From NCBI RefSeq assembly GCF_011745625.1, contig NW_027191454.1:930001-994000 (forward strand): a stretch of DNA of 64,000 bases, written 5' to 3'. This document shows positions 1-64,000 of the stretch, in pieces (position 1 is the stretch's first letter; each line of letters opens with the position of its first letter). The DNA comes from Cladosporium halotolerans. Taxonomy: Eukaryota. Under the pieces are notes generated by a model. That model was not told the DNA's origin. It made no database searches and was given only the letters and a program-made list of their open reading frames with translations. Both the position numbers and the translations under genes were made by a program.

Positions 1-783
1 TCCGCTCTCGCCCCAGTCGAAGTCCAACAGGTTGGCCGTGGGAATGGCCACACGTAGCTTCTCCGGATGAAACAGCAACATGAGCTTAGAATGCATGCAA
101 TTGATATTACCCGCCATAGAGGGGAAGCACAGGCGCAGAGACTTGCGCATATGCTCTGTCTGCTTCAGCATTTCGTCTTTCAAAGACTGCTCTTTCGCCT
201 GCATTACAAAGATTAACTTCGTCTGATCCATCTTCAACTTCCGAAACAGCCACTCGGTGTCCCACTGGAACGCAGACAGCACAGCCGTCTTGAGCGTTTG
301 TGGTTCGAGGACTTCTTCCAGTTTGATGTCTTTGCCGTTGCGCTCGTGACCAAAGGCCCACGTCTTCTTCACAACGCCTCTAGGATATTGCACGCTGCCG
401 GGTTTTGCTTGAGTCGTTTGCGACGCGGGTGGCGTGGTTAAATGTCCGTTTGCCGGGCCGGCAGTTGGGACAGCTCGCATGCTTTCATTAGCAGCTCGAG
501 CAATCGGTGTCTTTCGCGTCTTCTGGTCGTTTTGTATGGTCGTTGCGAAAGAAGTAAGCTTAGCTCCACTTGGCAGCTCGACAGTAGAGGCATCCAGTTT
601 GGGTGCTTTCCGAGCCTCACGTCTGGCTGGAGGCGAGATGGAACGCTCGCGTTTGTTGTTGCCCATGCGTTGACGTTGACGTGCTTCACGCTCACGTGCT
701 AAGGCTGCAAAGTCGACGGCGGGTTTTGAATGTTCTGGTTCCGTTACGGGCGTTTGTGATTTGTTTGTTTGGGAGGACGACAT
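1..783 (-). CDS. Tyrosyl-DNA phosphodiesterase (Tdp1/PLD-family) protein, 5' part; runs off the left edge
   Basis: Not in the ORF track. Manual translation from ATG at 783 (context TTCAACCATG) is open to base 1: MSSSQTNK...QYPRGVVKKTWAFGHER...AVLSAFQWDTEWLF...LRLCFPSMAGNINCMHSKLMLLFHPEKLRVAIPTANLLDFDWGESG. HSK and TANL...DW are Tdp1-family first active-site motifs. Confidence 0.85.
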   Translation of the reverse strand, partial: MSSSQTNKSQTPVTEPEHSKPAVDFAALAREREARQRQRMGNNKRERSISPPARREARKAPKLDASTVELPSGAKLTSFATTIQNDQKTRKTPIARAANESMRAVPTAGPANGHLTTPPASQTTQAKPGSVQYPRGVVKKTWAFGHERNGKDIKLEEVLEPQTLKTAVLSAFQWDTEWLFRKLKMDQTKLIFVMQAKEQSLKDEMLKQTEHMRKSLRLCFPSMAGNINCMHSKLMLLFHPEKLRVAIPTANLLDFDWGESG

Positions 784-1371
784 GGTTGAAAAATTGACAA
801 GTCGTTTGCCTGGAGAACGCCGGGTGATACCGCACACGCAAGGCCGATTCGGAAATTTTTCACGCTGACGGTGTAGAAGTCGACCTTTTACGACATGGTT
901 GATGTTTATCGGCGAAGTGAAGGAGCGATGCGTGCAAGGCAACAGCTGCGGCTTTGATGCCTGAGGCTTGTGGACAAACGCGCCGGCGAGCCGCACGATG
1001 ATAGAGGGCGACGGTCTTTTGATCGTGAGTCCAACTTTTGGCCGCATGAAGATGTCAAAAGTAAAGCTGGTTTCGGACCAAAACGGCTTGTCGATCGCTA
1101 GACCCTTGCATAGAGAGTGTTGTTGCAGGAGGAGTTGGTGCCGCTTGAGAGGTTGCATGGGGGTTGTTCTTGAACTGACCAATCAGCAGCGACAGGCGCT
1201 CAAGGACTCCACAGCGTTCCTTCATCCTGCAAGTGAATGCATTTCCTTCGATTCAACCCCCCATGCTGCCTAATACACATTAAAGGACTACAGCTTCAAT
1301 TGACCTAGGCCACTGAGGTTGTACATCCTCTTAGAACTCGAACACACAGGCTCCGTCTGGCCATCATCACC

Positions 1372-2055
1372 ATGCAATCACCCAGCTATGCAACCTCCCA
1401 TTCTCGCTGGATTGCCCTCTCGAAGCGTGACCCAGCCGCTCACTGCTCGTTCCTTTACGGGGTCAAGTCGACCAAGATCTATTGTCGGCCGACGTGCACA
1501 GCACGCCTTGCCAGAAGAGCAAATGTGGTCTTCTACGATACCACAGATGATGCTCGGCGCGATGGCTTCCGATCCTGTCAACGCTGTAAGCCAGATGATG
1601 TGGCTTTCGTTGGGCAGCGAGAGGAGACGGCCATGAGTGCTCTGAACTTTATGCGAACCGAGAAAGGCCACGCAGACACTACAAGCGGCCTCAAGGACCT
1701 CGCGAAGCAAGTCGGCGTTACTCCTAGCTACCTCTGCCGTGCGTTCAAACAAACCATGGGGACCACGGTTGGAGAGTATATGAGGCAATTTGAGATTAAC
1801 TCCAGTCGAGAAACACCATTGGAGCCATCAATCACTTCCACTACAAATACCCCGGATTCACTGACAACATCTCCCGATCCCTCCGCTGCAGGGAGTTCGT
1901 CGCGACATTCTATCGTCTCTCCCACATGCAGGCCCATGTCGCCAGTTAACGCCAACTTCAATCTAGTCATACTCGATGATGAGGCACTCAGAGCCGATTC
2001 TGATATCAACTTCGGTGACTGGATATGCTCCCAGGAGCTTGACCCCAAAGAGTGA
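1372..2055 (+). CDS. Ada-like methylphosphotriester-DNA alkyltransferase / transcription regulator (Ada Zn domain + AraC-type HTH)
   Basis: Ada metal-binding motif GVKSTKIYCRPTC...GFRSCQRCKP with four Cys ligands, then HTH LAKQVGVTPSYLCRAFKQTMGTTVGEY. No C-terminal O6-alkylguanine transferase domain. Intronless. Confidence 0.9.
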   Translation: MQSPSYATSHSRWIALSKRDPAAHCSFLYGVKSTKIYCRPTCTARLARRANVVFYDTTDDARRDGFRSCQRCKPDDVAFVGQREETAMSALNFMRTEKGHADTTSGLKDLAKQVGVTPSYLCRAFKQTMGTTVGEYMRQFEINSSRETPLEPSITSTTNTPDSLTTSPDPSAAGSSSRHSIVSPTCRPMSPVNANFNLVILDDEALRADSDINFGDWICSQELDPKE

Positions 2056-2512
2056 CCGAGCTCCCTGTGTAGCATGCTGAGCCAGCCGCACGATCGAATG
2101 CCTTCGGGAATCTCTATGACAGCGGGAGACAACTGTCAACAGATCAAGATCATCTGGGACTGGTCATCATCGAAGCGAAGAATGGCTGTGATTTACACTG
2201 CGTGTTTCAATCAGCAGCGAGAATGCAGGTTCAATCTCTCTAGCCAAGGATTTGCCGAGAAGATCTCCTTGACGATGAAGACCGTTCGTCTTCAAAGGTC
2301 GGCAAACGTAAGCTGCGATTGCAAGTCGGCTTCACTCGACAGCGCAACCAGCATGGAGTAGCAGGGCATAGAGTTACCCGAGTGCACTCAATACACCAGG
2401 ATAGCGATTAAGCGGTCCTCGTGACATTCGAGATCAAGGGCGCAGACGCATCGCCTGGGCACACTTGAGAAGCCATGCTTAGATAGGGCGATGTTATCCT
2501 TGAAAGGAACAT

Positions 2513-3265
2513 TCACTCTCCTTTCGCTTCTGGCTTCTTCCACACCCTGACACTCCTCTCGAACCCAATTTCGTCCCTCTCCCAGCCATCAACCTGCTCC
2601 CACCCAAGCCCAGCCAGTGCCTTGGTGAAAGGTGGCTGCAACTCCAAGTTCTTGAAGTTCGCCTTCAGGCTCGGGCACTTCTTCGCCGCCCGCCTGTAAT
2701 TGGCCCAATCCTGCGGCTCCAGAACGAGGAATCCTCCAGGAGCGACTACTTCCAGCAATCGCTCGAACAGAGTCGTCAAGATGGCGTCCGAGTTGTTGAG
2801 ATGCACCCACTTGACGACGCTCAGCAACAACACCACATCCCACTGCCCCGCCGCATCGCCCTGGAACGGCCAAGTGTTGGCGAAATCAAACTCCTCGAAA
2901 GTCACGTTGCCCACACCTTGGCCCGCCGCCAGGGCCGTCTGCTTCGCCTCGCGGGCGGAAGCGACAAGGCCAGCGTCAATGTCGACACCTACCACTTGTG
3001 AGACGCCGAAGTGGGTCGAGAGCTCGAGCGTAAGCTTTCCAGCGTTGCACCCAAGATCCAGAACTCGACCCTTGCCTTTGACGAATGATGCCAGCTGCGT
3101 TAGGCGAGGGTCGGGTATGAGCTCGCTGCGGAAGGAGTAGTAGGATTTGTAGTTTCCAAAACGATGCGCTTCGTGATTTTGCTTGTTTCGTTGATTTTGC
3201 GTGAGGACTGATATGCTGTCTTCTGAAGTCCTGAGACCCTCGGCTTGAGAGTCCAGAGTCGACAT
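2513..3265 (-). CDS. Bin3/MePCE-family SAM-dependent RNA methyltransferase (methylphosphate capping enzyme-like)
   Basis: Family motifs FGNYKSYY, VLDLGCNAG (SAM motif I), VGVDID, LSVVKWVHLN, LVLEPQDWANY. Intronless 250-aa ORF. Confidence 0.85.
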   Translation of the reverse strand: MSTLDSQAEGLRTSEDSISVLTQNQRNKQNHEAHRFGNYKSYYSFRSELIPDPRLTQLASFVKGKGRVLDLGCNAGKLTLELSTHFGVSQVVGVDIDAGLVASAREAKQTALAAGQGVGNVTFEEFDFANTWPFQGDAAGQWDVVLLLSVVKWVHLNNSDAILTTLFERLLEVVAPGGFLVLEPQDWANYRRAAKKCPSLKANFKNLELQPPFTKALAGLGWEQVDGWERDEIGFERSVRVWKKPEAKGE

Positions 3266-3696
3266 CCTGTAAATGCGACTCGGTTTCGTTTCTTGAAAGA
3301 TTGTCGAATTCGAGGCAGAATTTTGCCTTTCTTGAACAAAGTTGTTCGTATATGTCGATTATCTCTTCCAAGACGCTCAGGATTTATCTGGTCCTAATGA
3401 ATGCTAGATGAGGATTTTTTTTTTTCGTTTTTCTCCCAAACCATATGTATCACAATCTTCTCATTTTATTTACCGCAGAATCGGAGTCACCCATCTGCCG
3501 AATATTGGTGGGAAATATCGCGGACCGATTCCGTCTTGCCTCTTTTGGCTCCAAGGCCCACTACAAGTAGGGCGCGAGATGATGGCCTTTCAGAGTCCTT
3601 GAACTTTTGTTTATTTCATTTATATATATCTGTCTCTGGCGTTCGAGCTATAGATTTTTGCGCAGCATACACAGGCACTCACATTCCATAAGCATA

Positions 3697-5361
3697 ATGA
3701 CAGTCAGCAAGCCCACGAGCAATGGAACATCCAACGGACGGCGGTCCGGACTCGATGAACGAACAGTGCCGCCAATGGGGATGACAGGTCAACAGTTTCA
3801 AGATGCAGCAATATCCACCGTCAACGAAATTGAAAGGTACTACTCGACTCTTTCCGAACGATCCGTCGTCCCATCAATCTCTCCTGGCTACCTCCAGAAA
3901 CTACTCCCCAGCGAAGCACCACAACAAGGAGAACAATGGGACGCCATCGCCCAGGATATCGAGAGCAAGATCATGCCCGGTGTCACGCATTGGCAAAGCC
4001 CCAAATACATGGCCTTCTTCCCGGCCAACAGCACCTACCCTAGCATCTTGGCTGAGATGTGGAGCGCGGCCCTGACGGCACCGGCGTTTAACTGGATCTG
4101 CTCGCCCGTCGTGACGGAACTCGAAACGGTCGTCCTCGACTGGCTCGCGAAGGTTCTGGGTCTCCCCGATGCCTTCCTATCGACGGCACAAGGCGGCGGC
4201 GTGATCCAGGGTTCCGCCAGCGAAGCCGTCGTAACCGTCATGGTCGCCGCTCGCGAACGCTTCGTCACCCGCCAACTAGAGCGCGAGAACATCACCGACC
4301 CGGAAGAAGCAGAAGACCGCGCGTGCGAGATCCGATCGAAGCTCGTCGCTCTAGGCTCCGAGCAAGCGCACTCCAGCACCAAGAAGGCCGCCATCATCGC
4401 CGGCACCCGCTACCGCGGCATCACCGCCTCGCGGACCGACGACTACGCCCTCACGGGCCAGAACCTCCGTCAAAAACTCGAAGAGCTCACAGCCAAGGGC
4501 CTGCAACCATACTACCTAACCGTCAGTATCGGCACAACCAACACCTGCGCCGTCGACGACTTCGCCTCCATCGCCGCGGTCGCCAAAGACTACCCCGACA
4601 TCTGGATCCACTGCGACGCAGCCTACGCGGGCGCCGCCCTAGTCCTCCCAGGAAATCGCCACCTAGCTCAACAAATGAGCCTCGTCGACTCCTTCGACAT
4701 GAACATGCACAAATGGCTGCTGGCCAACTTCGACGCGTCGGCACTCTTCGTGCAAAGCCGCGCCGACCTCACGCGCGCCCTCAGCATCACGCCCGCGTAT
4801 CTGCGCAACCAGTTCACCGACGCGGGCCTCGTCACCGACTACCGCGACTGGCAGATACCACTGGGCCGCCGCTTCCGCGCGCTCAAGATCTGGTTCGTGC
4901 TGCGTACGTGGGGCGTCGAGGGCCTGCAGGCTCATATCAGGCACCATGTGAGGTTGGGCGAGCTGTTTGCGGAGCTTGTGAGGTCGAGGAGCGATCTTTT
5001 CAGCATTTTCACGCCGCCGGCGTTTGCGTTGACGGTGATTACGGTGAATGCGAGGAAGGGGCGGAGGGCGGATCTGGAGGATGCGGCGCAGAATGGGGAG
5101 GATCCCAGGCCGTACGAGGAGAGTCAGAAGGTCGTGCATCCGCAGGCGGATGAGAAGGAGCTGGAGGCGGCGAACAAGGCAACCGAAGCGGTCTACAAGA
5201 TCATTGACGAGAGAAAAGAATTCTTCCTGACGTCGACGGTGATCGGGGGCGTGTTCGCCATCCGTGTCGTGTCGGCCAATCCGCTGGCAGAAGAGAAGTA
5301 CGTGCGGCAGGTGTTTGAGGAACTGGTCGAGGCTGCGGAGAAGGTGTTGACGGCTGCATGA
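3697..5361 (+). CDS. Aromatic-L-amino-acid decarboxylase (group II PLP-dependent)
   Basis: PGVTHWQSP, GGGVIQGSASEA, AHSS, HCDAAYAG, SFDMNMHKW (PLP Lys), PAYLRN, DWQIPLGRRFRALK. First ATG at 3697. Confidence 0.93.
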   Translation: MTVSKPTSNGTSNGRRSGLDERTVPPMGMTGQQFQDAAISTVNEIERYYSTLSERSVVPSISPGYLQKLLPSEAPQQGEQWDAIAQDIESKIMPGVTHWQSPKYMAFFPANSTYPSILAEMWSAALTAPAFNWICSPVVTELETVVLDWLAKVLGLPDAFLSTAQGGGVIQGSASEAVVTVMVAARERFVTRQLERENITDPEEAEDRACEIRSKLVALGSEQAHSSTKKAAIIAGTRYRGITASRTDDYALTGQNLRQKLEELTAKGLQPYYLTVSIGTTNTCAVDDFASIAAVAKDYPDIWIHCDAAYAGAALVLPGNRHLAQQMSLVDSFDMNMHKWLLANFDASALFVQSRADLTRALSITPAYLRNQFTDAGLVTDYRDWQIPLGRRFRALKIWFVLRTWGVEGLQAHIRHHVRLGELFAELVRSRSDLFSIFTPPAFALTVITVNARKGRRADLEDAAQNGEDPRPYEESQKVVHPQADEKELEAANKATEAVYKIIDERKEFFLTSTVIGGVFAIRVVSANPLAEEKYVRQVFEELVEAAEKVLTAA

Positions 5362-5714
5362 TTTATACGAACTTTACGAATTGTAGCTACTGGCGTACAC
5401 AGCTGCATTTACGTTACTCCTTTTCCGCCATGTAATCACATATTTCCGTGCTGCTCGGGAAGCTGAGAAATCTCAGTGATCCCCGAGTAGGTCATGGAGC
5501 TTCCACGATTTCTACATAAGCATTAGATAGCGACAAGGATCTTAAGACTACTCGAGAGACATGTCTGGAAGAGATGTGACCATTCCAATGACGCATAACC
5601 GTCGTTATATTCGTGGTACCTGGAGCAAAAGGCTACTGACCATCAGACCCAGCAAGCCCACCATATTCAAATGTCCCGTAGTTTTATATTCATGACCAAG
5701 TCTCATCCAGACAT

Positions 5715-6525
5715 CTACTGCTTAGCGTTGATGATGTCGACGAAAGCGGGCTTCAAGCTGGCGCCGCCGACGAGGAAACCGTCAATGTCGGCCTCCTTGG
5801 CGAGGTCGCGGCAGTTCTTCTCGCTGACGGAGCCACCGTAGATGATGCGGGTGGAGTCGGCGACCTGCTGGCCGAGCTCCTTGGCCATCCAGGCGCGGAT
5901 GCCCTTGTGGACCTCCTGGGCCTGCTCGGTGGTCGCGACCTTGCCGGTGCCGATGGCCCAGACGGGCTCGTAGGCGACGACGATCTTGCTCCAGTCCTGG
6001 ACCTGCTTGCTGACGGCGGCCAGCTGCGCAATGACGACGTCCATGGTCTTGTTGGCCTCACGCTGCTCGAGAGTCTCGCCGCAGCAGAGAATCACGCCGA
6101 TGCCGCCGTCGATGGCAGTCTTGGTCTTGTTGGCGATGAACGCGTCGCTCTCCTGCAGGATGACGCGGCGCTCGCTGTGGCCCAGGAGGGTCCAGGTGAT
6201 GTTGGAGTCCTTGAGCTGCTCGACGGAGATCTCGCCGGTGAAGGCGCCGTTGGGCTTGTCGAAGACGTTCTGCGCGGCGACCTCGATGCCCTTGCGGGCG
6301 TGCTCGCGGGTGAGGAGGAGGTAGAGGGCGGGCGGGGAGATGACAACCTCGGTGTTGGGGTCGACCTTGGCGTCGTTGAGCTTGTGGACGATGTCCTTGA
6401 TCGACTCAATGGTGCCGTTCCTGGATGAGGAGGGGATGTTAGCTGTGTTGTTGCTGCCACGGTGAGTGCTGAGGTGGGGCAGCGCACATCTTGAAGTTGC
6501 CGCCGACGAAGAATTGACGAGCCAT
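5715..6525 (-). CDS. TPI1: Triosephosphate isomerase; exons 6525-6488 and 6420-5715
   Basis: MARQFFVGGNFKM/NGT, GAFTGEIS, LGHSERR, AYEPVWAIGTG, DGFLVGGASLK. 67-nt intron 6487-6421 (GT...GCTAAC...CAG). Confidence 0.97.
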
Positions 6526-7290
6526 GATTGCGGTATTGTGAGGTGTGTGGTTTGAGTGGATGGTATTGGTCCTGAAAAGGTTGAGTTGGGTTGTTAGAGA
6601 AGTGTAGGTGACACAGCAGCGACCAAGGTGGGAGGTTTTGCTCGACCGTCAACCTTCACCCCCACCAAAAATATTGCCCCACATGACCTCAGAGCAACGA
6701 GCGTCCCAAAGGTCCCGTTGTTCTGCCAGCTGTCCGACGATGCCCGAACTGCCTTGCATTTACGGAACATTGCGGAAGAGTGCATGTAGGAAAAGACACA
6801 TAGATTGCTCCTGCAATGCAGAGAGGTGGTTGTGCCATCGTGATGGAACATGAATGACTTGGCGAATACTACTTAAGGCGAATTTTCCATCCCTCCCGCC
6901 AATGCTTTGCAGCTTACCATGCTATGTCGCCTTGACGCCTCGTAATGGTACATGTACTGGCTCAAAAGACAGTGTAAACCTCAAAACATACTCGCAAGAA
7001 ACATAATCGTGCAGCAAAGCAAAGTAAGGAAACGGAGCCTCCCGATTCCTCGCCCGAAGTCGTCCACCGCCGATTTGGTGATCGCTGAAGCTGTCGATGC
7101 GAGCCGGTGCTTACCCTTGAGGAGGTAGTCCGACTCACCGTTCGTATTGCGCTTTCTTGCTGAATTAATGTATGCTGCTTGAAAGTCTCCGGCTTTCAAC
7201 GAGACCTTTCGATCTACGCCCTGAAGGTGCTGTGGCCGGTGCTGTGGCCTTGATGAGATGCCGAGTACAAATGTCGTGTCAAGCTTCCGT

Positions 7291-8433
7291 TTAGTATCGG
7301 CGTCTGGACCTGGGATCATCATACCCACCGCCATCGTATGGTCTCTTTTGTCCTGCGTATCCGCTATCGCGGTCACGGTCGCGGTAACTGCCACCACGAT
7401 CGCCACCACGATCGCCTCCACGGGGAGGCAGAGGTTCGAAATTAGCGTTGCCACGAGAACCGCGATCGTCAAAGCCACGACCCCCGTCGCGACCGCCGTC
7501 ACGGCCTCCATACCCACCACCAGATCGAGGGCCCATGGGTGCTCCGTCGGGCGCTCCGTAGCCGCGGTCTCCGAAGCGTCCACCGCCGCCGAAGCCGCCA
7601 CCGCGACCACCACCACGTCCGCCTCTGAATCCGCCACGGTCGAACCCGCCTCTGAAGCCACCACGGCCGAAACCACCAGGACCCGACGGCGCACCATAGC
7701 CCATTGGTCTCGGGACAGGAGCTTGTGTGTAGCCGCGACCGCCTAGGCCCCCGCCAAAACGGCGCGGGCGCCAGCCATTGACGGTGCGGCCGCGCTCAAC
7801 ATCAACGACGACCTTACGGCCCTTCAGGCGAAGATTCTCAGTTTCCTTGTAAGCGGCTGTTTGGGGAGAAAAAAGCCTAATGTCAGCACGGTTCGATACT
7901 TACCACAATCGCTGTGGATCGTCAGTAAAGGCGGGGGAGGGTTTACCTTTCATGTCACGCTCTCTCTCATACACGATGAACGCATAGCCAAGCGGCTTGC
8001 CCTTCTTCTTCGGGTTCGACTCGCCCGTGTTTACCGGCAAGCGCACTCTCTCGAGGGGGCCGAAGCGGCTGAACTCGCGCTCCAGGTCCTTGACCTCCGT
8101 GTCATAGCTCAGACGCGAGACAAACAGCGTGCGGTAGGGGTCGCCGCGGATGTTCTTGTCCTCCTTGGGGTTGTACAGTTCTTTAAAACCTTCGCCCATC
8201 AGCCACTTCTGGTGGGCTTCTTTTTCCATCCTCGTGCGATCCTTCATTTCCACCCATGATTCCGTCGGCTTGTAGTCGCCAAACTCCTCCTTTAGCTGGG
8301 GCAGGTATTGCGCGACGCCATCGATGTTGGCGGTCTTGCGCGCTTCCGGCGGGATGTCATTAGGCGGGAGATATCGGAGCGGAGGGCGCGCCGCGAAGAG
8401 CGCGAGCAGGTTGGGCGGGAGTTTGTCGGTCAT
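7291..8433 (-). CDS. SNP1: U1 snRNP 70 kDa protein (U1-70K/Snp1); exons 8433-7947 and 7856-7291
   Basis: [25 protein letters not shown]-terminus, RRM ([17 protein letters not shown]), spliced continuation MKAAYKE...[28 protein letters not shown]-rich tail. Intron GTAAAC...GCTGAC...CAG; 1053-nt CDS in frame. Confidence 0.93.
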
Positions 8434-8806
8434 GTTGACTGAAATGTGTAGCTTAGGGGGTTGCTGGAGGCGAGTGTCGCACTGCCAGAGCAGCACTTTC
8501 GTGGCCGAGTGCCTGTTGATGAAGCCAAGCTAGGCGTGACGCGACAAGTAGTGTGGAGGTGAGCTCAGCACTTATGGAAGCCGAGTCTGTGGAATGTTCA
8601 AGCGGTCTTGCGAGGAGTGAAGTCGTCGTGGTTTGTTAGGGTCAAGCGCGTGCGCAACAGCTCACACGAAAGCCAGCCAGGGAAGTCCGCGGGAAAGCGA
8701 AAGCGCGGCGCGCCAAGGCTTCCAGAACGGGACATCCTGCGGGCATGCGACTTCGATGTTCAGGCGAGCGACCAGGAATCTGCGGTGGTGAGCACAGCGC
8801 GTCAAA

Positions 8807-9334
8807 ATGCCTCTCACAGCTCTACGGTCAGTGGCAAAGCCACAGGTGAGAATCACTACTTCTGCACTTCACAACGTGTTCTGACAACTTCCCCAGAACG
8901 GCGTCGGCGCCTTCATTCTCCAGTGCAAGCGCCTGGACTTCCATTATTGCGACTGGGCTGGCAGCAGCAGAGGAATGAAGTAAGTCCGATCCTTCACTCA
9001 CATGAAGACTTTCAGATGATCTAACAAAACCCTCTCCATCAGCGCCTTCCTCAAATCCCACCTCGAAGCCTTCGCGCGCGCCAACCCCCAAATCGAAGTG
9101 ACCGTATCCCCTCGACCCGGCCGGCACCCCGTGCTGCGCGGCAGCTACGTCAACGGCAAGGAGAAGTCCATCTGTGTGCGCAACATGGAGCCGAACCAGA
9201 TTCTGGAGAAGGCGACGCTGCTGCGCAACGCGAGCGGCGAGAAGCTGAAGAGGGTCACGAGGCCCGTCAAGAGTTTGAACGAGAGTGTGAGAGGTATCTG
9301 GGATCCGTTCCACGGACAGAAGTACCAGGTGTGA
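8807..9334 (+). CDS. MRPL51: Mitochondrial large-subunit ribosomal protein mL43 (MRPL51); exons 8807-8845, 8897-8979, 9043-9334
   Basis: Spliced translation MPLTALRSVAKPQ/NGVGAFILQCKRLDFHYCDWAGSSRGM/NAFLKSHLEAFARANPQIEVTVSPRPGRHPVLRGSYVNG...SVRGIWDPFH. Canonical GTGAG and GTAAG donors. Confidence 0.92.
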
Positions 9335-11029
9335 AGCGCCTTGCGGCGGTTCTTGGTTTCGAAAAAAGGGCTTGTACGATCAAGGACAGTGTACAGATAT
9401 CACGGAGGGATCACATTCTGTTTGCATTTGGGTGGCGTATATTCATCAGGCTAGAGGGATACCAATCAAAGCGTTTGCTTTCTCGCACGAGTGTCTTGTT
9501 TTCTTCAGCCGGTCGAGAGCTTCAGAAATTCCCAAGGGATTATAGCTTTCCATCCGAAGCCGTGCTTTGACGGGCATGCACAGCATCCAGGTACTAGAAT
9601 TTTTCCGCAGGAAAAAGTGACCGCTGAAGACACGCTTACAGAGACACACTGATCGATGAGCGCGTCTAGACAATCCACCAACACTAGGTACTTTTTCACG
9701 ACCATTTACTTGGAGCCTCGACAACACATCCCCATTACAACCCGCAAACTCGGCCGTGCCATACCCTGGTGACCTAAGGCCCATCGTCTGCTATGCACTA
9801 CTGCATTTCAGCCCGCACGCCACTTGCGTGCTCGCGAACGCCTTGAATAGCTTTCCTGCCGCCGTGTTTTCGCTTACACAGCTCTAAAGCTGCTCCGAAC
9901 TCGTGCCCCCGGGCGCGACTAGGTCAAAAGATCATTAATTAAAAGCGTGCGCGAGTCAGGAACAGCAGTGCATCTCTGTTGCCAGTCGCGAGTCCTTGTA
10001 GCGTCGATTTGACGGGGCAATGCTGGTTGGTATCAATATCCTCGAAATAGGGCAAGAGTCGCCCTTGAGAGGCAGCCTTGAGCAGTTCGCCTGGAGCTAG
10101 AGCTGAAGCTGTAGATATCGTAAGGTTACAGTAGGCCTTGCTCAGCAGGGCAAAGTCACAGCCCTCTTTTGCGAGATGAATTGTTGTCCAGCACGACAGT
10201 GTCCTGTCCGCGGCCAGCGTATATCTCTAGCATGGGAAACGCTGTCACGTCTAAGACACGACCCGGCATATCACCGGTACTAGTGCCGAGAAGGTTGGAG
10301 ATCGGACGAGCGCTTTGCTCGAGCGTAAAGCGATGGCTGGGACGGTTGCCTTTGAGACCATTCAGACAAGGCATCCTGGCGGAAAGCTAGGCGAAGCCCT
10401 TGGGTATTCATCGGCATGCGTGCCTGAGGGTTTCTCAGCGGTTGCTGCGAACTGTTCTTCGTGGCGACATGCAGGTGTGCTGATGGCTGTGCTGTGCATT
10501 GTTATGCAGATGGCTGTGCAGGACACTGGACTTGGCGAGCAACGTCGCTCGCAGCGACATGACTTTGCTATGACAATCCCGTGCAGAAGCCAAGGCACGA
10601 ACGCCCGCAAGCGCCTCGGAAAGGCGCGAATAATGTCTGATACCTCACCACGCTTGCATACCGGCGGCAACAGTACCGGGGCGCAAGGCTGACGCACAGA
10701 GCAACAGGCGAGCGTCACGCCCACCACGCCCTCTGCCGGATCCTCGGGAACCTTACGTCAGGCGGATGTCGGGGGATGGAGCCCTCATGATCATCCGAGC
10801 CTCGTCCTGCGATCTGATGGATTAAATTTGGCACCGCCATGCGCCGTTCGCGCGCCGCGATGGCGCGCTCTGTGGCCGTCTCGTTGTCTTGCGGTCTCAC
10901 TTCCTGTAGCCACAAACCAGACTGAGCTTCACTCTCGCGAACGCGCGCAATAGCGAAACCAACCACACACCCTCCCTCGAGATCACAATCAAACCCACCT
11001 GACCGAGCACCACACGCAAACCCACAACC

Positions 11030-11550
11030 ATGGTCGTCGTACGCCTTCCCCCATCCCTCCCCTCCTCCCTCCAAACCCCAAACTAACCTCCCACCCTTCC
11101 CAGATCGGCTGCTGCGAAGCAATAATAGCCATTTTCCTCCCGCCCCTCGCCGTCCTCCTGCGCTCCGGCTGCGGCGTCCAATTCTTCATCAACATCCTGC
11201 TGACGCTCCTCGGCTGGCTGCCGGGCGTCATCCACGCCTGGTTCGTCATCGCCGCCGAACCGGGGCTGCGGCGGCGCCACTCGCACTCCCACCACTCGCA
11301 CTCGCACCACCACAGCCGGCCCTCGTCGCGCGCCGGCCACGGCCACCACCACCACCACGGCCACCACACGGGGCGGCACCACCCCAGACCGGCGCGCAGG
11401 AGTCTCGGGTACGATGACAGGCCGGTGTATAGGGAGAGTTATTACAGCGGGGGCGGGAGGCCGAGGAGCGTGAGGAGCGGGTATGGGCCGCCTCCGCCGC
11501 CGCCGATGCAGGAGACGGGGTATGCGTATGCGCCGCCGAGGCGGTATTAG
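11030..11550 (+). CDS. Pmp3/UPF0057-family small membrane proteolipid with His-rich and Pro/Tyr-rich C-terminal extension; exons 11030-11038 and 11104-11550
   Basis: Not in the ORF track. MVV/IGCCEAIIAIFLPPLAVLLRSGCGVQFFINILLTLLGWLPGVIHAWFVI is the Pmp3 signature. Intron GTACGC...ACTAAC...CAG; start context CAACCATGG. Confidence 0.88.
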
Positions 11551-12325
11551 AGCGGGAGAGCGAGGGGAGGGGAGGTTCAGGGCTGGGGGGAGTGGGTGGC
11601 GTTCTGAGTTCGCGGAGGGGAAATTGGGGCTGTATGAGTAAACGGGAGGGCTCGGATGGGTTTCGTCCGTTGGATGGGTTGGTTTCCACCACGAAGGGCA
11701 CCCTTGGGCGGGACTGGGGTTGGCCGCAGAGCTGCGCGCCCAGTCGGTGTGTTTATTTTCGTTTGATAGAGGCTCCGCGGCCGGGTTCTGTGCGCACTCA
11801 CGAGCATGCACCCATGACTCTTCTCGGGAAAACGAATGTTGAATGCACATAATCTTCATACTCATCACTATCTGCACCTGCATCTCTTCTTATCAATAAC
11901 GCAAAAGCCAAAATGGATCCAAGAAAACTGAGTGAGGGGGTATCCGATATTGGGGTATATCTCATTCCGCAACGAGGCCGACCTTCCTTTTTTGGTTTGT
12001 TCTCCGCCCTTTGATACAGCCCGTCGATTCCCCGAGAGACTGTCCTCTGAAAAGCAAATTCATAAACACATACTCCGGCGCGCAAAATCGTAATCATGAG
12101 TTGGAGACTTTTCCTCTTTTTTTGGTCCTTTTCTCTTTTTTTCTTGGTGTGGCCTGTACTCCAGATCCGCATCCAGGTAGAACTCCAGTCGCCTCGTGAA
12201 GAAAACGCGATGCAGCCGTGGCGTGTCACAGCAGCCGTGTCGCAAAGCACCATATCCGCCTGCCCGTTCCTGTATCCCTCTTCCTCGTCTGATCCTTCGT
12301 AAATTTCGTAAAACAACCAGCGCCC

Positions 12326-14153
12326 TCAACCCCAAATACTCGCCCTCCGCTCCACATCCTCCTGCTCCACGCACCCTTCGAACCAAGGACTCCGGAGCGC
12401 ATCGCCGACCGTCCACCGAATATCCGCCTCGAGCTCCAGACACCCCTTGACGAGCTCGATGGCGGCCTCCGAGCCCGCCGCCGCCTGCCGCAGCGCGTCG
12501 CCGTCCCAGTCCGAGTGCATGATGAGCTCGACGGTCTTGCTGGGCATGGCGTGGCGGAAGGGCAGGTCGCCGGTGCACAGGGCGTAGACGACGACGCCGA
12601 AGGCCCAGACGTCGCCGGCCGTCTCGAACAGCTTGCGGTTGACCGTGAGCCCTTTGGGCGAGGCGTACTCGAGCGTGCCGATGACCGAGGAGGTGGTGTA
12701 GAGGCGCCCGGAGGAGCCGTTGGCCGAGGGCGAGCCGAGCGTGCCGTCATCCAGCTGCTCGCTGGTGTGCTCGTCCATGCTGCCGCCTTGCAGGAAGTCG
12801 GCGAGGCCGAAGTCGCAGAGGCGGAGGGTGCCGCCTTCGGTGTCGGCGTTGGGGGCCGAGAGGTCGACGAGGCAGTTTTCGAGCTTGACGTCGCGGTGGC
12901 AGACGCGGATGTCTTCGTGGAGGTAGCGCAGGGCGCAGGCGAGCTGGTAGGCGTAGCGTTTCGCTAGCTTGGGGTCGAGGCCTTTTGAGCCTCCGGTGTT
13001 GGCTGCTATTGTCCGTTGCTTGGCTACCATGTCGAATAGAGAGCCTCCTATGTTCAAGTCCATCACGCAGAATGTAGCGAATTCCGTATCGTATACGGCG
13101 TGCAAGCTGAGAATGTTTCGGTGTTTGAGATACCGCCACACAGACACTTCGTGCTCGAGTTCTTGCTGCGCTTTGTCGTTTGCAATCTCGTCATGGCCCT
13201 GAACTTGTTTGCGAACGATCTTGACAGCTCTGATGATGCTCTCTCCAGTCCGTGGATTAAACGAGTGAACTTCTTTGACGACACCGAAACCACCGCGGTT
13301 GACAGTCCTGCCAATGATGTACTCATTGTTCAGCCCAATGGCTTGACCTTCATCATCAGGTTTAGGCTCAGCGGGTGCGGGCTCAGAGGTGACTTCACTT
13401 CTATGCCATGAGGACAAAAACGCATGAGCAGGACTTGCAGACATCTGACTGGGTTCACCGGAGCGACGCGAAGACCGCCGTGAGCTGGAACCCAATCCTG
13501 ATATTCTGGACACACGAGAGGTACGCAACGACCGCGTGCTTGAGTTTCTGCTTAGTGGGTTGTTACTATCATAAGTGGGCGACATGAGAGGAGAAGTTAT
13601 TTGAGTTCCGTCGAGCGAGTGATTCACTTTCCGAGATTCGGGGATCGTCTGGGGCGAGACTGTAAGCCGGGCAAGACTATCAAGAGAAGTGGTCATGTTG
13701 GATTCGGATGACGATGGAGAAGATGGACCGGGAGAAGCGACATCTTCAGGGGTTGCGTTAGGCAGAGATGTCCTCGATTCGTATGTCGGGGAGGCTGCTA
13801 TGGGGACTGCCCGGCTGCTTGACATCGGGGTCTGGGATTGGGGGCCCTGCGTCGGGTTCACTGTTGCTCCGCTGTACTGGGTCGCCTGCGGTGTATGTCA
13901 GAGATATGACTCATGTTGGTGGATGACATCAGAGAAAATGCCTGAGTCAACTTACCTGTGAATGGATTGGTCTTGAAATGGGCCGGATCGTATCGCTCGA
14001 GTGTGTCTGCAGTTTCATCTGCGGTCGGCTCGACATCACGGGCGAGTCTGGGAGGCGACCGACCTCTCTTGCCACCCTTTCTGGCGTTGGGACCTGAGGG
14101 ATGGTCTGTGGAGAGGATGAGCGGAATGCGTTCTCCATCGTCGGTGACGGCAT
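12326..14153 (-). CDS. Ser/Thr protein kinase, Nnk1-like; exons 14153-13956 and 13885-12326
   Basis: Kinase motifs RGGFGVV, AVKIV, HRDVKLEN, LCDFG, GTLEYASP, DVWAFG. The 70-nt intron (CAG|GTAAGT...CTGAC...GCAG) joins the 13947-14267 frame (MPSPTMENAF...PIHSQ) in phase 0 to the kinase frame. Start could be 14153 or 14138. Nnk1 assignment is from recalled similarity only. Confidence 0.85.
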
Positions 14154-15033
14154 GGGTGCCGAACGAGATGCTTTTTCCGCGCCTGCGAAGGTTGGCCTGC
14201 AGGGCAGCGAGCTCGGCAGATCGCTGGTCGGCTCTGCCCTCGGAGAAGGCCCGCCAGGAGACACCACCGCCCTGTTGAGCTTTGGGTTTGTCGACTCGCT
14301 TTATGTAGGTTGGTGTTCGGCTGGTGTTGAACAAAGGGGCGAGGGCGTCGATGTCGGGGTCGTTTGTGTCGTCTTGGCTGTTGGACCGCGAGGACAGGGC
14401 TTCGTCGTCTTCGTCGTCACTGTCTTGCAAGTACTTTGTGCCGGCGAAAGGCGAGGCTACGGTATGTCGTGGCGGAGCGAGCTTGCTCTGGGCGTTTTCT
14501 TTTTCTGTCCGTGGGGAAGAAGATCTGCGTCCAGGGCTTTTGGCGTCGGAGTTGTTGCGTGGAGACGGGCTGGGTCGTCGGTCACGTCGCGCAGGCGGGG
14601 AAAGCGTGTCGTCGGCCTCGTCGTCGCTCTCGTCGAGGTAGGCGAGGATGCCGCCGGCTTGTGTTTTCGCGGCCAGGGAGCGGCGATGGGCAGCGGCGGT
14701 CTTCTCGGCAGAGGGTCGTCGGGCGGCGCCGTCGGAGACGTGCGAGGCGGCCAGCTGGTCGGGCGCAGGGCTGAGGCGGCGGTCGAACTTGTTCTTGGGC
14801 GGCGTGGTCAGAAATTCATCGTCGCGGTCGGCGAGGTTGGAGTTGGAGTTTGGCGACGCTGGCTTGGCGGCAGTAGCGGGCTTTGTGTTAGGCGGCGACT
14901 TGGCCGAGGGCTTGCGGCTGCGGCGGGCGTCGTCAATCTCATCTTCGAAGCCAGTGTCGAAGGGATTGCGACGCCGGCGGCCGGTGTCGACGCGCAAGGC
15001 CTTGAAGTGCTTCTGGATGTCGTATGCGGCCAT
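13758..15033 (-). CDS. Uncharacterised ~401-aa disordered protein overlapping the kinase 5' end in another frame; exons 15033-13956 and 13885-13758
   Basis: Long ORF MAAYDIQKHFKALRVDT... with acidic and Ser/Pro/Arg patches. After the shared intron it reads GDPVQRSNSEPD...LPDIRIEDISA* (TAA 13760-13758). Confidence 0.65.
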
Positions 15034-18000
15034 GCAAGCAAGCGGCACGTGAAGGCGAGGGATGCGAGGGCGGGCGGGTGTTAGCGTGAAGTGGGGCAGG
15101 GCAGGGCGCGCTGCGAGGCGAGAGGCGAGACAAAGCCCGGCGGCGTGGGGAGCCTCAGGTGGGAGCTGGCAGTGGGAGTGATGAGCGATGAGGGCACGAA
15201 GGCGGCGGCGGCGGGCGCGGCGACGGCGGAGTGAGTGACGGGGATGATATGATGGCGTGGGTTGGAGTTGGAATGCGCGAGCGGCCGGACTGAGGGAGCT
15301 CAAGGGCGTGACGGGGCCTGATGGACTGAAGGGAGCAGCGCAGGGCGTCGATCTCGCCGGCCAGCTTGATATCATGCCGAGCGTGGTTTGAGGCGCCAAG
15401 CAAACACCGCCCCCGAGCTAGACTGCTGCGCGCGCGCGCCGCCAGCATCATGTGCAAGCCGCCTGGACGAGAGGGTGGCACGGCGGACGAGGACGCCAGT
15501 GATGCCGCTCTGGCCCTCAGCGCCCGCAGCGCCCACAGCACCCACAGAGCAGCCTCCGCCGCCCGTGCAAGGCCCCTCGCGCGCCTCTCCCCGCAATCTG
15601 CGGGCGCTATGTTATTAGGTAGGTCCTCACGCCAGCCAACGGATCCAGCGCGCTCTTGGCGCTGCGCTACAGCTCCCTGCCTGGAGGAGGCATGTGTGGT
15701 ACCCTCCCTCACTACTGAGCTGCTCCATCTCACGCCCCACGCGGCAGCAGAACAAGCAACCAGGCAAGCAGCCGGCGTCCGCGGCCGCAAATCTCACCCT
15801 GCCATCCACATCCACATCGTGCACCCAGCCGCGGCTCCCTTCCCGCCATGACTCGGCAAGGCCGTCATGTCTGCAGCCGTACGGGTATCCCATCACGAGC
15901 ACCCACCCGCCACGGGCAGCCGCCTGTCCGGGCCCCACCGCCCGACTACGTGTCCGTGGATACGGCAGCGCTGAAACAGCACTCGAACCCCGTCGTGTAA
16001 ATGCCTCGTTTAGCGGCCCTCTGATCGCCGGTGGAGCTGTCAATATAATGCGCGCACGCGCTGACCCAGAAAGCAAAGTGTCGATGTCACGCTGCAGCTG
16101 TGTCAGCTCTTCACAGCATGCGGCCAAGCCGGAAGCGTTGCACGGCCAAGAGCATCATGCCATCCGCTGCGGAGGCGATCGTCGAGGCATTTCGACGCGG
16201 CTCGTAGAGTTTGATAGCAGTGTTTCGCTTGATGTCGCTTGTAAGCATCGGGCGAGGGTGAGATGTCGGCCGTGATGACATAATTCTGTCGACCGGATAC
16301 TCCATCCACTCATACTCAGCCTCAGTAGCACGGAAAGCAAAATGAACACAGACATCCGGCGTTTCCGGATCAACGTGCTCAGCTATAGGGCTGAATTGCT
16401 TGTCATAGCTTGTCGCGGGTCTGTGACGGTGAGAACGAGTGAGACAGCAGCCTTGTGAGACAGACGTCGTTTCCCGCCATAGTCGGCACGATCAGCACAG
16501 AGAAATCTGTCGAGACCGGGACAAAGGGCTCGCGGTGCGACGTGCGCTCAAGAATCCTCACCATCTCACACCGCCACATCGGCAATCTACGCTCGTGAAA
16601 AACAATTATTGGTTACCGAAGAACCAGATGACTGTCTCGCTACCAAGGGTTGCATCAAGAGGTCCCTATCCCAGGGCTCAACCCGACAGGCTGCTTATAC
16701 GAAAGAGGACGTATTCTTCTTTGGCTTTGTAGGGACATGCTTATCTCAGCATGTATCAACCAGGTTGTGTACCCACATGTAAGCAGTCCTCCTAGAATCT
16801 AATCTCACACACCAGAAGTCAAAGGGAGGACAATATCGAGTGGCCGGCCAGTCAACGATCAGACCTCATACTAATGAGGCGTCCTAGCTCAAGGTGCTTA
16901 CGCTCATCTCACGCACCTCATCCTTGACTTATGCCGCATCCTGCCTTCGCTTACCCGAAAGTTTGTATCGAATGTGCTGTCGTGGGAAGGACACAGTCCC
17001 GACATCACTAGGGAAATATAGCATGATACGCTCTCTCGCGGTCTTCGAGAGATTTCCAGAGCGGCTTTTCGACGGATGTGAGTTCTCCATTACCTCCAGA
17101 TTAGTTTCACAGGACTTGACCGTACGAACGGCCAAGAATGCCATGCATTTTTGTCCGTAAGCGGTGGTCGAAATCTCCTCAAAAACCAGCATGGATGCCT
17201 AGTGGCCGAAATAGCCACTGGTGATTTTACGTTTCGTTCGCGTTCGCCTCCAAACATGAGAAATCGCGTAGCGGCTTGAAGTGATTATTTACCAGTAATT
17301 ACAGCAACAAATGCTACGCACGTGATGGCATCTTCGACTCAACGTGGAGGCTAACTCGGATATACCAACACATCAGGGATGCAAGCAGACACAATGTTTT
17401 TGTTTGCATCTCAGTTTTCGAGGCTGATGGCATTGGTAGGCAAACCTACATGTAGACGTCTTCAGACGCTCGTTGCTTGCAAACGCGGGCGTCATAGATC
17501 AATGAACGGGAATTTGGTGCCGTTCATTGCTGAAGCTGGGGCTCCTTTCAGAGCTGTCTCGATGGCAGATGGGCAGATAGAAGTATATCAGCTCGGGCAG
17601 ATAGGTCGTCATACAAGATCGGTCCCTTGCCGGAGAATATAGACTAGTGCCAGTAAGCGTGGTCGCTAGCAACAACGCATAAAGGCGGTGATACGCCAGC
17701 CTCGACGTTATCTTCACAATTCGACGTTTCCGTGAGTGCGTACGGCATCAGACTGTAAATATTATAGAACAAGCTTTTCGTTGTGTCCCTTCTCTGCGCG
17801 ATCAATCGATTGCCCTCGAGACGTCGATCGCACGAGAAGCCCCCTGAGGCGCGTTTAGCGACTGACGTTGTTCGAGCAACTGCCACGGTGGAGCGCTCGG
17901 GAAGCTCCCGGCGCTCTCCAAAGCCCAAGCCAGCCCAAGCAAGAGAGCCGTCCATCATCTGACCTTTGCGCGTGCCCGTTGACTTCGCGCCCTCGCATGC

Positions 18001-18206
18001 CACCACAGATCGCCAGCAATACCTTAATGCGCAACACATACCACTAGCGAGACACTCGCCCGCCGCAAAACGCCATCCCCCCTCCGCCGGACGACCCTGA
18101 CCCCCGAGCCCGCCCAGCGCGCGCGCGAGACTGAGGCCGAGAGAGCCCCAACAGGAGCTGCTGGCCCGCTGCGGCGCCTCATGCTCGCAAGGCCACGGCC
18201 TGCACG

Positions 18207-20215
18207 ATGAGCGACCTCTGCCGCCGCCTGTTCTACTGCTGCGTGCCCAACCGCATCAAGAACGACTATGAGAACGTTCTTGCCGACTCCGAGCGCGAGG
18301 CCGTCGCCGACCTGCTCAACTACCTCGAGAATGTAATGTCCTCCTCCTCCCACCGCCGCAACCGGTTCGCTACCGCGTGCCTGGCGCCTGCGCAGCCGCG
18401 ACGCTGCTACACCGCTTCTCGCAGACCTGTTTGCTGACCGTGACGATTGTTTGCAGAGAGCCGAGACCGACTTCTTTTCGGGCGAGCCGCTGAATGCGCT
18501 CAGCACCCTCGTCTACAGCCAGAACATCGACCTTCAGCGTAGTGCTAGCTTGACGTTTGCTGAGATCACGGAAAGAGGTGCGTTGCGTTGGGTAGGAGAG
18601 CATATCTAGGCTGGACACTTGCTTATCATTTTCTCGCAGATGTACGGCCCGTCGATAAAGCTACCCTCGAACCGATCCTCTTCTTGCTCGAAAGCCCAGA
18701 CATTGAGGTTCAGCGGGCTGCCTCAGCTGCCCTGGGCAATCTTGCTGTAGATGGTAAGATCGTGAACAACACTATGCGATAGAGCGCAGCTGACCCACCG
18801 CAGGCCAGAACAAGGTGCTGATCGTCTCCCTGAACGGCCTGGTCCCCCTCATCCGACAGATGAACTCGCCCAATGTCGAGGTGCAATGCAACGCAGTCGG
18901 CTGCATCACCAACCTCGCCACACATGAAGAGAACAAAGCGCGGATAGCGAGATCAGGCGCGCTCGCGCCCCTCACGCGGTTGGCGAAGAGCAAGGACATG
19001 AGAGTACAGAGGAATGCCACAGGCGCTCTGCTCAACATGACGCACTCGGACGACAACCGCCAGCAGCTCGTATCAGCAGGCGCCATCCCCGTCCTGGTCG
19101 GCCTTTTGAGCAGCCAGGACACCGATGTACAATACTACTGCACCACGGCTCTGAGCAACATCGCAGTCGACTCGGCCAACAGGAAGAGGCTGGCGCAGAC
19201 GGAAACGAAGCTGGTGCAGAGCCTGGTCATACTCATGAAGGGCCAGGCGCCCAAGGTGCAATGCCAGGCCGCGCTCGCGCTGCGCAACCTGGCCAGCGAT
19301 GAAAAGTACCAATTGGACATCGTCAGGGCCGGGGGCCTGCCGCCTCTGCTGCAGCTGCTGCAGTCTAGTTACCTGCCGTTGATTCTGTCGGCCGTGGCGT
19401 GCATAAGAAACATCAGCATACACCCGATGAACGAGTCGCCCATCATCGACGCGGGCTTCCTGCGGCCTCTGGTCGATTTGCTGGGGAGCACGGAGAACGA
19501 GGAGATCCAGTGCCATGCGATCTCCACTCTGCGCAACCTTGCGGCGTCTTCGGACAGGAACAAGCAGTTGGTGCTGGATGCGGGCGCTGTGGAGGAGTGC
19601 AAGCGTCTGGTGTTGGATGTGCCGCTGAGCGTGCAGAGCGAGATGACGGCTGCTATTGCTGTTCTCGCGCTTTCGGACGAGCTCAAGCCGCATCTTCTGA
19701 AGCTGGGCGTGTTCGATGTGCTCATCCCGCTGACGAAGAGCGAGAGCATTGAGGTGCAGGGTAACAGTGCAGCCGCTCTGGGCAACCTCAGCAGCAAAGG
19801 TGTGTTTTAATATCTGCCACGACGTCGAAAAGGCTTACTAACATTCACAGTCGGCGACTACACCCTCTTCCTCGAGTCTTGGAACCAACCTTCCGGCGGC
19901 ATCCACGGCTACCTCTCCCGCTTCCTCGACTCCCACGACGCCACCTTCCAGCACATCGCCATCTGGACGCTCCTCCAGCTCCTCGAGAGCAACGACCAGA
20001 AACTCCTCGACTCCATCAACCAAGCCGACGACGTGATGAGAATGGTCCGCGAGATCAGCGAGAAGACCGTCGAGTCCGAGGACGAGGGCGAAGGCAGCGA
20101 AGACGGCGGGGAGGGCGAGGTCGTCGCTCTCGCGCGGCGCTGCCTCGAACTCGCGAGCGGAGAAGTCACTCCGAGCGGCAGCGATGCCGGGTCGACGTCT
20201 GGCCACAGGACTTAG
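18207..20215 (+). CDS. VAC8: Vacuolar armadillo-repeat protein Vac8; exons 18207-18332, 18457-18577, 18640-18753, 18804-19799, 19851-20215
   Basis: [49 protein letters not shown] repeats ([31 protein letters not shown]), [12 protein letters not shown]. Four canonical introns keep the frame. Confidence 0.95.
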
Positions 20216-21388
20216 GGATTTCTGTGAGCGAAGGTCACCGGGAAGGCTAAAAACATCAGCGCACACGCGCAACTGCATCTACGCATCTAACCTACTACAA
20301 AACGAGCAAACGAGCGAAGACAGAGGGGTGTCGGGACGGTCGGGTGAATGAGAAACATGTCAGTCAGCCCTACGAGCGGTAAGGCAGGAAGGAGGGAAGG
20401 GCCCGCCGAACACCAGGGCGGGCAGCGAGCGTTTTGGGCGTTCTTTCTTCTTATGAATGGGTGAAGGCAAGATACACACGCTTGATCCCTATCATTTATT
20501 CGGGGTGGATGGCGGCGGACACCGAACAGTTGTTTCACCCCGGTGTCCGCTCGCCTGTTTTTTGTTCCTTTTGCGTTGCCCTAGAGCTGAGAGCTGTAGG
20601 GACTACGGTACCGTTTTCTCTTGTTTCTTTTCTGTTGTAATTCCTGGGTTGGTACGTTCGAGCGATGCATACTGTCTTAGAAATCTTTGGAAAAAAGAAT
20701 GGGCCTAGAATGTGGTTTCTCACTCCGTCTGGTTTTGTGGTGCTCTCGCGTCTTGTCTTCGCCAATGGCTTCGGGTGGTGGGATTGCTGTGATGTGGGCC
20801 GAGGTAGATGCCGGCCATTCACATGTCCTTCATATATGGCCCCCGGTGAATACTGCGCCATCCTCGCACAAGCCCCTGTTACACAGCGCGTGCATTTTGA
20901 TGACCTAATTCCCACGTGGCGCTGACTCCTCGGTGTGTCATACCGTCGCACCGCGCGAGGTCACGCGAGTTCAATGGCATCAAGCGCGTCGGCCGCCTTT
21001 CGCAAAGCTGCTCTCCTCCCACTCCACTGATCCGCCAGAACAATCCGTCACAGCAGCGCACATCAGTGACCATGATCACCAAGTCCGGCCTCAAGCACTG
21101 CCGCCTCCACCGCTTCATCATCGTCCCCAATAACAACACCTGAAGTCGGACTCGAAATCGCGGATCCGAACACGACTCGACCCGCCCTAGCCCTACCGAC
21201 CGCCGACGACCCTCATCTCCACAAACCTTGTTCCCCTCGGGCCGTGCGCGTATCAACTAACGATTACTTGATCGCCCCCGCTCGATAACCGCCCGAACCC
21301 GCGATAAGAGGCGTCGCTCCTCCACACTCCACAATCGCTTTGCTGCGGCTTGCTGCGGTATACCGCCGCTCACTGCGCTCTCAGCACC

Positions 21389-24300
21389 ATGGCCGGCGCC
21401 AGCGACTTCCACATGTCCAGCGCCGCCTTCGCAACCCCACCAGCGCCCGCCGGCGCCGTGCCCCAGCAGCAGCAGTCGCAGGCCGCCGCCGGCGCCGCAG
21501 GCAACTCCAACAACAACCAGCCCGGCCACCAGCGCACATACCAGGCCTGCATCCCGTGCCGCCGCCGCAAGGTGCGCTGCGACCTGGGCTCCGTCGACAA
21601 CCCACACGACCCGCCGTGTCTGCGCTGCAGGAGGGAGGCCAAGGAGTGCTTCTTCTCCGCGACGCGGCGCAAGAAGAAGACCGACGGCGGCCGCGACGGC
21701 GTGTCCGAGGAGCCCGACGCCGACGACGCCTACGAGATCAAGACCGGCCGCAAGCGCCTGCGCGCCTCGACGCTCGACTGCGAGGACGACGATCCGTATG
21801 AGGATGCGCCGCGCACGCCCGGCGGCTCCATCGGCCGCACGCAGCCCTTGAGGAGGCCCGAGGGCCCCAAGCCGCTGCAGTATGGCGAGGAGGACTTCAA
21901 GGCCAGCGACCAGATGACGGCCATTTTGCAGGCGAGCGAGGTGCACAGCGGACACGACGCGCTGAAGGTGCTGTACGAGGCTGCCGTGCGCGGCAGGACG
22001 GGCAGCTCGACGAGCACGCAGCGCCCCAGCCTCAATGGGCCGTCGCCGGTAACGTCCTTCCCGGCTGCCACGAGCCCGGCGGACCGCGTCGCGCAGCAGA
22101 CGAATGTCACGTCTGGCGGCCGCATGTCTTCGTACTCGAGCGAGCGGAAGTGGAAGGCCAAGGTCGAGTCCGTGGACGGCGAGACGACGATCGCGCCGGA
22201 CCCCGTGCATGTTGCGTCGGCGCTCAAGGCGTGGTCGCGCTACCGGTTTGTCCGCCAGGGCTGGTTCACGGCGAAGGAGGGCATGGCGTACATCGAGTAC
22301 TTCTACAAGTACTGCGCGCCGCTCACGCCCGTCGCCTTGCCGGACTTCAGATCGCCCGAGCACCATCCCAAACTCCTCTCGACGGAGCCTATGCTGTCCG
22401 TCACTATTTTACTGACCGCTTCGCGCCACATGGAGCTGGAGGGGCCTGGCAATCAGAGTCGACCCTACGTGATCCACAACAAGCTTTGGACTTATTTGCA
22501 GGGCATGGTAGACCGCCTGGTCTGGGGCCAGGAGCAGTTCGGCGGAGGCTTCTGCGGTGCTGGCGCGGAGCCTAGTAGCGATGTTAATCCGCTGTCTCGC
22601 AAGGGCTTGCGCACGCTCGGCACCGCCGAGTCTCTTATCTTGCTCACCGAGTGGCATCCACGCGCCATGCATTTCCCTCCGGATGAGGATGACGACGACC
22701 TCATGACTCCCGAGTGCGCCATTGCCACTCCCGACCCAGAGACCGGCGACGACATACCGAAGGGCATTGGTGGCCAGCGGATGGACTCCTGGCTCGAGCC
22801 ATGCTGGCGCAGCGATCGTCTGTGCTGGATGCTGCTTGGCATCGCCATGTCGCTGGCTTTCGAGATCGGAGTCTTTGACAAGAGCGACTGGCAGAGACAC
22901 GCGCGCACCGCGGCCGGCCTACCCCTTTCCGCAGACGAGCTGTACGCCTACGACAAGCGGCGTGCCGGCGTCCGCGACTTACTGCTGGTGAACGTTACTT
23001 TGACTAGCGGTCGTCTGGGCCTGACTTCCATGCTCCCGAACAACTACAGCAAGCCCGAGGACAGCGATTTGTGGAAGCGCCAGCTCGGTCAGCACGATAG
23101 TATTCAGGACACGGTACTTCACTTTTGGCTGCGCATTGCCGCCACGCTGAGGGAGGGTAATGCGAAGATCTTCGCGAACAAGGCATTCACGAGGGATTTG
23201 ATCAAAAATGGAGACTACAAGGCTTCGCTTGAGCAGATCCTTGCGCCGTTCTTGGAGTGGCGTAAAGACTTGGAGCAGTGCGTGTCTATCCCGAAGTACA
23301 TGCGCTACATCCTGGAAATTGAATACGACTATTGCCGGGTGTATCTCAACGCGCTTGCTTTGCAGGCTGTCGCCGAGCGCTGTGCGAACGAGTATCCGGT
23401 GCAGATTGTCGGACAGGCGGCCGACCACGTCCGTGCTGTTACGACGAATGGCGTCCGAAGCGATGTGGCAATCACGCCTCAGACTCTGTCGAAATGGCTT
23501 GGTGGTGATAGGAAGTATATGATCGAGGTCCGCGATGCCGCGTGCCATCTCTTGTCCGTGGTCGTGGACGGCCTGGTACCCAGCAATTACCTCAAGCACG
23601 CTCCAGTCCGCTCGTACTTCCGCATCATCAGCGTTTGCATCATGCTGCTCAAATCATTCTCGCTCGGCGCCAGCGAGGCCGACATCGCCGACGCCCTCAA
23701 GCTCATGGACAAGACGGTCGAAGCTCTGCGCACCTGCATCGTCGACGACGTGCACGTCGCCAGCCGCTTCGCCGACCTCCTCGACACCCTCACGCAGAAC
23801 CTCAAGCCCCGCCTCGTCCGCTTCACCGCCGACGGCCGCACCGTCCTCGCCCGCAGCCAGCGCGAAAGCCAGCTAGGCACCCCTCTCTTCCCCTACAACC
23901 AAAACGGCCAGGACGGCCAATCCTACTCCGCCCAGCAGCAACACCCCGGCACCGACACCGGCGCCGGCGCCCTCCAGCACACCTGGTCCTCTTACAACTC
24001 CGACGGCCAGCCCCACCCGCACCAAAACTCCACCTCCAACAACAACAGCAACAACACCTTCAGCCTCAGCGCCGACAACTACGACACCCTTCTCAGCCCC
24101 GGCGACAACTCCGCCGCCTTCTCCGCCATGCCTCCGCCCTCCTTCGGCCTGCACTCCCCCGCCGCCGGCACGCACCCCAACGCCTCCGACGCCCACAACC
24201 TGCCCGCCACCAACAACAACGGCGCCGGGCCCGGCAGCATCTCCTCCGACTACAATGGCGCCGGCGGCCAGTTCGCGACGCCTTTCGGCGACGACCTCCA

Positions 24301-24478
24301 GGACTGGCTGGCGCTGCCGCTCGATCCGCTGCTGAATATCTCGGGCGCGGACGTCAACCAGACCATGTATGGGCCGGAGCTGGGCGGGCAGGATATGCTG
24401 GAGTTGTTGCTGGCTGGCAGCAGTGGGGGTGGGGGGCAGGGGGGTGGGGAGGAGGTTAGGAGGGCTTGGCATGGGTGA
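21389..24478 (+). CDS. ARO80: Zn2Cys6 transcription factor, Aro80-like
   Basis: RTYQACIPCRRRKVRCDLGSVDNPHDPPCLRCRREAKECFF closely matches the Aro80-type Zn cluster. Fungal TF middle region (LTEWHPR, WRSDRLCWML). First ATG at 21389. Confidence 0.85.
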   Translation: MAGASDFHMSSAAFATPPAPAGAVPQQQQSQAAAGAAGNSNNNQPGHQRTYQACIPCRRRKVRCDLGSVDNPHDPPCLRCRREAKECFFSATRRKKKTDGGRDGVSEEPDADDAYEIKTGRKRLRASTLDCEDDDPYEDAPRTPGGSIGRTQPLRRPEGPKPLQYGEEDFKASDQMTAILQASEVHSGHDALKVLYEAAVRGRTGSSTSTQRPSLNGPSPVTSFPAATSPADRVAQQTNVTSGGRMSSYSSERKWKAKVESVDGETTIAPDPVHVASALKAWSRYRFVRQGWFTAKEGMAYIEYFYKYCAPLTPVALPDFRSPEHHPKLLSTEPMLSVTILLTASRHMELEGPGNQSRPYVIHNKLWTYLQGMVDRLVWGQEQFGGGFCGAGAEPSSDVNPLSRKGLRTLGTAESLILLTEWHPRAMHFPPDEDDDDLMTPECAIATPDPETGDDIPKGIGGQRMDSWLEPCWRSDRLCWMLLGIAMSLAFEIGVFDKSDWQRHARTAAGLPLSADELYAYDKRRAGVRDLLLVNVTLTSGRLGLTSMLPNNYSKPEDSDLWKRQLGQHDSIQDTVLHFWLRIAATLREGNAKIFANKAFTRDLIKNGDYKASLEQILAPFLEWRKDLEQCVSIPKYMRYILEIEYDYCRVYLNALALQAVAERCANEYPVQIVGQAADHVRAVTTNGVRSDVAITPQTLSKWLGGDRKYMIEVRDAACHLLSVVVDGLVPSNYLKHAPVRSYFRIISVCIMLLKSFSLGASEADIADALKLMDKTVEALRTCIVDDVHVASRFADLLDTLTQNLKPRLVRFTADGRTVLARSQRESQLGTPLFPYNQNGQDGQSYSAQQQHPGTDTGAGALQHTWSSYNSDGQPHPHQNSTSNNNSNNTFSLSADNYDTLLSPGDNSAAFSAMPPPSFGLHSPAAGTHPNASDAHNLPATNNNGAGPGSISSDYNGAGGQFATPFGDDLQDWLALPLDPLLNISGADVNQTMYGPELGGQDMLELLLAGSSGGGGQGGGEEVRRAWHG

Positions 24479-25055
24479 GTGATGTGGAGGGTGATATTGA
24501 TGAATTGAATTGGGGGACACAATGCGGTCGATGCTTCTGGACCTTACAATGGGTTTGGCTGTCTGCTTTATTTTTCTCAAGACTTGTCTGCGGGTTGGAT
24601 GGATCCTCCCGATGCTGTTATTTTTTCCTTTTTTCTTTTTATGATCACGACCAAAAACAAGTCGACAGACCCCACAGGAAGGGCTGCGAGCGAGAGAAGG
24701 GCTGTAAGGACCTGAAAGGAGAGACGAACGGAGAGGCCTGCTGCTTTTGTTTCTTTTCTTGCTCTGCTTCTCGCAAACCCGCGGCTGCTGCGATGGGCTG
24801 TATATCCGCGCTGCCACGCCTGATTTGGCTGGCGCGTTTTGAGGGCCAGGCTGTCAGCTTTTATCACACTATTGCGCCAGACTCAGCAAACAATGGGCTG
24901 AGCCGAAGGTCACTCGCCTTAGCTAGCGCCTTGAATAGGCTATTGCAGCTTTTCAATGAGGACTCTAGTTCCTCCAAAAGAAATCAAACTTCGATTCCAT
25001 CACATCAAGCTCCGCGCGCCCACCCTGCTTGCTTGCTTGCTCTCCCCCTGCCCAC

Positions 25056-26226
25056 TCACTTCCCAACCGAATACGTCGCCCCCAGCCTCTCCATCAAATG
25101 CTCCCGCGCCGTCATCCCCGCCCTCCCCCCTCCCCCTCCCAAACCTCGCTCCCGCGCATGCGCCCGCACATCCTCGCTCGGCACCGCTTCCAGCGCCGCC
25201 TCGTCCAGCGGGTGGCAGAAGTACGCCAGCGAGTACCGGTCCGCCGGCGCGGAGCCCCGCGGGAACACGACGCGGTGGACGGTCGATTTCAGCAGGCCGC
25301 AGGTCCACTGTCGTTCGTCAGCACAGTCAGAGGCGATGGAAGGGTGGATGAGTACGCACGTCTTCGAGCAAGTCCCCGATATTGACTAGAATCGGCAGCA
25401 GCCCTCCCTCCTCCCCAGCAGAGTCCCCGAACCCGACCCCCTCCCACTTCCCCTCCGCGGTCCGGATTTCCAAGCCGGGCTGGCCCGGGAGCCGGAACAG
25501 CAGCGTCAGGCTGCCGAAGTCGCTGTGCGCGCCTGCGCGGAGGTCGAGCTCCTCGCCCTCGTTTTCCGCTTTCTGCGTTTCCTCGGGAGACAGGGCGGGG
25601 TAGTACAGCATGCGGAAGATGCTGCCTGTCGGGCCGAGAGAGGCGTCGTGCCGGGACGTGAACCAGTCTGGTGGGGTTGCGAGGGCGGCGGAGAGGTGGG
25701 AGAGGAGGGTTTGGCAGAGGGTTTGGCAGGAGGTTTGGAAGGTTGTTAGGAGGGGGGCGTGCGGGGCGAGGGGCGAGGGGAGGGGTTGGGTTGGGGCGTT
25801 GGTGGGGGAGGAGGGTGGGGCGAGGTTGAAGGCTCTGGTGAAGGGGAGATATGTTAGGATCGATCGTTTGGACTGCTGGTATGGTTATTAGGGTAAGGTA
25901 GAGTGGGTGAGCAATTACTCTTTGACATCGGCCCTCTTCTGCGTCCCCGGGTCCAGCTTCTCGACGCCTCTGCTCAGCCACCCGAGGTTCTTGCCCGCTT
26001 CGTTGGAGGCTATGGCGGCGGTTTGCTTGACTTCTACGGGTGCGGCGAAGAACTCTTTCGAGATCTCGAACATTTTTGCGATGTCTTGCGGCGGGATGCC
26101 GGTTGCTGCGTTGTTCTCGACGAACACGAAGCCGTATTTGGAGGCTGCTGATAAGAGCTGTTGGGGCGCGTCGGGGTTGGAGGGCGAGATGTCGATTATT
26201 GGGATGGAAGCGTTTGAGGACGCCAT
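25056..26226 (-). CDS. 2-oxoglutarate/Fe(II)-dependent oxygenase (IPNS-like); exons 26226-25919, 25834-25360, 25307-25056
   Basis: IPIIDIS...YGFVFVEN N-terminal domain, AHSDFGSLTLL (HxD), VNIGDLLED/WTCGLLKSTVHRV (distal His), RYS 2OG-binding motif. Two canonical introns. Confidence 0.9.
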
Positions 26227-26630
26227 TTTGGATGGGTTGCCCAACTGGACACTGTGTGGTAGTGGAGTGCTTTTCTAAGAGTGAAGATTGATTGTCGCTT
26301 TGATCAGATGGATAAAGCTATGAAGTGAGGGTGTGTAGTCAACTCTCGGCCGAGATACCGCCGACGTGCATATGATCGAGATGCTTGGTAGGTAGTACAT
26401 GTCTCTGCGATTGCATTCTTCTCTTCACGAGAGAAGCGCACGGTGAGGTGCCGACCATAAAAGCTTGGATGTACTTCTGATCCGATCCCTTGAAATGGCA
26501 ACAAAGAGGACATCGGTAGTGAGAATCGTCTGATCGCAGACTACATGAGGCAATGAGCATCGCTTAGATTCCGATATTACAAACACCATCTTTCCTTCTA
26601 CCCTTCCATTCTCCCCAACCCTTTCACCAT

Positions 26631-29235
26631 CTATTTCTTCTTCTTCGCAATCCTCTTCAGCGCCCTCGTCTCCTTCTTCATCCTCGAATCCACCATCTTA
26701 TACTTACCCTTAACACCCCTCGGCCTGCCCTTACCCTTATTGAACCCACCAGCAACGACCAGCTTCGGCTGCGGCTTCTTGTTCGTACCCTTCTTCGCCT
26801 TCGCCATGAGCTTCGCAATGTTGCTCGCCTTATCCTTCTCACTCAGATCATCGCCCTCCGCAAGACCCTCGCTCTTCTTCTTGAGCTTCTCGACGCGGCG
26901 CGCAGCGCGCATCGTCTTGCGCGCCTTGGCCTCGCGCACCTTCTTGATCGGGCGCGCGTTGAGCGCCTTCTGCTTCTCCTTGATGGCCGCCGCGGCCTCC
27001 TTGCTGATGGGCCGCTGGCTGCGCGAGTGCTGGTTCTCGTCGTCAAGGAACCACTCCGGCAGACCGTCGACATCGCGCAGCGCGTACTTGTTGAAGTTGT
27101 CGTCGAGCAGCTGCTGCTTGGTCACCTTGCCCGTCGCCAGCTGGTGCGCGAGCGTCATGGCCTCCGCGGTGATGATGTCGATGTTGGGCCGGCCGCGGTT
27201 GGCCTCGGCGTCTTCTTCGTCTTCCCACTCGAGGTTTTCTTCGGGCGCGGTGTTGACTTCTTCGATTTCGGAGTCGGAGGCGTCGTCGTCGTCTTTCTCG
27301 AAGGCGGCGTGTTTGCTGGCTTTGGTGGGCTTGGCTTTGGGTTCGGGTGAGGCGGAGTTCACGTCGACGCCGCTGTCTGATTCGACGGGTTCGTCCTCGT
27401 CTGCGGGCTCGTCGATGCCTCCGATGTCCTTGAAGATGTCTTGGTCGAAGAAAGACGCGGCACGGTTTGTGAGGCCGTCTTTGCGGGCTGCAGGCTTGCC
27501 TTGAAGGTCCGTCATGAGTCTGTCGCCGTCCTCGTCATCCTCTTCGTCTGATGATTCGTCGTCGTCCTCTTCCTGCCTGAGTCCGGAGTCGCTGTCCGAT
27601 TCCTCGCCCTTGTCAGAACCGAAACCCTCAAACTCCTCCTCGTCTTCGCCTCTAGACTTCATGCGTGCACGCTTAGCCTTGACCTTTGCACTCCTATCCT
27701 CCCTCTTCTCTGTGTATTGCTGGTACATGTCGTCCAGCTGTGCTTCAAGGCGATCGCCATCCTCATCCTCATCTTCCTCCTCGTCGAACGCACTCTCCTG
27801 CTGCTTCTCAGGCTCCTCCGCAGTATGCATCTTCGCGCGGCTGAGCTGCCTGGCGATTCCTGACTTGTCCACGTCCCTCAGTTTGAAGGTATTCTCGCCG
27901 TTCTCCGCAGCTTCAATACCAATGTCGGTTGGTGTGATCATGTGCATCTGCAAGCGTGTGATCTCCTTCTGCTTCCGCTCGTTCTCCTTCCTTCGCTCCT
28001 TTCGCTTCGTCTTGTCGGCCATCTCCTTCATGCGCTGGATCTCCTGCTGCAGCTTCAGCTCCTCGTCCATCGATTCGACGGTGACGCCCTCTCCTGCGCC
28101 CTCAGCAGCAACATCGTCCGCGGTGCCGGTGACAGTAGTACCTGTCGAAGTAGGACCGCTAGGTTCTTGCTTCTTCTGCCTAAGACCAAGCATACCACGC
28201 AGCTTCAGACGCCACCTCAGAAGCGTCTTGAACTCCTTCCTACCAAGCACCTTGAGGTCGTCGCAGCACAGCCTGATTTCCTCCGTTGTCTCAGGAATGC
28301 CCTGCACGATCTTCAAAATCTTGTCATCGTTACCCTCCTCCCGAAAATGCAGCCGGTTCATGCCACCGAGCATCTGAATCGGATCCTCGTCCTGGATGAA
28401 ATCGCTGACCGAGGCCTCGTGGAACTGTGTCCAGTCGCCCTCCTCGTAACCCTCACGCTTCCTCTTCTTCTTCTCCGGGTTGAACACCTTCGCCTCCATG
28501 TTCGGGGCCTTCTCTTTCACTTCGGCGAACGCATAGTTGGCGTCCAGGAATCGCGGGTCCAGGTTCTTCGGCGCCTTGTAGCCGCGGCAGACGTAGAACG
28601 TCTCGGCGGAGACGTTACGCGACGAGGGCGGCTTGGTCTGCTCGACCTTCTCGAACAGTTGCTTGAACACCCACTCCAGCTTCTGACTGTCCTTGGAGCG
28701 GAAGACCTTGGTGACGAAGTTGCCGTTGGGCGCGAGGAACTCGGTCGCGAGCTTGAGCGAGGCGAGCACGAGCTCGTTCTGCGAGAAGGCGTCCTGGACC
28801 CAGGCGGTACCGACGTTGGGCGCGCCGTCGTGGATGACGGTGTCGGCTTTCCAGGTCTTGAGGTGGCCGCGGATGGTCGCGCGGCACTTGTCCGTCGTGA
28901 TGTCGCCCTGGAAGGAAATCGTCTTGGGGATGGGCTTGATGGGCGAGAGATCGACGCCGATGATTAGGGATTTGACCGGCATCGTCTCGGCGGCGACCTG
29001 CATCCAGGAACCGGGAGCGGCGCACAGATCGATGAGACATCTCGACTGCTGCAGGAAGCCATATTTCTTGTTGAGCTGGACGAGCTTGAAGGCGGCACGG
29101 GCGCGGTAGCCCTTCTCTTTGGCGAGATGGTAGTACTTGTCCAAACGCGCCTTCGCGTTCTGTGAGGGTGGTGAGTTAGTATTTGTCGTAGTCGGAACAA
29201 TACTCAGCGTATCTCACCTTCTTGTCGATCGCCAT
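26631..29235 (-). CDS. SPB1: AdoMet-dependent 25S rRNA 2'-O-methyltransferase Spb1; exons 29235-29218 and 29159-26631
   Basis: [60 protein letters not shown], and the Spb1 C-terminal domain ([28 protein letters not shown]). Confidence 0.96.
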
Positions 29236-29816
29236 GCTTGCCCAGCGTAGACCGTCGGTGCGGTTTGCAGACGAGCAGAGAAAGAGGGCGCTGGCTAAGG
29301 AAATTCCAGACCGAGGGCTCGCTCGCGCCAGGAAGGGAAGGTCGGCCAGAAAACTTCACTCTCCTCTAGCGCCGAGGGGCGATCGCCCGCCCCGCTGCCG
29401 CGCGGGCCGACTCCATGGTGGGCCTGCCACGCTTCGACGACGTGCAAAAGTATCGAGACACGATGGTCACGGGAGAGCAAGGTAAGATGATCAGGAAACC
29501 AGTTTTGATCCTTTTACACGGTGTTCTTGTCGGACTATAAAGAATACCCTCACCTCAACATACACCGTCGCAAGCAAATCCGAGACCTGCTACCCAGCAA
29601 ATTGATGCTGAGATTGAAGTCCAGTTATTGCCTATTCTGATAGACTCGCGCTCGGTGACATCACAACGACGCGCGCGAACAGCAAGCTTCGCGACTTGAT
29701 GGGAAAGGTACTTTATCCCTCATGGCTGGCCTGCACAGCAAAACCTACATCGCTGCCGACCCTCTACTGACTGTTTGCAGCGCAAGCGTGAGGCTCTGCG
29801 CGACGTGCTTGCGCTC

Positions 29817-32585
29817 ATGGCTCCAAGGCGCAAGAAGTCGCGCCAGAATGCTGAGGCGCCAATCGAACAGTCAGCTGACACCAGCCAATCATCACCGGAC
29901 ACGCAGATGCGAGACGCGCAAGGCGGAGCGAAGCAATCGAACGAACTCGCCAATACGACCCCTTCCGATGCACCTAGCACGATTCAGTCAAGCGACTCCA
30001 ATCCCAAGCCTTCCAGGGGCAGCTGGTATGGAGGTTCGTGGCGACTAAAGGCCTCGCCGCTCACCGAAACCGCCCGCGAGTCGATCTCTGTCGCACAAGG
30101 CGTGACGTCGGAAGCGCTTGCGGAAGGTGGACGGCAGATCGCGGAGGCTTCCAAGAGACCTGGGCATTATGTTGCGAGAGGCATGCGAGGCAGTCGGAAG
30201 AGCATACCTTTGGTCGCCGAGACCACAAAGACTCACGCGACTACTGACGCCGGCGATAAGAGTCGGCCCAGGTTGGGATCTCAAGAGAAGTTGAAGGGGT
30301 TTGACGGAGTTGAGGAGAGCAAGGGTGGGGTGGCCACTGCTATAGAGCGCAAGCTGTCGATCGAGGAGGCACCTCTTCCACCCGAGCCTTTGCCTACACC
30401 GGACACCACAGGAGCGGAAGACACCAAGAGCACAGCGAGTAGTCAGCGGCCACAGTCTGGGGCTTGGTTCGGGTGGTGGTCACGCCCGGATGGGTTTGAC
30501 AGCGATCGGCCCAAGATGGACGAGGACAACAAGCGGCTCGATGAAGCTACAAGTACGCCCCTTCCTGGGACTCCGAACAACGAGGTGGAGGCTACGAACC
30601 CTCCACAGGGAAATGAAACCAATGGTCAAGCCACTGAGCCCAATCAAGGTTTGCAGCCTGATATGACCAAGGTCACGGGCTCGACGAGATCTTGGTTTGG
30701 CTTGTGGAGCAGTGCACAGAACGAACAGGCCGCCGTTGATGAGCAAGCGACTAAAGATCCAAACGATAGACAGCCGCCAGAGATCACCATATCTGCTGAC
30801 GGCACACCAGAGTCAGTCCAGGACGCCAAACAAGATGACAAGCCTGATCTCGGTGATCGACCAACACCTGCCGGTTGGGCTTTCTGGTCAACAGATAAGT
30901 CGAAGACACCAGCGGCAACCCCGGGTGGTACACGCAAACAAATTGGCGAACTCGCCGTTGCCGATACTCCTAGCCAAAGCCACCCCGAAGCTGCACAATT
31001 CAACGAGCAGCGCGAAGCGCCAAAGACAAAGCCCAAGCGAGCCGGTTCACTCCTGGGTCGTAAGAGAACCGCCGACAGAGTAGAGCAATCTGGGGAGTCT
31101 TCATCATCAACGCCTGCCGTGACTCCACGTTCGAGTACTCCCGTCGGTGGTCAGCCGGCGAAGGAAGAGACAGGTCTCAAGGCAGCACAGCGCGCGAAGA
31201 CTGTACCTCAAACCCGGCCTAATCTGATCCTGCCTTCATTCTCAACCACATATCCGACCCTTCCTAACCCATCTTATCTGCAGCGGGTCTCACAATATGT
31301 CGCTGAGACTTTGAGGATTACCGATCCCCTATCTCACCCACCACATGTCTTCAAGACTCCGGTGAAACCCAAGGTCAAGAAGGCCATCTCGTTAGGCGTG
31401 CATGGCTTCTTCCCTGCGCCACTCATACAGAAAGTCCTCGGTCAACCAACGGGAACATCGATACGCTTTGCCAATTACGGTGCTTCCGCCATCCAGTCTT
31501 GGTGTGAAGCTAATCAGCCCGAGATCAAGGATGTAGAAATCGAGAAAGTAGCATTGGAAGGCGAAGGCCTCGTCTCAGATCGAGTCAGCACCCTCTGGAA
31601 GCTAATGCTCAACTGGCTTAGCCATCTCCGACAAGCAGACTTCATCTTGGTAGCCTGCCACAGTCAAGGTGTCCCTGTCGCCATAACACTCATCGCAAAA
31701 CTCATTCAGCTCGGCTGTCTCAGCCCAAACGCCCGCATCGGCATCTGCGCAATGGCCGGCATAAACCTCGGCCCCTTCCTAGAATACCGCTCCCGCCTCT
31801 TCGGCGGCAGCGCCCTCGAACTCTTCGACTTCTGCGACAACAACAGCAAAGTCTCGCGCGCCTACGCCGAATCCCTCGACATCTGCCTGCGCCACGGCGT
31901 GCGCGTCACCTACGTCGGCAGCCTCGACGACCAACTCGTCAGCCTCGAAAGCAGCCTGCACGCGCCCCTGTCCCACCCCTACGTCAACCGCGGCCTCTTC
32001 GTCGACGGCCGCCTGCACGCCCCCAACTTCCTCACCCACCTCCTCGTCTTCGCCCTCAAGCTCCGCAACCGCGGCGTCCCAGACCACGGCCTCATCCGCG
32101 AGCTCTCGGCCCCGCTCGCCGGCAGCCTCGTCGGCGGCGAGGGCCACTCCCGCGTCTACGACGACCCCGCCGTCTACCGCCTCGCCATCGACTTCGCCCT
32201 CGAGAGCTCGAACGCCTCCCCTCCCCCGCAAGAGACGCCGGGCAAAGACGCCGCCGCTTTCGACCGCCGCTCCAGCGCCGCGGGCTACCCCTCGTCGACC
32301 GCGGCCGCGAACAGCATGCGCCGCGGCACCATGAGCGAGGCCCACACGCTGCCGGGCATCGGGGCCGTCATCGCGCCGTACGAGCCGCCGCCGACGGCGG
32401 GGAACGCGAATCCGTTCTACTTGCCATGGGCGGTCCGCGGGTTGTTGGAGGAGGAGTTGGTGAAGAGGGAGATGATGGAGGAGGTTAGGGAGTTGGTCGC
32501 GGAGTTTGAGGAGTGGAAGCCGACGAGTAAGGTGTTGAGGGATGTCAGGTGGAGGTTGGAAGCTGTTAAGGGGATGGTTGCGTGA
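29817..32585 (+). CDS. YML020W-like conserved fungal protein (disordered N-terminus, alpha/beta-hydrolase-like C-terminal domain)
   Basis: KKAISLGVHGFFPAPLIQKVLGQPTGTSIRFA, VACHSQGVPV (nucleophile-elbow-like), GEGHSRVYDD, NPFYLPWAVRGL. Confidence 0.8.
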   Translation: MAPRRKKSRQNAEAPIEQSADTSQSSPDTQMRDAQGGAKQSNELANTTPSDAPSTIQSSDSNPKPSRGSWYGGSWRLKASPLTETARESISVAQGVTSEALAEGGRQIAEASKRPGHYVARGMRGSRKSIPLVAETTKTHATTDAGDKSRPRLGSQEKLKGFDGVEESKGGVATAIERKLSIEEAPLPPEPLPTPDTTGAEDTKSTASSQRPQSGAWFGWWSRPDGFDSDRPKMDEDNKRLDEATSTPLPGTPNNEVEATNPPQGNETNGQATEPNQGLQPDMTKVTGSTRSWFGLWSSAQNEQAAVDEQATKDPNDRQPPEITISADGTPESVQDAKQDDKPDLGDRPTPAGWAFWSTDKSKTPAATPGGTRKQIGELAVADTPSQSHPEAAQFNEQREAPKTKPKRAGSLLGRKRTADRVEQSGESSSSTPAVTPRSSTPVGGQPAKEETGLKAAQRAKTVPQTRPNLILPSFSTTYPTLPNPSYLQRVSQYVAETLRITDPLSHPPHVFKTPVKPKVKKAISLGVHGFFPAPLIQKVLGQPTGTSIRFANYGASAIQSWCEANQPEIKDVEIEKVALEGEGLVSDRVSTLWKLMLNWLSHLRQADFILVACHSQGVPVAITLIAKLIQLGCLSPNARIGICAMAGINLGPFLEYRSRLFGGSALELFDFCDNNSKVSRAYAESLDICLRHGVRVTYVGSLDDQLVSLESSLHAPLSHPYVNRGLFVDGRLHAPNFLTHLLVFALKLRNRGVPDHGLIRELSAPLAGSLVGGEGHSRVYDDPAVYRLAIDFALESSNASPPPQETPGKDAAAFDRRSSAAGYPSSTAAANSMRRGTMSEAHTLPGIGAVIAPYEPPPTAGNANPFYLPWAVRGLLEEELVKREMMEEVRELVAEFEEWKPTSKVLRDVRWRLEAVKGMVA

Positions 32586-32989
32586 GAGGGGAATGTTTGA
32601 CGATGGCGTTTTTGGGTCCAGGAGTTTTGGACGGCGTTTGAGAAGCGTGAGCGTTTCTCTTGAGCGTTCGGCTTGGGTTTGGAAGAAGGACAGTGGCAAA
32701 GCAGCCCGCATACATTCGACACATGATATACTAGTATTGCTTCGAGCGGTTCGGTTTGGTGACACTACTGTGTTGACATTGGAAGATGGTTGCTCTAATG
32801 ACAAACAGAAACATAGATACGGTCTATCAACGCCCCCACTACTCAATACCCTACACACGTCCCCCAGCATCACATTCCCGACCCAGATCCGCGGAAAGAC
32901 GCGCCTTGCGCCTTGAACCGCGCCCCCAGTCCCAACGCCTCTCAGCATCAACCTCGCATCCACCCCTTCCTCCACCTCATATCCAGACA

Positions 32990-33208
32990 TCAACGCCTGG
33001 CTCCGCCGGTCGACATTTCCAGAGGCATCGCACATCCAGATCCACTTTCGAACTCCCGCGTGGTGCGCGCATGATCAGGCTGCGGCGCGTGGTGGCAGCA
33101 CGGCTCTTCGTGAGACTTTCTGTCTTTGTGGTCGGATAGGCCCTTGCTGACGGATCTGGCGGCGTAGGCGAGGCTGCCGTATTTGATGGCTTGTTTGAGG
33201 AGGGGCAT
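32990..33208 (-). CDS. Small hypothetical protein (72 aa)
   Basis: ATG in a strong context (ACAACCATG) after a CA-rich leader, with a TATATA element near 33357-33362. N-terminal amphipathic stretch LLKQAIKYGSLAYAARSVSKGL. Confidence 0.5.
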   Translation of the reverse strand: MPLLKQAIKYGSLAYAARSVSKGLSDHKDRKSHEEPCCHHAPQPDHARTTREFESGSGCAMPLEMSTGGARR

Positions 33209-33713
33209 GGTTGTGCTTGTGTTGGTGAAGTGGATGTATTTGATAGTGGACTGTTGTAAATGTTGGTTTGGTCGTAGATGCAGTTAATGATGAGTTGGAA
33301 ATGTTGTAGTGGTGTTGGAAAGGAAAGAGCAATGTGTATGGATTCCATCGCGCATCTATATACCTTTCTTACGGCCTACAAAAGTGCAACTTCCGGTCCA
33401 TAGTGTTGGCTATGCAAAGCAGTTTCGCTGATCACTACATCCTAGTTGCCGGTTTATTAGAGTTATTGAAGTTCGGTATCGGATCGCAACGTGATTGGCT
33501 CTGAGTCCGAGACCGAAAGCGAGTTGCGCAAGATCTGGCCCAAATGTACACATCAACGGGATCATCTCGAAGGCTGAGCCAACAAGGTTTTCAGCCGCGG
33601 TCCGCAGTATGAGTGGACCATTTCAAAGTTGGCGTTGCTCCCTACTTTTGCAGCTCTCGGTCTCGGTATCAGAGTCCTAGGTCGTAATCCGAAGATCCGG
33701 AATGAAGTACGTG

Positions 33714-35048
33714 ATGCCTCGACTCAACACCGTCAAGACCCGCACCGGCTACCACAGATGTAAGGCGCGGAAAGTGAAGGTGGGTGACCATTTGTAATTC
33801 AAGCGCTGCTCTGTGACGTCTGATGCGTAGCTCAACAGACAAGGCCCGCTGACCGACCTGCAGTGTGATGAAGCCCATCCCAAATGCGGCGCTTGTTCGC
33901 GGCACGGTGTCGAATGCACCTACGACAAAGTACGCGTCAACCGTCGCAAGCAAACTCTAGCAAAGATTCGTGCTGCACCGACAGAGACGCACTCAGTAGA
34001 AGACAAGGCTCGGCCAATCGACTCGCGCATCTCGACTCTCCTGGAGACACGCCTCATGCATGAATGGACGGCATATGTGTGTCACACGCTTTCTACCGCT
34101 TGGGAGTTCTGGAAGTATGAAGCGCCGCTTCTCGCCTTCGAGCATCGTTGCATCCTTGATGGACTGCTTTGTCTGGCGGCACTATACATTGCACGGCCAA
34201 ACACGCAGGATATTATTTGCTTAGGAGTGACCAGAGCTGATATGCCCTACATCGCGTCCATCTACTTCGAACGTGCACTCAGTGGACATCAAAAAATGCT
34301 CACCGACCTCTCACTCTCCAACGTGGAGGCTGCCTATGTCTCCTGTACATGTATCACCTTGGCATCACTTGTAACTCTTCGGGGGGAAGTCGAGGAATCA
34401 AGATTCCTTGTCAATGGCTTCTCTCAATGGCTCAGACTTTCTCGAGGCATGAAGTTTATCGTCAACAAGGTACGTCGCAAGAGCTACCGAAACTCATGTA
34501 AGCAAGAGGACCATTATCAGATCGCTGATACACATTCTCCCTAGTGGCATGGACTCGCCAGTTTCGAAGAGGTCCGGAAATTTGCCATCTTCCGCAGCAA
34601 ACCAGACCTATCGAACCCCAGCGAGCTCTACAATCGAGAGAATGCCGAGCCATTCAAACACCTGCTCACGTGGGCCAAAGAGCATGAGCTGCAGACTCCA
34701 GAAGACCAAGATGCCTACGCGAAAGCCCTCAGCTATATCGGCCTGATGTACAGGGGCATCACAGAGGGCTTTGACCATCCGTACGGGACCTGCAGACGTA
34801 TCGTCGCCATGACGAGCCTCTTGCCCGAGCGCTTTGTGGAGCTGATTGAGATCCGACGGCCAAGGGCGCTGGCTATGGCGATGCATGTGTTTGCGTGCAT
34901 GAAACTGGTCGAAAAAGAGGTATTCTGGATGGAGGGCATTGCTGAGCAACAAATTCCCATTCTATTACGAGATATGCCGAGCGCTTGGGCTGATGCTGTA
35001 CCATGGCCATTGGGCTTGATCGAAAGCGAGGGCTCAACAAGGATTTGA
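33714..35048 (+). CDS. Zn2Cys6 transcription factor (Upc2-like C-terminal domain) with first Zn-ligand Cys replaced by Tyr; exons 33714-33779, 33864-34469, 34545-35048
   Basis: MPRLNTVKTRTG-Y-HRCKARKVK/CDEAHPKCGACSRHGVECTY, then LETRLMHEWT and PERFVELIEIRRPRALA. Introns GTGGGT..CAG and GTACGT..TAG keep the frame. Confidence 0.85.
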
Positions 35049-36042
35049 GGATGCTGGAATTCCGACGAAATGTGTATAGCGATCATGTATCTTTTGCACC
35101 CTTGCTCTTGAATGAGCCGATGACCACGATTGACTACAGGTGTTGGCCTCACCGGCGTACTTTCTCACACTACGCAGCATTGGAGTTCACGAGAAGACAT
35201 ACATTGGATGTACCAATCACCAATGCAAGAAGCCCCAACACCATCGTCCTAGCTTGAAAACGTTGAGCCCTGTGATAATGGTCAGAGAGCATTGCAAAAG
35301 AGATGACGAGGGCGTCAATTTCATTCCACCCATGTCAAAAACGCTGGACGTCTCTCTTAGTTCCGCTTGTTGTCAAATACTAAGCGAATCGGGTAGGAAG
35401 CAATGACGATACTTTCCCTCCAAACCCTTGCTCGAGCCCAATGGCACAGTGGATAAGCCACGTCTTTTCTTTGCGACGGCGAAGATGGCATCAACGTCTA
35501 GCTTGTCTCTGGTCTTCATCACTGGACACTCGCAGATACATTATCAATCTGGGTCCACTCTTCAAGTCCCGGAATCGGAACACACACAGAGCCGCACGCT
35601 CAGACATTCTGCTAGTGTGGTCGGAGAAGATGTCTTTTCACATCCGGTGTGTTCATAGAACACGGACGGTATAGGGTTGAGTGAAGCAAATGGGCTGGGT
35701 GCCTAGATGTGGATCTCAAACGGCAGCCAGCGCGTCACCGATTGTCGATCGACGAATGACAACGCTTTGCCCACCACGACTACGACAGGCCGTGCTTATA
35801 CTAGATTTCTCATGACACAGGACTAATCAATGCATTTGGACGGATCGCTCGAGGAAGGACCGTGAAAGTTTTCGTTCCTTAGGGTTACCCGGTCATTGAT
35901 TGCCGATTTTGCACATTCAGTTCCTTGGCTTGCAACCGTGTCTTGGGCAGAGCATCGAGTATTTAAATCCACCTCAATCATCAAGAAACCGTTCTCGGCA
36001 CAATACCTTTCACAAGTTCCTCGACTCCGTTGCAAAAACACC

Positions 36043-37371
36043 ATGGGTTCCGAACAGTACCCCCTCCGCCAGTCCGGCATCTACCGCAACCTGCCTACCT
36101 TCGACCCATCGATCAAAGGTCTGAACGCATTGGTGGTCGGAGCAACAGGCATCTCCGGCTTCAACACAATCCGCTCCCTCCTCGACACTCCCCATCGATG
36201 GAGCACCGTCTACGCCGTCTCGCGTAGCGCCCCCTCGGAGGCCATGCTGTCACTGCTCTCGCCCGAACAACGCAGCCGCATCAAGCACGTCTCCATCGAC
36301 CTCACCAGCCCCTCCGACCAAGTCTCCACCGCCCTCAAGTCCGCCGGCGTCCAAGCCGACCACGTTTTCTTCTACGGCTACATCCACCCTGCCGGCAAGT
36401 CCGCCATGGACCCAGGCACGGCCGACGCCCTAGCCGAAACCAACGTGCCCATCTTCCGCAACTTCCTCGCCGCTCTCGAACCCGCAGGCCTCGCGCCCAA
36501 GCGCATCCTGCTGCAGACCGGCGGCAAGAACTACGGCGGACACATCGGGCGCGCGCGCACGCCCTACGTCGAGTCGGACCCGCAGCCCAAGCACCTGTCC
36601 AACAACTTCTACTACCCGCAGGAGGCAGCGCTGTTCGACCACTGCGCGCGCAACCCCGGCACGGACTGGAACATCGTCATGCCGTTCGGCATCATCGGCG
36701 CCGTGCCGGCCGCGGGTATGAACACTTTCGTGCCGTTCGCGGTCATGGCGGCCGTGCAGGCTGAGAAGGGCGAGCCGCTTGCCTATGGGGGCGATATCGA
36801 GGAGTGGCAGTATGAGTATTGCCACTCGTCTGCGCGGCTGACGGGGTACTTGAGCGAGTGGGCGGTTCTGGAGGAGAAGTGCAGGAACCAGAGGTTTAAT
36901 GCTCAGGACGGGGCGCCGGTGTCTTGGGATAGGTTCTATGAGGAGCTGGCGAGGTGATATGGTGTTGAGAAGGGCGTGAAGGGGCCCGTGGAGGACGAGA
37001 CAAGGTATCAGAGCATTGAGCTTGCGGGTGGCAAGGATTGCCCGTTGGGGTATGGGCCGCCGCCTGCGATTAAGATATCGTCGTCTTTTGTGGACTGGGC
37101 GAAGGACGAGGCGAATGCTAAGGCGTGGAAGAGGATCATGGAGGCTTCTGGAGGCCAAGTCAAGATGGATGTTTTCGAGGCTGGGCTCGATTTCGAGATG
37201 GCGGATTTCGTTTTCTACAAGATCGGACAGCCGTCTGTTGCGAAGCTGCGCAGGTTCGGATTCAACGGCTTCGTCGACACCATTGAGAGCGTCTTCGAGA
37301 TGTACCAAGACATGGCGAAGCTAGGCATCTTGCCTACTCCTCAGGTGGACGCTGCGAGGCCGATGATTTAG
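36043..37371 (+). pseudogene. PRISE/progesterone-5-beta-reductase-like (SirQ-type) NAD(P)-dependent SDR interrupted by an in-frame TGA at 36955-36957
   Basis: ALVVGATGISG, LQTGGKNYG, NFYYPQE motifs. ORF 35896-36957 and ORF 36976-37371 are in the same frame; ELAR*YGVEKG has a stop where Trp is expected. Confidence 0.8.
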
Positions 37372-38318
37372 AGTGCCTGAGGAAAGGCCGCGGTGGTGCT
37401 TAGTCACACGTCAACCCTCAGTTGATCTGCGTGTAATACTTCTTAGCATCCAGGTAGACTAATACCGCGTCGCTACCAGGACCATAATACTGTGTGAACG
37501 GACGGAGCATCCCGACGACGTCCAAATTCCAAACCCTTTAGGCAATAATGTCGAAGATACTTCGACCTCACATTGACGGCGGCTCAACACAACTTCGTTA
37601 CAGTACAAGGATACACCGCTTCCGCGGCCCTTCCATTAGCCCAAATCGACAAGCGCCTAGGCCTTCGTCACGCAGAACCCTGATAGGCGTTCCTTACGAC
37701 CGCTTTCGACGCACTTGCGTTGCCCTGCATGCGGGCCGAGAGGTGTGACAGCGACATGCTTTCGGCGTACCTTAGCTGTAGCTGGTGGGAGATCAAGCCT
37801 TGCGTGGCCGCTTACTGTCCCGGCTTGAAGTAGGCCCCGCGTGAGATTACTTCTTCAGCTAGCAGTCTTGCACAATTAAGCTCAAGGCGTCGAATCGGTC
37901 GATTGGGACCTGTATATCGATCGGGATGTTCGCTGTAGCGAATCAATGGATCGAGGGAATAATCCAGACGGTATGTTCCATTTGAGCGGATGGCCAAGTA
38001 TCTTTACCAGGAGTAAGGTACCTCACTCCGGCTTCATCCCGGATATCAGTCGCAGGTCAGCTATCGAGGTCATCATCTTCGATGGTGTGGATGGATTTCA
38101 TCCCCATGGCAATGGTAAGATGCTGACACGGTACACTAATATCGACCCCGTCCCTGTCACATCCTGGGGTCGAAACCCTCCAAAAGCTCGCGACGCAGGT
38201 TTGAACTCTCGAAGCATCAGCCAGCGAGTCACGCCACCGCCGCAACGTCATGGGTGACAATTTCCATCAAAGTATCACCCATTGAACCATCGACCCTGGC
38301 GAAATCCTTTTGGCGCAC

Positions 38319-39983
38319 CTAGGGCGAAAACCGCTCCCGCTTCGAAGCCTCCTTCGCAGCGATCACCTCGGCCAACTCCGTCGCGTACCCCTGCGGCCTC
38401 AGATCCTCCACCTCGTGGCCCTCGCGAATCGAGAGCACGTCCAGACCGTTGCGCCGCTGCTCCTCGCGCCGCAGGGGATCGGGCATCGGCCAGACGCCCT
38501 CCTTCCTGTCCTCTTTCTTCGCGCCTCGCTTCTCCCTGCCGACGAGCGACCGCGCCGTCGGGCACAGCCAGATCTTCGGCCACACGGCGTCGGCGAGGTC
38601 GATGTACTGCTCCAGCTCGCTCTCGAGCTGCTTGACGACGGAGCGGTTGGAGGTGATGGTCGTGCGGTCCGCGGCCCAGCCGTGCAGGAAGACGCTGCGG
38701 TTGATGTCTGTCTGCTCGCGGATGACGTGGGCGGCTTCGCCGGGGAGGTTTCGCTGGCAGTTGTTTTCGTCTTGGTCGACGACGCGGATGGGCAGCTGCC
38801 AGGTTGAGGGGACCTCGTACGCGGACCAAGTCTGCATTTCTTGCACGAGCTCTTCTCGTGATTTGCTGTCGTCGTCGCCCATCAGGATGGTCGTGCGCGC
38901 TCGCTCTGAAGCGGTCCCGATCGTGTCGACGATTTCGCGCATGCGCTTGCAGGCTTCTTGCGTGCAGACGAGCCCGCGGTCGCCCATCGCGGGATATAGT
39001 AAGGAAGGCAACAGATTTTCATTGTCTTCGATCTCAACCTGGCGTTTGAGTGCTTTGTGAAACCATGGCTCTTTCGAGACCTTCGCGTGCGAGAATTCCG
39101 ACACGATGGCGAGAAGGATCGTGCAATCGATGTTGAGCGTGTCTGTAAACCCAGAGAAAGGGTCTGGCACCATAATGCTTTGGGCGTCTCTGATAGCTGG
39201 CGCCTCCGGCATGTCGGCGGAACACCAGACCTCGACGCCCGCCACCCTGCAATCGTCCAGCACTTTATCAATCTCACCTTGCACCCCGGGAATAATTCGC
39301 GGAAGCACTAGAGTGACCTTCGGATGCCTCGTCCTAATCCGCATGGCTCTCGACGCACTCGCCAACTCCTTCGCCGTCTTGAGAATGGGAACATCGCGAT
39401 CGTCATCGCTCCTGTCGTCAGGGAAATCCTCGTCCTCATCGCTCGACGCTCCACACTCCCAGCCCTGCTTCGCCAGATCGAACAGCAGTCTCGTGTTGGT
39501 CACGAGGGACACTTTCGTCCACGACAGCCCCCCGTCAGCCACAGCATCGACAATCGTGCTCGCCGCTTTCAGCCTTCGTTGCTTGCCGCGCTGCCTGCCG
39601 TTCTGAATCGCTTTCTTCGTCGACGTGTCGTCCGCGTCCGGCCCGGAAGGATCGTAGTACATCCGTTTCTGCAGCGCCGTGAGGTTCTTCGACGACTTGG
39701 CGCTGTTCCACACCGTCTCGAGGAACGGCAGGTTCGACGATCGAACGATGTGGCTCGCCGAGTTGGCGTCCTCTTTCTGCGCCAGCCGTTCGAGCATGTT
39801 CAGCTCCGATTGCACCGTGCCGCGGAAGTGGGCCATTTCGATCGTGGCTTCCAGTCTGATGGAGCGGAGGTGCTCTTTGAAGACTTCCAATTCTGCGAGA
39901 AGCGTTTGCGCTCGTTTCGTCAGGTCTCCGAGGATGGACGAGAGCTCCGGGCCTGCATCTTCGGGCGTTGCGTCTTGTGCCAT
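38319..39983 (-). CDS. DUF1308 (C7orf25/UPF0415-like) protein
   Basis: SSNLPFLETVW, VDAVADGGLSWTKVS, TLNIDCTILLAIVSEFSH, REIVDTIGTASERAR, TITSN motifs. First ATG at 39983. Confidence 0.8.
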   Translation of the reverse strand: MAQDATPEDAGPELSSILGDLTKRAQTLLAELEVFKEHLRSIRLEATIEMAHFRGTVQSELNMLERLAQKEDANSASHIVRSSNLPFLETVWNSAKSSKNLTALQKRMYYDPSGPDADDTSTKKAIQNGRQRGKQRRLKAASTIVDAVADGGLSWTKVSLVTNTRLLFDLAKQGWECGASSDEDEDFPDDRSDDDRDVPILKTAKELASASRAMRIRTRHPKVTLVLPRIIPGVQGEIDKVLDDCRVAGVEVWCSADMPEAPAIRDAQSIMVPDPFSGFTDTLNIDCTILLAIVSEFSHAKVSKEPWFHKALKRQVEIEDNENLLPSLLYPAMGDRGLVCTQEACKRMREIVDTIGTASERARTTILMGDDDSKSREELVQEMQTWSAYEVPSTWQLPIRVVDQDENNCQRNLPGEAAHVIREQTDINRSVFLHGWAADRTTITSNRSVVKQLESELEQYIDLADAVWPKIWLCPTARSLVGREKRGAKKEDRKEGVWPMPDPLRREEQRRNGLDVLSIREGHEVEDLRPQGYATELAEVIAAKEASKRERFSP

Positions 39984-40386
39984 GTTGGGGGTGTGGTGGC
40001 GAGCGTTGTCATTCACAGATCCTTTTCCCTCCTCGATATTCCCTTGCAAGAGATACCAGCCTTCACTCCCATTAATACAAAATCATCCGCATTCGGCAAT
40101 GAGTCACGCGCCTCATTCAGACTGAATTGGAACCACCAAGTAAAAGCACGACCTCATGACTTAATTATTAAAATATCGCCCAAAAAGTCCCCTCCGCAAA
40201 CTCCTGGGATTACTCCCGCCAGCGAGCCGCCTCGCCGCCAGCGCGCGCGCCAAGGGCCGTCCCACATCGACTTCAGGCCCGTCATTGCGGGGAGAGAGAG
40301 AGAGAGACGCAGCGAACAGCGAAGCAGCTCCAAGACCGACCCCCGACACCACCGCTCGAGTGTCACACCCACACACACCGCGAAGG

Positions 40387-41012
40387 ATGGTCTACCTCCC
40401 GACGCTAGAAGAATGGCAGCGCAACGCCGCGCTCCTGCTGCAAGCGCGCCCGGCCTCGGTGCGTGAGTCCCATAATAATAACTCTCAGGCTCGCAAGTCC
40501 CATCCCGACTAACCAACCGCCTCCGCGACCGCGAGCAGGCCCGCATCACGACGAAATACCACATCCCGAACCTCGACTCGAAGCGCTACGCGAGCAAGAA
40601 GCGCCAGCAGCCCTCGGGTGAAGGACAGAATGAAGCAGCGCCGGAGGCGGCGAGAGTCCCGCGCGCGGTTCTGGAAGTCAAAGCCTACGACCCGGTCTCG
40701 GGCGTGACGCTGAAGTTCAAGACGGAGAAGAGCGCGGATGTGGGGAGGTTGGTTGCTGGGTTGGGGAGGATGGGGAGGACGATGGCGGCGTTGCCGGAGA
40801 GGGCGGAAGGTGAGTTTTGGGATTTGGGGGGGTGGTGGTGTTGGGGGGAATAGGGGAGAGAGGCTAATGATTCCACAGGGCTGGAGGATGCTGTTATGGA
40901 GGAGGCGCCTGCGGCGGAGGAGGCTGCTCAGGAAACTAAGCCTGCGCCTGCACCTGCGCCTGCGACGGGCGGAGGTGGAGGTGGGAAGAAGAAGAAGAAG
41001 GGGAAGAAATGA
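40387..41012 (+). CDS. Signal recognition particle Alu-domain subunit SRP9/SRP21; exons 40387-40458, 40539-40809, 40879-41012
   Basis: MVYLPTLEEWQRNAALLLQARPAS/ARITTKY...LEVKAYDPVSGVTLKFKTEKSADVGRL...GGGGKKKKKGKK*. Canonical introns. Confidence 0.88.
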
Positions 41013-44000
41013 GCTGCTCGGTCTGGACCTTCTGCAGCGGTTTCCGTTTGCTCTGTTCTGCTGGCGAGCAGGCGGAGGCTGCCACAGCTGCTGTGCTGGA
41101 TTTCACGTGTTGCGGCTGGTAGGGTAGGGAAGGGAAGGGATAGCAGACAGGCGCTCCGGAGGCTCCGGCTCGGTTCGATTCTCCGACCGCGGAGTATTAG
41201 AAGCAAAACCAGTCTCGACCTTCCGTCACGAAGCGCCGAGGCGAGCGACTGCGCGCCGCTCTCCACGGGCGAGAACGCATCCCGATCGGCGGAATGCAGG
41301 CTGCGTGAACGGCGTTCATCAACGTGGACGCGAAGCGCTAGATTTTCACGCCTATGTATGTACCTACCTGCTACGGTGGGGCTGAGGGCCCTTTAATGAA
41401 ACCTTGGGTGAATGCCCGCATTATGAAAATACAATCAATCTCACGCATTCCTGCCGGCGCTTTTGCGGTTCAGGCCTGGTTTGCGTCAGTTTGGCTGTCT
41501 GGATAGTCCCCTGTTGCTTGAGCAGATCTCATAGCACGGTGATACGGAGCTCGTTGCTCAAACGCCGAGGGGAGCTGTGCGCGAACGAAAGGCAGGCGCC
41601 ACATCGGCGTTTCATTCCTGCGAACGTCGCTGTGCCATCCAGATGCCGGTGCGTGAGGCTTGAGCGCAAAATGCAGGGTGAGCCTGCGAACCAAGCAAGC
41701 TCGCGTTCCGCGCGGTGCGGATCGACCTTCACATCACCCACGCAGGCCAATGAAGACGGCGCGTAACGCCTGGAGGATACGTAGCCGTGCAGCGAATCGT
41801 CCATGCTACTGCACAGATCTCACAGTGAAGGCGGCTGTGCTCGACATCCGGGGAGACGGTCGGCCGTTTTGCCATCGCGCGCGCATGTCGCGAACGGCTG
41901 GAGTGGGCTGGTCTGTACACATGTATGCATTGAACCGGCCCAGGTGGAGGCTTTCTCGGACGCTTTGTGGAGCCCGCGTGCTGGACGTGATCTCGCGCCG
42001 GCGTGACTTACGCTGCGAGCAGATGTCGTTGGGGACGCTTGCGGCGGGCCTGCTGTTTCGCTGCGGACGGGCCCAGATGTCAAGCCTCGTGGCGTGGACT
42101 TAGCCGTGCCGGGCGTACCGGCCGATTGTGGGGACCTCTGGGCCTGGTGCTGGAAGTTGCGCGATTACGATGCACGGTCTGTGGGGTGTTTGTGGAGAGG
42201 CCGGGTCGAGCGTAGCGGCGGACTATTCACGCTGTGGGCTTAGTCGGATGCTCCTGCGCATTTCGGAGTCTTGGCTTCGGACGGGGCGAATGAATCACAT
42301 TTGTGAAGGATCCTCTACATATGGGGCAGGAGGGCTGATGTTGTTCGCAATATAGCAGCTGGAAACACGGTTGTTGTTGTTGGATCGCCGATGCTGTTGC
42401 GCGGATTTTGCGGTCTGCACGGGTAAAACATGGCGTATCACTAAAAAGCGCCATTGCGCGAGGCCTCACTGGACGACGTCGCCGTCCGCGCGAGTCATCT
42501 CGACCATTAATTACTCAGCGCATATACCCATGGGCCGGGCGCGTTCTGGAGCGAGGTAGAAGGTTTGCCGGACGCCGGAGTGTTCATGTGCCTGCCTATC
42601 CATCGCAGGCCCTGGATGCCATACGTCAAGAGTGTGCCGTCCAGCGCATGCGAGGCGGTGATCAGGTTCAGCCTTGAGGTGCGCGTTGGCGTCATCGCCG
42701 TCCTCAAAGTCGCGCGCGTGTGAGACACCAGCCGCGTTGTTCGCATGGATTTAAACGGCAGGCTCACGTGCAGGCAAGGATGGTGGGTCTTAAGGCCGGC
42801 CGAGTTGCCCTGCTGGCTGGTGGGCAGGTGAAATGACGACCGAGGCGTTCCCGCGGGTCCTACCATCGAGCAGTCTCAGATATTGCAAGTCGCAAGCGCA
42901 ATGCAGCGCGACGTTTGGGACAGGGCAGGTCATGTGAACGGCGTCTCACACCGGCTGTGTCATCTTCAGGGCGCATGCGCGAGACGCCTGGCGGCAGCGC
43001 AGGCGTTGGACGTCGTCTCGTCGGCGTTTGCAGGTGAGCGCCGTAATGCGGTGGCACAGCAAGCGAGGCCAGTCATGCTCTGCGCCACTCGCGCAGTGAC
43101 ATGCCTCCATGCCTGCACCTTGCACATTGCATATAATCCGGGGAAACGGCCTATACCGCTCCGGGCGTAGCAGCGAAGGGGAGCCGCGCGATGCCGTTGG
43201 TGCGCAGGCCGACTACCGGAGGCCCAGCGTGCGCTGCTGCGTGGCAAAGAGGCCGATCTCTGGTACAGGTTCGCTTGCCACCGCCGCTCGCGACGATCTC
43301 CTACTCAGCGGGATGTGGACATGCGAATCACACATGCATCGCCGCGGCAAATGCCTCGCAACCAGTCTGTAGGGTTGAGGCTGCGCGGCCGGCTGAGCTT
43401 GTCGCTCGACGCCATCGAAGGCACGGCGCTGGCGGTACGGCCTACAGTAGCTCTCTAGGGCATGACGACGACCGACGCGCTGGCCTGGGACGGGAAGCCG
43501 AGGGGCGCGTGGCCACAAACTGCAACGGCCTGCATGGCTTGCCGGCTCAAGATACTTTTGAGATGAGCTCGACAACGCCCATGGACTCGATGCCCAGGGC
43601 CTGCTTGGCCGCGGCGGCCGGTCCCTTGAGCCTTCGAGCTTGTGCAGGTTCACTACTGCATGCTTCCGCGGTGCCTGTACGCCAGCAGCGCAGGCATGTA
43701 GGCGGGCAAGCGGGCTGTCGTATGCGAGCTGAGTACGAACGCGAATTGAAGCAGCGCTCGCGCTCGTGTCTGCGCGCGGAGATGCGCCGTGCTGCTGTCG
43801 CCGGCCGTCTGCAAACAAGCGAGGATCGATCTTCAGCGATGAGCGAAGATGTGCGCTGGGCGACGCTGCCGGCTGCGGCCGCCGGACGGCATTCCGTCTG
43901 GGTCGCCAGGCTGCGCCCTGCCCACGCACCACGCTACTCCAGAGCGGTCGACGGTTGGCGGTCGCGGTTGCGGTGGGCTCGGTGCAACATTGGCCCACTG

Positions 44001-44991
44001 GCACACGTCGCGCTAGAGTCAGCCCGAGCATCATCGCTCTTCATCACACAGGCAGGGCGCAGACGCAGGCGGGAGAGCAGGCTGGCGGGCTGGCAGGCAG
44101 GCCAGCAAGCAAGCAGGCAAGCAAGCAGCAGCCAGCCGGCAGAGGGTCGCGGCAGCAAGCATACAATGATGATACGGGACACACCTCACCCTGCCACTCA
44201 CGGAGCGATCCCCAAGCAGGTCGATCGGCTTATGTGCGCCAGGCCAGGCGCGGCCATCAGCAGTAGCAGTGCCATCCCGCCAGGGAGTAGTGCCAGGCCA
44301 CCCGCCCTCAGGCAGCAGCGGCAGGGCGCGCAAAGGGCCAGGGCCGGGCGCTGCTGCGGTGGAGCGGGCGGGGATCAGATATCATTTGCACGCGGGCATA
44401 TTGCCGTCGCGGTGCGGCTGCACTATTGGGCACAGGCGGGCAGGCGGCGGGCGAGAGGCAGAAGGGCGGCGATGGTCGACGGCGTGGCGTCTGGGATGCT
44501 TGCGGGCGCGCAAGGCAAGCTGCACGCCCGCAGCGTGGCCAGCAGCGCAGGGGAGCTGCCAGCCTGCCGCGCTGGAGAGCGCCGCTCGAGGGCTGCTGTG
44601 GGCGCGCTAGACGCTGTGCGGGCTAGCGGCGAAGTCAGAGCCAAGGGTCCTGGCGCCCCCGGGCTGGTGCGCGGTGTTTGGAAGGCTCTGCCGGCCTGCG
44701 CTGCTGCACTGCTGCACGGCCTGCACAGTAGGCTGCACCCTGCCTGGAGTTATGCGCGCATGCGCTCCGCTAGTCGCTGGACTGCGGCGGCGCCGCACTG
44801 GCACGCTGGGCCCGTCGACCGCCGCTGCTCACGGCGCCGGAGAGCCTGGAGGTCAATGGCGACGGCGTCTGCCCGTCCATGCAACCACGCACCCTGTGCC
44901 CGAGGCAGGCGTCATGTCGCCCCGGCCTCGTCTCTGCCGCTGCGCTCTGGCGTCCTGCCAGCGCTCCCAGCACCGGCACCGCGACCTCGAA

Positions 44992-45075
44992 TACCTTACC
45001 TTACCTTACCTCACCACTCCCACGCGGCCAGCGACACTTACTCTCCCTCCCTCCCTCCCTCCCTCCCTCCTCCCA
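44992..45075 (+). repeat. (CCTTA)n and (CCCT)n pyrimidine-rich microsatellites, probable core promoter/TSS region
   Basis: taccttaccttaccttacc followed by ctccctccctccctccctccctcc; marks the start of an AUG-free region leading to ATG 46061. Confidence 0.7.
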
Positions 45076-46060
45076 CCGCCTCGCCCTCCGCGTCGTGGAT
45101 AGCCTCGCCGTCTACCTGAAACCAGCCCGCCCGGCCAGCATCGATATTACGGCCGGCCTCCAGAGCCCCGACCCTCCTCTGCCCGCTGCCCGCCGGCGCC
45201 ACCCTCTCTCTCCAGACCCCAGAGCCAGCTCCCCAGATTCTGCCCTGGCCGCCTTGGAGCTCTGAAACGAGAGGCGCGAGTGCCGCTTCCCAGCTCGTGC
45301 CCGCAGAGCGACTGCTCGTATAGCCCGGCAGCCAGCACGCGGCGGCCGTCAATCGCCTCGTCCGTGTGCGCTGCCTGTGTGCGACAACCGAGCCCGACCG
45401 TGGCTGCACGCCAAACTCAACTGGCCCTGGGCGAATCCACCGGCTTCGACGTGATCCGCGCTCGAACGTTATTTGGCGCTGGCCCAAACCCTATTACTTT
45501 AAGCTCTCCGGGGACACCAGCTGACGACCTTGGGCCCTGCCGGCCCTGCCTTCGCCCGACCTGCGCGGCTCTCCCTTGTCCCACGAGACGTCGACAATAA
45601 TTTCCCGTACCACCGCCCTCTGCGCATACTGCTGTGTTGGACCTGCGCTGGCCTCACGGGCGTCCGCACACACATCGACTGCCCTGCATCTGTCCACACC
45701 AACAGCGCACGCCTACCCCGCGATCCGGCGCACGCCTGCTGCCACACCGACTCGACCCGTTTCCCGCGCTGCGCTCGGCTTGTAAGAGCAAGGTCCAAAC
45801 CCCGTCCGACGACACAGGCATTGGAGGCACCACAGCTCCTCGACGCCCCGACTGTCTGTCCCACGGCCTTGCGACAGTCACGCACGAACTCTACGGTTGC
45901 CGGCGGCGTTTTGAAGGCGTTCATTGTACTTGCTCTTCGCATCACGTGTCTATAAACAGATCCGGTGCTACACGACAATCAACAGTTCCTTTTCGCAACC
46001 AGTATACGACTTGCCGAGAGATATTGCGGGCGCTAGTCCGTTCGGATACATAAACAGACG

Positions 46061-49000
46061 ATGAAACCTGAGAACACTGTCAAGGCAGAGGCCGAACATG
46101 AATCGCCGATTCACGATGAGACCAACGGCGAGGCCAAAGCTGCGGTCAAAGGTAAGCAATGAGATTGTTGGGAACATGGCATTTCATCGTTCGAATGCCG
46201 TCTAACACGTCCGTCAGACAATGCCACGAGCGAGGACAAGACAAAGTCACAGAGTGGCACCGCACAATTCCCGCCACCCAAGACGGACAAACCTCGTCCA
46301 CATGTTTGTACCACTTGCGGGCGATCCTTCGCTCGGCTAGAACACCTCAAGCGTCACGAACGATCGCATACGAAAGAGAAACCGTTCGAATGCCCTGAAT
46401 GCACAAGATGCTTTGCGCGTCGAGATCTGCTCCTGCGCCACCAACAGAAGCTACACATGACTAACCCAGCATCCTCACGGCCGCGTGCCGGCAGGCGAGA
46501 AAGTGTAAGTGGTGCATCAGTAACCGGTGGTAACAACAGAGTCCGAAAGAACTCCGTCATCAACACCGGCAATGGCGCGCCCGGAATGGCAGCAAACGGT
46601 GTTCGTCCACGCGCCAATACCCTCGGCCACATTGATCTGGCTAGCCTTGGCCTTGTGGACATCTCCAACACGAACAACTCATTCAACCGAATGAATGCAC
46701 TCGGATTGGGAACGCCCGCCTATGGACACGGTCATGGACATCACCACAGCGCTAGCATATCAGCGGGCATGCCGCATCAGATGAACTTCGACTATCGTGG
46801 GATGTCGACGGCCATGGGCCACCATGGAAACATTGCTGGCCTTCCTAAAATTGACACCCAGGCTGTCAACAATATGGACGTGGGCAATTCTCTGCACACA
46901 GCACCAGCTGTGGCTGGCTTTGGCGGATTTGATTTGGACCAGCTGTTCAGCCCCGGAACCACAATCAACCCTGCGCAACTGCACTTCGGCGGCAGCAATG
47001 CTAATGCGAATGGAAACTCAATGATGACCTCAATGTCGTCGTTCACCAACACACAACCGGTCATTGATGAGAACGACGATTTCGGCTGGATGCGTAACTG
47101 GAGCATGCAGAACATGACCACGGGCGTCGACAACGAGGATGCTATCGAGGATTCTTCGCCTTCCAGGATCAGCAGCGGTGACAGCCCGGGAGACTTTACC
47201 GACAGCATGGGAAACAGCAACATGGCTCTGTCGATGCAGAACAACTCTCCTTGGTCGCAACCTGACCCAACAAGCCAACATGCAATGACCGTCGGGCCAT
47301 TCCAGATGGACGCGCTTGGATCTGGGCTACCCAACTTGGATGCATCAATGGGTACAATGTCACCTGGTAACATGCTGGACTCAACGCCTATGTCAGATCA
47401 GTACTTTAACGATATTATGATGCAACAGAACATGCCCCAGCAAGCACAGCAACAAGCACAGCAACCACAACAGCACCAGACGCCGCCCTTTCAACAAGAA
47501 GCTACTTTTAATACCCCCCAGCATTTCTTCCCGCAGTCAATTTCTACCCTGGGGTCCAACAGCCCGAGCATGTCATCGCCTTCCATGAACGGTAGCGCCC
47601 GGCAAAGCTCAGTTACCTCCGTTTCCACGGACTCCATCACAGATTCCACCCGTCAAGCTTTACTTGCCAGCTTGTCTCTGCCAACCGTCTTCGGCGGCCA
47701 GCACAGGAAATACTCCCAGCCAACAGTGAGCTCTCCGCTATCGCCTTCCGTAACTCGTAGCTCAATGCAAGCGCCGAGTCTACCGAGCACGGCTGCTATC
47801 CGGAAATACGTGGATGCCTTCATCCAATTCGCACACCCACATATGCCATGTCTCCACATCCCCACCCTGACTTTCGACACTTTGGACTTTGCCAGCAGCA
47901 TCCGCGGTCAAAGCAGTCAGGCGCAGTCTAGCATAATGGGTGGTGGCGGATGTCTTATTCTGGCGATGGCTGCCGTAGGCGCACTCTATGAATACGACCA
48001 CGTAGCGTCCAAAGAGCTGTTCGAATCCGCGAAGAAGATGATCAACCTTTATCTTGAGGAGAGGAGAAAGGCGGACATGAGCAACGCTCAGAATGGAGGC
48101 TTGTCTGGAGACGCGAACTCTCAGCATACTCCGCTCTGGCTCGTTCAAGCCATGCTTCTGAACGTCGTTTACGGCCACCAGTGCGGCGACAAAGTGGCGG
48201 CTGATATCGCAAGCAGCCATTCTGCCGCGCTTGTTGCGTTGGCGAGGGCCGCGGATCTGTGCCAGCCTTCGCAAATGTCGTCTCCCTCCACTTCTGACGG
48301 ACATCAAGACGGCGAGCAGAGCACGCCGGGAGACGTGCACATGACGGAAGGCCATGCTTCTGAGCACAATCAATCGGGGAACTACGGTCATCACAGCGCG
48401 GATCTGCAGACTCAATGGCTGAACTGGAAGGCATCAGAAGAGCGCAAGCGGACGCTTTTCGCCATCTTCATCATCTCCAGCTTGCTTACAACAGCATACA
48501 ACCAGACGCCAACGATCATGAATTCTGAAATCGCATTGGACCTCCCTTGTGACGAGCAACTTTGGTCGGCAGAGAGCGCGCAGGCATGGCAGAATCTGGG
48601 TGGTCTCGCCGCGGTAGAAAGCAGTTCGATTTCGTTTGCAGGCGCGTTGAGCACACTGCTCACAGCAAACCAGCGTAATAACGGCAACTTCGGATCCAAT
48701 ACGTACAACAGCAACAACCCGCTTGGCGCATTGCAGGCAGGCGACGCTTTTGGCGAGAATGACCTCCGACCGAGCACCTACGGATGTCTCGTCTTAATTA
48801 ACGCTCTCCACAACTACATCTGGGAAACTCGCAGCAGGCACCAAGGAAGACAATGGACAGCGCAAGAGACCGAATCGATGTTTTCACACATCGAGCCAGC
48901 TCTGAACGCGTGGCAGGCCGCATGGAAGGCCAACGATCACCACAAGCTCGAGCGCCCGAATCCTTTCGGCCTCGGTCCTCTGTCAGCCGACAGCATACCT

Positions 49001-49841
49001 TTGCTCGACCTTGCATTCGTCCGCCTATTTGTCAACCTCAGCCGGTCAAAAGAGGCGTTCTGGCAGCGCGACTACGATGCCATGGCAGATGAGCTCGCAC
49101 GCGGATCAGAAATTGTGCAGCACGCCGAAGGCTCTCAAGCGGATTCCGAAGAGAAATCATCTGGTAGCCGGCAAGGACCACACGCTCACAAGCGCATGTC
49201 GCACCCTTCAGCGCAGAATACTTCGAAGAGGGAGCGCCATCTCCGGAAGGCCGCTTTCTACGCCGCGGACTCGTTGACCATCGCCTGCAGCTTCAACTTG
49301 ACGTACGCGGACGCCACTGCGCACGAGTTGCCGATTCAGTCGGCGATGTGCTTCTTCGACTGCTGCCAGGTCCTCGCCGAGTGGGCTTGCACGGTTCAGG
49401 AGCGCGTCGGCCGCTACTTGGGCGTCCTGGGACGCGACCAGATCGATCTCTCTGGTGTTCCCGCCATCATGCTCTTGGAAGGCGAAGACGTCGAGCTCCT
49501 GCGGAAGATCGAAAGCATCTGCGAGAGTCTGGAGCTGAAGCGCTACCAAGCGGAGAATCTGCTTGCCATGGACTTGCAGCAGTTGAATCCCTCGGCGCCG
49601 ATGCACGCCATGCATAACAATGTCAACCTGAGCGCTTGTGGGTACGGTAGCAAGACGCTGCGCATCACGGCCATGATGCTGGAGAAGGCGATCGTTTGGC
49701 CTGGTAAGTTCTGAGACGTTCGACGCTCTCATGCGATGATCGCTAACGATTGCATTTGCAGTTACCCACGTAATGGCCAAAGCGCTCGAGACCCAAGCAG
49801 CACACATGGACCGCCGCGCCGACGCTTCTACCTCACCTTGA
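46061..49841 (+). CDS. C2H2 zinc-finger transcription factor with fungal TF domain (AmdX/Adr1-like); exons 46061-46151, 46218-49703, 49762-49841
   Basis: [60 protein letters not shown] lies upstream of and in frame with ORF 46457-49714. [11 protein letters not shown] and EERKRTLF fungal TF domain. Two GTAAG..CTAAC..CAG introns. Confidence 0.9.
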
Positions 49842-50980
49842 AGATATGATTCAACATGATACCCCTGTCAAGCCTACTGGAATCTCTACACCGCACGCTG
49901 ATACGCGATCAACGCACTACCTGTCCGACTTCGCCTCGACCTCGAATCTTTTTTTTTCATTCCCTCTCTCCGGACCTAAGCAACGCTTTTCGAACGCTCA
50001 AAAGTTCTTTCATTACCACTTCGTTCGGATTGTAAAAGCGGCGTTCAAAAACCTTGCTTTGGTTACTACCCGGCAAAATCACTCTCACTGGCTTTCTTCG
50101 ACAGGATGGAGAAAAGTCGCCACGAACTGGGATGATTGGTGTAGATGAATTTTTCCTTCTTACTTTCTTTTTGTTTTCGTGTTCGGGTTGGTCAATCTCT
50201 TTCCAGCTGCTCCTAATGATCTTGACGACGCCGGGAAATTTTTTTGGATTGGAGGGATTGTGAGAAAAATCTAAAAGAAAAGCGTGCCTTGACTATGGCG
50301 GTCGCAGCCATGATGATTCCATGCTTTTCCACTCGATCTACATCGAGTCGTCAAAGCGTGCGAGCTGTTTCATGCTGCGCTGGCTAAGATGTCTCAAAAC
50401 TGGCGGAGGCTTTTTCTTTCTACAACGGAAAAAGTTGGCACTCGAAAACCCGATGTAAATAGCGTGAACGAATGAATGACGATCCTGAATAATCCGCTCT
50501 CTCGTTTATTACCAATGTAGATCACTCATCATCAGCCACAACGAGATGGCAGATAGGGTTTGACATGACACGCGACTGATACATACGCCTTATGCAGCCT
50601 TAAAAACGGTCTCGGCACCACCACGTGGCGGCCGGGGTTCCAAAGGATCACCGTGGTTCAGAGATTGCGCCATCAGGTGTTTGCTTTTGCACCATCGCCC
50701 CCTGCATCGGTACTTGAGGCGTGGGTTACGCCCTTGGGTGTGTGTCGCCGCGATAACGCCGTCCCTTCGGTATCACCCCTCACGTCTCCTCACTTCACCT
50801 CCCCCAGACTTTCACGCTAGCGTCATCTTCTCCTCCTTTCAACCTGCAAGGCACCGCACCTCGATGGCCGCGACCCGACCGTCTCCACCACCAGACCAAA
50901 CAACCAAACCCCTCCCGACCCGATAAGGTGGTGCAACCCCCCCACCTCGACTCCCGGCACGCACGCCTCCACCCTACCGC

Positions 50981-51008
50981 CCGACCGACCGACCGACCGA
51001 CCGACCGG
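50981..51008 (+). repeat. (CCGA)n microsatellite immediately upstream of the DUG3 ATG
   Basis: ccgaccgaccgaccgaccgaccgaccg, ending a few bases before ATG 51011. Confidence 0.85.
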
Positions 51009-51010
51009 CC

Positions 51011-52198
51011 ATGTGCCGCTTCCTCATCTACGCCGGCCAGTCGCCCATCCTCCTCTCCCACCTCATCACCTCGCCCACCCACAGCATCCTAACCCAAAGC
51101 TACGACTCCCGCCTCCGCCTCGACCACCGCCGCCCGCACAACGGCGACGGCTTCGGCGTCGGCTACTACACCTCCTCGCGCTCCCCGCCCTCCCCCTCCT
51201 CCGACACCGACCCCCCCGGCGAAATCGACCTCGGCCCCGAACCCTGCATCTTCACCTCGACCATCCCCGCCTGGAACTGCCGCAACCTGTCCCGCCTGGC
51301 GTCCAAAACCGTCTCGCCGCTCGTCTTCGCCCACGTCCGCGCGAGCACCGAGGGCGCCCTCGCCGACGCCAACTGCCACCCGTTCGCGCGCGGCGCCCTC
51401 ATGTGGATGCACAACGGCGGCGTCGGCGGGTGGACGCTGGGCGTCAAGCGCGCGCTGGTCTCCGCCGTCGCGGACCGGTGGTTCGAAGCTGTGGGCGGCA
51501 GCACGGACAGCGAGTGGGCGTTCGCGCTGTTCTTGGACAGCCTCGAGGAGATGGGCGTGGATCCGGATTGCGAGAGGAGGCAGCGGGAGGGGTTCGGGCA
51601 CTCGGTGCTGCGCCGGGCGCTGCTGAGGACGATCGAGAGGATCAATGGGTTTATTGCTGGGATTCCGGAGGAGGTGAGGCGGAGGGGCGACGTGAGGAGT
51701 CTGCTGAATTTCGCGGTGACGGACGGCAAGAGCGTTGTCTGCACGCGGTATGTGAGCAGCCGGACGGACGAGGCGGCGAGTTTGTTTTTCAGTTCCGGCA
51801 CGAGCTGGACGCAGCAGCCTTCTTCTGGGGGCGAGGGGGCGGAGGGGGCGAAGCCGGCGCCGGGCAGCGGGGAGTACAAGATGGAGCGGAGGGATAGGGG
51901 CAGCGATATCGTGCTTGTCGCGAGCGAGCCGTTGACGTTCGAGAGGGACAATTGGGTCACGGTGCCGACGAACAGTGTCCTGACGATCCACAATCAGAAC
52001 GTGCTGATCCATCCGATCGTGGACGAGTTTTATAATCATGCGCCGAATACGACGAGGAGTAGGGGGTTTGCGGTTGCCCAGGGGCAGACGACGGGCGATG
52101 GGATGGCGGAGAAGAAGAGTACGAAGGCGGCGATTGAGCGGGAGACTGAGGTTGGTGGGATTGGGGGGTTGGGGAGGGAGGCTGCTGTTGCGGCGTGA
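51011..52198 (+). CDS. DUG3: Class II glutamine amidotransferase Dug3 (glutathione degradation)
   Basis: MCRFL (Ntn Cys2), NGDGFGVGYY, PAWNCRNL, FAHVRAST, NCHPF, MHNGG, GSTDSEWAFALF, VASEPLT. Confidence 0.93.
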   Translation: MCRFLIYAGQSPILLSHLITSPTHSILTQSYDSRLRLDHRRPHNGDGFGVGYYTSSRSPPSPSSDTDPPGEIDLGPEPCIFTSTIPAWNCRNLSRLASKTVSPLVFAHVRASTEGALADANCHPFARGALMWMHNGGVGGWTLGVKRALVSAVADRWFEAVGGSTDSEWAFALFLDSLEEMGVDPDCERRQREGFGHSVLRRALLRTIERINGFIAGIPEEVRRRGDVRSLLNFAVTDGKSVVCTRYVSSRTDEAASLFFSSGTSWTQQPSSGGEGAEGAKPAPGSGEYKMERRDRGSDIVLVASEPLTFERDNWVTVPTNSVLTIHNQNVLIHPIVDEFYNHAPNTTRSRGFAVAQGQTTGDGMAEKKSTKAAIERETEVGGIGGLGREAAVAA

Positions 52199-52466
52199 TA
52201 GTGGTTTGAATGGTATCGAGCAGAAGCCTGGCAAGGCACAAGAACTGACTGCATGGAGCATTGGGACATCATTTAGCGAGTGCGTTCGGCGTCTAGGGTC
52301 AGAATGGACAAAATGTAGGATATACGGTATAGACTGCATTGGACCGGGTCAGGGATTCATGTACAACATAGCATTTCGTATCGTTAAAGCTTCGCCGCGG
52401 GACTCGAGCAACGGGGTTCAGATCTCATCTCGTCCCAGTGACCGTAGCAATCCGGTCTAATACTGC

Positions 52467-52976
52467 TCATTGCTCCTTGTGGTAGAACATCTCGGGGTAG
52501 CGGTGCGTGACATCGACCACGGCGTCTACTGCGTTGAAGTCTATCGCGCCACGTGTGTTAGCTTAAAGTCACTTAAAACCCTCTATCAAGAATCCTTTGG
52601 CATGAACCTTCCGTTCCATGGGGCGAACGACAGGGGACACGATAAACACTCACCAATCCCGCCCTCAGGCCCGAAATCTGTGCTCGCCATCACCCGCACG
52701 CTCAAGTCGTTCTGCACTTTGCCGATGATCTCCACCGCGTGGTTGAGCTGAAGGTGTGAGTCCTGACGGTGTCTGTCAGCACATCTTGCTCTCTCAACAT
52801 GTCCCTTCGATGTGGAAGAGTCGTCATACGCGGTTCAAGAAGACACTGATCTGCCCACCAGCGTCGATGGTGGCCTGCTCGCCGCGCAGCTGCCGCACTT
52901 TGCCCAGGATGCGGACAGTCTGGTGGGAGAACTGCTCCAGGTAGGGTGCTGTGATGCGGGGAGTTGATTCGGACAT
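52467..52976 (-). CDS. RFA3: Replication protein A small subunit (RPA3/Rfa3/Ssb3); exons 52976-52830, 52762-52654, 52540-52467
   Basis: Not in the ORF track. Spliced: MSESTPRITAPYLEQFSHQTVRILGKV...NR/DSHLQLNHAVEIIGKVQNDLSVRVMASTDFG..I/DFNAVDAVVDVTHRYPEMFY, an OB-fold RPA14 pattern. Confidence 0.9.
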
Positions 52977-53511
52977 TGTGCTTTATTTCTTTCTTTCTTT
53001 CCGTCAGTTGAGTAGGCAGTGGTGGTCTGCTAAAGTGGCGGTTCGCGCTTCGCGTTTGGTGAGACGCGCTGCGGCGGGAGTGGAAGTTCGCGAGAGCACG
53101 TGAGCGCAGCACTTACGCTTTGCCATCATCGTGTATCTGGTGGGACGGTGTCGAGCCAGGCTTCTACAAGCAAACATTGGGTTTGACTCTGTTTGGTCCT
53201 TTTTTGATTGGTGTGAGATATTGAATCCTACAAAAATTTGAAGGCACGATTGTATTTCTACGCTCGTCAGAGCGTGTCAGTCAGTCATATGGGAATGTTA
53301 AACTTTGTGGCAACGAGAAGATCGATCAAAGCCTCAATCATATTCAAGCCGGAAAAGGACGGCAGGACTCAAAGGCGTCCAGGTGGAATTCACGCCACTC
53401 AATGACTTGATCAATAAATTTTACAGTGCTCTATGCTACAAGATATGATGGCCGTCGCATCCCACGCGGCACGCGTCAAACAAGACTACAGACTTTTAAT
53501 AATAGTCCGAT

Positions 53512-54876
53512 CTAGTTGACCAGCGCCTCCTCTTTCTGTCCCTTGCGCTCTTCACGGCCTTTCTCTACTACTATCTGTTTGACTCTTTGCAGCATTCTCT
53601 CCCTGACGGCGTCCTCTTGAGTCTTCAGAGCTGCTTGAGCCTCGTTGCGCTCGTCACGGGCAGACTTCTTCTTCTCCCTAAGCTCGGCCACCCCCATGAC
53701 GGCTTCGTCATTGGCATGTGGCGCTCGATGACGTGTAAGACCCATGGGTTCGTGGGTGACCGCCTCGGGCCAGGCCTCGGCGTACTCGGCGTCGAGCTGG
53801 TTGGCCCACTTGATCACGACGTCCTTTGAGCTGAAGACAGGCGCCAATTCGCGCATGATCTGAGAGCGCAAATAGCCACGCTTAGGGAGCTCGCTCAACT
53901 TTACCTCAGCGTTAGCAACACCAGACTCAGAGTCTTCCAGGGTGCTCTGCATGCCCTTGTACTGTTTCCTCGGGAAGGGAGGGAGCTGCTCGGCGATGCG
54001 CGCGTCGCGTTGCTCTGGTGCAAGACTTTGAGCGCCCGGCTCATTGTTCACGATCTCCGTCGCCTTGGCCACGGCTTCAACAGAGAACAGCGTCTTGCGC
54101 TTTTTGCCATGCAGACCTTTCAGCTCCGTCCTTAGTTGGTTGTTTGACGTTTCCTTCTCGGTGCCCGCTTTGTTGGCCTCCAGCTGCGTCGAAAGCTCTT
54201 GAATCCTTGCCTCGATAGTTTCGAGAACGCCTTCTTCCGCCTCCTTTGCCATCTCCAGCATCCTACGAACGTCCTCCTTTCGTCGAAACGCCGCATTTTC
54301 GTCTTTCCATTTCTGGGTTTCCACGCCATTTTCGTCCTGCGCTATTAACACCGCCGCAAGGTCAGCCACGCTGTTGGCGCGCTGGTCGAGCACTGCGTGT
54401 ACCCTCATCTTCTTCTTCTTGTGCTTGATGACATCGTACACGTTCTCCGACTTGCTGCCGCCCCTGTTGTCGAGTTCCTTCTGAAGCTTCTCGATTTCCG
54501 CAGGCGTGTGGTTCAGGTCGAGCAGCGGGGGGCGCTCCCATGTCGTCTCGTGCAGTTTTCGCCATTCCCTCAATTTCCTGAACAGGTTGAAGTTCTGAGC
54601 TTTTGAGCGCTGGTCCACGGGGAAACGCACAGTCCAGAAAGGGCGCCAGAGATCTTTCCGCAGGCTGACGAAGCTGTTGTTCGCGCCGACGTCGGGTAGT
54701 TGTTTCCTTACTGTGGCATTCTAGGCGCTATTAGCATGGTGTGACGGCCTTCGGCGCGGGATGGAGAGGCTCACGTCGAGGACGGGCTTGAACGAGTAGA
54801 CGACCTGCTTCGTCTTGACTTGGTAGAAGGCGTAGATCGCGGAGTTCACGACGGGCTTCTCTACGGCCTTCGACAT
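53512..54876 (-). CDS. MHR1: Mitochondrial ribosomal protein mL67 / Mhr1; exons 54876-54775 and 54720-53512
   Basis: IYAFYQVKTKQVVYS, LRKDLWRP, FRKLREWRKLHETTW, DQRANSVADLAAVL, IKWANQLDAEYAEAWPEAVTH. An additional upstream exon cannot be excluded. Confidence 0.85.
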
Positions 54877-55211
54877 GCTGGTAATGGCCAACGCGGTGGC
54901 AGATGTTAGTGGCAGGATGCGCGCGCCCGGCTATTCGCAGTCCAATGTTCGCAGTGCCTGGCCTGCGAGAGATTCTTGGGGCTTGAGTACGGCGGACGAC
55001 AGCCAGCACTTTCTGCCTCGCGGCACCCCCGAGCGGCTCCGCATTCGATCAAGCGGGACCAAAGCCGAGGCGTCGGCGTCAGCTGCGATTGATTGGAGTT
55101 GCGATGGTGAGCTTCAGCCATTTGATGAGATCACCTACCTAAATAATGTTCTGTCCACGTAGCTGAATGCTGCCTTTCGCCTACCCTCTCTCACCTCTGT
55201 TGACGGGATGA

Positions 55212-57309
55212 ATGGCCTCCAAGGACTCCACCCAGCGAGCTCAGTCAGCCGACGCGGTCGCCGGTCGTCGCGATAGGCCATGGCTGCTCCCTTATGTATT
55301 TATTCTCCTGCTGTAGGAGCCCTGCATACTTGAACCCACGCTGAACCCCATGACAGAACTGTCGGCTTCGTAATGTCATCTCAATCTCGCTGCGTAACTT
55401 GTCCCTGCACACTTCGCCCTCCTCGCGCCGGCGAGGACAAACCATTGACGACGATGCTGTACCAAACACCCTCGTGTCGCCCGCAAAGCTAGTCGCACTA
55501 CGCGAAAAGAAGACGCTAGGACATTCCAGAAGTTCTTCAGATTTGAGGCGCGTGCCAGAAGACGGTTCGTACTCAGATGTTGAAAGCGCGAAGCGGGACA
55601 CTGGTTCGCCTAAGAGGAACAGAGACAGCTCTCACGCTCACAATGTCGGCAATGGAACTCCGAGAACACCTCCTCGCCCGTCATTTGCGAAGTTGCGGAG
55701 GCGTAGCACGTTGGAATGGGCGAATGCGAGCCCTCAGTCGCGTCAAGAAAGGCTTGAGGGGTTGACGGCTGATCGGATGGCGGACGCGTTCTTTAGCTTG
55801 CATGCTGAGGGCGTTCAAGGTGAGGAGGTTTGCACTTCTCACAAATGTGCGAACTCATTGCTGACTGGATTACAAGATCCTATTTACGTGTCCGAAGTCG
55901 TTGAGCACACGATGAACCCGACTTTCCGTTCGATCGACCTCGACTTAGCCGCGCCAGGAACAACACGCCTGGACGAACTCAATATGCGAGTTTGGGTCAA
56001 AAGCACCAAATGGGATAACTGGCGGCAACTTCTTGAGACCTCCCTCAAGCTAAGAGAGCTGCAGTATTTGTGTAAACATCTAGAGGATCTTGATCGCCCA
56101 CTACCTCACAACGCCATCGTCTTCTCCTTGCCGGACGGTGTCTATACGACGTTCAACTCTTTGGCCGAATATGTGCCTCCACCTATGGCTCCACTTGCTC
56201 GGGCGAACAGCACGCGTAGACTTCATACCAGCTCATTCGATGCTCTTCTTAGGTTATCAAAGCTAGACGACAGCATTCAGGACGCACTTGCGACTAGGAA
56301 GCAGCTTGCGGCAGAGCTCGAGGCGATACTTCAAGAGAACAGGACTGCTATGACAGAGCGCGATCGTGTGGCCGAAGCTCAAGACAGGCTGAAAACGATC
56401 GAATATGCTAAAAAAACCGTGTCAAAGCAGCTCGAAAAAGCTCGTATGCAGCAGGAAGAAAAGCGCAAAGTTCTCGCCGGGCGCCGAGATCTCATGGCCG
56501 CCGACACCAAAAACAATAAACTGCAAGGCGACGACATGCGAGAAAGTCGAACAGAGATCCCGGGCCGCCGACATACTCTCGAGCAGAGCAAGAAAGACGT
56601 TCAAAGCCAACGCCGCCGTATTTGTGAAGATTTGCAGAAAGTGTACCCCATTCAGCCGATCAAAAACAAAGCTCTCGCTTTCACGATACGGGATCTTCCT
56701 CTCCCAAACTCAGAGGAGATTGACGGCTCTCCGCCCGAAACCATCGCTGCGGCCCTTGGTCACGTCGCACATATCCTACAATTGTTGAGCTTCTACCTCG
56801 GAACTCCACTTCCGTACCCAGTGAATCCCCGCTCAAGCACCAGTACAGTCTACGACCCAATAAGCCTTCTACCAAGTGAAGCACGAAAGGCCACAACAGC
56901 GGATGGCGAAAAGACCCTCCGCACATATCCCTTATTCTCCCGCGGCGTGCCTCGCTTCCGCTTCGAATACGCACTCTTCCTCCTGAACAAAGACATCCAG
57001 CTCATGCTCGACACGGGCTTCGGTGTTCGCGTTCTGGACATCAGGCACACGCTGCCCAATCTCAAATATCTGCTCTACGTTGCCACGGCCGGCGAGGGCG
57101 AGCTTCCTGCTAGGAAGGCGGGCGGGATTAGAGGGCTTATGCGAGGTGCCGGGAGCGAGAGTAGAGCTGCTAGTAGCGACTCTACTTCCTCTGCTCTGAG
57201 TGGAATTCTCTGGCATGGTGTCAGGCAGGACGATGGGAAGGGGAGAGGCGCGGTGGATAGTTTGAGGCGGAATGCCGGGGCGCTTGACAAGAGGGGAAAA
57301 GCAATGTAG
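55212..57309 (+). CDS. UVRAG/Vps38-like PI3K complex II subunit; exons 55212-55295, 55357-55819, 55877-57309
   Basis: RDRPWLLPY/NCRLRNVISISLRNL N-terminus, DAFFSLH, PIYVSEVVEHTMNPTF, coiled coil, AAALGHVAH, PLPYP, RFEYALFLLNKDIQ. Confidence 0.85.
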
Positions 57310-57522
57310 TCCTGGAAGTCGTGCGGCTGCTGTACTGGCGTTAAAATCAGCTGCCGAAAATACAGGCCGTTGATATTATTAAAGCACCCATTCTCGTACA
57401 ACGTGGTGAGCCTGCTTTGGCGAGCATGCAGCAGGCCCCGCGCTGCCCGAGGGCTGGCCTGAGGCGCACCTTTGAGCTATTTCAGCTCTGTCGGAGGCAT
57501 CTATCCAAAATACTTACAGACG

Positions 57523-59147
57523 ATGCTCAAAATATTAGAGAGCGCGAGTCTTCCGCAAAGGCCTCAGTATTCACCACACGGCGTGTATGCGTATGTTGAG
57601 GCATCATTTTCGAATGAGGTCGGCTAGCCGAGCGAAGCTGTTCCATACAAGACCGAATACTAACCGCCAACAGGCGAGTCATCCGGTTAACTACGACTGT
57701 AAGACTGCGTCTCTGCCTGAGAGAGACGTGGAAGATTGGGTGTGGCAGAAGGGCACTTATGCCCCGTCTCAAGCAGCACAGCGGCGCAGCGGCTTCAGGA
57801 TACTCTTCGCACAATCGACCTCTGGTTTCGCGCGCGGCGTTCCGACTACTCTGCACAATGCGAGGGTGCTAGAAGGTTTAGAGTTACCAAGCTGCAGTCT
57901 ATGTTCTTTTCAACAGACCGCCGGAGTCTTCTCTTCGCATGCTCTACCTAAGAGCCGCTCGGGGAGCAATGGCTCACGACTCGGTATCACCCAAGATACA
58001 ACAGGAGTCTGGCGAGAGCGCATGGCTAACAACTTCAGGCTTGGTGTTCCGAACGCCGCAAAAGAAAAATTGTTCCATGGGTCTGTTCGCCATCTCATAC
58101 GACTTCGGCACCCGATCGGCGACCGCTCTGAATCTCAGCTACGCTTTCGACCTCGAGCAGTTCGGAACTCTGCCTTCGAATGCTCTCAGAACCTTGATCG
58201 ACCAACTAATGGAATCTCGCGCACAATGGGGCCACCCGTTGTTCCTCCCATGCATCTTTCTCGTGGCCCACGCGGCGCGAGTCAAATCGTACATCAACGG
58301 CACGATCGGCTCTGAGATCGCTATCGTCAAGGATTGCGTCGGAGTCACGAGAGCGGGCACTTCTCAGAAAGCTTTCCTGACACAGACCTATGCGGCTGAT
58401 GAGGCTAAGCAGCCGGAATTGTTCGTCGACGGCAGACTTCAGCGGCAGGATGCGAAGAGGCTCACGGAGAAGATCAATGATCTTTCGACGTCGATCATCT
58501 ATGCAAAGCGGTCGCCTCTGTGGGATACGCAGGTTGCGAAGTTTCTTTTGGGAATTCTTGGTCAAGATGAGGAGGTGCAGAAATCAGACGAGGCGGCTTC
58601 GAAGATGTTCAAGGAGATGCTGGAGTATGTGAGCAATTTCAGTGAAGGATGTCTAGAGGAAGCAGAGAGTGCTGAGGCTCAGATGAAGTTGCAGCTCGAG
58701 ATTGTAGGTGATCAATTTTTGCTCCAGGTTCCCCAAGGCCTCTAACTGACATTGCCAATGTAGCTATACACTTCTATTGCCCAAGACGACGGTCAAACCA
58801 GTGCCCGGCTAGCAGCTTCCGCCGGCAGAGACAGCACTTCGATGAAGATTATCGCTCTCATCACGGCCGCGTATCTGCCTGGTACTTTCGTAGCGGTAGG
58901 CTCAGGTGGCCAGTGCTTTCTTTGGCTATGCTGATGAATGCAGACACTACTAAGTATGGACATGTTCAAGTGGCAATTCCCTGCTTCAGATGCCGCTACT
59001 GGCATCAATCGCGCGTCTCCGGACTTCTGGATCTACTGGGCAGTCACTATTCCGCTTACAATCGTCACTATATCAGGTTGGGCTATCTGGTGGAAGTTTG
59101 AGAAATACAGATTCGATCGAGACGTGCGAAGAACAGTCGACATGTGA
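57523..59147 (+). CDS. Fungal protein with C-terminal CorA-like two-helix transmembrane region; multi-exon, 5' end uncertain
   Basis: Intron 57984-58038 joins ORF 57587 to the ORF 57939 frame. C-terminal AGRDSTSMKIIALITAAYLPGTFVA/TLLSMDMF...FWIYWAVTIPLT is the typical CorA-like motif. Confidence 0.65.
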
Positions 59148-59199
59148 GCCGGATATCGAAACTAAATCATTGAACGCCCTAAACCATGCATGTCCCAGC

Positions 59200-60996
59200 C
59201 TAATGTTTGTCGTAATTAACATAAACCCTCCCCTCCCACGCTCTCAGTACTGGTCGGCCACCTCTCAGCTTCATCGATCCTTCACCCGAGGTGCTTACAA
59301 GAAGCCTCGGTTCCTCACCGGACATCTCTGCAGCAACGTCTGGACCCACTTCTTCCTCCTTCGACATGTTGAGTACCACAACCGCTTTTCTGCGCGATCC
59401 CTTTGCATCGGTCTTGGTGTACGCAAACACAGCTTCGTTTTCCGGGTCCAGCAGCGTGAAAGCTCCAAAAACGAACAGTTCCCGGTGCTGCTTGCGCAAT
59501 GCCAGCACCTGCTTGTAAAAGCTGAGAATAGATGTGGGGTCTCCGCGCTGTCGAGCGACATTGATCGAGCGGTAGTCATCGTGGACCCGCATCCACGGCT
59601 CTGCTTCTGCGGACGTGAACCCGGCGTGAGGCGAGTCGTCCCATTGGAATGGGATGCGAGAGTGGTCGCGTGCGAGGTGGCCGAGGCCATGAAGCGTCTT
59701 ACGCAACCGTTCAGAATCACCAGATGCCACGGCTTCAGCGTAGAAGCCACTGCTCTCGACGTCCTTATACTCTTCGATGCCCCAAGACTGCGGCATGTTC
59801 GTCATGCCGATTTCTTGCCCTTGGTACAGGAACAGTGTCCCTGTCAGTGTTGCTTGCCAGAGGGCGATGGTCTTTGCTGATCGGATCCACATTTCTGTGG
59901 AAGAAGTGTCTCCGAATCGGCTGACGGCTCGGGCGTTGTCGTGGTTCTCGATGAAGACCGTTGTCCAGGCGTCGGTGCCTGTTACGAAGCTTTGCCACTT
60001 TTCGGTGAGATTCTTCAGCTTTGACAGCGGGAAGGGCTGGTAGATGTACTTTGGCCCTAGGATGTTGCCAGTTCCTAAGCGGATGACGGAGAATTCGAAG
60101 ACCATGTCGAGCTCTTGTGCGGCCGCGGATACATACGGGATGACTTGATCAGGATGTGGGGTGTTGGACAGCTCGCCGACAGAAACGGCTCCGAAAGGCG
60201 CCAGCACCTTCCGGTTCATCTCGTGAATGAATTCGTGGATGCGCGGACCATTACACCACATCTCTGGGGCTGATTGGTGTGGCGATTTCGGATCTGTGAT
60301 TGGCGCATCGACGTAATCTTGCCTCTTCGAATATTTGTTGACTGTGTCTATGCGGAACCCGTCAACGCCACGATCGAGCCAGAACCGCATCGTGTTGTCG
60401 TAGATGGCATTGCGGCACTCCTCGTTTTCCCAGTTGAGATCAGGCTGGTCTGGCGCATAGAGGTGAAGGTAGTACTCCTGTGTCTGCTCGTCCCACGTCC
60501 AAGTAGGACCTGCGAAGTAGCCTCTCCAATTCGTGGGCGGGTGGCGAGTGCCATTCTCGTCGTAGCGAGCAGGTTTCCAGATGTACCAATCCCGCTTGGG
60601 GTTTTCTTTGGAGGAGCGGGACTCTTTGAACCATTCGTGCTCCTGAGATGTGTGGTTGACGACGAGGTCGAGGATGACTTTGATGTCTCGAAGGTGAGCC
60701 TCGTGCAATAACCTGTCGACATCTTGTATTGATCCGTATGGCTCGTAGATTTTCTGGTAATCCGATACGTCGTATCCCATGTCCTTCTGTGGGCTTTCAA
60801 AGATAGGGGAGACCCAGATCACGTCGACGCCGAGTTCGTGTAGATAGTCGATCTTGGAGATGAGGCCAGGCAGATCACCCCAGCCGTCACCGTTTGAGTC
60901 TTTGAAGCTGGCCGGGTAGACTTGATAGAACACGGCATCTTTCCAGTAAGGCTCTCCAGCCCAGCCATTGTTCTTGTCCCAGGTGATTGAGCCCAT
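59200..60996 (-). CDS. Alpha-glucosidase / maltase (GH13, oligo-1,6-glucosidase-like)
   Basis: YQVYPASFKDSNGDGWGDL, DMGYDVSDY, DLVVNHTS, GVDGFRIDTV (nucleophile Asp), VGE, ENHDN, YQGQEIGM. No signal peptide; intronless. Confidence 0.95.
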   Translation of the reverse strand: MGSITWDKNNGWAGEPYWKDAVFYQVYPASFKDSNGDGWGDLPGLISKIDYLHELGVDVIWVSPIFESPQKDMGYDVSDYQKIYEPYGSIQDVDRLLHEAHLRDIKVILDLVVNHTSQEHEWFKESRSSKENPKRDWYIWKPARYDENGTRHPPTNWRGYFAGPTWTWDEQTQEYYLHLYAPDQPDLNWENEECRNAIYDNTMRFWLDRGVDGFRIDTVNKYSKRQDYVDAPITDPKSPHQSAPEMWCNGPRIHEFIHEMNRKVLAPFGAVSVGELSNTPHPDQVIPYVSAAAQELDMVFEFSVIRLGTGNILGPKYIYQPFPLSKLKNLTEKWQSFVTGTDAWTTVFIENHDNARAVSRFGDTSSTEMWIRSAKTIALWQATLTGTLFLYQGQEIGMTNMPQSWGIEEYKDVESSGFYAEAVASGDSERLRKTLHGLGHLARDHSRIPFQWDDSPHAGFTSAEAEPWMRVHDDYRSINVARQRGDPTSILSFYKQVLALRKQHRELFVFGAFTLLDPENEAVFAYTKTDAKGSRRKAVVVLNMSKEEEVGPDVAAEMSGEEPRLLVSTSGEGSMKLRGGRPVLRAWEGRVYVNYDKH

Positions 60997-61740
60997 TACG
61001 CTTGGTGTAGATAACAGTCACTGCTATGGAGAGAACAACAAGTACAAGCACCGCTGGAAAACTGGTGCTCAAAATGTTGCGAGCCAACAGGTAACATACT
61101 TGTACCTTCGCCGGTTTTGTGGGCCAAACGAACTCAGCGTTCCCATATCGTACCGCGAACGGGCGGAGTCTGCCCGACGAGGGCAGATCCCGGGTCACTG
61201 TCACCTGCTATCACTTGGCACATTTTTCCGCCCGTTGAAGGAGCTTTTCGGAACCGTGAAGCTACCGTCTGAGTCGCCGACAGAGCCTCCGCATTTGCCG
61301 CCATCCTTCGGACGGACACAAGGCGGAGAATCGCCGCCGATCAACCGTCAATCAGCGGAGAGACTCCGCCTCTATGCCACTTTTGGCAGCGACTTGGTGC
61401 AACGCTAGCGGAGTCTCCTGTTGGAACGCGCACATGGTTCCCCACATCTCCACACTGCAACCCCAGACCCATGCCGAGGATTGCCATCCCTCCAGTTTTT
61501 GCAATGGAAAATGCTCGTTCGTGGCGCCTTCTGAGGCAAAGCATCTGGAACGAGCCGACAAATACCTCGCTTAAGTCACGCCCAAGACGCAGGGCTATGG
61601 TTCATAGCACCCATCTGAGATGAAATCGAATGACCGGATACCGAACGCAGTGAACATATAAAGCAACGACTCATCCCTCAGGTCTCGCAAAACACCACCT
61701 CCGTCGACAATTCTCTTTACATCCCTCTTTACCAGTCACC
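60997..61740. promoter_or_regulatory. Divergent promoter between maltase and maltose permease with CGG-N8-CGG and multiple SYGGRG (CreA/Mig1-type) sites
   Basis: CGG-ACACAAGG-CGG at 61313-61326. SYGGRG on either strand at 61163, 61287, 61323, 61355, 61364, 61408, 61440, 61448, 61461. TATA-like ATATAAA near 61656. Confidence 0.6.
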
Positions 61741-63404
61741 ATGGCTGCAACCAACAACTCTGCCAGCATTGACAAAGGCCCTGTATCAGAGCACCATGAG
61801 CCAATGCAATCTGAGGTCCTGGCCGCTGAGGCCAGCCAGGCCGCCGCTGCAGAGCACAACATGAGTCTCTGGCAGGCAATCAAGACGTACCCGAAAGCAA
61901 TCGGCTGGTCAGTCCTCCTCAGCAGCACTCTCATCATGGAGGGCTACGACCTCGCTCTCCTCGGCAACCTCTACGCCTCGCAAGTCTTCAGCAAGAAGTA
62001 CGGCGAATGGAACCCAGACGACGAGAAGTACCAAGTCTCCGCTGCGTGGCAGTCTGGGCTGTCGAACGGTGCTAGAGCCGGCGAGATCATTGGTCTCATA
62101 ATTGCGGGTTGGTTCACGGATCGCTATGGTGCGAAGAAGACTACGCTGGGCTTCCTCGTCATGATGATCGCGACGATCTTCGTTCTCTTCTTTGCGCCGA
62201 ACGTACAAGTGCTCGTCGCAGGAGAGGTGCTTTGCGGTATCCCCTGGGGTGCTTTCCAGAGTGTGGCCGCGCAGTACGCTTCTGAGGTTGCGCCTGTCAA
62301 CCTTCGGCCGTATCTCACGACGTTTATCAACATGTGCTGGGTCATCGGACAGTTCTTCGCGGCGGCTGTGAGCCGTGGATCTGTCGATTACACCGACTCA
62401 CGTGCCTACCGCATCCCGTTCGGTGTGCAGTGGCTGTGGCCTGTCTTGATCATCAGTGGTCTCATTTTCGCGCCAGAGTAAGTCGTCACGTGAATCCTTT
62501 CAGAGACCAAAGCTAACATGACAGATCACCCTGGTGGTTCGTCCGCAAAAATCGCCGGTCCGACGCTCGCACCTCCCTCCTCCGCCTGACCAGCTCCAAG
62601 CAAACAGACTTCAACCCAGACGAAACCATCGCCATGATCGAGCACACCAACGAGATGGAAAAGCTGGCCAAAGAGGGCACTACATACATGGATTGCTTCC
62701 GGGGCGTCGACCTGCGCCGCACAGAAGTCGTTGTCGGAATCTGGACCGTCCAGACGCTCGGCGGCCAGAATCTCATGGGCTTCTTCTCCTACTTCCTCAC
62801 CCAGGCCGGTATGGACACCCGCAATTCCTTCTCGCTCTCCATGGCCAACTCGGCCCTCGGCATCATCGGCACCGCCGGCTCCTGGTTCTTGATGTCCAAA
62901 GTCGGCCGCCGCAAGATCCACTTCGGCGGTCTCTGCGCTCAGTTCCTGCTGCTCATCATCGTCGGCAGCTTGTCGTTCGCCGGCACTAATGCGTCGTTGT
63001 GGGCCATCGGAGGCGTGCTCATTGTCTTCACGTTCACGTACGACTTCACCGTCGGGCCCGTGACCTACTCGCTGGTCTCGGAACTGTCTTCGACGCGCCT
63101 GAAGGCCAAGACCATCGTGCTCGCTCGCGCCGCGTACAACGCCAGCAACATCTTCGTCAACGTCATGACCAACTACCAGCTGTCTTCGACGGCTTGGGAT
63201 TGGGGCGCGCGCACCGCTTTCTTCTGGGCGGGCACCTGTCTGCTGTCCTGCATTTGGGTTTACTTCCGTCTTCCTGAGCCCAAGGGACGCACGTATGCGG
63301 AGCTGGACATGCTGTTCGAGAAGCGTGTGCCTGCGAGGCGCTTTGCGAAGACGGAGGTCGATCCGTTCACGGCCGAGGCTACGGGCGGGAAGAGTGTTGA
63401 GTGA
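61741..63404 (+). CDS. Maltose/alpha-glucoside permease (MFS sugar porter); exons 61741-62477 and 62525-63404
   Basis: LWQAIKTYPKAIGWS, IMEGYD, GIPWGAFQ, YASEVAP, PE/SPWW, GPVTYSLVSELSSTRL, LPEPKGRTYAELD. Confidence 0.93.
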
Positions 63405-63468
63405 AGGACGACGTGGTTTGTCGGTAGTACTATATCCATTCGCAATTCTTGTTCAATATTAGAAACTT

Positions 63469-64000
63469 TCATTGCATCGTCATCGGCGGCCGTGTAGCCA
63501 AGCTCGGTATCGTCTGCTGGATGTGTCTTTCAAGAAGATCGTCGTAGATCGTGTCTCCGCTCGGCGACTTTTGAATCAGAGCTCGCAGGTATGAGAGGTC
63601 ATTGACCGGTAATGAACCGACGACGACTCCGTTCTTACTCGTGGTTGTGATGGGTATGCGCGCCAGGACGTCGACGAGAGCCGAGGCTATGTCAAACAAT
63701 TTCTCCGTCATCCCGACTCCATGGACCTTGAAACTCGAAGCAGGCAGGTCACGAGTGGACAGCATGAGCTCTTTGGCTATGTCGATTGGATAGCGGAAGG
63801 TGACGCTGTGTTGGTATGATTCTTCCACGAGGTGGCCGAGACGCAGTCGCAATTTCCAAATTACCACGCGTAGCCATAGCTGGGTGACTCTGAGATTGGC
63901 TTTTTGTGTGTCCTGGAGGTCCAGATCCTGGCTCAAAGCTGAATTGATTTGAGTTTCGACGTGGCTGATGTGTTCTGGTGATGGCCCGAAAGGCATGGCT
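63469..64000 (-). CDS. 3' end of a MalR/AmyR-type fungal transcription factor (partial; continues beyond the window)
   Basis: QKANLRVTQLWLRVVIW and VHGVGMTEKLFDIA resemble the C-terminal region of maltose-activator Zn2Cys6 factors. Convergent with the permease. The DNA-binding domain is outside the window. Confidence 0.7.
   Translation of the reverse strand, partial: AMPFGPSPEHISHVETQINSALSQDLDLQDTQKANLRVTQLWLRVVIWKLRLRLGHLVEESYQHSVTFRYPIDIAKELMLSTRDLPASSFKVHGVGMTEKLFDIASALVDVLARIPITTTSKNGVVVGSLPVNDLSYLRALIQKSPSGDTIYDDLLERHIQQTIPSLATRPPMTMQ

Follow-up and report, generated by a model that had tools for sequence, protein, structure and literature searches.

On the minus strand of the window analysed here, a stretch of 64,000 nt from Cladosporium halotolerans, a first and a second long ORF occupy frames 0 and +1. 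We propose that they form one gene, coding for a Ser/Thr kinase of CAMK-like type whose N-terminal region is long and disordered, and that the mature mRNA contains a conserved frame break. ORF1 starts at an ATG (15031..15033) with a T at position -3; the N-terminus MAAYDIQKHF is found in most orthologues. The first exon (13956..15033) comprises 359 codons plus one nucleotide and is free of Met, as is the remainder of ORF1 after the start codon. It is followed by a canonical GT..AG intron of 70 nt in phase 1 (13886..13955; GTAAGT...CTGAC...CAG) and by a tail reading G-DPVQRSNS...SLPDIRIEDISA (13761..13885), in which the motifs G.PV.R and PDIRI are present in all orthologues. After splicing, ORF1 amounts to 401 codons, closed by the stop TAA 13760-13758. 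Codons -12 to -4 before this stop (13770..13796) encode the peptide motif S-L-P-D-I-R-I-E-D, a candidate nascent-peptide signal.

The kinase ORF is shifted by +1 against ORF1. Its frame is free of stops from 14300 on, so that an open stretch of this frame lies within ORF1 exon 1 (13956..14300), and it crosses the junction at 13885 in phase 0. Two ATGs of this frame, at 14153 and 14138, have offsets of 880 and 895 with respect to the ORF1 ATG; between 15033 and 14153 there are just two ATGs in any frame, at offsets 91 and 214 (14942 and 14819). Beyond the ORF1 stop the kinase-frame coding part runs for 477 codons (12329..13759) to a TGA (12326..12328). Within it, a Pkinase domain (12380..13315; Pfam PF00069, E 6.3e-40, residues 191-502 of the translation P0002) matches with 137.7 bits against a curated cut-off of 31.7, and the catalytic motifs AVKIVRK, HRDVKLEN and DFGLAD are readable. 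The best solved relative of the kinase is DAPK2 (E 7e-23). The ORF2 product falls in the protein kinase superfamily and is CAMK-like. For ORF1 and for the +1-frame peptide the Pfam search returned no family.

The longest spliced, mRNA-like contig over both ORFs (X5 record 9, 3007 nt, 12244..15295, minus strand) aligns to 12244-13884 and 13955-15295 and lacks nothing but the 70 nt; such a contig is by itself no proof of a single transcript. Together with X1 record 4 (1639 nt) it represents two runs from two studies in which exactly 70 nt are skipped and nothing more, X1 and X5 being taken as RNA by guess only. In X7 and X15 the intron is retained in the contigs. A 1-nt indel within the coding region was found in none of the four runs; as these consist of contigs, they carry no starts, ends or expression levels and can hide rare isoforms. 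The intron-less, cDNA-like contigs X1, X5, L005 and L016, and likewise a contig of 1723 nt with a 401-aa ORF (P0124), all retain the stop and the +1 relation, and the homologous intron is 60-76 nt long in 13 loci. The first-pass annotation had described one mRNA with two overlapping reading frames offset by +1 and an intron (13955-13886) that leaves ORF1 out of the kinase frame, and had named a dominant splice fusing the two as an alternative. On re-check all of its statements on ORF coordinates, intron, frames and ATG positions hold; both ORFs lie on one mRNA-like contig, and the canonical junction, with the frame break, is seen in all spliced contigs (X1, X5, L005, L016). A second intron downstream of the stop was considered as a means to restore the frame and was dismissed: the sole GT..AG candidate found by eye, 65 nt long, has the wrong phase, and the region after the stop is coding in the relatives.

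The arrangement is conserved. In 22 out of 22 orthologous metagenome loci covering the junction (L001-L007, L009-L022, L024; ORF1 identity 45-79%) the sequence reads G.PV.R ... [LIV]P[DA]IRI[DE][DN], with a stop 3-7 codons further on and the kinase in +1, so that the frame offset for which the first-pass annotation had advised a comparison among relatives is indeed maintained. The motif S-L-P-D-I-R-I-[DE]-[DN] is found at each of these loci and also in 10 gene models from named Dothideomycetes, with synonymous variation in the ORF1 frame. Ten of the 14 named-species ORF1 models that were fetched end directly after the motif, among them those of Zymoseptoria tritici, Cercospora zeina, Ramularia and Rachicladosporium. 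The stop itself may be TAA, TAG or TGA while its position is conserved, which indicates that the stop as such is maintained. This conserved position just after a peptide motif was overlooked in the first-pass annotation, as was the change in selected frame at the stop described below. Of 23 sequences, 18 have C as the base 3' of the stop, 4 have T, 1 has A and none has G. The last sense codon is of nine kinds in the same 23 sequences (GCC, TCC, AAG, GCA, CAG, CAA, CTC, CGA, ACT), and a shift-prone codon common to them was not found. The distance from the stop to the downstream P-Q-T-I-P takes 10 different values, each of them 1 mod 3; hence, the spacer length varies but the frame relation is preserved. 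A conserved start codon for ORF2 was not found among the orthologues. The positions of +1-frame AUGs vary by lineage, and the homologous downstream Met is replaced by Leu in L018 and lacking in L013. The SRIYDDDL of the Elasticomyces model was tried as a homologue of DIRIDDL and rejected, as L019 shows the same nucleotides read in two frames.

One distant orthologue, L023 (46% kinase identity), holds an ORF1-like part and the kinase in one ORF of 615 aa. Its ORF1-like part reads GMSISF..ADDG..NPFTGEPVRR and has neither the stop nor PDIRI. A single frame is likewise suggested, judged from proteins only, for the Hortaea models P0060 and P0054 and for the 818-aa ORF P0094. Orthologues with ORF1 and kinase in one continuous frame had been named beforehand as an argument against two separate products; one such distant relative thus exists, but the break is kept in the 22 other loci. 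When a profile of 14 ORF1 proteins was searched against 1.84 billion representatives, it recovered 30 clusters only, all of one family, and the "longer" ORF1 relatives are just the 14 fused models from the same clade. The search stays within one family, and for breadth beyond the clade L023 is therefore the single witness.

Which frame is under selection was judged by pN/pS among 10 close relatives. In ORF1 exon 1 the ORF1 frame gives 0.18-0.28. Where the two frames overlap, the exon 1 part yields 1.49 for the +1 frame versus 0.18 for the ORF1 frame, and the part from the intron to the stop 1.05 versus 0.34. Directly after the stop the relation is reversed: the 19 codons that separate the stop from the first Met show 0.28 in the kinase frame versus 2.0-2.8 in the other frames, and past the first Met the kinase frame stays at 0.14-0.17. 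The diversity by codon position agrees with this switch. Purifying selection thus changes frame exactly at the ORF1 stop, and ORF2 is coding before any AUG. About 326 nt had been proposed to code in both frames, which should be visible as reduced synonymous variation or constraint on two frames; selection follows ORF1 up to its stop and the kinase after it, there is no purifying selection on the +1 frame in the overlap, and dual coding is therefore unsupported. As a query, the +1-frame peptide (P0003) finds close relatives only, at 14 of the 22 loci, whereas ORF1 finds 20 of 22. Nor is the open stretch from 14300 unusual when compared with other stop-free runs in the +1 frame of ORF1, which extend over 90, 116, 51 and 117 aa.

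Frame problems of a single base commonly arise as artefacts at exon junctions, and the frame break might accordingly reflect an error of assembly or sequencing, or else a strain-specific mutation disabling a pseudogene, for which the one in-frame TAG in the kinase part of L012, where L014 has GAG, could be quoted. However, the identical break occurs in four runs from four studies without indels and again at all 22 orthologous loci, and both parts are under purifying selection (pN/pS 0.14-0.34). This explanation, which the first-pass annotation had kept in reserve, is for practical purposes refuted. Quite improbable, though less remote, is a minor splice isoform which would use an acceptor (AG 13862-13861) located 25 nt 3' of the canonical site and join exon 1 in the kinase frame, the main isoform giving the 401-aa protein only. 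Of 13 loci with the intron, 8 have a YAG in the right phase there, exon 1 seems to be joined to the kinase frame near this position in the published Zasmidium (P0017) and Elasticomyces (P0041) models, and use of the site would account for the lack of +1 stops between the junction and the ORF1 stop. Against this, the site is missing in L006, L007, L009, L010 and L013, in the window four further AGs lie between the branch point and this site, and the spliced contigs X1, X5, L005 and L016 do not use it. The full-length protein would moreover lose G.PV.R, which the in-frame relative L023 has kept.

More serious, if still unlikely, is an overlapping bicistron, which generalises the internal initiation suggested by the first-pass annotation: ORF1 would be translated from a weak AUG and the kinase started separately at a +1 AUG in the last 5-450 nt of ORF1, either through leaky scanning combined with re-initiation once short dead-end ORFs have been read, or from a shorter transcript beginning inside ORF1. 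The start context of ORF1 is weak, as had been stated: in each of the 17 orthologues whose 5' end is complete, position -3 is a pyrimidine (14 T, 3 C). ORF1 lacks an internal Met in 13 of the 17 and has almost no AUGs in the +2 frame, so that under this scheme every AUG after the last +1 stop leads into the kinase. Weak context and few AUGs are also marks of leaky-scanning bicistrons in green algae (PMC11291117). In addition, the +1 frame is open for 194-944 nt ahead of the ORF1 stop in all 21 sequences, and +1 stops are scarce in the last 450 nt, with 6 observed versus 16.8 (local shuffle) or 24.0 (synonymous resampling) expected in 11 thinned sequences; the corresponding figures for a control segment further upstream are 17 versus 26.1 or 19.2. 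In the last 150 nt none is observed where 4.0-8.6 are expected (11 sequences), but 150-nt bins farther upstream vary as much in their counts, so the depletion is uneven, and the sequences are related. An initial figure of 2 versus 28.0, which had omitted L020 as well as L012 with its four such stops and had shuffled codons over the whole of ORF1, was discarded; the corrected tests are weaker. Other observations speak against separate initiation. The +1 frame shows no purifying selection in the overlap (pN/pS 1.05-1.49). The +1 AUGs vary in position, from -5 to -455 nt from the stop, with the nearest one in L020 at -269, and ATG 14153/14138, the kinase start put forward originally, arises from conserved T-D-D-G codons and is absent in 5 of 8 distant lineages. 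Between the ORF1 AUG and the open stretch, upstream of ATG 14153/14138, sit 1-5 other AUGs that open short dead-end ORFs, and off-frame AUGs, 3-9 per ORF1 sequence, are as frequent as in codon-order shuffles (for ORF1 of the window, 7 observed versus 5.5 expected, P(sim<=obs) 0.87). The low ATG count thus follows from composition and the absent Met codons. A depletion of AUGs beyond composition, as claimed earlier, had to be rejected, although the count of two ATGs between 15033 and 14153 on which the claim was built is correct. Finally, a bicistron leaves unexplained why a stop is kept 3-7 codons from a conserved motif, and why one-polypeptide relatives occur inside and outside the clade.

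We therefore favour, at about an even chance of its being right, programmed +1 ribosomal frameshifting at GCC-TAA-C (13757..13763, consisting of the last sense codon, the ORF1 stop and the next base), from which an 878-aa kinase and a 401-aa termination product would result. The conserved stop, the switch of frame at this stop and the relative with a single frame are taken as its support. Ribosomes would initiate at ATG 15033 and translate ORF1 over the junction of the 70-nt intron. The majority would stop at TAA 13760 and release the 401-aa N-terminal protein, while a fraction would shift by +1 with the stop codon in the A site, reading GCC and then AAC (13759-13757), and proceed in the kinase frame to the full-length kinase of 878 aa. 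At the moment of the shift the peptide S-L-P-D-I-R-I-[DE]-[DN] would be located in the exit tunnel, and we infer that this peptide, together with the poor termination context provided by a C after the stop, may slow termination and so favour the shift, whatever its efficiency. A conserved RNA structure 3' of the stop was not detected (0 predicted pairs in 13 sequences), and the fold of the window's own sequence has a z of -0.9. Such a stimulatory structure is not found in every known case of this type of frameshifting. Frameshifting does not predict the pyrimidine at -3 (17/17), the Met-free ORF1 (13/17) or the few +1 stops, all of which agree better with internal initiation.

In a more specific version, which we put forward only tentatively from the conserved motif, the nascent peptide S-L-P-D-I-R-I-[DE]-[DN] would stall termination at any stop that follows, and the +1 shift would be independent of the P-site codon. 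If true, it would determine how much free N-terminal regulatory protein is made relative to full-length kinase in Capnodiales-like Dothideomycetes, crop pathogens such as Zymoseptoria and Cercospora included. This ratio might respond to a small molecule, comparable to the polyamine-sensing peptides, and the weak AUG context would then avert collisions of ribosomes at the stall.

The closest parallel is the mRNA of ornithine decarboxylase antizyme, which undergoes +1 programmed ribosomal frameshifting (PMC1874602, PMC4505036). In both, a frame 0 ORF partly overlaps one in frame +1, the shift lies, or would lie, at the codon next to the ORF1 stop, and this organisation has been kept across long evolutionary distances. 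In antizyme of Agaricomycetes, +1 frameshifting is stimulated by a conserved peptide whose codons are 15 to 5 positions ahead of the shift site (PMC4505036); the motif described here occupies codons -12 to -4. The two differ in that the proteins are unrelated and ORF1 has 400 codons instead of being short, and the kinase locus has no conserved 3' structure, no conserved last sense codon and no known ligand or feedback loop; the likeness is one of sequence organisation. A second case is PaYIP3 of Podospora anserina and other Pezizomycotina, the long form of which needs a conserved programmed frameshift (PMC3777964, PMC5009743). It shares with the kinase locus that it is a cellular gene of filamentous ascomycetes with a frameshift near the end of the first ORF and with short and long products. 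The shift in PaYIP3 is mostly -1 and uses a slippery heptamer plus pseudoknot in another protein family, whereas that proposed here is +1 at a stop and without a slippery run. In Euplotes, frameshifting occurs at internal stop codons, genes for kinases included (PMC4759687, PMC5009743). There, too, the shift is +1 with a stop in the A site and protein kinases are among those affected, but it is genome-wide and linked to altered termination, while here one fungal gene family with standard termination is concerned. The green algal bicistrons resemble the locus in the weak ORF1 start, the few in-frame starts before ORF2 and the single mRNA. Their ORFs do not overlap and ORF1 is short (PMC11291117), compared with an ORF1 of 1.2 kb, 3-9 off-frame AUGs in it and no conserved ORF2 start at the kinase locus.

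Searches of the non-subscription literature yielded no account of this kinase family being frameshifted or bicistronic, and the only frameshifting cases from filamentous ascomycetes were antizyme and PaYIP3. Phylogenetically conserved frameshifting is rare in nuclear cellular genes, with very few examples known according to one report (PMC11451614). A conserved +1 site in a kinase gene that is marked by a peptide motif and not by a slippery codon or RNA structure would constitute a new and readily testable case of recoding, and would show how nascent peptides and termination context drive a shift. Should the bicistron prove true instead, a conserved overlapping bicistron in fungi would be likewise unusual. 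Public annotation presents the gene in at least three wrong forms: as a pair of neighbouring genes, as a truncated kinase given a spurious N-terminus, or as a fusion patched with invented introns. The expectation of the first-pass annotation that gene predictors would fuse both ORFs or drop one is largely borne out by the models, which either join them through ad hoc introns or call two genes.

The locus lies on the minus strand. ORF1 comprises a first exon from the ATG at 15033 to 13956 (359 codons plus one base), a canonical 70-nt intron at 13955–13886 (GTAAGT...CTGAC...CAG) and, after the splice, 41 codons (G-DPVQRSNS...SLPDIRIEDISA) up to the TAA at 13760–13758. The kinase frame, in +1 relative to ORF1, ends at the TGA at 12328–12326; in the upstream direction it crosses the splice junction and remains open as far as 14300, a stretch that contains ATGs at 14153 and 14138. 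On re-reading the sequence, all coordinates that the first-pass annotation had given for ORF1, intron and kinase frame proved correct. The kinase-frame protein (P0002) has a Pkinase domain (E 6.3e-40), which is CAMK-like with DAPK2 as best solved relative (E 7e-23). For ORF1, neither a Pfam family nor relatives outside the clade were found. Antisense to ORF1, a 328-aa frame is free of stops (14098–15084, plus strand); since several off-frame or antisense stretches of 100–330 aa are open in this G+C-rich gene, openness alone is weak evidence here.

Exactly the 70 nt of the intron, and nothing else, are skipped in two contigs from two sequencing runs and two studies (X1 record 4, 1639 nt; X5 record 9, 3007 nt, spanning 12244–15295), where the RNA status of both runs is a guess of the tool and a contig alone is no proof of a single transcript. 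The intron is retained in the contigs of runs X7 and X15, and no 1-nt indel was found in the coding region in any of the four. Spliced ORF1 recurs without any change as a 401-aa ORF on a separate 1723-nt contig (P0124), and the frame break is kept in L005 and L016, the intron-less twins of the homologous loci L006 and L004. The frame break as an artefact is practically excluded. The X7 contig also carries a 6-nt in-frame insertion at 14835 (GTTGGA, plus strand) within the Asn-Ser repeat of ORF1, a short coding repeat that is polymorphic in length.

A scan of metagenome contigs yielded 80 homologous loci, of which L001–L024 were studied in detail; L025–L047, screened with ORF1 queries and a motif pattern, gave no match to either. 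L008 begins within the kinase and is uninformative. The junction is covered in 22 loci (L001–L007, L009–L022, L024), and all of these show G.PV.R in the ORF1 frame after a homologous intron of 60–76 nt (absent in cDNA-like contigs), [LIV]-P-[DA]-I-R-I-[DE]-[DN] about 30 codons further on, a stop 3–7 codons after that, and the kinase frame in +1 behind it. Any of TAA, TAG and TGA can serve as the stop, nine different sense codons stand directly before it, and the base 3' of it is C in 18, T in four, A in one and G in none of 23 sequences. The distance from the stop to a conserved P-Q-T-I-P has ten different values among 20 sequences, all of them 1 mod 3. In L018, Leu takes the place of the Met at which a downstream kinase cistron would begin, and L013 lacks this Met. 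L012 has an in-frame TAG (4222–4224) 42 codons past the frame break, where its close relative L014 has GAG; either a sequencing error, a polymorphism or a dead copy in the sample may account for the difference.

Selection was compared between frames in codons aligned across ten close relatives. Within the exon 1 part of the approximately 326 nt for which dual coding had been proposed, pN/pS is 0.18 in the ORF1 frame versus 1.49 in the +1 frame, and from the intron to the stop 0.34 versus 1.05. Over the 19 codons from the stop to the first downstream Met it is 0.28 in the kinase frame versus 2.0 and 2.8 in the other frames, and over the remaining kinase 0.14–0.17 versus 1.9–2.5. Codon-position diversity likewise switches frame at the ORF1 stop. 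This switch, together with the 1 mod 3 distances and the loss of the downstream Met, argues against dual coding of the overlap. On this evidence, the codon directly after the ORF1 stop would already be read in the kinase frame. Close relatives differ at hardly any synonymous positions in an E-P-T-A-D-E-T-A-D block (14005–14031, minus strand; diversity at third positions 0.036 across 10 codons), and pS is 0.39–0.42 in the last approximately 110 ORF1 codons versus 0.55–0.68 elsewhere.

The best explanation, to which we give an even chance, would be programmed +1 ribosomal frameshifting at a conserved recoding site, the ORF1 stop. The shift would occur at GCC-TAA-C (13763–13757), and the two products would be a 401-aa protein from termination and a full-length kinase of 878 aa; when stop and C are taken as one step, exon 2 is open to the kinase stop. 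At codons -12 to -4 lies a conserved peptide reminiscent of the one that, as a nascent chain, stimulates antizyme frameshifting in Agaricomycetes, where its coding stretch spans 15 to 5 codons ahead of the site (PMC4505036). No conserved RNA structure was found downstream of the stop, and the variable last sense codon counts against a frameshift. Among cellular genes of filamentous ascomycetes, frameshifting has been described for antizyme (+1) and PaYIP3; in the latter the shift is mostly -1 and uses a slippery heptamer and a pseudoknot (PMC3777964; PMC5009743), unlike the +1 shift at a stop proposed here. Our search of the openly accessible literature found no account of frameshifting or bicistrony in this kinase family.

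Separate initiation of the kinase within the overlap, the model of the first-pass annotation, appears rather unlikely to us, although three features favour it over a frameshift. The weak start context noted there holds, position -3 of the ORF1 AUG being a pyrimidine (T in 14, C in 3) in all 17 orthologues, as does the lack of an internal Met in ORF1, shared by 13 of 17. Furthermore, +1-frame stops are scarce ahead of the ORF1 stop. A test in which codons were shuffled across the whole ORF1, L012 and L020 being omitted, found 2 in the last 450 nt where 28.0 were expected; when 11 thinned sequences were set against local controls, 6 were observed versus 16.8 or 24.0 expected, and 17 versus 26.1 or 19.2 in a control segment. 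The last 150-nt bin has none (4.0–8.6 expected), and the other bins scatter widely. Against leaky scanning, off-frame AUGs are as frequent as in shuffles (7 versus 5.5 in the ORF1 of the window); scanning ribosomes would meet one to five AUGs that open dead-end ORFs, and the positions of +1 AUGs are not conserved. The ORF1 start context (CTTGCTTGC-ATG-GCC, with 15034–15042, minus strand, just 5' of the ATG) is kept as YTGY-ATG-GC in most orthologues, a departure from usual fungal start sites that the frameshift model leaves unexplained. A weak start might just as well reduce collisions between ribosomes at a stall. Still more improbable is a minor splice isoform in which a YAG lying 25 nt past the canonical acceptor would be used instead and bring exon 1 into the kinase frame. 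Such a YAG is present in eight of 13 intron-bearing loci but missing in L006, L007, L009, L010 and L013, and none of the spliced contigs examined uses it: all have the canonical junction.

A relative with one continuous frame does exist. L023, which lies on a 452-kb genomic contig and is a more distant orthologue (kinase domain 46% identical), has a single 615-aa ORF with GMSISF..ADDG..NPFTGEPVRR continuous with the kinase, and without intron, stop or PDIRI motif. ORF1 and kinase also look like being back in one frame in the Hortaea werneckii models P0060, P0054 and P0183 and in P0094 (an 818-aa ORF), a status known from the proteins only. P0054 reads through the intron in frame. None of the four reads the PDIRI peptide; in P0094 the same nucleotides are still present in the other frame as A-S-L-T-S-E-S-T. 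From these one-frame relatives, a single polypeptide appears to be the functional form.

Orthologues of the kinase part occur in Dothideomycetes such as Rachicladosporium, Zasmidium, Cercospora, Dothistroma, Hortaea, Friedmanniomyces and others. Among the 24 of 120 listed proteins that were compared, gene models are inconsistent: some are fusions of 820–896 aa with an ORF1-like N-terminus joined to the kinase at varying points, others are kinases of some 600 aa whose N-terminus is unrelated, and some species have two adjacent genes (e.g. B0A51_17604 and B0A51_17603 in Rachicladosporium), much as had been anticipated for gene predictors at this locus. Several models contain A-S-L-T-S-A-S-T, the +1-frame reading of the nucleotides encoding S-L-P-D-I-R-I-D in the ORF1 frame. 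Ten of the 14 ORF1 models examined from named species end directly after the motif, including those of Zymoseptoria tritici, Cercospora zeina, Ramularia collo-cygni and Septoria linicola. In P0010 (766 aa, 6138-nt contig) a Cys/His-rich, zinc-finger-like N-terminal part replaces ORF1 and is continuous with the kinase frame, which is that of a 75%-identical relative; the contig may be chimeric, or the upstream neighbour may be a different one. The Quercus suber entry among the ORF1 homologues, P0207, is probably fungal DNA within a plant assembly.
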